A stretch of DNA of 64,000 nt. Origin: the human T2T-CHM13v2.0 reference genome, Homo sapiens. Within the stretch, counting starts at the first letter, position 1. The number at the start of each line of letters is the position of its first letter. This document shows positions 1-64,000 of the stretch, piece after piece. The stretch lies in the NCBI RefSeq assembly GCF_009914755.1, contig NC_060937.1; one strand, given 5' to 3'. The position numbers and the translations under genes were made by a program. The notes below the pieces were generated by a model. The model did not search any database. It saw nothing but the letters and a program-made list of their open reading frames with translations, and was not told the DNA's origin.

Positions 1-3000
1 GTGTACTTCACTCACCATCATCTTGAGCTGGGACTTCCAGACACAGGCCATCCTCCACGTTGTTTCCACAGAAGAGTCAACCTAGCTGAGCCTTATCACC
101 CTCCATCCTATAATAAAAGGTAAAAATTAAATTAACACATTCATGTAAATGAATCTTCAATCACAGAAAGTCAGGTACAATGTTAGATGTGTTTTATAAA
201 CCATTGTTTTAAAGATTTGAATATATCCCCCTACAGACAAAAATGCTATTATGAAAGTGACCCTAATTCCACTTCATCCTGTGTTCTTTGAAGAACTCTA
301 TATCCAAACCATAGCTGACATTTAATATATTAAGTGAACATCAGCTGCAAAGTTACTATGGCTATGAATGCCATACACAATTGCATTAAAAGCCAAAACA
401 TCATATTTAAAGTATTACACACTTAATATAGACAAGTATTATCACTATAGCTCATTTTTTAATCCTCATAAATTTGGAAATTCAATTATTCAACTCATGA
501 AACACACTTATATCAACAGTGTCAGCCTCACAATGTTTTCCTTGGTCTATTTTCCCAAGATACTGTGTCTCTATACTCACATTATAAGCCTGCGACGTCG
601 GAACATGAAAGAGCCTGATGAATGTTTTAATATCAAATTTTGAAATGATTATGCTTATTTTTTTTGAGATGTTTTCCTACACTAAGTCATTAAAGATTTT
701 CCAATGAAATGTTTATTTCTAAAACTCCAAGCATACTTATTTTATCTGAGAGGCAAAAATACGTTTTAAATACAAATTAATAAATTCTATCCCACATATA
801 ATCACGCTTGGCAATGAACAAAGTGCTTGTAAGAGAAAGATAAATTGAATTTAACATTATAACTCTTTTAATAAAAATATACAGATTCAAAACCTCTTCA
901 GTGACCCTGTCTTCTACAGTATAATTCCCTAAAACTTCTAAGTCACTCAATGATAAGAGGCTGATCTAAACGCTTCCACTGCATTAATCAAATACCAGGT
1001 CTAATTAAAAGAGCCATGCACAAAGCTTTTTCAAAATGTTGCTCAGGTATTGCAATAATTTCTGATCACCCAAGCCTGGAAGACAAATAATTAGAGCTGC
1101 CAGAGCATTCTGATGAGTGATGTCAGCATCTCCAAGTGACCTTCCCTCCACTAATTAATTTTCATCTTAAGAAAAGAGACCCTGTTGTTGCACATTATTA
1201 ATTGAGTTCACTAAAAGATGCGCCTGATTAATTTTTGTTGATAATACTTGTCATTCTAGGCAGCGGCTGTAATCATTCTATTGGGTTTTATTTTTTTTAA
1301 GTTGATCTAAGTCCTTTGCAATGTGACTGATATATCTGATACAAAATATCATGCATAAGGGCATATCCTATAATGTGTCTGGGCTATTTTTCATTGCAGT
1401 TGTTTGCCGAGGTAAAATGAAATGTCAGAGTGGAGTTTTCTGAGCTGTTGGAAACTGCTAAGGTATCATTTCACTTTGCCCTTGTAGCTGAGTGAGGTCA
1501 CTTATTCCCAAGTCCCCAAAACAGATCACTGCACCCATTTTGTAGCCTGCTTTTGAGTTTTATGGTGAATCATCCCATCCCCAGAGAAAACACTGCATTT
1601 GTCTTATAAGAGTTCTTCATCACATCTCTGTGATTACCAAAAGACTTCCTACAACTTCCTTTGTCCTAAGAGTGGGATAGCTTGCTAAGTAATTTTAGCC
1701 TTTTGACCCTGTGTGGGAGGCAGAATGTAAGCCCAGAGCTTGGCTTGTTGCCCTGTTCATTCATAGAATATTAGGATTAGAAAAAATAAAGAGAGGGCTA
1801 TATTAAAGTATTTATTTCATTAATCTAAAATTAAATAGGAAATTTAGTCATACTCCTAATGAATGTAAGTTGTACTCCAATACAGAAACATTCACATGCC
1901 ATTGAATTTCAAGACCTTTATTAAAACCATAGTTTGTTTTCAGTGGAAACTTCTAAATGTAGAATTAATTTCTTGGGAAAATATTGTGTTTCAGTTTATA
2001 AGTGCAAATATGTTATTTGTGCTGGGAAAATGAACTCACAAGGCTTCTTAGATTTTAAAGTGGTCCTGCCAGGTGGATTTTGTCTAAATGAACAAAAGAT
2101 ATAATTTCATGGATACATGTGCTTAACAGTTAGGAAAAACGTGCTTAATGTAATGCCTTTTGTTTTGCTGAACCTGAAACCTTTGTAAAATGTCTTGAGT
2201 CTTTAGTCTGAAACAGGCAAAGTTAGATCCTATTACGTGTGCTGTATGCTATTGGCTTAGAAGTTTAAAAGAATTCATAAACATAGTATAGTATAGAAGG
2301 AAAACTAACAAAACTATCTCTTAAGTCTTTTTTGAGGCAGCCTTTCCCTCTTCCATTGAGAGCTTTTTTTCCTTGTTCTATTTCCCACTGGGTGAATGCA
2401 GGGTAGCCCTAAACCATCCTAGATCTAAAATTTGATAAGATTGTGCTATCATGCGACCAAATTCACACCTCCCTGTGAGTGATCTTCCATGAAAGGAAAG
2501 GTGACGCCAGTTCTCTAATAGTAGAGTTCATTATCATCAATCAATACTATTATTAAATTTCCACCAGGAATTAGGCATTTTATATATCTTCCTGAAATTT
2601 GGATGAGCTAAAGCTAACATTTCATCCCATGTGACTCCTGAGGAAACAGGTTTGAAAATGAAGGTTTGTGGGTAAAGGTAATACTCATGAGTTAAACGAT
2701 GTATTCATAATCCAAAAAGAGCAGCATGTAAGGACACCAAACCTAATATTTTGAGATGTTTTACTGTCACAGTATTTTAGAACTGAAGAGAACTTTGGAC
2801 ATCACCTGTCCAACCTTAACATTTCACATATAAACTGATTCCCAGAAGACTTGATTAATTACATAACAAAAGACTTAATCCTTTGTTATGCAAAGAAAAT
2901 ATAGAAAGAACATTGATAAACACTAACGTGTATTTAGTTCAAACATCTTTATTTAGAATCATGAAAATACATATTTTTCTCTTGAGACTTTTTTTTAGCA

Positions 3001-3160
3001 GTTTTTGAGAGCATTGTTTAGATATCTTTTGTGTGCATCACCAAGGGTGAATTTATCAGTACTGATGTCTTTTTTTTTTTAAACACTAAAATGCTAAGGG
3101 ACCATACCTGTTTATTCTGCCCTACCTATTCAGATTATTGCCTTTTTCAGTTACAAGGAT

Positions 3161-3242
3161 AATAGAAGAGCAAAGGGGAGGGAGGTGGAAGGAAAGAAAA
3201 AGAGGCGAGGAAAAGGAAGGAAAGAGAAGCGAGGGAGAGAGG
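3161..3242. repeat. GA-rich low-complexity polypurine tract
   Basis: About 80 nt that is almost all purine (aaaggggagggaggtggaaggaaagaaaaagaggcgagg...). Confidence 0.8.
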
Positions 3243-4386
3243 CCTAATTTGGTTCCACCTCTTTTGATTTTTTTCCCCTCATTATGTTTTCAAATTTTAA
3301 CATGCAAGCCTAAGAAAGGTTGCCTCCATCAGACAATCTCTGAGCAAGTGTAGTTTATTTCCTTCAAGAAATTGATCTTAAATATTAAATAGGGGATAAT
3401 AAAATTGAGGTTTTATGTTATAAAATTGCTCATAAATTCACTTTGTGTAACTTCTGCAAGTAGAGTGTTACTGCACTTAGTAACAAAACTTAAGATGTGA
3501 TAGTTTATTTCCAAAGCAACACAAATGACGCATATCAGAATATGACTTATCAGTAGGAAAAAAATGAAGTCTTTATGTTTTTAATTTAAAGAAAACAATG
3601 ATCTTGAGAGAACAACATTCTAGACTTGAAAGAAAGACAAATAGGGTCAGGATATCTTCCTGGGCAATGAAGAGGAGGATAGAGTGGAATATCAGGTATT
3701 GCTCTGAATCCAGGTCATTATTGCAGAAAGAACATTGAGACTCAGGAGGGGCCATTCTTTTGGGTGATGTGATTTAAATCAATATGGAGAGATTATCTCT
3801 GGCTAATTTATCTGACATTAGTCTTCTAATCAGATTTCACCCATAGTCTGTCAGCATTTCTTTCAGAAATAATCATCAATATTTTACTCCAATGCATAAT
3901 CATTTTACTTTCTTTTGTGGCTCTTTTCCTATTTTAACAACATTGCATTTTAGTAATTGTATTTAACCAAACCAGAAATTAAAGAAAAGGGGGCTTTCTA
4001 GATGTGGATTCTGACTTTTAGCTATATCATCCCTCTTGAGAGCCAGTGGAGCCTTCCATTTTGTATAAAGAACACTCATGTAGGGTAGGTGTCATTGAAC
4101 AATATGTGGCCCTAGGATGTACATCTTTCCCAGCTAATTCACTTCAGTTTTCATCACAATTTACATTGAGCTGTCCTCATTCCAATCAATGTTTTCTCAA
4201 TGAGCGAATCAATTTAATCCATAGCCACATATGTATGGACATGGCATTTTCATATACTTAAAGGCATTCACCTCCCTGTTACAATGTAAAGGTTGTGGTA
4301 GCCACAGGGCTCAGAGAATTGTGCATAAGATCTGGGGTTAGATCAATTACGGGAGGCAGTTTGGTGGGGGAAAAATACACTCTGTG

Positions 4387-4560
4387 GGACTTGGAGTCAA
4401 TCCTTGTTGGTTGGAATCTTAAGTCACCTAAAGCCTCTGAGACTCAATTTATATATAAAATGTAAATATATTTTACTTTCTCCTCATGGGGTTGAGAAAT
4501 AAAATGTGAAAGTATCAGACCCAGCACCTGACATATTGCAAAAGTTCAATAAATATTATT
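4387..4560 (+). mobile_element. MIR SINE fragment
   Basis: MIR-like core (aagtcacctaaagcctctgagactcaattt) and 3' end (gcacctgacatattgcaaaagttcaataaatattatt). Confidence 0.65.
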
Positions 4561-5509
4561 TTATACAGTCTCGATTGATTAGCCCACTTCATTCATGCGG
4601 AGAGTCTGCTTTGCAACTCCTCAACTTTCCAAACTTTGTTCTTCACACTGCTTTCCCCTTGCAAGCAAAGAAAACTTGGAGAAACAATGCATTCTCCAGA
4701 GCCAGAGCTGAGCCCAATCAAGTGGGCTTACTGGTCAACCTAGGAAGCGTGGCTTCTGAGACTGGTCATGGTTGCAAGATGGCAGAGGAATCACAGAGCT
4801 GTAAGGCAAAGTCTGAATCCTCACTCATTGTTAAACTTGTTAGAGAGTTTGAAATTATATATCATAAAATAGCTCGTTCAGCAGGTATTAGAAGGACTGC
4901 TTAGAGGTTTTGAGATGAGAATGAAGTAGGAAAACGACAGCCATTGGTAGTGAAACTTAAAGTAACAACTTGACTGTTTTTCAAGCTGATTTAGAAAAAA
5001 GCGTTTTAACGTTTAAAAGGCTGGCAAGCATTATGATCTATGATACTTTCACTTCTTAAATGGAGTTTCACAGACCTTACTAATTTTTGACAAATCTCAC
5101 ATCATTTAATTTTTTAAGAGGTGTGTTTGACCCAAGGTTTTTGAAATACCTTTATATCTGACCTAAAAGGCACCTTCAGCCTAGCCTCTTTTAAAGATAA
5201 TTTTGACAGAAAGCTAGCTTTGGCTAGTAGCCACACCACCATAAGTTTTGACCTTGAGTGAGCTCCAATTTCTAGTAGTATTTGAATAAGTGACTTTTAG
5301 GTGAAAGTAAGAGGTCAGAAGATAAAGTATCGAAGTTATCAGGATTGATTTTTATTATTTCTCTCTCATTAATTGCCTCTGCAGTACCCCTTCCCCTCTG
5401 ATTTAATATCTTCTGAAAATTCCCTTCATTTGTAGGTCATTAACAATAATTTTAATGTAGATCATGTCCTACAGAACAAATTCCAAAGACTTGTCTGAAG
5501 CAAAGAGAT

Positions 5510-5715
5510 AGAGTGGAAAGAGCTTTAAGCTTAGAGTAAGAATGCCTGCTTTCCATCCTGATCCTGCTACTAACTAGTTACATAAGCTATCTTTACCTTA
5601 GACAAAATAGTGATAATCAGCTCTCCAACCTCACAGAGTCTTTGCATGGTTTAAATAAGTTTTTGCCTGTGAAAGCATATAGAAAGCTGTAAAGTATTGC
5701 ACACATAAATCATTA
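5510..5715 (+). mobile_element. MIR SINE fragment
   Basis: gagtggaaagagctttaagcttagagtaagaa...atcctgatcctgctactaactag resembles the MIR 5' part. Confidence 0.55.
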
Positions 5716-5934
5716 CACTAATTAAATTATGTATTTGATTTATGGTCTTGAAAATTTGAGGATCAAATAGTGTTTCAATAAATGACTCTTGGAAATAATT
5801 TAATTTTAAATGTACACTGAAATAAAAATATTTGCCTTCATGGAATTTAGGCTATAAAATTCAAGGTTGTGGCTCCTAAAATAATTACATTCTATAAAGC
5901 AAACCCTGTGTTGCTTTAAGAGCCTTCTAAGGGG

Positions 5935-6540
5935 TCATGCTGCTTCTATCCTTGTCCACTTAGAGTATTTTTTTTAACAGTTGCCAGAATGATCCTTTTA
6001 ACCAAGTTAAATCATTTCTCTCCTCTATTCAAAACTATCCAATGACTCTTCTAACACTCAGTATAATAGCTAAAGTGCTTACAATGGCCAAAAAAGACTT
6101 AACACAGTTGGGTCCCCTGTTAATTCTGACTTCATCTACTACTGAGCTCCCCAGATCCATATTCCCTTCTTAGGACCTGCATGCTGTCTGTTCCCTCTTC
6201 CTGGAACATATTTCTCCCTGATACGGCCAACTCACTTATGACATTTAAGTCTTTGTTCAAATGTTATCTTCCTAATTAGACCTATACCTTAAATTGCACT
6301 CCTCAACACACCCAATAAACTTACCCTGCTCCGCTTTTTTTTTTTTTTACAGCACATATCACCTTCTAACATATTATACAATTTACATTTTTATTATGCT
6401 TATTATTTGCCTCCACCCACTGTAATATAAATTTCAGCAGGGAAAGGATTTCATCTGTTTTGTTCACTGATATCTCCAAGGCTTTCAAACAATGCCTGGA
6501 CTATACAGTAAGTGTTCAAAATGTATTTATTGAAAGAATG
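5935..6540 (+). mobile_element. L2 (L2a-like) LINE 3' end
   Basis: Typical L2 3' motifs: gccagaatgatccttt, tctgttttgttcactgatatctcc, aacaatgcctgg...aagtgttcaaaatgtatttattgaaagaatg. Confidence 0.8.
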
Positions 6541-9500
6541 GGTGATATAATGATGATACCACATACAGCTTTGTCAGTAGGTGTGCTGACTTCCCCGGCC
6601 CATTATTGTAATCAGCTGTAACCATTTATGGGCTATGTGCATCCAGGAAAAGGTGAGAAATGTGGCTATAAAGAGAATGAAACCATCTAGTTCTTCTAGA
6701 CACAGTATCCCTGACCTTGGCATCTCTTTGTACATTTTTTAACCAATGTTGTTAACAGGATTTTCTTTCTCCTAGGTCTACAAAACATGACAACATTAAT
6801 CTCTTAGTAAATTTGCATAAAATTTGCAAATGTAATTTCATGATCTGTAAAACCAAAATCAAAGTATAATATACCAATTTCACTGACTTAATCTTCCAGA
6901 ATTCTATCAAGAAAGTAATCAGATTTTTCTTCGTTATTTATTCTTTATTCAATATGGCTCATCCTGCAATTCTTTACAGGCTGATTAGTAAATTCCCCTT
7001 TTTAACATTTATTTCTAAGTTTTATTTGAGGTTAAACTAATTATATCTAGTATTTATAATTACCTGAATCTTACATCTTTTAATCCATAAGATATAGCTT
7101 GAAATTTACCTTTAGCAATCTAAAGTTTCATTCTGGTTTTAAAACCCAATCAGTAGTGGGTCAATAATTTTGCCACTTGGGCATCATATACATATGGGCA
7201 GGTTAGTGCTTATAATTTGGCTGTGTCATACCTTATTAATACTACCATTTCACTAATACTATAATTTTATTAATACTATAACTTTGGTGGTGGCAACTAT
7301 GGTTTTGGTTTACAGTTCCTAGCTATTAGTCATCCTTTTTAATTTGCAGTTATATACCAAAATTCTGCTTCTGTTTCCAAATTTCCAAGAAGCAGCCGAG
7401 GTATTCAGTCTGAGCAAGTCATCATATATAATGGTGGGAATGAAGAAAAAGAACCAAAGATGGTCTTATCGACAAGGGCATAGTTCTTAAAATGGCTTCC
7501 ATACATTGTCTCCATACTACTAGCAATGTTGCACCTCTGAAAAACACAAGCGTATGAAATCCATTTGTATGGCCATTGCACTGTGAAAGCTAGATTTTTT
7601 GTTTTAATTCAGTCATTCAGTAAATGATATTTAAATACCTTGGCAGGTTTTTCTTTTTCCTTTGTTTTTTAACTGAGGAACATGAATGCCTAAGGGTTAC
7701 TAAACACATTTTCTAAGGATTTTCATTTTTCCTGCTTCCGATCTACAGCCTGAAATTCCTCCCATTCCTCCTTTGTCTTCACTAACCAACTCACCTCAGA
7801 TGTAATGCCTCTCTGTTTTTTAGGAGAACTGAAATATTTATCAGAATTGAAACAAAAGGTAAATCTAAATCTGTCTCACTGGATAGCAAGTATATGTCAC
7901 ACATGAAGAAAACTGAAGTGTTAAACCTCCTTGGTCTGTTTGCATAACAAGACTTTAAAGACATTTTTCTAACCACACAGGTTCATGGTGCTTCTTTTAT
8001 TTCTCCATATAACCTGGTTTGTCTTCTAAAGCTTGAAACATGATTATACAACATTATTTCATAAATTTGTTTCCTAAAAGTTCTCTATTCCCCCCATTAG
8101 TCTTTAAAAGTTTTATTATTTTCTTCCTTACCAGAATATATTTCTCTAGAAACATTATACAGATATTATCCAGGTGTGCTAACTCCAGGGTTTTGGCTAT
8201 TGTCCAACTTGAACAATTAGTTAAAATTCTCTTTTAGTTTTAACCAGATGTTGTAGTCCTCATTTCCTGACCTAAAAGCCTCTTTCAAATTATGGAAAAC
8301 TTTTAAATACTTGTCCCATTCTCTTTCTGAATTAGCTGCACCTTCATGCTAACTTAATATGGTCTGATATTCAGTATGTACATATAATTAGTGAGGTTTA
8401 TACAACATTTGGAAGAAATCAAACCCAAAAATACTTGGAATATGAGAGGCCAAGCATTAATTAACAAAGATTTACACAGTATGTATTGAGTGACTTAAAA
8501 GCTCCTTTTGCTGTGGCTTTTTAGTTGAGATATTAATTACTGAAGAGATCAGTGCATTAATTTTAGAGAATTTTCTAAATTTTGCATAGTTTCTTTTATT
8601 TAATTTGACTGTAATCTTTCTGAAGTTATGCCTTTTATCCATTTTACATTTTATTCAGGACCTAGTCAATGCTGTTTACATTGTTAAGTCCCCAAAATAT
8701 ATTTATTCACTTGTAATATGACATGCGGCTATATATTTTTATATTTGAAGAATTTTGAAAAGCTACCAACAAAGTCAAATTACTTTTTATCCCTGACAAA
8801 CAACATGAGTCCTCCATGAGCAAAACCATTTAATCTATTTTTTTCTCTGAGCCGTTCATTTCCTATAGTAAATTCCTCATACACTTTCAGGAAGTGAAAT
8901 GAAAGCAACTGTCCTCACCCCTCCAAGATTACTGAACATAAACCAAAAAAAGTTTAACTGCTGTAGCCCCAGACAGTTGATGGGCAAAGGCAGCCCCTTT
9001 CAATTCTCATCAGCTAGGAACAAAGGTGGTTGGTTCCTGAGTGAAGGGAGGAAAAGAGTGGAGTGAAAGAAACATTTTAGAAGTCCAATCAACTGATTAG
9101 GAGAAAATCCTCAAGATGTGTGATGTGTGCAACAGACTTCTAAGAGAAAATACTGGCCTGGAGCTATACTTAACTTTCCCCATTCCATACCTCGAGCAAG
9201 TATTAAAACCAAACACTTAGGTCTTCTGGATACGGCATGTGGGTTAGTGTTGTTCTGTGTTTTGATAAAAGTGAGTTCAATATTTCTTTATTAATTTTAA
9301 TAGTATAACAAGAACGGCATATTATTTTGACATAAGGAGTTCAAAGTTACTATGCCAGCACTCTTCCATTAATCTTTAAAATATATTTGCTGGGTGAGCA
9401 GCCAACATAATCCTGGCTAAACAGATAAGAAAATAGAGAGCTGGCGATAAGATGACTTGTTTAAAGCTGCACAACAAATCAAGACTGAAGCCGGCGCTCC

Positions 9501-11194
9501 GGTCCTCGCCCGCTCCGTGAGCACCTCTGCTGGCACAGGCTCACACTGGCAGCAAGAAGCGGGTGCTTCCAAGTTGGGAATCACTTGATAAAAGGGCCTC
9601 ATTCTGATAACTTCTGGAAAGTTCAGATGAGAATTCCACAAGTGGTGAAAATATATATTTTCTGTCACATCAGTATTTTGAGCTGTGTTCCTCCCTTGCA
9701 TAGCATCAGCTTTTAATTATTTAGACAATAATTATCCATTTGTGGCTTATCAATTCCCCTTCCTTCTCTCCTGCTTCCTGTCTCTGGGCCATTTCACTGC
9801 TCATTAATATTTGCATCAGAGGCCAGATCAGCTTGGCTGGTGAGTCTGGTAAAAAGATTTGGTGGGCAAAGAGACAGAAACCATTGAATATGTAAAGGTT
9901 AGTGATTATCTTGAGGTTGAATCTATCCATAGATTAGAGTGGAACTCAACAACAAATGATTGTGTCGTGAGTTTGTCAGGGAAGGGTCCACTCCTTTTTG
10001 CTTTTTCCTCTGCATATCTATTTTTCTCTAATTCTGTACTTGATGCTTATTATTACAGATCATTGAAATTTGACACAAGATGCAATCATCCGCCTGAAGG
10101 ATTTTGACAACACTCACGTTTTTAAACTCCACATTCCCTATCCCTAGGAAAGAAACCTCAATAAATACATCTTGCATTTATTAAGGAATAAGTGAAAGGT
10201 GCACTTTTTCTGAATTATTTGTGGGTTGGTAGATAAAATACAGCAATCAGCGTCCTGCCACCCACCCCCACCCCTCAAGGATTCTCCCTGGTTAAAAAGC
10301 TGGTGCTGGTGGATTAGTCGGAAGTTGTGATTGCCTCATGAATCAGGGTGAAGCTTCTCACAGGTGGCAGTTAGTTTGATCTTCCTAGTCATTCAAGGAG
10401 GATATATATCTTTTGTGGTTGTCACTCACAAGGATATCCTTGAAGGAAAACGAGGCTGCCTCACCAAAGCACAACTAAATGAAACAAACGAAAAGGAACA
10501 GTGACAATGTAAGGGAGCAACAGAGGATTATTTCAGAATCTACGCAAATAAAATTCTGTGTGTTGGTGAAGTCTCTCTGCTGCCACTCAAAGCCCTATTC
10601 CTAGATCTGTGCTGACCACATCAAAACAATGCTGCTGCATAAGCAAGGGAATAAACAAAGCAAAGACCCATTAGCTGTTTCCATTAGACATGCAGAGGGG
10701 GAAAAAAATCAATAACAGGCAAACAGAAGATAAAATTGATAGGAAAGAAACGTTAATTTTAGAGCTTTAAAATGAGGTCTTGCAAACAATATCATGCAAT
10801 AAAACCTTAAAAACTATTTTTAAAACTTTTGAAATCATTTACGTGGGGAAAAGAATGCTAGCAGGAACATATATGGCATATTAAAGTTTAGTGCATTCTT
10901 AATGACTCGTCTTAAACAAATTATGCATGAGATAGATTACACATCCCTCATCCACTTAACAAAAAGGCATACACATGAACAAAAAACAAAACAAGGTGGC
11001 TTTTAAAGAGAAATTAAGTGTATACTTGGTGACTGATGGGGAGAAATGCCAAATGATGTAAAAGACCTCATAGAATAGAGTTCTCTTGAAAGAACCTAGA
11101 TTGATGGGCTCTTCGGCCACAGACTGTAGGCAGAGCAGTACAAATGACATCAGTCTCCACTTTCAGATTCCATCCTGTAAATACCCTCAGCAGA

Positions 11195-11345
11195 CAGGCT
11201 AGGGGAGTAGAGAGAACAAGGACTCTGGAGTAACAAGTCCTAGATTTCAGTGCCAGCCTCACTGCCCACTAACTGTGCAATGGTGGACAGTTACTTCACC
11301 TGCCCTTCATTTCCTCATTCGTAAGATAGAGATAATAATAATGCT
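11195..11345 (+). mobile_element. MIR SINE fragment
   Basis: ggactctggagtaacaagtcctagattt...ggacagttacttcacctgcccttcatttcctcattcgtaagatagagataataata. Confidence 0.7.
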
Positions 11346-11370
11346 GTTTTACCCTCCTAAGTTGGACGGG

Positions 11371-11508
11371 CTTTTTTCTTTTTCGGAAAAAGAGACAGGG
11401 TCTCACCATGTTGCCCAGGCTGGTCTCGAACTCCTGGGCTCCAGCAATCCTCTTGTCTGGGCCTCCCAAAGTGCTACGATTACAGAAATGAGTCACCACG
11501 TTTGGACT
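11371..11508 (-). mobile_element. FLAM/AluJ left monomer
   Basis: gagacagggtctcaccatgttgcccaggctggtctcgaactcctgggctc...cctcccaaagtgct, with a short T-rich tail; monomer only. Confidence 0.85.
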
Positions 11509-11565
11509 TGGTATTTTTTTCAAAGACCCAGCTCATTAGGCCTGGTCCAGAACCACTAGTTTCAA

Positions 11566-11742
11566 AGCGTTGGTTCTCAAACTTAAGGAGGTATCTGAAT
11601 CACCTGGAAGGGTTTGTTAAAACAGGGACTGCTGTGCTTTGCCCTCAGAGTTTATGATTTATTAGGTCTGGGATGAGGCATGAGAATTTACACCATGGTA
11701 GTTTTGATACTGCTTTCCAGGACCACCCTTTGAGAGCTTCTG
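11566..11742. mobile_element. MER5A (hAT-Charlie) DNA transposon
   Basis: tggttctcaaactt...gaatcacctggaagggtttgttaaaaca...taggtctgggatgaggc...ggaccaccctttgagag. Confidence 0.8.
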
Positions 11743-11789
11743 GTTAAGTCTTGGGATTTTAGCATGGTCTATGGGATTTTCACATGCTA

Positions 11790-11945
11790 AAATCAGCAGG
11801 GTCAGGATCACCCAGGATCCGGTTAATCACTCAGACCCAACAGACCTTGTTAGAAATGCCAACCTATTTTGCTCAACCAGAGGCAGCATTTAACAAGATC
11901 TCCAGGTGCTTTGTATGCACATTCCATTTTGAGCAGCACTGGTCT
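11790..11945. mobile_element. MER5-family (MER5B-like) fragment
   Basis: gttagaaatgc...gcatttaacaagatctccaggtgctttgtatgcaca...tttgagcagcactg. Confidence 0.65.
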
Positions 11946-13407
11946 AGAGCATCTTCAGGGGACATGGAGCCAAAAAAAGATTGTGAAAAATCTGCTCTAG
12001 GGTGGTTGTAAGAAAAGCCCTTCAATCTGAATGACAAAAATCCTGGTCCTTGGCGTTGGCATTCTCCCCAGGAAGTCCTGTTTGTGGACCCAACAATATA
12101 CACCAATTGGAAACAGTTCTTCTCCTCAGGCAAGGGGCTTACAGCTACTGCAGCAGGTGCCAGATTGCTAAGTGCCCACGTGGGTAGTGAGGGCCAGGTT
12201 GAACAGTATCTTTTTGCTGTTCATATGAATTTTGTTTCCTTAGATGATGATCTTTTCAGTACTTCCTTGTATTTTCTTCCTATTTTTCCTTGTAGAATTT
12301 CCTTGTGTTTCCTGTTTATATGTTTCATATATCATTATGGACTTAATGATATTAATTTTGGTCAGAAGCAAAGTAAGCCAAAAATGCCAAGTGTATTTGG
12401 CACATCCAGGAGTTCCTAATGGCTAAAGAGTCACTGGGTTAAGCGTCAATGATCTAATATCAACGTAACATTACAACAACGCCTTCATTCAAACAAGGCT
12501 CCTATTACTTGGAATACAAATTGGAGCACCAGCTTCACATTTGTAAGATTTATATGCCCATTTAGGGAAATCCTCTTGTAGCTCCTCTAATAACATCACT
12601 GGCAATACAAAGCTGAATGGTTCAAATCAGATTTCATCTCTACTATTTTAGTGTTGGAGGATGAACCTACAGACTATTAAATTTATAAAAAACAAAGATA
12701 AATATACAACATAAAATATTTCAAGTTCCAAAATCCTTACATTAGCTTTTGGAAAAGGACAGCTCCAAAGAAAAAAAAAGCAGTGAAGATTAAATCTTTT
12801 AAGATTCAATTTGTCCAGCCTGCCATGTAAGGCCTAACCTTGCTGGAGACTCAGAATTATGGCTTTATTTTAGTCCACAACTAAGCCAGACAGCAGATAC
12901 CACTTCAATGATGTTTTACAGTAGAATCAATTAGAAAATATTCTGATTTTCAGAACTATACCCCAAAAGTGATATTACTAAGGTAGCTGTCATGCCAATA
13001 ATGTCTATATCACATTAACAATGTAAACATATGAATGTTTCCTTTTTATTTTCATATCTGTGATTTTTTTAAAGGAATGGCTAAAAATATTAAGTAAACT
13101 ATTAGAACCTAAAAAATGTCTTAGGACTAAATTATTTTTTCAGCCTAACAATCTTCTTACCATCAAAAAAAAAAAAAAAAGACATTATCTTTCTCAAACA
13201 AATAAATCAGAACTCTAAGCACTATCTCCCTCACAGGAGACATGGCTTCTGCTTCCAAAATCTCTGCCTTTCTAATCAAATATTTCTCTCTAGGTCTTTC
13301 CTTTTTCTTGATGCTAGTTTGCCGCTATAAATAAGATTCCTCCCAACTTTATGGAAATTAAAGAATTCATGTTTTTCATTGCAAGTGTTAGAAATCTTCC
13401 TGTTATC

Positions 13408-14219
13408 AACACTTCTCAAAAGACATTTATGCAGCCAACAGCCACATGAAAAAATGCTCATCATCACTGGCCATCAGAGAAATGCAAATCAAAACCACAA
13501 TGAGATACCATCTCACACCAGTTAGAATGGTGATCATTAAAAAGTCAGGAAGAAACAGGTGCTGGAGAGGATGTGGAGAAATAGGAACACTTTTACACTG
13601 TTGGTGGGACTGTAAACTAGTTCAACCATTGTGGAAGACAGTGTGGTGATTCCTCAAGGATCTAGAACTAGAAATACCATTTGACCCAGCCATCCCATTA
13701 CTGGGTATATACCCAAAGGATTATAAATCATGCTGCTACAAACACACATGCACACGTATGTTTATTGCGGCACTATTCACAAGAGCAAAGACTTGGAACC
13801 AACCCAAATGTCCATCAATGATAGACTGGATTAAGAAAATGTGGCACATATACACCATGGAATACTATGCAGCCATAAAAAAGGATGAGTTCATGTCCTT
13901 TGCAGGGACATGGATGAAGCTGGAAACCATCATTCTCAGCAAACTATCGCAAGGACAGAAAACCAAACACCGCATGTTCTCACTCACAGGTGGGAACTGA
14001 ACAATGAGAACACTTGGACACAGCGTGGGGAACATCACACAACAGGGCCTGTCGTGGGTTGGGGGGAGGGGAGAGGGATAGCATTAGGAGATATACCTAA
14101 TGTAAATGACGAGTTAATGGGTGCAGCACACCAACAGGGCACATGTACACATATGTAACAAACCTGCACGTTGTGCACATGTACCCTAGAACTTAAAGTA
14201 TAATAATAAAAAAAAAGAA
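13408..14219 (+). mobile_element. 5'-truncated L1PA (L1PA4-6-like): ORF2 C-terminus, 3' UTR and poly(A), with 16-bp TSD
   Basis: ORFs 13446-13649 and 13758-14000 are L1 ORF2 C-terminal peptides ([37 protein letters not shown]). The 3' UTR ends gtaccctagaacttaaagtataataat(A)n. TSD aaatcttcctgttatc at 13392-13407 and 14220-14235. Confidence 0.97.
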
Positions 14220-15115
14220 AAATCTTCCTGTTATCTATTTTCAGGCAATGGGCTTTAACAACAAATCACATTGCATAATTCAACTACTGTGGAAAGAAGT
14301 CTGATGGCTCTAATTGAGCTAAGTGTAGAACTTAAAGCAGCTCACTTATCCTATTTGGGTTCAATATATTTATCCCATAAATGACCCATCCCTGCATCAA
14401 GGAATGATTTATTTAGAGATACCACATACATTTGAAATATTCCATTTATGCATTACACTAAGCCTTTAGGAGTATTACCCATTGTTGAATAAGTGTTGAT
14501 CTAACAAAATCTCCTAAGTCACAATTTGTTTAAAATACAGGATAGATCTCGAATACCTATTCTCAGACATCAGGAGACACTGGAAATACAGAACTGAAAC
14601 TACATCTCACCTAGATGTTAACCCCTTGAGGGCAGGAACTAGACTTGCTTGCCATCAGTCACCTGCAAAGGGCCCTGCATGTAGCGGACACTCTGCTTGT
14701 TGAGTGGATGTATAAAAGAACTTCCCCAGAGGTAACCAATTTGATATACAAAGAGAGAGGCTGCTTTCTGCTGTGTTGAACAATGAACACTGGCTGAGAC
14801 ACTTGTCCAAACAAAAAGAGGCTTTGAGTTACGGAATAGCCTCTGTTAACCCATACTAGGATGTTAAGCTCCTTTTGAAAGCAGGTTCCTTTGTAAACAG
14901 CCCCCTGAGCCTAGTCCAGAGCTTGGCACATAGCAGTTGTTTGTTAAATTGAATTGAGCTGACTCAGTAAAAGCCATTTAGTGTCAACAAAAATAAATGT
15001 ATTAATGCATTGCTCCAACCTGTTTTAAAAACTGCTTTCAAATTACACATTATTTTTTAATCAGGTAATACATGCACATGATACAAAATTCAAAATGTAT
15101 AAATGGGAATATAGT

Positions 15116-15496
15116 TGTATTAGTCCATTCTCACACTGCTATAAAAATACTACCCAAAGACGGGGTAATTTATAAAGGAAAGTGGTTTAATTGACTCAGT
15201 TCAGCATGGTTGGGAAGGCCTCAGGAAACTTACGATTATGGCAGAAGACACAGGGGAAAGCAAACACATCCTTCTTCACAAGGCTGCAGAAAGGCGAATG
15301 AATGCAGTGGAAACTACCACGCATTTATAAAACCATCAGATCTCGTGAGAACTCACTCACTAACACAAGAGCAGCATGGGGGAACTTGCCCCCATGATTC
15401 AATTACCTCCACCCGGTCTCTCCCTTAACACGTGGGGATCATAGGGATTATAATTCAAGATGAGATTTTAGGTGAGGACTCAGCCAAACCGTATCA
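15116..15496 (-). mobile_element. THE1 (ERVL-MaLR) solo LTR with 5-bp TSD, inside an old L1M fragment
   Basis: tgtattagtccattctcacactgctataaa...ataaaaccatcagatctcgtgagaactcactcac...cagccaaaccgtatca. TSD atagt at 15111-15115 and 15497-15501. Confidence 0.92.
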
Positions 15497-15978
15497 ATAG
15501 TGAAGAGGAAGTCTCCAGTACTCTCAATCCCAGGTATCCAGAACTCATGCTAAGAGAAAAAACCTGGAAACACCGTTTTCTAAAGAAAGTGTGTTTTGTC
15601 GTTGTTGTTGTTACTGTTGTTGTTTTAAGCAGCATGGAAAACTAACGCTTTTTCTTTCAGCACTTTTATCCTCAACTTTTTCTTAGTCTATTTAGATCTG
15701 TAAAATAATTTCTCTTGTAAGACAAATAAAATTCATTATGCAAACAGAAATCTGCAAACAATAAGACAGGCAATAGCAAGTCTAAAAGCCATCCACCTGA
15801 GACCAAATGAGCCTACTGTGATTTCTCCTCTAAGATCCACAAGAATCACACTGCTATCAGTATCATTGCGGCTAGCTGTTACCTCTAACAATCATATACC
15901 AATTAGCCGTGATATAAATTTGCATTGGAAGTTTTCCATGTTTCCAAGGTTATTTCTCAGAGAAAGCATTCAGATATC

Positions 15979-16029
15979 AAGGACCTCTCTTAAGCAGTGG
16001 TTTAAGGACCTTTTCTTAAGCAGTGGTTT
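15979..16029. repeat. 25/26-bp tandem duplication
   Basis: aaggacctctcttaagcagtggttt followed directly by aaggaccttttcttaagcagtggttt. Confidence 0.9.
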
Positions 16030-17447
16030 AAAAAAATTGTGAGTGGTTTGCTGCATTTTTCTATTCTAGTAGGTAGAGATAAACAACTCAGACTAAGAAT
16101 AAAGATTGAGGATTAAGATCAACAACAGACATTTATATTGACAGCATTTCCTGATCCTTCAAATCGGCTGCTCCTGTTTTCTGTTTGTTTGTTTTGCTTT
16201 GTTTTATTAGATTACTTGAACTTTTCACCTATATATAGGAGAAAATTTTACTAAAGCACAGAAGAAAATGTATGTTCTTGTCTGCTAAATAAACACAGAC
16301 ATACACACAAAAATAATGCTTTTTGGCCCTATGGGAAAACAGTAGCTTTACTAACACCATTAGTGATTTTACATTGAGTTTTAGTGACTTTAGTAAAATT
16401 CTATAGTGTTCCTTATACGTTCAGCAACCTTTAAGATGATTTTTAAGAAGGGAAACAGAAACAGAAAAGGAAGAAGTTAACATTAAAATATTTTGGAGAC
16501 AATGACAAATGCATCCTATATGAAGATTTATGAAACATTTCATACCATGCCTGCCTGTTCCACACTACCCTGTCGCACTGGCCTCAACCAGAGATGACTA
16601 TGTTTTAGGAATTAGATGAGCATTAAATTGTCTTTGGATGTATTTGAGGACCTGCGATTTCTCAGGTAACACTTCATGCTAAATTAAATAAGAGAATACT
16701 ACAAGTAGATCATCCCAGACATTATGAGCTTGCAAATCAATTCCTCAATTCAGGGTGCTGTTTTGTTCTCTGAGCAGTTGGTGTAAAGTGCTACATAATA
16801 TGAACAATCACCTACTAAAACTTGCATGCACATGCCTAATGCAGATTTTTCCAAAATACGTGATAATGCATACTGTATATTAGAATGTAAGACAGAGCCC
16901 TTAACATTCCCCCTGGGATATCTCTCTCTTTTTCTTCTTTCAGACAGCAATGGTCTTTGCTTCAGGTTCTCTAGCTTTAAAATGTTTTATAAATTATTTC
17001 AACTTTGAGAAAGCAAATCAGATTAAATCCAGAAAGGAAAAAGGGAGATAGTAGCATTTACACATTTCTGGAAGCTGGCAGCAAGATAAATCCAATGCAA
17101 CAAACCTCTGTGGGCTATTAAGTGAATTTTGTTAGGAAAGCACACATAAGGCATGCCTAATGAGAATATGTAGGGTGCTGGGTTTTAAGAAACGGGCTAT
17201 TATTTATGAATACTAGGTGGTATCCAAAAGAAATGCATGTAAGGATTTAAACACTGATTTCTCCAGGGCCTGGACTTTGCTTGAGGCATTACTCAAGTTG
17301 GAAAACAAGAGACAACATGGTATATGTGTGAGCCTTCAAATAATCACGCATTTTATACAGGACAATCTACAAGTCTTTAAAGCCTCTGGGCTTTTCATTT
17401 TACTAAACAAGGTCCTCCTTTGGGATTGTCAAGGAGAAAATCTGCAC

Positions 17448-17650
17448 CACAGTGGAAAGAGCTCTATCCTGAGAGTCAGAAATTTTGAATGCAAATCCAG
17501 CTGCAGGGCCACAGCTTCTTTATCTATAAAATAGGTACGATAATACTCACCCTGACCACTTCACGATGTCCTTGTAAGGGCCAATGTAATCATGCACTGA
17601 AAAGAGATTTTGGAGTGTGAGTGCTTTAGACATGTAAAATGTTAGCAGTA
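17448..17650 (+). mobile_element. MIR SINE fragment
   Basis: cagtggaaagagctctatcctgagagtcagaa...aaatccagct...ttctttatctataaaatagg. Confidence 0.6.
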
Positions 17651-17987
17651 CTAATGTCTGGGAAATCATCATCACCATTTAGGATTTCCTCTATGTCAAA
17701 ATCACCACATGGCCAGAGTCTGGATGGGCAAGCTCTACTGTCCCAGGGGAAACAGATAATCCAACTTCATGGCTAAGAAGGCCAATGGGGCAGAGCTGCC
17801 AGAATCATATTAATATGGAAGGTTTACTTGCTTCCACTAGATTGTGTGCAAATCAGATCCTACTTTGTTCGTCTTCGCAACCCCAGCGTCCAGCAGAGTT
17901 AACCCTCCCCCCAAATGACTGTGAATGAAGTGAAATGAGTGAGATGTCTGCTATGAGCAGAGAACTATGTTGGGTATTTTGATAGAT

Positions 17988-18555
17988 ATATGAGTCAGAG
18001 TTCAAACAGAGAAGCAGAACCCCTAGGAAACACATACATACTAAGGGATTTATACGGGGCTTTGGCTCTGCTTCACTGTGGGAGGATGTTAAACAGAATG
18101 CAGAGGCTGTTGCTTCTGTGTTTGGTGCTGAAGCCTGAAGTCAGCAGGACGGGTAGACAGGAAGAAAAGACAGCTGCAAAGAGGGAAACCGGGACAAAAT
18201 GGAACCCATAAAGATGAGTGGAGTCTGCGAAGGTGGACCAGAAACCGTATCAGTGTCTCACGACCTCCAAGACTCCACCTTTAATGATGAGGGTGTTCTG
18301 CGGGTGAAGCTTATCCTTATCCGGTAAATAAACACATGCCTGCCTGGAGGAAAACGAAGCCAAAGAAGGAGATCCAGAGGACCCAAATATGCCCATGGCA
18401 ACCAGGATGCCAAAAGGTAGGTGACAATGTGTGTGTGAGCTGCAACGCCAGCCCCAAAAAGATGGCTGCAATTTCACTTGTGTCTTCTAAATCTCGTGCA
18501 AAATGTCGCTCAAGACCCACAAACCACGAAGAGGAGGGAATTCTGGGAAGTAGGC
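17988..18555 (-). mobile_element. Old ERVL-class LTR (MLT2/LTR41/LTR52-like, family uncertain)
   Basis: One end reads tgagtcagagttcaaacagagaagcagaaccc and the other agggaattctgggaa; both resemble recalled terminal motifs of this LTR group. Confidence 0.45.
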
Positions 18556-18777
18556 GGGAAGTGTTTGCTAGTTGCCTGGCACTTTTAATACACTTTGGAA
18601 TCCTACAACTCTGTAGAACTGTTGTTTTCTCTGTTTCAAAAATGAAATCTCTATAATCCTGCTTAGGTAACCTCCCTGGAGTGCAGAGCACACCCATTTC
18701 TGGGTTTGCAGTTCATGCCCTTTTCCTACATTTCCATACCTACAGAGCAGCCGAGCCTTCACACAAGTCCTCAGCTT

Positions 18778-19180
18778 GGATTAAAGTAAAGAAACTGCTA
18801 TATATACATATACGTATGATAGAATACTACTCAGACATAAAAAGGAATGAATTAAATGGCATTCACAGCAACCTGGATGGGACTAGAGACTATTATTCCA
18901 AGTGAAGTAACTCAGAAATGGAAAACCAAACATCGTATGTTCTCACTCATAAGTGGGAGCTAAACTATAAGGATGCAAAGGCATAAGAATGATAAAATGG
19001 TGTCTGTGGACTCGGGGGGAAATGAAAATGGGGGGTGAGGGATAAAAGGCTACCAATCGGGTTCAGTGTATACTACTCAGGTGATGGGTGCACCAAAATC
19101 TCACAAATCACCACTAAAGAACTTACTCATGTAACCAAATACCACCTGTTCCCTCAAAAACCTATGGAAAATTTTTAAAA
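18778..19180 (+). mobile_element. L1PB (L1PB1-like) 3' end
   Basis: gaatactactcagacataaaaaggaatgaa...tgttctcactcataagtgggagctaaac...tgggtgcaccaaaatctcacaaatcaccactaaagaactta. Confidence 0.9.
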
Positions 19181-19665
19181 AGTTATTTCTCAGGGCAGTC
19201 CTGAGGAAAATTCACAGCATCCAGAAAGAGCTTCTGTCAGTTTCCCCATTCCCAACAGTGACATCGAGACAGAATTGACGACAGATTCTCGTTCATATTG
19301 TCCCTGAAGTATTACCAGGGAGGAATGAATTAAGAACCCCAGAGAACGCACCGTTGGAAGAGTGGGAAGAGGTGGAAAAGGCTGATGAAGCCCTCCAAGC
19401 CTGCACTCTTAAAGCTGGGTTTTGATGTCTCACCTGAAATGTTCTCAGTACACTCAAGAAACCGGTAATAAGGAGCCACTGTGTGCCTGCATTACCTGGC
19501 CATGTCTACACAGCAAGCAGGCTACTGCCCCTTCACGAGGTGAGCGGCAAGGCAGCATTATGTCATACCATCCAGAAGACACGTCTGCTTTACCTGGGGT
19601 CTCTCCACCATGCTGCCTTCTGAGAACCAGCTCATTCTCCTTAGCAGTGCAGTCACTCCTGCTGA

Positions 19666-20144
<479 letters not shown>

Positions 20145-23100
20145 ACCACAGAGTAGTTTTAAAGTTTGATTCTAACAGTGAAGACAGAGAAGGCGCTGTG
20201 GGAAGAAAAATGCATGAATCTGTGAATTTGAGGTTTATCAATTTTTCAGGAATTTTTTATTTTTAGATATATTTTGTACATTATATGTACAGATAGTATT
20301 CTACAAGAGTGTGAGTTTCAAAGTCTTTCACATACTTAAACTCTAAGAAAATTAACTAAAATCTATGTCAATGTTCACATCTCTTTTTGCTATTGTGTGC
20401 ATGAATTGAGTGAGAAATAGAATCAGTTCTATCTCATTTTTTAATTACCGTGTCTTCCTTCCATCCAAGACTGGCCTTGGGCAAATTGGGAAGTAGAGGA
20501 AGTTGAATACTTCAGAGCTCTCCAAATCTGCATCCCGCCACAAGGCATTCTAGAACTCATGAACCAGAAACTTCCGAACCTAAATTTAATTTCTGCAGTG
20601 CCCAATCTCTCTGAGTCTCTCTATAACAGCAAAAAATTGGATTAATAATTTGTATGTGAGAGCTTAAAGTGACCAGAGCTGATAGCACAACTCCTTTAAA
20701 CAGAAACTTACAAAGTCTTAACCCAAGTAAGTGACTGATAGAGGGTTTTCAAGATTTTCTGAAGGGCAAATGAGGTACATCTTTCGTTAAAGGGGCCAAG
20801 GAAAGTCAGTCACCCAGACAAGAAAGAAATTTTGCATGTTTAATTAGGGAAAAAATGGAAATTATACAGAAAATCATTGTGGTCATAAAGTAAATAAAAT
20901 GCCTCTCATGGCAAAATGCACTTTTATGTTAGTCTCCATTAGGTAAAACATTATTTCCATGCAGTAATATCTTTATAGAAGGGTAGAAATCACCTTTTCC
21001 ATCTCTATTCCTATTTCATGTTAGAGTTTTTTCCAAGGTCGTTAAAATGAAAGAATGACAGTAGACTTTCTTATCAACAGCTTGTTCCAACAGATACAAT
21101 ACATGGGTAGGGGATCAAAAAGAGCATGAGAAGCATTTTCTGCCAACATTGTAGAAAATATTGAACATCTGCTGTGTCTGGGATCCTGGGAGTTGTAATT
21201 ATAATTTTTTGAAATCTGTACACAAGAGTTATAAATATTAGAACTATAGCCTGTGAAAGCCATGAAATATTTAACTTGTTTGGCAGGCTTAAGCAAAACT
21301 CATAAACTTAATTTAAGCAAGCCAAACATTATAGTTTTACCCATTTTATATCCTTCATGTCATTAGTTAGATAAATTAAAGCAAGCTATAAAGCAGCATG
21401 GAAACTGCCAACTGGAAGTCCTGTGGGTATACCAAAAATGATGCATTTTAAGAACTAACTCGTTTTACTAATGGTTTGCTCTTCACCTTTCCCGGTTATC
21501 CACCCATGCCCAAGACTTGACTCTTTGGTTTGGGGAAGCGGAGGGAGGAGCTGCTGGTAGGAAATGGCTTCCGGATAAGTAAAGAGAAATGCAGGCATCA
21601 GGCACTTTAAGCAGGTTCACGACGGCCACAGTGAGACCCAAAGGCCACTGGTGATTTCTGCATGTGTCAATTCAATCTGTCAAAAACGTGTATGCCAGCC
21701 TGAGTGAAAACCTTTCAAGCTCAAAAACAGAGGCCTGGTAAACAGCTCTGTGCTACTGCAGAAGGTATCTCGAGAGACCAAGGGAGCAGAGAGGAGCCAG
21801 GCTTCTACCGTGTTAGCTCTGTGGCCGGGGGACACCTCTGAGACTTGTCCTTAGAAAGGAATACAGGCTGGAATATATCAGGCTGTGTCCATCATACAGA
21901 TAGGTGCCTTGATATTTAACCCGGGACAGTGATAACCAAGCCAACTTCAGTGTCTATTTCAAAGTTAAGAGTACTATCCAATTAGCCTCAAATTTCTCCG
22001 TTTATACCTGCACCATGCTCTCTACCCTACTCCCAACCCCAGGGTGCTCCCCAGTGAGAAACTAAGGATAACAACATTCACATTTGTAGATTCTGCATGA
22101 GAAAAATAATAGATGATGATACTATTTATTTTATAGTACTTTATTTATATATCTTTTTGCAATTGAACCTCAAAGCAACCCCTTTTATATCCATGTGTGT
22201 GACTTTTGCAGATTAAAAAAGTAATCACAGAAAAGTGACAAAGTATGCCCATGACCACACAGCTGACAATACTGAGCCTGGCCCTGAGGTCTCCTGAGAC
22301 TTGGACCAATGCTTTGGCCACAAGGGAGGCAGTCAATTCACAGAACATCTGCTCTGACAGGAGACTGAAGAAGGAATGAGCTAAGGGACTCCAAGTCCAG
22401 AGTAAGCCTGTGGACGGATGGTGCTTCCAGGACTCACAGCTTCCCTTCCCTCTGGCCCTTCTTTATGCCCTGGTGTTTTTCAGATTCAGTATCTCTATTA
22501 AAACTTCCTACTCCTCTTTCCTGGCCTTGTCTCCCTCTCTTAACCCCTACAAAGGACTGAAACTGGCTGTCAGCTCTGGGGCTTGCCACAGTCATAGCAG
22601 CCTTTGTTAACAAGTTAAGAATCTACAGGAATCCCCTCTTTGCTGTCTTTACAATCTGTACATGAGAGCAATCAAATGGATCAGCTGGAAACCCCTAGCT
22701 GTGAATGCATAAAAGAGCAAATGAATAGGAAAATTCAAAGGAAATATTTCACTGAAATACCCTGCTGGTCCCGCTTTATTCTGCATTTAAGAAAATAATA
22801 CCCATGCCCAAACAGCCTCTTTCTCCCTGAAGTAGAGGGTTGATATCACACAGACTGTCTACACAGGGGAACCAATTCAAGGCAGAACTGAAAGTTCCAA
22901 TTCAATCCAATCAGCCCATGTCATATGTCTGGGGCCAGTCCAACAGGGCTTAGAATGTGATTTGAAAGAGCCAGTGTGAGTTGTCAGTGGCCCACACAAG
23001 CAGGAATTTATGCCTCAGGTTTACCTGGATGGAGAGTGAGTATGAAGGTTTTTGTGTCAGCCTCCTGTGTGCCAGGCATATATGTTTCTAAATTCACTTT

Positions 23101-23237
23101 GCAACAAACTTATGAGATAGACTTTGGTAGTAGTATTCCCTTTTAAACAGACATTCACTCGTTTCTTTAAGATGAAAAAAACAGTAAGTGGAAAATATAA
23201 ATACTTTGTGCGAATCTACAGCAAACATAAATTTTAG

Positions 23238-23545
<308 letters not shown>

Positions 23546-23984
23546 TGAATCTATCTTTAACTCATTTTTGAGCATGGTGATTTTCTAGGCCTCCCTTAAT
23601 CTGGACACAGAGCTGCGAAGAAGAATAAGCTAATGAGACTGTCTAGTTCTTCCCGTATTCCTGGGGCAGCTAGGAAGATGCTAACAGCAACCCCAGTTCT
23701 AGTTCTAAGGGAATGCCCTTGTAGGGGTAATGTGGGCCTGAGTTCCCTCTCCAGTTCCCCACTCCAGTCCTCAGAAAGGCCCACGTACCATGGAGTGCAT
23801 GGTCCCCACTCTAGCAACCGAGTGACAGGGAGCATGATAAGCCCAGAAGAGCAACAGCCCGTATCCTTCATTTTCTTTCTCATGAATAAAGCTGAAGAAG
23901 AACCAGAATCAAAGCTCAAAAATTGCTATAACATTAAAAGACACAAATGATGCGGTTTGACATTATTTTTATTTCACAAAGAAA

Positions 23985-24019
23985 ACTTTGGCATTTCCAA
24001 ACATTGGAAATGCCAAAGT
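23985..24019. repeat. Perfect inverted repeat, 16-bp arms with 3-nt spacer
   Basis: ACTTTGGCATTTCCAA-aca-TTGGAAATGCCAAAGT; extends to 20 bp with one mismatch (23981-24023). Confidence 0.95.
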
Positions 24020-26120
24020 GTTCAACTCAGTGCCCACTCCTAGTTGAAACTTCATGTCAGCTGCCTGGTACTGAGTCTTCTCGCCCACAGGAGGGCATCG
24101 CCTCTGGTTAGACTGACAGGTAAAAGGTCTTGAGGGTCAGAGCCATTGGCAAGTTCCAGGAACAAACAGAACAGGAGTTTTTAACAAGACCTGCAGCTTG
24201 TGAGCGGGGAGGCTCCTGGGCGCTAACACTTCGCCACTTTCATTCTCTGGCTGCACACAGGCTGTGCAGACTCAGGGAATCTTTCCAGGGCAGCCGTATG
24301 AGAGGGAAAGCTGTTACCCCTCCAAGATTTCATAGTGACAGGAGGCAACTCCACTAGGATTCCTGATCAAGCCACCAGGTCTGGTGGGAACTGCTTTTTC
24401 CACTAAGATTTCTGGGCTTGTTTACATGCGTTTTATTCAGAGCTACAGTAATCTGTTCACAAGAGACAGAAATCCTGGTAAATCAATCCTTAAAGCTTGT
24501 TGACATTTGTCCACTTGGCAGATCATAAAAGCCCCTTGAAAATCAACAGGAGTAAATGTGTAAACCGCTTTACCAAATTATATGATGTAAACGCCAAGTG
24601 AAAGAGTTCTGCAGGATAAGATCGCTGAATTGTGACTGTCTTCCGAATGTAACTTTATTTTGGTCTTGGGTTACATGTGAGGTGTTGCCAAAATCAACTG
24701 AAAGAGAGACAAAGACATATGAATTCAGCCCAAAAGCTGGCTTTTAAGTTCTCTGTCTTCAAAAAGACTGGAGATTCTTTATGAGATGTAGTTTTGCATA
24801 AACAGTCTTTGTTAACAAAAGTTTTCCCCAAATATCAGTTAAATTTTAACTAGTTCCCTGTAAATGTTATGTGAGTGCCAGAAATAACCTCGGCATTTTT
24901 GAAGAAAAAAGTAGAACTAGAGAAAACTTCGTGGCATAAACACACAGATAAAATACACACTGCAGTCATTGGCGGCAATCAGACCATAGGGGCCTGAGAG
25001 TTCATGATTACTGGAAACTCTTTCCCAAGATTATATCCAGAGAGATTTCTCAGAAGACTTGAAGAGGAATGTCATAGAATAATCATGCATGAAAGCAGTT
25101 ACAAGTGCTCAGTCTTTGTAACAGCACAGGTAAATCTGCACCTGAAGCTGTTATGTCTGAATTGAGGTTTATTCCAGCCTCTTTGAGAAATCAGGTCCAA
25201 AGTTTAAAAGCCCTTTTTACATATCATAATCATCTCTATAGATTCCATTTTAAACCTTTTACCTCCATGGCCTAACAATTGCTTATATCTGAATCTTCCA
25301 CAGAGACGACATATTAGTTTCCCTACATCTCTCTAATTTTACGCAATGTACTGAATATTTCACTGGAAGTGAGAAGTGAGACCCAAAGAGGAAAGCAGGG
25401 GAAAGGTGGTAGGGGAAGGAGAGGGAGGAAAAATGGAAATACATTTTACAGTGTATAGCTAGGTAAGGAATTCTGTTAATATTGATGTATAACAGTAAAG
25501 CTAATGGTGAGGAATAGCTCCAGGTCTCCAGGTGATCAAAAGCCCTTCATATGTGGAAAGCTCTTGTGGACTGGAATGTGAGATCTTCCGATGGCAGGAG
25601 CCTGGGCGGGGCTTCTGACGATCCCCTCTTTACTGGGGTGAGGGTTATAAACGTTCTTAGGCAGTACATTTAGACATCCTGGAGGGGATACTAAGGGTTC
25701 ATAAGACCTGAGGCTCTGTTCTCCTACAATTTATGGACTGCAGGAACATGTCTCAACACCACAGAATCTTACACTGATGAGGGACCTTATGGGGGAAGCA
25801 GTTCAATATCCTATTGAATACATACATCCCCTTCCCAGCATCTTCACTCAAGCCCCATTCAGCCCATATTGTGGAGGTGGGGAACGCCCTTTGCCCAAAG
25901 CAGTCCTTTTTGTCTTGGATGGCTCGAACTCTCCTAAATCTATTTTTTTCTGAAATAATCATTGTATTTTCTACTTAATGGACTTCGTTCTATTTCCTCA
26001 AGAAATTGAAGAACAAATGCAATTCCTCTCCTTGCTAAAATGTAAAGCAGCTGACAGGGCTCTGTAACCAGCCGTCATGTATTACTTTGGTAGGTTTTTC
26101 TTTGTCATTCTTCTCCATGA

Positions 26121-26320
26121 AGGAGAAGAGGGAACGGTATGCATGTAGGGGACAGAAGGGGACAGTATGCATGTGGGGGACATGTATGCATGTATGCACA
26201 TAAGGGACATGTCGGGGACATGCATGCAGGGGGCATGTAGGCATTATGGGACATGTACGCATTAAAGAAGAGGGGACAGTATGCATGTAGGGGACAGAAA
26301 GAGGAGACAAAATACATGTA
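26121..26320. repeat. Degenerate minisatellite built from GGGAC/ATGCATGT units
   Basis: Recurrent gggaca(g/tg)tatgcatgt units, plus a ~33-bp direct repeat at 26125-26157 and 26267-26299. Confidence 0.8.
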
Positions 26321-26514
26321 GCTGCCTTTACCTAGGCACCTTGGTTTGGGGACTCTGTGTCATGTCTCAGCAGTACCAAATCCCCATGGGTCTTTATGGA
26401 GAAGAACCCTTTGCAGGTTTCTAACATGTCAATTGTGCTACCTCTACTGACAGAAGAGATTTTTAATTTAGTCCAAATGATATGTTCCCTTACCCTCCAT
26501 TCACTCCCCATGTT

Positions 26515-26830
26515 TGCAGGGTGCCAAATATGTGCCAGTTCAGTTATATGCTGAGTTCAGGAAAGTTTATGGTGATTAAGACACAACCCTTGTCTTCAAG
26601 GAGCTGACTGTCTAGAGCAAAATCTAGATGAGTTAACAGGCAGGTCTAGTACATCATAGGACCATAAGAGCTCATGGATAAGGCTCCAGTTCAGTCATGA
26701 GTAGTCCTAGAAGAACGGTTGTCTGAGAGGAGAACTAAGCAGCAGGCAAGCAAAAGGAGCAGTAGTAGAATGCCTCCCAAGGAAAGAGCCAAGCTTTGAT
26801 AAAAGGCCAGAGACAGCAGAGAGTGTGATA
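26515..26830 (-). mobile_element. L2 fragment
   Basis: tgccaaatatgtgccag...aagacacaacccttgtcttcaaggagctgactgtctag is typical of antisense L2. Confidence 0.55.
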
Positions 26831-27623
26831 TATCACACATACTGTGTAGACAATAAGGTGGGTAGGAACAAGTGTTTACCAATATTATACAAATACATCT
26901 CTGCCTATAAGACATGTGTGTGGTGTTGTAGTCTACCCACAAGATTTTATGTATTAAATTGTGTGCTCTGTTTAAGTTATACTTGAATATTAAGGACTAA
27001 AATAAAATTCACTCATTCAGAGATCTGATCACTAAGATACAAAGAAGAATAAAGTGTTCTTGACTGTGAAACTCACAGTCCAGTGGAAACAATTTTTTTA
27101 AACTTGCATGTTGTCAGAAGCTGGTTATCTAGGTTTGTGAGATAGTTCTAAATGGTTTTGAGTAATTGGGTCAAGTAGATAGTCTTCTGAGACAGAAACC
27201 CAAAACAGAAGTCTCCAATAGAGGTCTGCTATGTTTTCTCTCCTCTTAATCAAAAATAGTAATTCCTATCCTTTAATGATAATTAAAAATCAAAATTCAT
27301 TTTGATCAGTGATTAGCTCAATGACCATTTCTTATATTGGCCTTTCAGTCTCTACAGAGCTAAAAAAGATAAGGAGTTGAACTGGGTTGTGGGGGAGGCT
27401 GATGTGCATAGAGTGCAGAAATGGCAAGGAATAGGCTGTAAGAAGCTCTGTGAGAAAATTCTGAAAAGGAAGGAAGCCATCATTGGCAGTTAAGTGTTTA
27501 CTAAGAAGGAAGGGCTAGTAATAAGGAAGTAAATTTGATTAAAGAAAATTATTCTGAATTCTACTTAAACTTCCACCTGCTCCAATTCAAGGAATGTTTT
27601 CCTGAGATCCTCTTAATTCAAAC

Positions 27624-27853
27624 CAAGGTTTCTCACCTTGGCACTATTGACATTTTGGGCTGGATAATTCTTTGTTTTGCAGGGTGGGAGAGGGAGCTGT
27701 CCTCTGCATTATAGGATATGTAACATCCCTGGCCTCTAGCCACTAGATTCAAGTAGTACTCAAACGCATACATCAGTTTCAACAAACAAAAATGCTTCAA
27801 ATGTAGCAGGATGTCCCAAGGGGGAGAAAATTAACCCACTTTGAGAATCAGTG
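27624..27853 (-). mobile_element. MER20 (hAT-Charlie) DNA transposon, near full length
   Basis: ggtttctcaccttggcactattgacattttgggctggataattcttt...catccctggcctctagccactagat...ttgagaatcagtg. Possible degenerate 8-bp TSD attcaaac / attttaac. Confidence 0.9.
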
Positions 27854-30150
27854 ATTTTAACTAACAGGGATAAGGAGCCAGAGCACAGTCAAAGAATTTA
27901 ATGAGCTACTGAAGAGGATCCTTATTGCAAAAATTATTGTAATTCTACTATGGTAAATTACAAATGTTTTCTAAAAATTTTAACATGAATAATCTAGAGT
28001 CTGTTTGACACATACATGCGCACACACACATACGTGGATTTTTTCCTACCCATCTTTTTATTGCGTTAGTGCTAAAAAATAAGTTGTGCACTCTGTAATA
28101 TAAGAATTAAATGGATTTCCAAATCAGCTTCCCGGGGCTTCAGAATAATTTCATGTTACCATATTAGTGCAGAAAAAAAAATGTATCTCATCAAAACTAT
28201 TCCAGAAGCACCTCATTTTGATAGGAAAGTACTTTGTGATGATTACCTAATAGGCAGCATTTGTTGAAATGCTTTTAATAGACCTTTTTTATCACATGCA
28301 AAAGAATTTCAATGCTAGTTCAGTCTCCTGTTTCATTCTGTCATGAATCAATTTGTAGAGACATTTAGAAGTCAATAATCCGCTGCAGCTTTGATGACAG
28401 GTGATTAATTTCTACATTTTAGAGACGTAATAAGATTTAGCAATAAAAAGGCCTTGAAGTAACCTACCGAACAGCTTTAATCTCAGTCTTGGGACTGTTG
28501 CTAACATGAACGCTTGTACACAAATGTGAATGATTTAAGTTAGTAGGTTTTATTGCAGACTCCTTGTGTCTTCCTATTAATCTTGCTTTACAATCAGGCT
28601 ATCCATGCAATCAATTTATGTTGGATATTTTTTCCCAACACAATGCTTGAAGGGAGGAGGGGGCTAACAAATTATTTACACGCAAAGAGTTTGTTCTACA
28701 AAAGAAGTCATTTTACGTGCTTATTGCTGAGGGGACGACTGATTTTACTGGTGTGGCAAGGAAAAAGAAAAAAGAAGTGAAGGTGGCCATCAAAAGATTC
28801 TGACGGATAAGTTCAAGGAATGGATGGTGATGAATGCTGAACCACAGCTAACACTTCCTTCCAAATAATCAGCTGCTCTCCCGTTCATAATGTCTTTCTT
28901 TTCATCCTTCTTATTCTGAAAATTGACAGAGGCCTCAAAGTAGTTTCTAATTCTTATCAAACGATTTCTATGAATGTAAGAGCTCATAAAAAGAGTGAGG
29001 TTAATCTAACCTGAAAAGAAGGGTTTCTCTTCTACTGCCACTGGGTAAACACCCCAATGTGGAAGGTTTTTTTTAAATAAATATATAAATCAAGGCAGAT
29101 GAATTCAGTGTTCACATAATTCATCACTCCTGACCAACAAATGGAATGTTCTTAGGAAACACTAAGTATTCCTAAGGCACATGTTCCGGGTTCAGCTGAC
29201 TTGTGCCTGTGCTTGTTAAATCTTGGGAGCTTGAGGTTTTGCTTTGTTCTGACATGTTTTTGATGTCAGCGGAGGATCATTGCTGAAAGTCTTCGTGGAA
29301 GTCATTTTTTCTTTCAGAAGAAAATGACGAAAGAAGAGATGGCTGCTTGACACACGTACAAAAACAAAGACAGCGTGCTTCTGGGGAAGATCCAAGAACA
29401 GGACATGGAGACAAAAATGAAAGACTTTTCAGGAGACCACCCAACAGAACAGAAACCAGACTCACCTCCCAGTGCTGTGCCCTCTCTTTCCCCAATCACC
29501 ATGATCACGATTTTACTTTTCTCATTATTCTCCTTTTTTAAAGATTAGACATCTGTTATTATCCGTCATTATTTTCTCTTTTTTTAATTTAAATTTGGCA
29601 TGCCTCCTATTAAAGTGTTTCTTAAAACAGTTCCTTCTTCCTTATTCCCTGAGTTAGGGCACCAAGCTAGGTATCTAACTAGGGAACCTTCACAGCTCGC
29701 CAAGTGGGCTTTGCTGCCTCCAGCCTTACCCTGACCACCCCCCATCTACCCTCAATGCTGCTGCCAGACTAACCTTCCCACAGGACTCCATGCTTGTCTG
29801 TTTGCCTTTTGTGTGTGTTCACACATTCCAGGAGCAAATCTGAGCAATTAACACATGCTGGGCACTGTGGTAGGAACTGGGAGTTTGAAGATGAAGACAT
29901 GGTGTCTTAATTTAAATAGCTCGAAATCTATCCAGAGAGACAGACACATAAATAACTACCAGCGTGGTAAGTGCTATAAGAGTTCTGTGGGTATGTATTC
30001 ACAAAAAGCAGTAGGTATCCAGCTGAAGCTGTTATTAATACCTCCTAAGAAGAAGACATCAGCCTGAAACCTGCCAAATTTTACCAGGAGGAGAGGGACT
30101 ACCCAGACAGAGCAAGCAATTCAGTAAATACACGGAGTCATTCTTAAAAT

Positions 30151-30206
30151 AGACAGATAGAAGATAGATGATAGATGATGATAGATAGATAGAGAGATGA
30201 TAGATG

Positions 30207-30249
<43 letters not shown>

Positions 30250-30270
30250 GATAGATAGAGATAGATATAG
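30151..30270. repeat. Compound (GATA)n tetranucleotide microsatellite
   Basis: Long run of gata units with gat/gatg interruptions. Confidence 0.97.
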
Positions 30271-30379
30271 AATATCTTATTGGTTTATTCCCTCTCTCTG
30301 TCTTCCTCTCTCATCCCATTTTATTCCTTATCTCTTGCAAATTTAGTGAAACACTACTCTCTCTGTTTGCTGCTTTCCC

Positions 30380-30506
30380 ACTTACTCTCCAGTTACCACT
30401 TCACTGACACTGTTTCTCCACTTAGAAAGTAGGTAATCTCCTAGATGTCAAATCAAAAGTATCCTTTTCCATTCTTATCTTACTGAACTACTTTTGCATT
30501 TAAAAC

Positions 30507-30541
<35 letters not shown>

Positions 30542-30830
30542 CCTCATTTTTAAAACTCTACTTTCTTGGCTTTGACACACACTCAAGTTTTCTTATACAC
30601 CTTCTTCTACCTCTGAGGCTCCTTTGTGGGCCTCTGCTTTTTTATCTACCTTTAAAAGTTGAGTTTATGAAGGATCTATTCTCATTGTATACACCTTCCT
30701 CCGGGGAGGGCAGAAATCATTCTTATGGTGATAAACAGTAGTCATCACCATTCTCCATCAGTCTCCAACCCAGGCCTCCCTCCTGAAGTAAGAATCATTT
30801 TATCCAACCACCTGGAGAATAGCTCATGAT
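30380..30830 (+). mobile_element. L2 internal fragment, interrupted by (TG)n
   Basis: gtcaaatcaaaag...cttatcttactgaacta...ttcttggctttgacacacactc...tctccaacccaggcctccctcctgaa...tatccaac. Confidence 0.55.
30509..30540. repeat. (TG)16 microsatellite
   Basis: Direct reading. Confidence 0.97.
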
Positions 30831-32330
30831 GTTGTATCTAACTATCTATAGAACATCTGTCAATGGGCCGCAACGTATTGTTTCTAAAGGGAAGGGAGGA
30901 AAGACAAAAATAAAAAATAGCTATAGGCATGTTTCATCTAGACTAATCAGATCCATTAGGCAGAAACTTGGTCTGTAAAGCAAGGAACACGCTCAGAAGT
31001 TACACAGATGTTCCAATTAGATACACTGGTATATATATCTAACTATATATAGTGTGTGTCTATGTAATCTAGGCATAAATAATAATTTTATTTATTAGAG
31101 TATAGGATTAAACATGTCTGGAGCCCACTAAAATGAAACACAGTTTCTATAAAGACAAGGCTGTGGGTTCAGTTGGGGTGGGGGGAGTTGTTTTACTCTT
31201 TAAATGACAAGATCTTCTATTACTATGTTTTTTACTGCTCAAGAATCAAAAGATCCAAATTCATATCCTAAATTTGACTGTTATTCTTTCTACATAAAAC
31301 TTTATTTTTTATTTCAGGATGTCCTCCGAGTTGCAGAAACTAAGTTGTAGATATATCACAAAAATTGACAATCCCATGAGTATTTGATCCCAACACAAAA
31401 TATTCAGGATAACGCTTCACTTTCTCTCACTGGTCTTTCAACACTTCTTCTTGGCAAAAAAAAAAAAAAAAATTGCTTTAAAGATACACAGACGAACACA
31501 CACACACATACACACAATTGATGATTATTATCACATCAATTTTAGAGGAAACAGAGGAACAGAGAAAATAAGTAATTTGCTCAAAGCTTGTCTGGATTCA
31601 GGTCAGTCCACCAGATGTCTCAGCTTTTACATAATTAAGAGAGAGAAAGAAAACAGAAGCTATAAACATGAGAATCTACATACACTAAATTTATTCTTCC
31701 TTGAGGTCCATCCTAAAATTACCTCTCCACTGCCCTCCACCCCTGACCTCAGCTCTAGGGGAAGATTTCTTCATTATTTCCCTACATTCAGTGTTCATTC
31801 CTAACCCCCAGTCCTTTGATCAATGTATTTCTACCACCCTCGAATGCCTTTTACCTTCTCTTCCCTGTCCAAATCCTTTCCTTCCTTCAAGCCTAACTAT
31901 ATCCTTGACTAGAAACTTCTTTGGCAATATGATAAATCTTACCATTTTTAGTTCTTTGTTCTTGAGTTATTTTCATGTATTCGATTCTTCCCCAGTACAG
32001 TGCAATTATCATGAAGACAAACAGCCATCTTATGTGTCTCTTCTTCTCCGTGACTTCATGGCTAGCTATATAATACATTATCAAAAAATACTTGTTTGAA
32101 TGGATAACTAGATGGAGGACAGTAAGGAGTAGTAAAATAAATAAATAGAAATGGTAAGAAATAAAGAATCTTATATAAGTAAATATTGAACTTATGGGTT
32201 AAAGTATTTCAAAAGCTCATCACACACAGATAGAAATAGGCCTCTTCTAATAGTTTCAAAAGCTTCATAAAATAGTTTTTTTCCAATTATCCCAGCCTCC
32301 ATGAAGTTGATGTAAATAAAGAAGAGAAGC

Positions 32331-32545
32331 TAACATTGATAGAGCACGTACTGTGTGCAAGGCCTCCATTGTGTACTTTGAAATACAATATCTCAGTCAC
32401 ACTGTACAACAGTCCTGCAAAGCATTATTACCCCACTTCTACAAGTGATAGAACTAACGTTCAGAGAGGGCAGTTAACATCCCCAAGATTAGACAGCCAT
32501 CAAGTAGAGGAGCTGTACTTTGAACTCAGGTCCAAATGAATCCCC
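32331..32545 (-). mobile_element. MIR SINE
   Basis: taacattgatagagcacgtactgtgtgc...attattaccccacttctacaagtgatagaactaacgttcagagagg...tttgaactcaggtc. Confidence 0.75.
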
Positions 32546-33166
32546 AGCCTATCTTTTTCTGTTAGTCTTTCTTTATACACTGTAAGGTAATGTTTGCATC
32601 CCTGGCTGTTCTGTAAAGCTAAATCAACACTAGCAATGCATTTCTAAATGTATGTGAAGAGCAGAAGGACCACATGGTTCTTGTACTTCCTCTGCTGGGT
32701 TAACCATTAACAATCAGCATCAACATCCATTCCAGTCTCTACAAATACCCAGAATCTCTGCACTCTGCACCTATCATTATATATGCCAAGGTCCCACTCT
32801 GGAAGGTAAACTTGCCAAAAACACATATATAATCCAGAGGTTACCCCTGCAGAGACACATTCTCCAATACTCAATATGCAAACATAAGAAAATAGACTTT
32901 TTCTGAAGTTGTTTTAATGAAGAGGGAGCGTTAGAAACCATGCTGAGGCAGCTTCCTGAAAAATCTTGGAAAGGGCCTCAGTCCTGTGAGCCACGGTTTC
33001 CTCAGCTGTGAAATGGGTATAATAACTAAAGGTCAATCAAAATAATTTTTAAAAGGCACCTGGAAAATAGTAGGTATTTAATAAATATTGTTTTACATAC
33101 TCATTGACAGAAATATTCTTGATAGACATAATAAGAGTGCATAAAGAAGAAAACCAACACAAATTA

Positions 33167-33616
33167 TTTGGTTGGTGTAAAAGAAATTGTGGTTTGGGCA
33201 GTACTGTCAATGGCAAAATTGCATTTACTTTTGAACCAACTATTTTAGACCATTCTCACACTGCTAAGAAAGACATACCCAAGGCTGGGTAATTTATAAA
33301 GGAAAGAGGTTTAATTGACTCACAGTTTAGCATAGCTGGGGAGGCCTCAGGAAACTTATAATCATGGTATAAGGGGAAGCAAACACTTCCTTCTTCACAT
33401 GGTGGCAGAAAGGAGAAGTGCAGGGGAACTGCCCTTTATAAAACCATCAGATCTCATGAGACCTATTCACTATCATGGGAAGAGCAAGGAAAAAACATGC
33501 CCCTATGATTCAATTACCTCCCACTGGGTTCCTCCCATGACACGTGGGGATTATGGGAGCTACAATTTAAGATGAGATTTGGGTGGGGACACAGGCAAAC
33601 CATATCACCGACCTAA
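33167..33616. mobile_element. MADE1 (Hsmar1-derived MITE) split by a THE1 LTR
   Basis: tttggttggtgtaaaagaaattgtggttt...aatggcaaaattgcatttacttttgaaccaac (33167-33240) resumes as ctaa (33613-33616); flanked by TA at 33165-66 and 33617-18. Confidence 0.85.
33241..33607 (-). mobile_element. THE1 (C/D-like) solo LTR
   Basis: ccattctcacactgctaagaaagacataccc...ggaggcctcaggaaactta...gatgagatttgggtggggacacaggcaaaccatatca. TSD ccaac / ccgac. Confidence 0.92.
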
Positions 33617-33676
33617 TAGAATACAGACAAAATTTGACTAAGGTATAACTTTGACTGTTACTATAACAGATGAAAG

Positions 33677-33982
<306 letters not shown>

Positions 33983-34747
33983 TTATGTGCTGTCATAAAT
34001 GTATCATGTACAGATGCAACATAGATAAGAGGCAAGGAAAATTATTTTAAAACATAACTAGCCTTATTGTCCACTCTTCCAATTTTTCCTGATTTTAGGT
34101 GCCAAAAACATATAACAAAGATGAAAACGCCACTAAGACAAAAGGATAATTGTTTGCTGTGTTAACTTCAAAGAGCTATTGCAGCACAGCAACATCTGTA
34201 ATAAAACGACGGATGCCTGTTTTTTCACCAATGTCAAATCATCATAAAATACTGAGGAGATGGGAGGAATCAAATCTTGCAGTCCTTGAAATCTGATATG
34301 AAGTCTATAACCAACCCTGTGCAAGATGGGTAGCTTTTACAAGAGGACAAACACATTGTAAGGGAATGAATCAAAGCAAAGGATTAGATAATTGAAGAGG
34401 TGACAGCACATCAGATTGCAGGTGGCAGAGTGAGGTATGGAACAGGAGTTGCCTGCCCAGTAACACACAAGAAGAGTTACGACATTTATGCATTTTCATT
34501 TCTACAGGTGGGAACCTCAAATCATTCCATGGGCTAGCCTCTGAGTACCTCTAATCCAAGCCTGCCAAGGATCAGTTGATATACTCCTGTATCGTCAGAG
34601 ATGGACCCAACATATTTCCAACAATATTTCTTTGGTCCTAACAAGACACATTTTAAGTCTAAATAACCTGTAAATTCAAACCTTATTTTCTATGGTTAAG
34701 ATATATGCCCTTGCAGGCTCTATTATACACAGTCATAGATCCAGGAA

Positions 34748-34915
34748 ACATTATTTGACCACCTACTCTGTGCCAGGCTGTGTAAGACAGTTCTTCTATG
34801 ATTTCCCATTCAATCCTAACAGGCATGCTCTGCTGTGCATGCTGTTGTCTTTTTTAGTAGATGAAGAACTAAGAATCAAAAACATTAAGAGACTTACCCA
34901 AGATGATATACTTTA
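34748..34915 (-). mobile_element. MIR SINE fragment
   Basis: catt-atttgaccacctactctgtgccagg...agatgaagaactaagaatcaaaaacattaagagacttacccaaga. Confidence 0.65.
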
Positions 34916-35567
34916 GAATGCTTTTCCCCACTAAAATAGCAAGTTTGATTGCCACTGCAGCATCAAAATACAGCAGGGCTAGAATATGCTTACATTGCAC
35001 ATGAGCTGAGAGCCCTAGAGCATGTGCCTTCTCTCTCCTCCCATGCCTCTGAATAAGGATCTCAAATGCTGGAAGTTCTCAGTCAACCCTGGCAGCTTTT
35101 GGTAACATTTTTCCCATGTTATTTCAGACAATGGATTTGTCCTTTTTAAAGACAAAATAGAATTTACTTTCCAACTTTATATTTTGCTATATTTTACAAT
35201 ATTTCAAGTTTTTCTTGTTCATTAGCAAATGAAATAACAGCATATGGCTAAAAGGCCTAAGGATAAGACTTCACCCCAAAGAAAGACAGCTAATCCTCAA
35301 AAAAAAAAAAAAAGAATATTATCCCCTACTAACAGATCTCTATTCCAATTTTAAGTTATCTCCTTGACCTTAAAGACAATACTCTGTGGGAGTGAGAAAC
35401 CTAAGACCACCGCTCTTCATAGCCAGTTGAGTTATGAATTTAAAGTTTCCCACAAAATAGCAATAAATCCAGATCCAAAGACAGTTTAAGAAAGCTACAG
35501 AAAATGTTACTCTCTCATCCCAAAAGCTTTTCAGTCCTTAAAGAATTTAATTGTTTAAAATCTAAGG

Positions 35568-36637
<1,070 letters not shown>

Positions 36638-37644
36638 GAAGTTTATTGACCTCAAGAGGCATCTGGGAGCACCTCACTTAATCTTAAAAAGGCATCAAGG
36701 GAGCCCATCACTTAATCCTACTACAGATTTAATCTTAAAGACAAAGTGTTCCAAATTTTGGGTGGGATTCAATGGAGGAAGTCATGTTAAATGAGAACCA
36801 AATATTGAAATAAATAAGATAAAATTAGTACCCCTTCTAGCTCCAGTGGTGCAACCAAAGACCTGCCACACATAACTGGGCACTTTGTAGTCTCACCTAA
36901 AAAAATGTAAGATCCTTAACTGAGATATTTGAAAAACTCATGTCATATTTTCACTTCAGAAGAAACCTTATTCAACTTGTTCATCTTGGCTTCAGAACAC
37001 ATTTATCTAATAGTAAGTTCTTTTCAACTCATTTCATTCTGAAAGCCAGGTAGAAGTTGGCTGGAGTTAGGATAGTTTCTTCTTAGTCCTTAGGATTAAT
37101 CTGGTCATTTGTCTGTTAGGAAAACATTCATTTCAATAGAACAGATTTCAGAACTTGATTTAACAACCCTAGAGCATGGCTGGAATTCCAAGATCCCTCT
37201 GGGGAAAAATGGGGCATTATAATAATAATTTCAGAAGACAAGAGTAAGTACTGTTTATCCATCACCTATGGGATGTTAGTGGGTGATAGTATTGAATAGA
37301 TTCATGGTGCAGTGAAAATGGGCCAACTTTGAAGCCAGTCAATGAGTGACTTTTTCTCCGCTGTTTCCAGAGAATAGAACAAAATCTAACACATAGCAGG
37401 CCCTCAATACAAATCTGATATATGAACAAATTAATGGATCTGTTTCAACCTCTTCATTTTACATACAACACACAGAAGCTAAGAAATTTATCCTTGATTA
37501 TTAGCAAAGTGAAACTCAGAATCTCTAGATTTTCTTCTTTGTCACATTGTGATGTTACCTGTTTTTAGTTTGTGGGTTTGCTTGTTTTGTTTTTAATGTT
37601 TAGGAAATTTAAGCCTGTATTGACTTACCTCAAAGTGCCATAGC

Positions 37645-37770
37645 ACAGAGCTTTCTAAATGTTTTGAATTACAGAAGTACCTGGTGTGTGTATTACAAAT
37701 AAAGTTTCCCAGACTTCTACCTGGAGATTCTACTTCTGTATCTCTGACCAGGCAAGTCTGGGAAACATGG
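37645..37770. mobile_element. MER5-family fragment
   Basis: cagaagtacctggtgtgtgtattacaaataaagtttcccagac...ctggagattctacttc...ggcaagtctgggaaacatgg. Confidence 0.5.
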
Positions 37771-38160
37771 CCTAGCCATGTCTCTGGAGAAGAGGGCTCT
37801 CTGTTTGCTCACCACCAGCACACCTAGTTCAAGCCAGAGAGGAGAGGGTGAGGAGACACTCAGTCTGCTCCGCTGGATGCAGGAATATATAGGATGCTTT
37901 GTTTATTACAGTGTCAAAGGACACTGAAGAGAGCACCAAGAGAGGTGATTTGAGGGCAGAAAGCACCTGGGAGATACAGCACTCACCTTTGATTCATTAA
38001 TTAAATTTGCAGAAAGGCAGCTGCCCAAGAGGTCCTGCAGCTGCACATGCTTCCCTCCACCTTTTTATGAGAAAGAAACAAATGACCTCAGGGCAGATTG
38101 ATGGAGGGTTTTTCTTCTTCCGGAAACTAAGCTTCAGCACCACTGGTCAGTATTCAGCCC

Positions 38161-38515
38161 TTTCTTTCTTTTCTTTCTTTCTTTTTCTTTCTTTCTTTCT
38201 TTCTTTCATTCTTTCTTTCTTTCCTTCTTTCTTCTTTTTTTTTTTTAACGGAGTTTTACTCTTGTTGCCCAGGCTGGCATGCAATGGCACAATCACGGCT
38301 CTTGCAATCTCTGCCTCCCGGGTTCAAACAATTCTCCTGCCTCAGCCTCCCAGGTAGCTGGGATTACAGGCATGTGCCACCACGCCTGGCTAATTTTGTA
38401 TTTTTAGTAGAGACGGGGTTTCTTCATGTTGGTCAACCTGGTCTCGAACTCCTGACCTCAAGTGATCCACACACTTCGATCTCCCAAAGTGCTGGGATTA
38501 CAGGTGTGAGTCACT
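38161..38515 (-). mobile_element. AluSp/Sq with an expanded (TTTC)n tail
   Basis: ctcttgttgcccaggctgg...gcaatggc and catgttggtca diagnostics; (TTTC)n from 38161 to about 38235. Confidence 0.93.
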
Positions 38516-39059
38516 TCTATGTTCCATATCACTTACATGGCCATGTTTTCCTAACTACCATTGATCTGAAAAAGTTCCAATATAAATATTTATTTGCTGA
38601 ACGAATGAATGAGGAGGGTTCTGCCTTCTATCATTAGCACTATTGTATACGAATTCATTTTGATAGCCCTTTTCTGGAGTCAATATCCTTTCCTTTCTGA
38701 GGTATGTATACTATAAACTGAATTATTGTGGACATTAGAAGAGAAAAACGAGAAGAAACAGTGACAAAATAGGAGGAAATACAGGATTTTGCATGCACAA
38801 ATGCTAAAAGCCCTGAGAAAAACAAAATATCATGAGAAAAATTAAATCAGGCATTATAATTGCAATCTAGTCTCTATCAGTGAAGAAAGAGGTAGATGTA
38901 AAGCCAGCAGATGTACTTAAGAGGGATTATTACATTTTTATGAACTAAGCTAATGTAGTCCTGGATTGCAAATTCCATGAACACTATAATTGCTGAATGC
39001 AAGTTTCACAAGGGCAAAGTGGATGTCAGCCTGTCACATGGTGGACACTCAATAAATAC

Positions 39060-39089
39060 TGGATGGATGAATGGATGGATGGATGGATG
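39060..39089. repeat. (TGGA)n simple repeat at an L2-like 3' end
   Basis: ctcaataaatact-ggatggatgaatggatggatggatggatg. Confidence 0.8.
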
Positions 39090-39228
39090 ATCTTGGATAT
39101 TTGAGAGAAGGACAAAGACATACCTGCAAATATTCTGAGCTCTTTCCATCTCCACAAGCCAAACTGTTTTAAGTCTCTGAAACCATGGTGAGATACAGAA
39201 GACAGGACCTACAAGGTGGAAGTCAGTA

Positions 39229-39272
39229 TTCTTTTTCATAAAATCAACAATTCCTTTTCATAAAATCAACAA
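39229..39272. repeat. 22-bp tandem duplication
   Basis: ttctttttcataaaatcaacaa followed by ttccttttcataaaatcaacaa. Confidence 0.9.
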
Positions 39273-39279
39273 GCCCTAT

Positions 39280-39517
39280 GAGGGCTGCTGTAGCAAAGTG
39301 CCAGAAACTGGGTGACTTAAACAACAGAAATGTACTGTCTCACAGTTCTGGAGATGAGAAGTCTGAGATCAAGCTGTTGGCAGGGTTGGTTCCTTATAAG
39401 GGCTATGAGGAAGACTCTGTCTGATGTCTCTTTCCTCTTCTGGTGGCTTGCTGACAATCTTTGGCCTTCCTTGGCTTATATACACATCACCCAATCTCTG
39501 AGTTTTCATATGGTGCT

Positions 39518-39563
<46 letters not shown>

Positions 39564-39728
39564 ACCTTTCCCCTTTTTTATAAGGACACAAGTCATATTG
39601 GATTAGGGCCCACCCTAAAAGACCTGATTATAGCTTGATTACCTTTGTAAAGACCCTATCTGAGGTTCTGAGAATTAGAACTTCAATGTGTGAGTTGGGG
39701 TGAAGGGGACATAAATCCACCCATAGCA
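39280..39728 (-). mobile_element. MLT1 (B/C-like) MaLR LTR containing a (GT)n run
   Basis: gggctgctgtagcaaagtgccagaaactgggtgacttaaacaacagaaat...tataaggacacaagtcatattggattagggcccacccta; (GT)~20 at 39522-39561. Confidence 0.88.
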
Positions 39729-40826
39729 ACCAGTTACCAAAATAAGTGCCACACAGAATGCATAGCATCTGCAACAAAAAAAAAAGTAAATTATTGTTTA
39801 AGCTTTTCACTGAAGGGGAGAGGATATCCCAGTAACAAAGAGATAGTAAATAAAAATTAATACAAATAACTCATTGTTACTTAGCCATTTCTAAAATGCA
39901 ATTCAAACTCTCTTCATTTAATTGCTCTCTATTAGTTTAGTGAGTGTACTTTTTAAGAATTTAAACACACAGCTCTAGTGTAAAAATATTTATAAGAGCC
40001 TTAGTAGCTTTACTTCCCATATCACTTCCCTCTCATCTTCTTTTATATTTAACAACTAAATTCCTCCAACACAGTGGTTTTTAAGAAGCTAGCCACCATG
40101 GTTGGAAAATAAATATCACATATAGTATTGCATATGTTTTGGAGAGATGTCAATCCAAAATAAATGGAAAGTTCTGGCTTTTGAAAAGATAATGTTCTAA
40201 GAAAATTTACTTATCCAAACAGTTCATTTCCTGACGATGATGAACAACTGAGATTGTGCTATTTATAGAAGTGGTTTAACTGGATATATACAAACGACAA
40301 AGTTCAGCTCATTTTATGTGAGAAAAAGTACCTTTATGAAGAATAAAAAGGAAAATACTAAAATAATATCCAACAAATCTTTTTAAAACTTAGATATTCT
40401 GTATAAGTCACATCCATTGGGAGTCCGGTAAACATCAAGAGGAAAAGATCAAATTCACTGTTAAAGTAACAGTCATAGCATTTGGCATTTTTGCTCTACG
40501 AAAGGGGCATCGAACATATCCTCTGAGCACACTAGACTTGAAAAAGAGAAAATTAAGGGGGCTAAATGTTAAGTCCTACAGTTAGAAAGCTCAAGAGAAA
40601 TATAGTTACAATCACACAGGCACAGATTCTAAAGGGGAAAACAGACTCTAAATGTGAAGAAGCTTTAGGGAAAAAACTTATTTCACTGTCCAACAATTAT
40701 AATTCTTCCTGAAGGGAAGGAAAGAAGTTTAAATCAAGAAGCCTTTGATATAAAAATCAAGAATTCATGTGTATTTACACGAATAAATAGAATTCTATAG
40801 ATAGATAACCAGACAAAGGATTGTAC

Positions 40827-41470
40827 TGAAACAGAAAATACTCCTTGACCCCTTCTTGGTCCTCACAACAGAGGTGCCTCACTTATCAGCCAGCAGCTCC
40901 CTACCCCTCGTGGGAGGAGGAGAATGCAGGTGAGCAGATGCAGGAGCCAGAGCAAGCACTTGTGGGTGCCAGCAGGAGCACAACTCCATGCAGCCCCACA
41001 GCAGCATCTAGGGAGTTACCCACGACCCCTGAAGCCCCAGAGGACATGTGTTACAGTGTGGTCTTTTAGCTTTGCTCTCTGTAGACAGCTTAAGTGTTAA
41101 CAGCTCAGTGGAGGGTCAGTGTGACAGCCTTTTGCACCCACACCCGAGTCCTTATCTGGCATCCAGGAGGAATGAGGTTGCATGAACAAATTAAAGGATG
41201 ATGAATGCAAAGGATTTTATTGCCAATGAAAATGGCTCTCAGTGGGAAGGGGAGCTGGAAGGGGGATGGAGCAGGAAGATGATCCTCCCCTGGAGTCCCG
41301 TGAGGGACTCTTCTCCAAAGTCCTGATGTCAAGTCGTCCCCCTGAAGTCAAGCTGCTTCTCTCTGATGTCCAGCTGCTTCATGTCTTCTCTCTTTCTATG
41401 CCTTCTGCCAGTTGGGTCAGGGGGTTTTATGGGTACAGGACTGGGGGCAAGTCCAATTATTTTGGATGTA
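40827..41470 (-). mobile_element. ERV1-class LTR fragment (MER52/LTR27/LTR28-like group)
   Basis: Abrupt GC-rich block starting tgaaacagaaaat; cctgaagccccagaggacatgtgttacagtg...cttttagctttgc...gcttaagtgttaacagctcagtggagggtcag; antisense poly(A) signal ttttatt at about 41216. Confidence 0.7.
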
Positions 41471-41584
41471 AAATTATCTTGGTGATCCATGGCATATCAA
41501 AGTGAGTTTGAAAGTCCAAGATAATTCACAGGTATTCAATATTAAAGCAACTGGTGACAAGAATAAAGAAGAATGGGTTTTATT

Positions 41585-41976
41585 CTCATGTTCTCACTCG
41601 TATGTGGAAGCTAAAAATTAAAACCATTGAACTCAAGGAGATAGAGTAAAATGATGGTTTCCAGAGGCTGGGAAGGGCAAGGAGTGGGAGAGAGTGGAGA
41701 TAGTTAATGGGTGCAAAAATATAGTTAGAATGAATAAGATCTAGTATTGGATAGCACAACCGGATGACTAAGTCAACCGTAATTTATTATATATTTTAAA
41801 ATAACTAAAAGAGTGTAATCAGAATGTTCCTAAGACAAAGAAATGATAAATCCTTGAGGTGACGGATACTCCAATTATCTTCATGTGATTGCTATACGTG
41901 TGTGCCTGTATCAAAACATTACATGCACCCCATAAATATATATACCTACTATGTACCAATAAAAATTAAAAATTAA
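41585..41976 (+). mobile_element. L1MA (L1MA2/3-like) 3' end
   Basis: catgttctcactcgtatgtggaagctaaaa...gatagcacaac...cctgtatcaaaacattacatgcaccccataaatatatatacctactatgtacc. Confidence 0.88.
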
Positions 41977-41977
41977 G

Positions 41978-42387
<410 letters not shown>

Positions 42388-42412
42388 TTACATATTTGAT
42401 ATATTTATTTCA

Positions 42413-42782
42413 TGTATTAGGTCCATTTTCACACTGCTATAAAGACATACCCAAGACGGGGTAATTTATAATATAAAGAAAAGAGGTTTAGTTGACTGGG
42501 TCCGCGTGGCTAGGGAGGCCTCAGCAAACTTACAATCATGGTGGAAAGGGAAGAGGCACATCTTACATGGCAGCAGGTGAAAGAGTGAGCAAGAGCAGGA
42601 AAAGCTGCCTTATAAAACCATCAGATCTCGTGAGAACTCACTCACTATCACGAGAACAGCATGAGGGAAAACACCCCCACGATCCAATCATCCCCCACCT
42701 GGTCCCTCCCTCAACATGTGGGATTATGGGGATTGCAATTCGAGATGAGATTTGGGTGAGGACACAGAGCCAAACCATATCA
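42413..42782 (-). mobile_element. THE1/MST MaLR solo LTR
   Basis: tgtattaggtccattttcacactgctataaagacatacc...ataaaaccatcagatctcgtgagaactcactcactatcacgagaacagcatg...cagagccaaaccatatca. Confidence 0.92.
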
Positions 42783-43309
42783 CCACATAACTCCATTTAT
42801 AAGTATTCTCTAGCTTTAAAAAAGATTAAAAACATCTGGATTTGAATGAAGGTTTTTGCATAGTTACTCCAATTCCATTTTTAAAAGGTGAAAAGGAGGT
42901 GCCTATATAGTTATGTGATTTTTTTCTATATACCTAAACAGTGTCAAACATAGGTATTTTAGGCTGTGACTTGTGACCCCAGCCTTGTGCTCAGATCCCT
43001 TGACCACATATAGCAAAGAACATCATGAATCAATGACCTTCTAACCTGGTAAGGACCTTAAGTTTCCCCTAGTCCAAACCTTTGATTGCGCAAGAAGCTG
43101 AGTCCCACATATTTGCCCTGGCTCACATAGTTAGTGTGGTGACAGGCCCCAGATTAGAATCCAAGGGGGAAAACCCTCATCTGGCATGAGGCCCACTGCC
43201 ATAGCCCGCCCCAACGTGGAATACTAAATCTGGCAGTAAAATTGATAGCATTTGATGACACTTTGAAAATAAATTGCATTTTCTATTTAAAAAAATCAAT
43301 TGTATTACT

Positions 43310-43460
43310 TTATTCAATCCTCACAACTTCATTAATTAGGAATAAGTTTCCCCCTATACAGATAAGAAAACTAAAACTTAGAGAAAAAAAGTAATCTGCC
43401 TAAAGTCACATAGTCAGTAAGTGTTAAACTCAGACCTTGAACCTCCAAGCTCTTTTCTCT
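43310..43460 (-). mobile_element. MIR fragment
   Basis: aatcctcacaac...tacagataagaaaactaaaacttagaga...aagtaatctgcctaaagtcacatag. Confidence 0.65.
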
Positions 43461-44189
43461 AATACCCCCAATTATAAGAGAAATAAAATTAAACACACAG
43501 ATATACTTCATTAATGCTATTTTTAGGAATTAAATGCTAAATTTCACATAGGATCTGTTGCAAGACAGCAAAAAATAAACAAACTATACAAGGTTTGTAT
43601 ATCCTGTTAAAATCAGAATTTTGAAAACTGCTTACCTGATACATTTACCTTGACCTCATAGATTACCTTTAATACTACTCTTGCCCTGATATATTTGACC
43701 TCTATTCATAGAAAATGAAACGCAGCTGTATGGATTGATTTTTAGATCTCTTTATTCAAAGTAAAAGATGAGCCAAAATCAAATTTTAGTATGTCTAATA
43801 TTTATGCTTGCAAAGACAGTCTAGCAAGTGTCAACTTTGGGTGTATATTAGCATTATGGAAGATCAGCAGGTATTGGGTGAAAAGGCCATCATCAATAAG
43901 ACAGTTCCATTTAACAATAAACAGAGCTCCAGAGAAGCATCATTTTAAAAGTATACACAGCACTCACTTAGTGTTTAATTATATTCACAGTATTCGTTAA
44001 TTTTTCTAAAATGTATAAAACTAATTATTTTTCAAAACCAGGTTTCAGATAACTTTCTTCTTATTCATAGGTTGAAGTAATCAGCCAATATGGTAGAAAG
44101 AAGAATGAATGAAAACCAGAAGCCCCGGACTCTTGTTCTAGGCAACATGGCTCATGTGATTACAGGCAAAGACTTGACAGCTGTCTCCT

Positions 44190-44390
44190 TCCAAATCTGG
44201 CTCTACCACTTGCTATCTGTGTGACAGTGGCCCTGTTACTCAGCTTCATTATGCCTCAGTTTCCTCATGTGTTAAATAGGGATAGTAATAGTTTCACCTA
44301 CCTTATAGATTGTTTATTAGGATCAAATTAACATTCATAAAGCAGACAGAAAAATATTTAGTACAAAGTAAGTGTTTGATAAGTGTTTGT
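44190..44390 (+). mobile_element. MIR SINE, apparently nested in another MIR fragment
   Basis: tccaaatctggctctaccacttgctatctgtgtgac...tgcctcagtttcctcatgtgttaaatagggatagtaatagt. Confidence 0.75.
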
Positions 44391-45514
44391 CAATGAAGCA
44401 AGCTATGCAAGTGTAGACAAGTTACTTAACTTGTCTGGGCCTAGATCACATTCTTTATAATATGAAGAGATTGCACAGCCTCCAATCTGCTGAATTTAAA
44501 TCCTGATGAGTCAAATATCTGAAACTATTGAATATCTTTCTCTGAATAACTAGGCAAATTTTGCATCCAACATATGTGGATGTCAAGTCACCTCTGGGGA
44601 ATAATTAGAGGAGGAAACGGTGTAATGTAATGAGAAAAGAGAGGTAAAGCAAAAGAAAAGAGTTGAGTTGTTGGAAATTAAATATTGGGAGACTGGATTG
44701 TGAGATTGTTGTGCTTTGAAGCTTGAACTTTAGGGGCAGTTTGGCCTTGGTCAAATCCAGCTTCTAACCTGTATGACCACTGACAGATTCCTTAACATCT
44801 CTGAGTCTCGCAATCCCCATGTCTATTATGGTACAACAGCAGTCCTTACTTCACAAGTAGTTGCTAATGAGAATATGCATATAAAGCATAAGGCTTGGCA
44901 CTAGTAAGAATGTAATAACTCATTTGGGTGGTGACTAAAATCATGATGATCATGATGTCTGTAAGAAAATTTAGCAATTTTCTAACTAGTCTCCTATCAA
45001 TTCACAAATTGTTATAAATATAAAAGTTATATTAAGGGTGAGAGGAGAGGCTTAGCTCCACTTAATTCCTATTTCAATTGTCAAGTTTACCACATTTAAG
45101 TTATGCAAATATAACATGAAAGTAAAAAAAATAACATGTTATCACGATTTATCTCTTTCATTTAAAAATATTTTATTTAAATATCCACAATTTTAAAGTT
45201 TTCAAATGGAATTTTTAAAATAACCAATAAGGTAATCAGTGATTTTGTTTTAAGTTAAAGAGAAACAGAGTGTTATGAATCACTTGAGGATGTGTGATTG
45301 CACAGTGATAGGAATCGAGTGCAAGTCATCTGTCCTTCAGATGTGAAGATGCTTCTGCTAGGTGTTATTATCAATGTGATTGGTGCAGCTCAAATAAATA
45401 GAATTACTAACAATTTTGCATGCTGAAGAGATTTTAGTAGGCCAAATAAATTGTTTAACTATTTTCAAGGCTATCCATAAACATTATATTAAATCCATAA
45501 TAATGTCTTCAGTG

Positions 45515-45916
<402 letters not shown>

Positions 45917-46359
45917 TTAACTATATTACTGTTTTGGTAAAGTATGGTAAATGCTATCATAAAATTAAATAATGTACAAAAGAAGATAAAAATTATTCCA
46001 AAACCTGACATGCAGAAATAATCTGTTGACACTTTGGGAAATAATGTTCTCTCTCTCTCCAAACATATAGGCACATATGAATTATGTGTGTATGGTTTTA
46101 CATTAATTATATCATGCCAAATGGTATTCTTTAACATGCTTTTCTCTCGAAAATATCTTATGGTCCTTTTTCTTGTCACCAATAAATATGAATCTGTACC
46201 ATCATTTTCTTTGCAATATTATAGTCACTAATACACATCAGCCACATTTACTTAAGTCCATCAATAAGGAGCACTTAAAACATTCTTATGTAATCATTTT
46301 GTGGAACATAATTACCTTCTTTCTCTGGTAATCCTTCAGGCCAATTAAAAAGTATTTAA

Positions 46360-47640
<1,281 letters not shown>

Positions 47641-50600
47641 ATATCATTTGGACAGCATTTGTTCCTTTGAAAGAAGGCGTTTACCTAATACCATTGCCAA
47701 AAAGTTGTTCTATAGAGCCTCAAAAATCTCAATACAGGTGCGTCCTTGACCCCACACCAACTGTATCTGGTATTTTTTAAGACTGCTTGGTTTCTTCAGT
47801 TCTTCAAAATAAGCCATCACCTGTTGCCTACTGTTAATGAATTGTGTTTTAACAAGTATATAACAATGTAAACTTATTTGATATAGTCTTATTTTATCAT
47901 TTCAGTAAACCTAACGTCTGTCGCTGACATTCTAAAAAGGTATCTCTTTAGTCTCTTAAGAAATATTGAGAAACGGTTTCTGTTTTACCTGAGATAAGCT
48001 TCTTAAAGGTACAAGGGTCCCTGCTGTAGTTATCACTAACCAATACACAGTTTCAGCACAAAACACTTCCTGGACTGCCTCAACTCTAAGATAGAACACG
48101 TAATAGAAGAGAAAATAGAATAGCCTAAAATAATTGCTTTCTATATTCTGTTCCCCCATCACTGACAGAAAAAAAGCATGTCAATAACTTACATGAATAT
48201 TTTCTATATTTTAAAGTTTGAGTTAATGCATGCAGATCATTTGAAACAGTGCTAGCACCCTACAAGCATCCAATAAATGTGAGTTGTTAATATCATCATT
48301 AGTCATTATTATTTATCCAAATCAAGACAGAGGCACCATAGAGGCAAGAAACTATTACCTATGCCCTATCAAATAAATAGTGTATGTGTATCCATCAGAT
48401 ATTGGCACTGAAGTGAGGAAACAGATAATGGCTCTGAGCTGCAGGTGCCAGGTGACAATTAATGGTATCTCACCAGTAATGTCATGGCACTGTGCAAAGG
48501 ATTTGGGGTGGGGGTGTCCACGGATGTTCTTACCAAAGCATGTTTAAATTGTTCTCTCATGTCATAGTGCATTGCTAGTCATAACCAAGGGAGAATACAA
48601 GGGAGAGAACAGGGGTGCTCCAGTTGTAGAAACAATGGGGCCCAGTAACTGATAAGGCAGGCAACTAGCAATTTTAGGGCAACCAAGAAGGATGCTATTC
48701 AGAGAGAACTTTGTGCAAGTGAAACAGGGGTCAGTTATCCAGGGCAGAGGGTGTGAGGCAAGAGCCATCTTGGGCTTTCCAAAGAGACCCCAGGCTAGAC
48801 CAAAACAAAAACTAACTCCCTTACCATGTTAATATAGGTTTAAAGGTCCTCATCTGTTCTTTATGGTAGAGGGACTGGAAATGAATATTAGAACCTACTG
48901 TATTTCCTTTAGTGTATGTTATATATTCAGTAAAACTTGGATGTTTTTCAGAATGTGGTTTCAGCCTGTCTCAACAGATGAAAACACCCTGGTCTTTTTC
49001 AAAAATCCCTAAATTAAAAAACAAATACAAATCAAAACTCTGGTACCCTGAATGGACAAAACCAAAAACAAGGACATATTTCCAAATGATAAGTTAACAA
49101 ATTTACTGCAACCTGGGTATGCTAATATTGGATAAGGATCTCTCAATGTAAGGCATCTGGAAATTCCTGATGACTTAATAGATCTGTCTGGTTTTGGTCA
49201 TACATTTGCTTCAAACTGTTCTTCTGTACCACAGATAAAGGAAGTTTCCAGACACAATATTTAATTAGTACCTAATTAAGAGCATCAACACGATAAGTGA
49301 TGCAGGTTCTGGCCCCACTGTTTGTACCTGGATAAGGGTAAACAGTTCTAGTGAATCTTGGCTGTCTGACAGTTCTCAGCTGTCACTGGCACTACATAAC
49401 CCAGGGAAGGTGCTGACGCTCCCTGGCAAGTGTACACTAGTAAACATTCAAAGCAGTTGGAGAAATCCAATCACACCAAGTAAACCACCAAAAAGAAAAT
49501 ATGGGAGTCTGGATCCAGCAACATATTCTTACATATGTGCTTCATATTCAGCCTAAGTCATTATTCCAGTCATCCGAAAGAGTTAATCAGTGCCTTTCCA
49601 CGTGTAACTGAGGCATCAACTATTCCAAGGGTATCTTTAAGAATATCTTCACCCAAATACAATCAGTACAACTGCCAAAAACCAAATGCTATGTTCAACT
49701 GATGCAAGTAGAATTCTTGATGAACTGCAATTATCAAATTGGCTTGCCTCTGGGGAGCAACCTGCCTTATGCCAAGCCGCCAAGGGAATAACATCACTAT
49801 GACACCTTGAAATATCTGGGATTATTAATTTTTTTTACCACTAACCAACTTTTTTAAAAAGGAAAACTGTGTGACTAAACTTCTTGTACTTTCTTACAAA
49901 CTAACAAATTGTGTGCCCTTAGACCGGCCATCTAACCTTTCTGGACCTCAGTTTCTTCACCTATAAAATAAGAGAATCAGCCCGAGTGCTTTCTATAAGC
50001 TCTTTCAGTTCTAAAATATGATTTGGTGCTATGTATTTATATAGCTTATTCTTTCTGCAGATTTCAAAATCTCTCAAGAGACTCTCATTAGTATTCTTAA
50101 CATTGCCGTGAGGAAGGCAAGTGGCAAGGTTTATTATCCCCATTTTTTAAAAAAGAGACGATGAGACATTTTGCTGACACAGCACTCTTGACCAAGTAAG
50201 GACTAGAAGTTAGGTGTCCTGATACTAATCAAGAACTCTGTTAAGCCACTTTGCTACTAAACTAAATGGAAAGTCTCTGATGAATAAAATATTCTGTGCT
50301 CATGGAAGGAAAATATAGTTTGATCATCTTACAGAGACATAATGGTTTAAAACAATGATTTCCAAACTGTAGCCCATATAATATTCCAGGTAGTTCTCTC
50401 AGGTCTCATTGACATGTCCCTATACATATTTTCTCTTTTCTGACACAAGTATCAATATATGAATCTACTAACATGGGAGAGTGTTAAAGAACATCTTCAA
50501 AAAAAGTAAGAAGAGTGTCTGAGGTAATAATAATTAAATTTCCAATAGAATATTTGCAGAAAATAAACCATATAGTCCATATTAATATATTGAAGTGTTA

Positions 50601-50691
50601 ACTGAAAATCATACATATCAATGAAATGAGATTATCATCCAATAAATAATTCAAACCCTTTTTAATAATAGTATGTCTTTATTAAGAACTA

Positions 50692-51142
50692 TGAAGAGTC
50701 TAAGATTTTACCATATTTGCACGCTAGCAAGTTAGCCTGCCATCATTTCATAGGTGCTGGCAGAAGACATGATACCCCTAGGTCAGAGACAAAGGATGTT
50801 ACTACTATCAGTAACAGAAATAGCCAGAATATCATTATTTTTGCTTTGGTTTCCCAAATTACAGTCCCCATAGGGCAATGCAAAGAGGGACAGGTGACCC
50901 TGCACGTGCATAATATTGTATTAGAAGAGAGAAAATCTCAGCTCAGGAATCCTAAATCATTTATTGTAATAAACAGTAAGCATGTCTTCCCTTTTCTCCA
51001 GGAGGTGATACTATCTCTAACTCCTAAAGCTGTTCACCTATACAAACACGCCTGAAAAGATAATCCAAAACAAAATCAGTCAATGCTTCTGTCTGCAAAG
51101 AGTGCAGAAATACAAAAGACTCATGGAGAAAATCTCCTAACA
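50692..51142 (-). mobile_element. ERV1-type solo LTR (family uncertain)
   Basis: Bounded by TG...CA. The minus strand begins tgttaggagattttctccatgagtc...tttctgcac...gcattgactg...tatcttttcaggcgtgtttgtatag, similar to a recalled MER-type LTR start. Confidence 0.6.
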
Positions 51143-51399
51143 ATATTGTCTGATTTCATTGCACTATCTGTATATCTGTTAATTCTGAGAATTCTTAAGT
51201 ACTCAACATAAATAATGTAAACAATATTGAGGAAGAACAGGATATCCCCCTCCCCTCCCCACCCCATACTCCTACTGGATGTCTCCTTGGTTCTGCTCCA
51301 TCCCCATAGTTCAAAAAATTCAAAGCCAATAAGTAACTTCTTTGGTTCACACCTTTCTGCCTTACTTTCATTCATTTCCACTTATTAAAGTGGAAGCCA

Positions 51400-51622
51400 C
51401 CTGTATGGTGGGTAAGCATGCACTCTAGAGTCAGGTGTAGCAGATAAATCCTGGAAATGCTGCCCACTATCTGTAGTGCTTTGGCTTGGTTATTGAAGTC
51501 CTATGTGTCTCAGCTTTCTCATCTGTAAAAGGAGGGTGATAACACCTACTTCTTAAAGTTTGGGAGAAGATTAAAACAGTTCTTATATAGGAAGCTCATA
51601 AAACAGTGCCTGGCACATACAC
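51400..51622 (+). mobile_element. MIR SINE
   Basis: tgtgtctcagctttctcatctgtaaaaggagggtgataacacctacttc...aaaacagtgcctggcacata. Confidence 0.75.
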
Positions 51623-53384
51623 ATTTGATGAAACTTTTGTTGATCAGTAAACTTTTTTTAGGTTAGCTAGGAAAGCTTATTCATCAGCAAACAACTTACC
51701 AAATTGCCAAAGTTAATGATATGTTATTAAATCATTGACAACATTAGGGGAAACGTGGATAATGAACAGCGCACTTTTTTAGAATCTACATATCATTCCT
51801 AGTTTGTTCTTATGAACTGAGTGAGAAAGAAGGGAAAAAATTTAATCTAACTCATATGTTATAAAGAAAATTATTTTAGAATAGTTTATTGTATTAGATA
51901 TATCTCTTTAATTAATAAATAAGCACTTTCTTCAGTGTTTGAGATTTAAAACTGCTAATTTTGTTTCTTAAAAGATTGTGAGATTATGATGCATAAGCTG
52001 TGAGCTTCACCTCTGTATAGAAAAAGTCTGGTTTTGTGGAAATATAAATTATTATTTTAAGTGGAAATGTGAAGGCCTTAAATGTGGTACAATGAAGAGT
52101 TTTTATTTTTATATGAAGAAATATAAAACAAGAAGTAAATAAATGGCAATGACATTTTGAAAATGACATTTCAGAATATTTAAAGGACCACAAGAACAAT
52201 AAGTACATCTTGTGTGCAACTGTCTTTGAAGTTCTAATCTCAGTTCATGCCACTAAATCATCAAGGAAGATTATTTTTAACTTGTTATATAAAGGCTTTA
52301 GAAAAAAAATCAAGAAGTGCTCTCTGAGTATGAAATGTCAAACAGAAAGAAGTATTTGTACATTCTGAGTGTACTAAGGTGATATATGTGTGGATCATGG
52401 AGAATTAATTTATCCCAAATTTTCCAAAAGAGTAAGAAAAGATTTACAGAATGGGAATGACACATTTTCCTAAACATTTTCTTTGAGATGCTTTGTAAGT
52501 GGAATACTTGCGTGTGGCTAAACCACAGTACAGATTTAACTAATCAACAAAATATTGTCACTGATATTGAACCTGATAAGAGGCCCCTCTGAGAAGAACA
52601 CCAGCATCCCTATAGTCCCAGAGAAGAGCTTTAACACCAGACAGAGGAAGGACTCTGCAATCCCTCTGCAACCCCAATCAATTTGCTCCTTTCCATAAGT
52701 CTTTTTCCTCTCTCCCTTCTCTCCCACCTTTCTCTCATTTTCCTCTTGCCACCTCTCTCAAGAACACACACACATCTCTATGTTCTTACCTCTCTTAATC
52801 TAATCTATCTCTTTGCCTACAATTAAAATTTTCAGGGTGTCTTCCTTTCACCTAAAATAAATAATGACATGTATAATAAGTACTTTCTCCACATACTGAA
52901 TTTCATCAAATTATTGGTCAACATTTTGACTGTAAACATTTCCATACTTTGGGTCAGTGTGAGATCCTGCATTCATCATCTTTCTTCCAAGAGAGTGAAT
53001 TGCTCTTTCAGTAGTACACTGTCTACCTTTCTTTAATCATGTCTTGAAATTTTTATTTTTATAATGGGAAACATAAATGGTGCCATCTCTGCAGTTAGGG
53101 AGAAAATGGAAAGATCCAAATTTCTCTCACACTTTAATGTGTGTGAGCCATGATCTACTTGTTAAAATTCTTGGATTGCTAATAAAAGTCATAATATACC
53201 AAATGGTGGTAATTTGCATGAAACAAGCATATCAATCATTGAGGAATGGGCTCATGGCTCTTTATCTGGGCAGAATCATTAAGTAGAATTTATGATATAT
53301 AATGTATACTATTAAGCAGCTTCCATTAAACTTGCCTGCCAAACTCATTCTATGTAGACAGTTCTAAAAGCAAGCTGTATGCAA

Positions 53385-53400
53385 GAGCGCCACCTATAGT
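53385..53400 (-). promoter_or_regulatory. Candidate CTCF site (reverse orientation)
   Basis: Minus strand ACTATAGGTGGCGCTC versus CTCF core CCASYAGRKGGCRS; a retained CpG in very AT-rich flanks. Confidence 0.55.
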
Positions 53401-54467
53401 AAAACTTCCACATTTATTTTACAATGTTAAAACCCAGAAAATTAGATTTTGAAACAGAAAATTTTAAAGGCAAGAATAATATCCAAGAAATGAGATTTAT
53501 GGTTTAATGTATAAATTAAAAACCACCTCAAAAAAGAAATGGTAAAAAGTTTATTTCAATAAAAATATGAACATTATAAGACATGACTTTTTCTGTTTAA
53601 GGAAGAAATTGCTCTGATTTTCCAGATAATTTAAACGACAGGAATAATCTTTCTTCTAATTTAAATAAATAATAGTTCAAACAAAATTTTTACTACTTTT
53701 TAAATATTCTCTATTTTACTTTTTAACTTGCTTTTCACAAACTGCTTTTTTTGAAACCTGAAAACAATAGCTATTTAAAGCACAAGTAAACTTCTTTCTG
53801 ATGTTTAATTTTTCAGAAAATACATACCTCAAGTACTTTACTTCAGCATATATGTAAGAAAATGCTAAGGAAATGGTGACTAGAAGTACCGCTGGAGAAA
53901 TGTCCTTTAGGAGTTGATATCCACAGAAATTTAATCTTAAATACTTGTTACTTTGACCTAAAAGCTAATTATGAGGGAGTTGAGCCAAAAAGTGAGATGA
54001 ATAAAAAGAAATTTCATTGGTATTACAGAGATAGTTGCCAGAAACAGCTTACAAATCATGAATCTATGCAGAGATGAAAAGTTGAGTCTAAATTATTATT
54101 CGACTGGGTCCTTAAATCAATGGAGAGCAAAAAATGATTACAGTGGACCTTTAATTTTCAACTATAAAAAGTCAACATGGTGGCATGTCCAACAGTGTTT
54201 TACTGCAGGTCATTGAGCGAGAGAGAGAACTCTTTGCTTTTTCATCTCTAAAAAGAGTATGGTTTTTTGCTGTTGTTTAAAAAAAACACATAAGCTAAAA
54301 TAAATCGTTGCTGCAGATCACATAGGAAGCTGCTCAGCTCTCTGACCAAGTTTGGTTTGGCAGGAAGCAAACCACGAGGGGACGATGCCCTGCAGGTCCC
54401 CCTCGTTATCTCACACTTGGGCCTTTTGGCTTTTTGTGGGCCCATTGTTCATTTTGGTGAGGCTAGA

Positions 54468-54881
54468 TTTTAAGTAGATTCAGGGCTCATCAAGCAAGGT
54501 GCCAAACAGAGAACACTACAAACTGATGTCCTGTGTTTGCAGAGCTGAAGGAGCTGGGACAGCAGCCACCTTCCCACCATGCACTGTGACAGTGCTTCAT
54601 CCTTGCCCTGGGAGGCCGCTTCCCAGGATGAGAGGATAATTCTCTCACTACAGCCCATTCAATCTTCAGCCTCTCGGCTGATGCTGCCAACAGAAGTGCC
54701 AATTAATGCCAATTACAATGGTGACTTTTCTGATATGGGCACCTACTCATATAGGCCATCAAACAGCCATCATATATTAATGACTGTCAGTCATTACCAA
54801 TATGGGCGAAGTTTGAACTAGTGACCTAGAGGAGAACTGCTCTTTATCCTACTTCCAACTCCCTGAACCGTCCAATTCCCC
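54468..54881 (-). mobile_element. LF-SINE (LFSINE_Vert-like), near full-length ancient tRNA-derived SINE
   Basis: Minus strand reads ggggaattggacggttcaggga...cctctaggtcactagttcaaac...ggtaatgactgacagtcatta...gatggctgtttgatggcctatatga...aattggcattaattggcac...tgttggcagcatcagccgagaggc...tgaatgggc...ggcacctt...gagccctgaatctacttaaaa. This is colinear end to end with the LF-SINE consensus as I recall it, with one internal deletion of a few tens of bp. Confidence 0.85.
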
Positions 54882-55048
54882 TCCCCATTTCTTGGCCAAT
54901 GTTCTTAATTATAGTTTTGTACCTGAATAATGAATGTGCTACATTTTGACAGTGACAATTGCTGAAACTGTGACAGCAGAAATGCAGCTACTGTCTGCCA
55001 TTTAGCTAACCCTGTCACAGCCTTCAGGCCAGCGAGGTCCAGCTCACA

Positions 55049-55064
55049 CCTTCAGGGGGCACTA
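55049..55064 (+). promoter_or_regulatory. Candidate CTCF site (forward orientation)
   Basis: CCTTCAGGGGGCACTA closely matches the CTCF core CCASCAGGGGGCRCTA. Confidence 0.55.
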
Positions 55065-56347
55065 CATGTCCTTTGTCATTTAATCGAATGCATTTTTTAT
55101 TTGTCTTTACTACTCCTTAGAAATAAGGAGAGCATTTTTATGCAGATAAATGTGTCATGAACTTCCATGCAGATGCTGCCATTAGTCCTTTCTTATCTGC
55201 TCATTATTTCGTATAGCCTTATGAGACAGAAACTCCCCGTACAATTAAATATGCTGCAAATTAATCTTGAAGTGCACCTTTCCGTTTCAAAAAGGAAAAG
55301 CAAGTTAAACACAATAAACATCCTAAATGATAGAAAAGTGTCCAGTTCCTTTTGTAAACACATCCCTTAACCTTTCTTTTCTTTAATCTCCTTTTAATCC
55401 AACCTGGGGTGCAAACCCCTAAATGACCCATTGCTGTCTGCTGTCTGATGTGGGTGTTATCATGTTTTCAGAGACTCTGAGACTCACCTCATTTAATTCT
55501 CAGCACTGCAGCCCGCAGCAGTCAGGGCATCTATTTCATGTCTGCATTACTCCTAGATTTGGGGGGAAACATTTAGGAGAAAGAAAATGTTACTAAGCCC
55601 CTCACTCTAACTTCCAAGGAGCCAGAATGAAGACCCAGCAGTTGCCCACATACCTCTCACATCAGAAGGGCAAAAGAAGTAACCAAATGTAAAATATATC
55701 GTGTTTCCAACTCCTTACGCTTTCTCTGAAAGTAGCACCAAAAGAAAATTTGTGGGAAAATATTCTAAGATTATACTTAACTACTTTACATCCATCATAT
55801 GTTTTTTTTAAATAGTAATTCCTTTTAAAATATTTAATTCCAACACATCCATTTGGAGGTAAAGGTTAAGTAATCTGCCCTGTTCACCTAGTGAGGCAGT
55901 GGCAAAATTAAGATTAAAACTCAAACCCAAGGGCTTTAACTCTTTTCTGAGGCTGTTTATGTTTGCAATCCCAGCAAGCTCTTCTGGGTGCTACACATAC
56001 ATAATTCCATGCAATTGACAACCTGAAAAGAAAATATAATCAGCATCGTTCCGCAAAGAAGGAAAGGTAAGCCCCAGGGAGATAAGGAAACTGCCCAAGA
56101 GACCACAGTGTTTAAGCGGCAGAACAAGGATTGGAATCCAGGCATGGCTGTCTCCAAAGAACATCATTCGACATATCACGTGACTCTGAGTCCTAGGGCG
56201 ATTTATTTGAGAAGCAGCTCAAGGTTCCTTAGGCCAATTCAAATCACTGTACAAAATCCTCAGGCAGCCTCTGAATCTTTGAGATGTCAAGTCACTCCAG
56301 GTTACCCTAAAGTAAATCAGGACAGCAGCATCCAATACTAACCAGAG

Positions 56348-56717
56348 TGATGTGGTTGGGCTGTGTCTCCTCCCAAGTCTCATCTTGAATTGTAGTTCCC
56401 ATAATTCCCACGTGTCATGGGAGGCACCTAGTGGGAGATAATTGAATCATGGGGGCAGTTTCCCCCACACTGTTCTTGTGGTAGTGAATAAGTCTCATGA
56501 AATCTGGTTGTTTTATAAGGGGTTTCCCCTTTCGCTTAGCCCTCATTCTCTCTTGCCTGCGGCTATGTAAGACACGCCTTTCGCCTTCCGCCATGATTGT
56601 GAGACCACCCCAGCCACATGAAATTGTGAGTCCATTAAACCTCTTTTTTTATATATATATATAAATTACCCAGTTTTGGGTATGTCTTTATCAGCAGCAT
56701 TAAAACGAACTAATACA
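56348..56717 (+). mobile_element. THE1 (B-like) solo LTR
   Basis: tgatgtggttgggctgtgtc...tctcatcttgaattgtagttcccataattcccacgtgt...ccattaaacctcttt...cagcagcattaaaacgaactaataca. Confidence 0.93.
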
Positions 56718-56879
56718 TACAGGTAGCAGAAAACACTCTGGTTTCCATTTTTGCTCGGTGATGCTGATGCCATGTTGTGTTTTCCTTTAACACTCCAAGA
56801 ACATAAATCCAAAAGGGCACCATCTAATAAGACTTTAACTAAAATACACTCATATTATCACTATTATTAGTGACAATTC

Positions 56880-57070
56880 ACTACTGTCTACTGAGAGCTT
56901 TCCATACATTATATGCTATTAATTCTCACAAAGTGTATTATTATCCTGTTTGATGGATGGGTAAACTGAGACTCAGCCAAATTCAGCAAGTTGGCCAAAT
57001 ACACTAAACTCAAGTGAGGAGCTGGGCCCAGGATTCTCAGACTCCAAAGCTCTTTTTCACTGCACTGCTT
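56880..57070 (-). mobile_element. MIR fragment
   Basis: attattatcctgtttgatggatgggtaaactgagactcag...cccaggattctcagactccaaagc. Confidence 0.65.
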
Positions 57071-58084
57071 CCCAACAAGATTTTTGTTCACATAGCTTTC
57101 TGTGTTTATTTATTCTGGGGGAGAAGGGACAGAAGAAAGTCCCAGGAGGGTATTTCTAAATAGGCTAAGGAATCTGTCTTCAGCTCAGCAGAATAACAGG
57201 TGGAAAAGTATACGGAAAAATATTTTTGAAAGTATTAACCGCGGGAGAAAAATATCAAAAATATCCTAAGATGACTCTTTTATTTTGGCAGCTTATTTTA
57301 AATGACAAAGACATTTCCAACCTTGAGAGAAGATTGGGTTAAAAAAATACCAGTATACACACAGTAAACAGACTACAGAGGTCTAGAAAAATAAATAAAT
57401 ACGAGCAATCTCTGTCCAACCTCACCCTGCTTCTTAAAATAGTAACTCCATCAGCTTGCCTGCAAGATAGAAGAAACTTCCTCAAAGACAAGTCATTGGT
57501 TTCTGAAAACCATGTGTTGAGCGGTCCCTTGTACCATGCGGAACAAGCCCAGACACAGCATTTCCTGTAGGTAAAACATATTAAGACTCGAGAGTCCCTC
57601 CAAGTACTGCATAAATATATATATATATGAAATATTATAAATCATCCTGGAGATAATTTTTTCCTTAACACTAAAATGCTAATCCTTGATGAGGCAGATC
57701 TTCAAAGGGCACAGCATCATAGCACTATGAGACCATTCTGGACCAAATACAAAGAAATTAGTGTGGAAGATAAGCAATTTTAAGGTCACAGTAAGGAAAC
57801 ATCTAAGAGTCCAGGGATCATAAATAGTACAGGGGTGGAAATGCAAAGTCATGAAAGATGAAAGGAAATAATAAAATGTTTGTGATTTCAGGAAATTTGG
57901 CTTTGAAGAAATGTGCCACACCCTAAGGAATTCACTAATACAAAATCCACTGCTGAAAAGCAGGCATTACTTGTTGGTACAACTGAAACCAAACAGCTTC
58001 TGACTTTGTGGGACACAATTTCAACAGTTTTCTGACATCTTCTCTTTAGAAATGACTAAAGATAGCTTTTAAAAGAACAAAAGT

Positions 58085-58280
58085 TTTATTTTTATTTTTG
58101 TTTTCTTTTTTTTTTTAGCAACAATCTTGCTCTGTCACCCAGGCTGGTGCGCAGTGGCATGATCACAGCTCACTGCAACCTCAGCCTCCTGGGCTCAAGT
58201 GATCCTCCGGTCTTAGCCTCCCAAGTAGCTAGGACTACTTGGCCTGGCTAATTTTTTATAGAGACACAGTCTTACTATAA
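58085..58280 (-). mobile_element. AluJ fragment
   Basis: tcttgctctgtcacccaggctgg...catgatcacagctcactgcaacctc...ctcctgggctcaagtgatcctcc. Confidence 0.85.
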
Positions 58281-59788
58281 CAACAAAATTTTAATGTTTC
58301 ACTCTTGAAGCCAGACAAGAAAATAAATAAGGGTGGGGATTTTTTTTAAAGAACATCATGAAAAGATGGGAACATTGAGAATGAAAAAGAAGACTTAGGT
58401 GCCAAACAAACTAGTTTAAATTTAAGAGAAAAATTAAAATGTAAAGACTTAGCTGTGTACATGAGTCTTCTCTGTTCCCACTCGTAGGAAAACTAGCAAT
58501 TCCTCATCTTTTAAGACCTTCCCCTAATTACAAATCTTATCTCAAAGCGTTTTTTCTCATTAGCCTACATTTTTCTTTCTAAATTTGACTGTATTTTCCT
58601 TTCTCTGGCTACATTTGGAATGCTACTATTTCAACTTTAAACAGTTTGTATGCAAGATGTTGTTTTATGTAAAGAAGGAAAAAGATTGACAAATCTAAAC
58701 CAAACAGGGAAGAATTATAAATATTTTGCTTCACTATTGCAGCTTTCTCCATATGCCTCAAATGAACATTTCTAATCAAGCTCCACTTCTGCAGAAAGCT
58801 TACCAACAAAATACATCTTTATTTGTATGTAACATGTATAAATGTAATTAGCTTTTTTAAAAGAAACAATTGAAATACGATGTTTATGGAAAGAAACTGA
58901 TGTGTTTTTTTTTCAAATGAAATCTGAAACTGCACAGGATATTGACAGACTGATGGCTGGGTCTGTTGCCAGAAGCTGGTTAGGAAGCTGGTATGAAGGT
59001 CACTAATTTCATTCTGTTTTATTTCAATGGGACCTTGAAACAAAGAACAGTTTTAAATAGACAGTGAGGAGGGATGGATTATTAAACTAGTGCTTTACCA
59101 TCAGTTTTGTGTGATTTTTAAAAATAGAAGACAGTATTTTACCAAAACATATGTTCTAAATTTTATCATAAAAGTAAAATGGCTGAGAACAAGATAAGGA
59201 AATAACATTTGTAGCAGTGACTGATTTTTATTTTTGCAATGTTTCTTGCATTTTCCTTTCTATTTCCCAAAACGATTATAATTTGTAGCAAATCAGCTAA
59301 TGTTTTTTGACCTGAATGTCTGGGTTGTGTAGAGGGTACTCTTTGGGAAACTTCTGTACTTTCTCCACTTACTTCAATAGCCTCTCTCAGACACTGTCTT
59401 TTGTTTTGTCAGCTTCATTTTTCTCATTAATTAACAATGGAATCACACTAAGGCAATCCATTTCTCCACAACGGTTACTGAGAAGTGATTTTTTAATAAG
59501 ATTAACTTGTTTAGAGAAGGGAAAGAGTATTATATGTGGTATAATATAACACAAAATATTTGTATTGTTTTTGTCTTTTATTAGAGTAAATAACTCTGAG
59601 TAAACTCATAAATGATCTGAGTTGTGTGATATGCATGAAATTACTACACACAGTAGAATTATAGTTTAAAGAGATGTCATTAAAATCTAAATACACAACC
59701 TTAGAACTTGTACTTAGTTTTTCTAAAAAAGTAAAATTGCTTTTTTCAAAATTAGAATTTATTTTAAAATATACATTATCCTGCTGAT

Positions 59789-59821
<33 letters not shown>

Positions 59822-59835
59822 CACGCACACACACA
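59789..59835. repeat. Interrupted (CA)n microsatellite
   Basis: Direct reading. Confidence 0.95.
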
Positions 59836-60269
59836 GGTGGACTGAGAGGATAAATCTAGTAAATAGCACAAAAGGAAATTAACTGAAAAATAAATTAGTC
59901 AAAAAAATCAAAAGAAGTCCTAAAGTGCTCTAGTGAATAAACACAAATCCAAATGATAAATCAAGAAAGAGGCATAAATATCAAATAGGACCTCCAAAGC
60001 CCCAATAGTCTCAAGTTGCCATAGGTTCTCTGTTACCTGAGTTACCACCAGGCCTGGGCAGTGTCAAGAACCCTCTTATAATACCAGGGCCAAACCCAAC
60101 CTTTCAGAAACAGTATGGCCAGCTCAGGCTCTAAAAATACAATCCACTGAGGGCCTGTCTTCCCCAGAAGAGAGAAGAGAGTGCCTATGTTCCCTCTTCG
60201 TCTACAAAACTCTTCTCCATTAAACAACTACTTTCAAAACCACCAGTTGGAGGACAGCATTACCTGGTC

Positions 60270-60967
<698 letters not shown>

Positions 60968-61576
60968 TTTGGTTTGACACACCAGTGATGGGTTAATTTT
61001 TCACTTACCTATAGTATCCCTCACTAACAGCACTTTTTCAAATATTAGCTAAAAACTCCCTCCTTGCAGCTGCCAGACCTATGGGACATCTGGTGTTCAT
61101 GGGACTGAAGGCTGAGAATCAGTTTCCCTTGTCCCTCACTAGGCTTAAGGCTGGGCTTGCTCCATGTTGTCCCAAGACTGCAACTGCAATTGCTGTACCT
61201 TGTAGCAATTCCTCTGACTTAACTCTGCCTTCCTGCTGTGTAGCTAGCAGAACTGAACAGTTCCTGGCACGACTCTTGCCACATAAGAGGGCTGGGTACA
61301 TCTCTGTAGTGTTTGCTTTTTATGCCGATCCCACTAAAATCTTACATTTTCACAGCTCTTTCTTTGTCCCCTCTTCTAGTGACTCACTTCACAATGCCAG
61401 GATTTTTACTAGCCCAGATGGGGCAGGGGCTTGCGGGGGGTGTTTCACTGCCTTGGAGGCAGCAGCAGAGAGAATAGCTCAGAAAGTCCTGCATGTGCAA
61501 GTTCTACCATCTTACTTCTTCTGGCTCTTAAACTTGTAAGGTACAATACTTACCAGCCTACTTTAAATAAGGACAA

Positions 61577-61872
61577 GCATCTATAATGCTAGCACTTTGG
61601 GAGGCCGAGGCAGGCAGATTGCTGCTTGAGCCCAGGAGTTTGAGACCAGCCTGGGCAACATAGCAAAACCCCATCTCTACCACAAAATACAAAAAAGTAC
61701 CCAGGTGTGGTGATGCACACCTGTAGTCCCAGCTACTAGGAAGGCTGAGGTAGGAGAATCACCTGAGTGTGAGAGGTCAAGGCTACAGTGAGCCATGATC
61801 GCACCACTGTGCTTCAGCCTGGGTGACAGAATGAGACCCTGTCTCAAAAAATAATAATAAATAAATAAATAA
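61577..61872 (+). mobile_element. AluJ, slightly 5'-truncated, with (TAAA)n tail
   Basis: gcttgagcccaggagtttgagaccagcctgggcaacatagc...gaggtcaaggctacagtgagccatgatc. Confidence 0.92.
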
Positions 61873-62269
61873 GGCTATCTTTCCCATGATATCTGTGGAG
61901 TACCAGGTCCACTAGGCTTTCTCCTGCAGGCCCCTAAGCTTTTCTTGCTCCTGAAATACATTTTTATGTGATCCCCAGAGCACCCCATCACCAACTTCCC
62001 TGCTTACCTAATCTAAGATAGCAGGCACATTTTGTAGGCCTCATAGCTCTGGGGTACCCAAAATAATTTATCTTCTCATCTTCTTCTGGTACCCACTTAG
62101 TTATCAGATTGCATGTTTTTACATAGGTATTTTAATCAATTAATTGTCCAAAATGTCCTTGCTGACAAAAAGAAAATGTCCCTACCATAGGGGAAAAATT
62201 CATTAAAAATTTTAAAGGACCGCAGTGCTTTTATAACACGGTTATATAACAGCTTATAAGCTCTTTGGA

Positions 62270-62274
<5 letters not shown>

Positions 62275-62325
<51 letters not shown>
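62275..62325. repeat. Compound (CA)n(GA)n microsatellite
   Basis: Direct reading. Confidence 0.96.
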
Positions 62326-62631
62326 ACCATAACAATGCCAGTGACTAGAATCTATAATCAGCATTGATAATCTCTTAAACTTTTTATTTGTTGTATATTA
62401 AATTCATGAAAGAATATTACAGTGGCACTGCATCTCATGATTTTAACATATGAGGCATTCGCTTACATATCTTGCTTTTCAGAATTTCTGATTAAATGTT
62501 TTAATTTAAATGGAACATAATATTTAATGTAATATCCAGCCGAAAGTGTCCCTGAAGCTTCAATTGCAAACAATCATAATAAAGAATGTTCTTGTTTAAT
62601 CTACAAAATAAGTACATTTGATTTTAATTAC

Positions 62632-63060
62632 TTGGATAATGACCAAGCAAGTACATCAGGCACATCCCTTCCAAGAGATAATGAAAGACACAGAGGAGCA
62701 AACAATATTCCTGCGAACAGACCATCACATTCTGACTCTGAGGATGACTCCACTAATGAAAATCTGTCTTTGCAAATGACTCATCTTCTGAAGACTGTTC
62801 TGAAGATGTTGGAAATCAGAATGATGCATGTGAAAATGAAATTAATCAATATGAAGATGGGGAACAGCAGTCTATCACAGAAGGGCTGTTTGATAATAAT
62901 GAAATTGAGGAAACAGTCAGTGGTAGAGAAACAAATGAAAGCACAGGAAATGTCAATGATAATAATGAATAAGTAACTATTTCTTGAAATTCAAGAGGAA
63001 GAGTTAACAAACAAAGACAAATCATCATACAGACAAATGACAAAGATGTGAAACTACATT
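62632..63060 (+). pseudogene. Decayed acidic coding-like segment (possible transposase N-terminus or pseudo-exon)
   Basis: One frameshift near 62762 joins DNDQASTSGT...SDSEDDSTNE to SVFANDSSSEDCSEDVGNQNDACENEINQYEDGEQQSITEGLFDNNEIEETVSGRETNESTGNVNDNNE*. No homolog recognised. Confidence 0.3.
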
Positions 63061-64000
63061 TGCTTTTAAGTTTATTCCAAGTTTCTAAGGATATTAAAAC
63101 ACTAATATGGTAGTAAATGTAATAGGAAGAGAGGTCTAAAATTTTCAGAACTTTGTATCAACTGGGAAGATACAAGAGTGTCCAGTTTGGCTGAAGCAAC
63201 AGAGTGTAAGAGGCAGCAGTGGGAGATAAGACTAGAAAGTTCTACTGGATTTCCAGGAGGCATTTGAAATGTCAGTATGAATCCTCTTCTTTAATTGCCC
63301 TTGCTTGTTTTTAGATTACATTTGTTCCAAACCCACAGTCCTACCCTAGTACACTTTAGCTTCTCACAACAGTATGAGAGTTCTCACTCTGTCTTCAGCT
63401 TCAGTTCTAAATGCAGTCTTTAAAATGTAGATTTTCAAAATCTCAATTGCATGGTGTTTATCAATTTCATTTCCCTCATAAGTTCTATTATTTGTAACAC
63501 CAATGGAAAATTCACACAACCATGTAATGGTACCTGGAGAAGTTATAGTTTCCCTGCACATCTGAAAGGCAGATGCCTTTGGACTGTTTTGAATGCTGTC
63601 TACAAGATTCTTACATAGTGTATAAATAATCTGTTTTCTATGCCATAAATTCCCTTTTCTCACTACAAAATTCTCCACTTCAAAAGAATCACTTGAAACC
63701 AAGGCTGTTTAGCCTAGTAAGCTATGATTTAACTCAGCCATGCCCTCTAAATCTTAGGTACACTGACCAACAGTTCCTATTTGCTCATACTATCACAATT
63801 GCATATAGCACAGACTTTAGTTTTTTGTTCATTTCTTGTGTTTTTGTTTTTGTTCTCCAAACCTAACACATTACATTTGGATGTCATTTCTTCTTGTCCT
63901 ATGACTTCTTTCCTCAGGCTAGACTTCACTCAACCTAAATCCCAGCATTTAACACGTAACAAGAGTAAAAAAGTGAAGGGAAATTACACTGGATCCCAAT

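What the first reader, a model, noticed from the sequence alone, without database searches (positions are those of the whole stretch)
54468..54881. Near full-length LF-SINE (living-fossil SINE): candidate exapted developmental enhancer
Seen: a ~414-bp minus-strand element running from a GGGG/tRNA-like head (decayed B-box GTTCAAAC at 54811-54818) through the tandem AATTGGCA-TT-AATTGGCAC core (54696-54714) to a 3' end ...gaatctacttaaaa. It matches the LF-SINE consensus as I recall it. Established: LF-SINEs were active in lobe-finned fish and early tetrapods; human copies are few and mostly partial, and known copies were exapted as an ISL1 distal enhancer and a PCBP2 exon. Inference: staying recognisable over nearly its whole length implies purifying selection, so this copy is probably a functional cis-element or an exonised sequence.
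Basis: partly seen in the sequence, partly recalled or inferred. Interest (0 to 1): 0.8.

Follow-up and report, generated by a model that had tools for sequence, protein, structure and literature searches.

The report
Near-complete LF-SINE relic upstream of DACH1
This is a real and unusually complete fossil of the ancient LF-SINE mobile element in the gene desert upstream of DACH1; the family is well known, and whether this copy acts as a gene switch remains untested.

Summary

The LF-SINE identity is supported by independent tests:
- The Rfam model of uc.338, which lies in PCBP2, matches 54507-54674 end to end (E 0.0025). PCBP2 carries an LF-SINE-derived exon according to the literature.
- A profile built from 37 other human copies, never using the window, hits the 64-kb window once. 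The hit is 54867-54445, 130 bits, E 9e-40.
- Controls are clean: 0 hits in the reversed window, and at most 5 bits in 200 shuffles.

The copy covers almost the whole family length and is the second longest of 38 copies compared. Annotated human LFSINE_Vert fragments average 121 bp. It lies about 697 kb upstream of DACH1 exon 1 and about 152 kb from MZT1.

The functional inference (constraint, enhancer or exon) could not be tested, because no other vertebrate genome or chromatin track was available.
- The copy's divergence is ordinary for the family: 69.5% identity to the majority of the other copies.
- It is not among the published Sox2-bound LFSINE copies.
- It overlaps no RefSeq functional element.

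Verdict: a known family, a genuine copy, and a plausible but unproven cis-regulatory relic. Interest is low to moderate.

The parts
54445..54881 (-). Whole LF-SINE relic: body 54468-54881 plus degraded A-rich tail 54445-54467
   Evidence: Leave-one-out nhmmer profile of 37 other human copies: 54867-54445, envelope 54891-54425, 130.1 bits, E 9e-40, model positions 70-491 of 557. Pairwise start at 54882 against the chr1 copy.
54747..54881 (-). 5' head region (called tRNA-class in Repbase), containing the B-box-like GTTCAAAC at 54811-54818
   Evidence: Single-sequence nhmmer against the chr1 copy L002, E 4.4e-13. BLAST gives 72% identity over 120 nt. The block CCTCTAGGTCACTAGTTCAAA is shared with other copies. 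ARAGORN and the Rfam tRNA model find nothing.
54778..54796 (.). Perfect 9+1+9 palindrome TAATGACTG-A-CAGTCATTA inside the SINE
   Evidence: the repeat finder pair I2. The other copies show only a shorter TGACT…AGTCA version at this position.
54696..54714 (-). Tandem AATTGGCA-TT-AATTGGCAC core, with a third TTGGCA at 54685-54690
   Evidence: The TTGGCA sites are listed. A similar string occurs at the same place in copy L045, and it reads as an 8-nt insert relative to the profile.
54507..54674 (+). Segment homologous to the ultraconserved PCBP2 element uc.338 (Rfam RF02271), antisense to the SINE
   Evidence: cmscan 25.8 bits, model positions 1-180 of 180, E 0.0025 for the 5-kb scan and 0.00035 for the 0.7-kb scan. 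This is far below the gathering score of 120.
54445..54467 (-). Remnant of the A-rich 3' tail
   Evidence: It aligns to the A-rich end of the family profile with low posterior probability. Several other copies also align past 54468.

Best explanation
Shown: window 54445-54881 (minus strand) is a nearly full-length relic of the LF-SINE retroposon family (RepeatMasker name LFSINE_Vert). It lies in the gene desert about 697 kb upstream of DACH1 exon 1 and about 152 kb from MZT1.

Inferred: the family dates to the common ancestor of lobe-finned fish and tetrapods, yet this copy is still alignable over about 420 bp. It has therefore most likely evolved more slowly than neutral DNA. It probably persists as a conserved non-coding cis-regulatory module (enhancer type) that works by binding transcription factors, not as a mobile element or an RNA gene.

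Candidate binding sites, named from recalled motif knowledge and not tested: the SOX-like CATTGT followed by two TAATTG homeodomain-like sites; three TTGGCA half-sites at 54685-54714; and the 19-nt palindrome with TGACAG at 54778-54796. The pol III B box is decayed. The target gene is unknown; DACH1 is the obvious candidate.

My odds: LF-SINE identity about 0.95, evolutionary constraint about 0.7, active enhancer in some tissue about 0.4-0.5.
For: Identity:
- The Rfam uc_338 model matches end to end. uc.338 lies in PCBP2 (PMC9829027 passages), and PCBP2 carries an LF-SINE-derived exon (PMC9148063 passages).
- That model finds 28 places in the human genome. The window sequence alone matches 9 of 29 fetched loci at E<=1.3e-5.
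- The leave-one-out profile gives E 9e-40 with clean controls.

Completeness:
- 383 well-populated profile columns are covered, second of 38 copies.
- A fresh coelacanth LF-SINE insertion is 391 nt (PMC4255032 Table 2).
- It is longer than each of the 52 Sox2-bound LFSINE_Vert fragments listed, the longest being about 405 bp.

Function at family level only:
- More than 200 conserved non-coding human instances and the ISL1 enhancer (PMC3649676 passages).
- LFSINE_Vert is one of four old SINE subfamilies enriched for DNase-hypersensitive peak overlap in more than 30% of epigenomes (PMC6904449 passage).
- 4.55-fold Sox2 enrichment in neural progenitors.
- Lhx2 enrichment in mouse brain progenitors (PMC10257727 passages).

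Context: DACH1 exon at C13:71090798-71091124.
Against: No copy-specific evidence of constraint or activity was obtained.
- Divergence is ordinary for the family (69.5% identity to the majority of the other copies). It resembles the published mean K2P of 37.8, which is about the same as largely neutral MIR and L2.
- The copy is absent from the Sox2 and Brn2 peak tables for LFSINE_Vert.
- It overlaps neither RefSeq enhancer in the window (14386-15100 and 62206-63178, hub annotation).
- The motif readings are post hoc and rest on recalled consensus sequences.
Confidence: 0.55

Rival explanations
1. A functionless fossil. This is a genuine LF-SINE copy that is still detectable only because it sits at the detection limit. 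It may have inserted later than the oldest family members or evolved in a slowly mutating region, and it does nothing today.
For: Identity to the majority of the other copies is only 69.5%. This resembles the family mean K2P of 37.8 and the values for MIR (35.7) and L2 (38.0), which are mostly neutral. Many LFSINE_Vert copies in PMC13063735 Table S1 have orthologs traced only to Theria or Eutheria. There is no Sox2 or Brn2 peak and no RefSeq functional element here.
Against: Similarity is retained evenly along about 420 bp (63-76% per segment), whereas annotated fragments average 121 bp. The family is traced to the sarcopterygian ancestor (PMC13063735 passage; about 410 My in PMC2000970). By general knowledge, neutral DNA of that age would no longer be alignable.
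Confidence: 0.3
2. A transcribed or exonised copy. Like uc.338 in PCBP2, the plus strand of 54507-54674 would serve as part of an unannotated exon or a structured non-coding RNA.
For: Plus-strand homology to the whole uc_338 model. A 90-codon stop-free frame on the plus strand at 54549-54821. The plus strand folds better than shuffles, z -3.44. According to PMC9148063, 19 LF-SINE-derived coding exons are reported.
Against: No gene is annotated in the 64-kb window (hub annotation). The Rfam score of 25.8 is far below the gathering score of 120, with many non-canonical pairs. No Rfam family reaches its gathering score anywhere in the window. The minus strand also folds better than shuffles (z -2.30), so the signal comes from local palindromes rather than a strand-specific RNA. 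No transcript data could be consulted.
Confidence: 0.07
3. Chance resemblance, or a member of a different old SINE family that was mis-assigned to LF-SINE.
For: The Dfam/Repbase consensus could not be consulted. The tRNA head is not detectable by ARAGORN or Rfam.
Against: E 9e-40 to an independent profile, with clean reversed and shuffled controls. Direct homology to the PCBP2 uc.338 segment.
Confidence: 0.03

Closest known systems
LF-SINE / LFSINE_Vert (Repbase class SINE2/tRNA; Bejerano et al. 2006, known here only through citing papers)
   Same: It is homologous along head, core, body and A-rich tail to other human copies, including the PCBP2 uc.338 segment. It belongs to a dispersed multi-copy family. 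Its length is close to the 391-nt coelacanth insertion.
   Different: It is much more complete than the average annotated human fragment of 121 bp. It carries a copy-specific perfect 19-nt palindrome. The tandem AATTGGCA appears as an 8-nt insert relative to the human-copy profile.
ISL1-proximal LF-SINE enhancer
   Same: Same family and the same kind of location: a distal intergenic site near a developmental transcription-factor gene.
   Different: The ISL1 copy has reporter evidence and conservation in mammals, chicken and frog (PMC9148063 passage). This copy has neither reporter nor conservation data here.
uc.338 / TUC338 in PCBP2 (Rfam RF02271)
   Same: 54507-54674 aligns to all 180 model positions.
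   Different: 25.8 bits against a gathering score of 120, so it is not a member of that RNA family. It is intergenic rather than exonic, and many model base pairs are broken.
Long-range DACH1 desert enhancers (Nobrega et al. 2003, as cited in PMC13763951), e.g. Dc3-4
   Same: It lies in the DACH1 regulatory landscape. Its TAATTG homeodomain-like sites recall LHX2-type inputs.
   Different: Dc3-4 maps to C13:71078907, about 710 kb away and outside the window. No link between this copy and DACH1 expression was shown.

Membership tests
LF-SINE (LFSINE_Vert) | Significant sequence homology to an accepted LF-SINE-derived sequence (PCBP2 uc.338) | tested here: met
   Rfam RF02271 matches end to end, E 0.0025 and 0.00035. 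nhmmer against the PCBP2 locus L003 gives E 3.1e-12.
LF-SINE (LFSINE_Vert) | Match to the curated Dfam/Repbase consensus | not testable with these tools
   No Dfam or Repbase library is held. The substitute was a leave-one-out profile of 37 human copies, which gave E 9e-40.
LF-SINE (LFSINE_Vert) | Member of a dispersed multi-copy family | tested here: met
   28 places match the uc_338 model. 10 places match the chr1 head copy by BLAST, including that copy itself and the window. The head pattern gives 5 hits against 1 in the control; 3 of the 5 are the sequences the pattern was derived from.
LF-SINE (LFSINE_Vert) | tRNA-derived 5' head with A and B boxes | tested here: inconclusive
   A B-box-like GTTCAAAC sits in a block shared by other copies. 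ARAGORN finds 0 tRNAs. There is no Rfam tRNA match on the window or on five other head-bearing copies. The tRNA class label comes from PMC5753468.
LF-SINE (LFSINE_Vert) | A-rich 3' tail and target-site duplication | tested here: inconclusive
   An A-rich remnant at 54445-54467 aligns to the profile tail with low posterior probability. Target-site duplication was not searched for and is not expected to survive at this age.
LF-SINE (LFSINE_Vert) | Orthologous presence deep in tetrapods (age) | not testable with these tools
   No other vertebrate genome is available.
Exapted developmental enhancer | Cross-species purifying selection on this copy | not testable with these tools
   There is only an indirect argument from family age against retained similarity.
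Exapted developmental enhancer | Transcription-factor occupancy or a curated functional-element record | tested here: not met
   It is not among the 52 Sox2 rows or the 1 Brn2 row for LFSINE_Vert in PMC13063735. Only human ESC and NPC were covered, and the hg38 position is my estimate. The RefSeq enhancers in the window are elsewhere (hub annotation).
Exapted developmental enhancer | Reporter activity | not testable with these tools
   This needs an experiment.
Rfam RF02271 uc_338 | Score at or above the gathering threshold (120 bits) | tested here: not met
   25.8 bits. Homology comes from shared SINE ancestry and does not make it a member.

The most novel reading that the evidence does not exclude
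The whole SINE (head, core and body) has been kept as one large multi-input distal enhancer of DACH1, or of KLF5 or MZT1-side genes, conserved since early tetrapods. Copy-specific gains would be the perfect 19-nt palindrome with TGACAG and the doubled TAATTGGCA. That would make it one of very few LF-SINE copies exapted nearly in full, and a second reporter-testable LF-SINE enhancer after ISL1.
Probability: 0.3. Interest if true: 0.45.

Novelty: already known. Interest (0 to 1): 0.25.

Why it matters
LF-SINE is the textbook case of an ancient mobile element recycled into an enhancer (ISL1) and an exon (PCBP2). A copy preserved along nearly its whole length in the DACH1 gene desert is a reasonable candidate for a reporter assay. 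It could also show which parts of the element are reused. The family, the phenomenon and almost certainly this copy's repeat annotation are already known, so the finding adds a candidate, not a concept.

Tried and rejected
1. tRNA detection in the head. ARAGORN found 0. Rfam found no tRNA match on the window or on five other head-bearing copies.

2. Profile searches of the human genome with a DNA alignment and with a sequence-only covariance model R1. Neither query type is accepted for this genome. I used a degenerate pattern and BLAST instead.

3. Homology upstream of 54881. It was suggested by an iterated alignment with L014 but not supported by a profile of other copies' upstream parts (best window hits E 3.3 or worse and elsewhere). 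I treat it as over-extension.

4. Tying my profile to the RepeatMasker-labelled ISL1-side LFSINE_Vert by guessing a T2T-to-hg38 offset. One 10-kb piece held no hit. The offset guess was unverified, so this says nothing either way.

5. The LHX2-bound DACH1 enhancer Dc3-4 (PMC13763951). Its guide sequences are not in the window, and one maps to C13:71078907, about 710 kb away.

6. Papers not held: Bejerano 2006, Lowe 2007, and a guessed id for Xie 2013. No supplement is readable for Lowe and Haussler 2012. The cap on papers was reached. Supplements of these papers may list this very copy with its conservation status.

8. Whole-window Rfam scan at gathering thresholds: 0 matches.

Full report
**The observation.** I read 54200-55150 on the minus strand. 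GTTCAAAC is at 54818-54811. The tandem AATTGGCA-TT-AATTGGCAC is at 54714-54696. A G-rich start lies at about 54881, and the ending gaatctacttaaaa runs to 54468.

**First independent identity test.** No Dfam or Repbase library is available, so I tested the LF-SINE claim indirectly. An Rfam scan of 52000-57000 at permissive thresholds returned the uc_338 (TUC338, RF02271) model on the plus strand at 54507-54674. It covers model positions 1-180 of 180, at 25.8 bits and E 0.0025. The E-value is 0.00035 when only 54300-55000 is scanned. uc.338 lies in an intronic/exonic part of PCBP2 (passages of PMC9829027). PCBP2 carries the human LF-SINE-derived exon (passages of PMC9148063). The score is far below the family's gathering score of 120. 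This is shared ancestry, not membership of that RNA family.

**Other human copies.** The window's own assembly is searchable.
- The uc_338 model finds 28 places in it. Three are above the cut-off, on chr12, chr19 and chr7. The other 25 fall below it, at scores from 111 down to 23 bits.
- With the window's minus strand 55050-54300 as a single nhmmer query, 9 of the 29 fetched loci match at E<=1.3e-5.
- The chr1 copy L002 covers the head (window 54882-54747). The PCBP2 locus L003 covers 54746-54468. A chr5 copy, L014, covers nearly everything.
- More head-bearing copies came from two further searches. A degenerate head pattern gave 5 matches against 1 for the reversed control; 3 of the 5 are the sequences it was derived from. 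BLAST with the chr1 head gave 10 places including itself and the window, the window at 72% identity over 120 nt.

**Leave-one-out test.** I seeded a profile with L014 and iterated nhmmer on 38 loci that exclude every copy of the window. It recruited 37 of them.
- The resulting 557-position profile hits the 64-kb window exactly once at E<=10. The hit is 54867-54445, envelope 54891-54425, 130.1 bits, E 9e-40, profile positions 70-491.
- The reversed window gives no hit, and 200 dinucleotide-preserving shuffles of 54380-54960 give at most 5.0 bits.
- The identity as a member of this repeat family is therefore secure.

**Boundaries and completeness.**
The pairwise alignment to L002 starts at 54882.
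- An apparent extension upstream, seen in an iterated alignment with L014, is not supported by a profile of other copies' upstream parts.
The profile's A-rich tail aligns about 23 bases further, with low posterior probability.
- Against columns occupied by at least five other copies, the window copy covers 383 columns, second of 38 after the seed L014.
- For scale, a recent coelacanth LF-SINE insertion is 391 nt (PMC4255032 Table 2).
- RepeatMasker totals quoted in PMC13063735 Table S3 are 2,367 LFSINE_Vert fragments covering 286,587 bp, a mean of 121 bp.
- The longest of the 52 Sox2-bound fragments listed there is about 405 bp.
- 'Near full-length' is justified. 'Few' is relative.

**Anatomy.**
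- SINE sense is the minus strand, running from head to A-rich tail. The uc_338 match is on the plus strand, so the segment shared with PCBP2 is antisense to the SINE.
- The 'tRNA-like' head is not detectable by ARAGORN or by Rfam on this copy or on five other head-bearing copies. The tRNA class label rests on Repbase as listed in PMC5753468 and on a B-box-like block shared among copies.
- The tandem AATTGGCA shows as an 8-nt insert relative to the human-copy profile. A closely similar string occurs at the same place in copy L045. It may be ancestral to a subfamily rather than unique.
- Three TTGGCA sites fall within 28 bp at 54685-54712, and no other place in the list has three within 30 bp. 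The window-wide count is ordinary, 48 against 50 expected.
- A perfect 9+1+9 palindrome lies at 54778-54796. Other copies have only a shorter version.

**Context.** The Ski/Sno DHD domain exon of DACH1 maps to C13:71090798-71091124 on the minus strand. The element (C13:71788445-71788881) is therefore about 697 kb upstream of the gene's 5' end. The MOZART1 domain of MZT1 maps to C13:71940519-71940650, about 152 kb on the other side. No gene is annotated in the window, and the two RefSeq enhancers lie elsewhere (hub annotation). A recently described LHX2-dependent DACH1 enhancer, Dc3-4 (PMC13763951), is not in the window. It maps about 710 kb away.

**Function.** This is the weak part. No other vertebrate genome, conservation score, chromatin track or transcript data can be reached with these tools, so purifying selection on this copy was not tested.

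The family-level literature favours regulatory reuse:
- More than 200 conserved non-coding human instances and the ISL1 enhancer (PMC3649676 passages).
- LFSINE_Vert is among four old SINE subfamilies enriched in DNase-hypersensitive peak overlap in more than 30% of epigenomes (PMC6904449 passage).
- 4.55-fold Sox2 enrichment in neural progenitors (PMC13063735 Table S3).
- Lhx2 enrichment in mouse brain progenitors (PMC10257727 passages).

The age argument also helps. The family is traced to the sarcopterygian ancestor, about 410 My ago (PMC2000970). Yet this copy keeps 63-76% identity to the majority of the other copies in every segment.

Against a strong claim:
- Its overall 69.5% identity is ordinary for the family. 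The family's mean K2P of 37.8 is the same as that of largely neutral MIR and L2.
- No LFSINE_Vert row in the Sox2 or Brn2 tables lies anywhere near chr13:72-73 Mb. That covers only two human cell types.

**The exon or RNA alternative.** The plus strand has a 90-codon stop-free stretch and folds better than shuffles, z -3.44. The minus strand does too, z -2.30, which points to local palindromes inherited from the SINE. No gene is annotated, and no Rfam family reaches threshold anywhere in the window. I rate this low.

**Verdict.** The copy is unusually complete. Its function as a cis-regulatory element is plausible but unshown. The family and the exaptation phenomenon are well known, and a copy this similar is almost certainly already labelled by RepeatMasker, which I could not check. 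The interest is that of a reasonable reporter-assay candidate in the DACH1 desert, not of a discovery.

Noticed in passing
window 54778-54796: A perfect 19-nt palindrome, TAATGACTG-A-CAGTCATTA, lies inside the SINE. Other family copies carry only a shorter TGACT…AGTCA version, so the extension looks specific to this copy.
   Followed up: partly
window 54968-54976 and 55012-55020: A 9-nt perfect inverted repeat, CTGTGACAG / CTGTCACAG, with 35 nt between the arms, lies about 90-140 bp upstream of the SINE head. At this length it could be chance.
   Followed up: no
window 54374-54406 (minus strand): A G/C-rich hairpin-like inverted repeat, acgagggggac…gtcccctcgt, with one bulge and a 12-nt loop, lies just beyond the SINE tail. 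It was seen by eye and falls below the repeat finder length threshold.
   Followed up: no
L014:1256-1320, L038, L020, L042 (5' ends): Four human copies share about 40-60 nt of similarity upstream of the point where the head starts in the other copies. This may be a longer 5' leader or a subfamily. The window copy does not have it.
   Followed up: partly
G000:C19:11160732-11160917 and G000:C7:88434786-88434957: Two further human places score above the uc_338 gathering threshold (177.0 and 171.4 bits), besides the chr12 place. They could be retrocopies or paralogous copies of the PCBP2 segment. I did not examine them.
   Followed up: no
window 56847-56935 (+): A weak match to the C/D-box snoRNA family snoZ161_228: 25.9 bits, E 0.12, below the gathering score of 45. 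It is probably chance.
   Followed up: no
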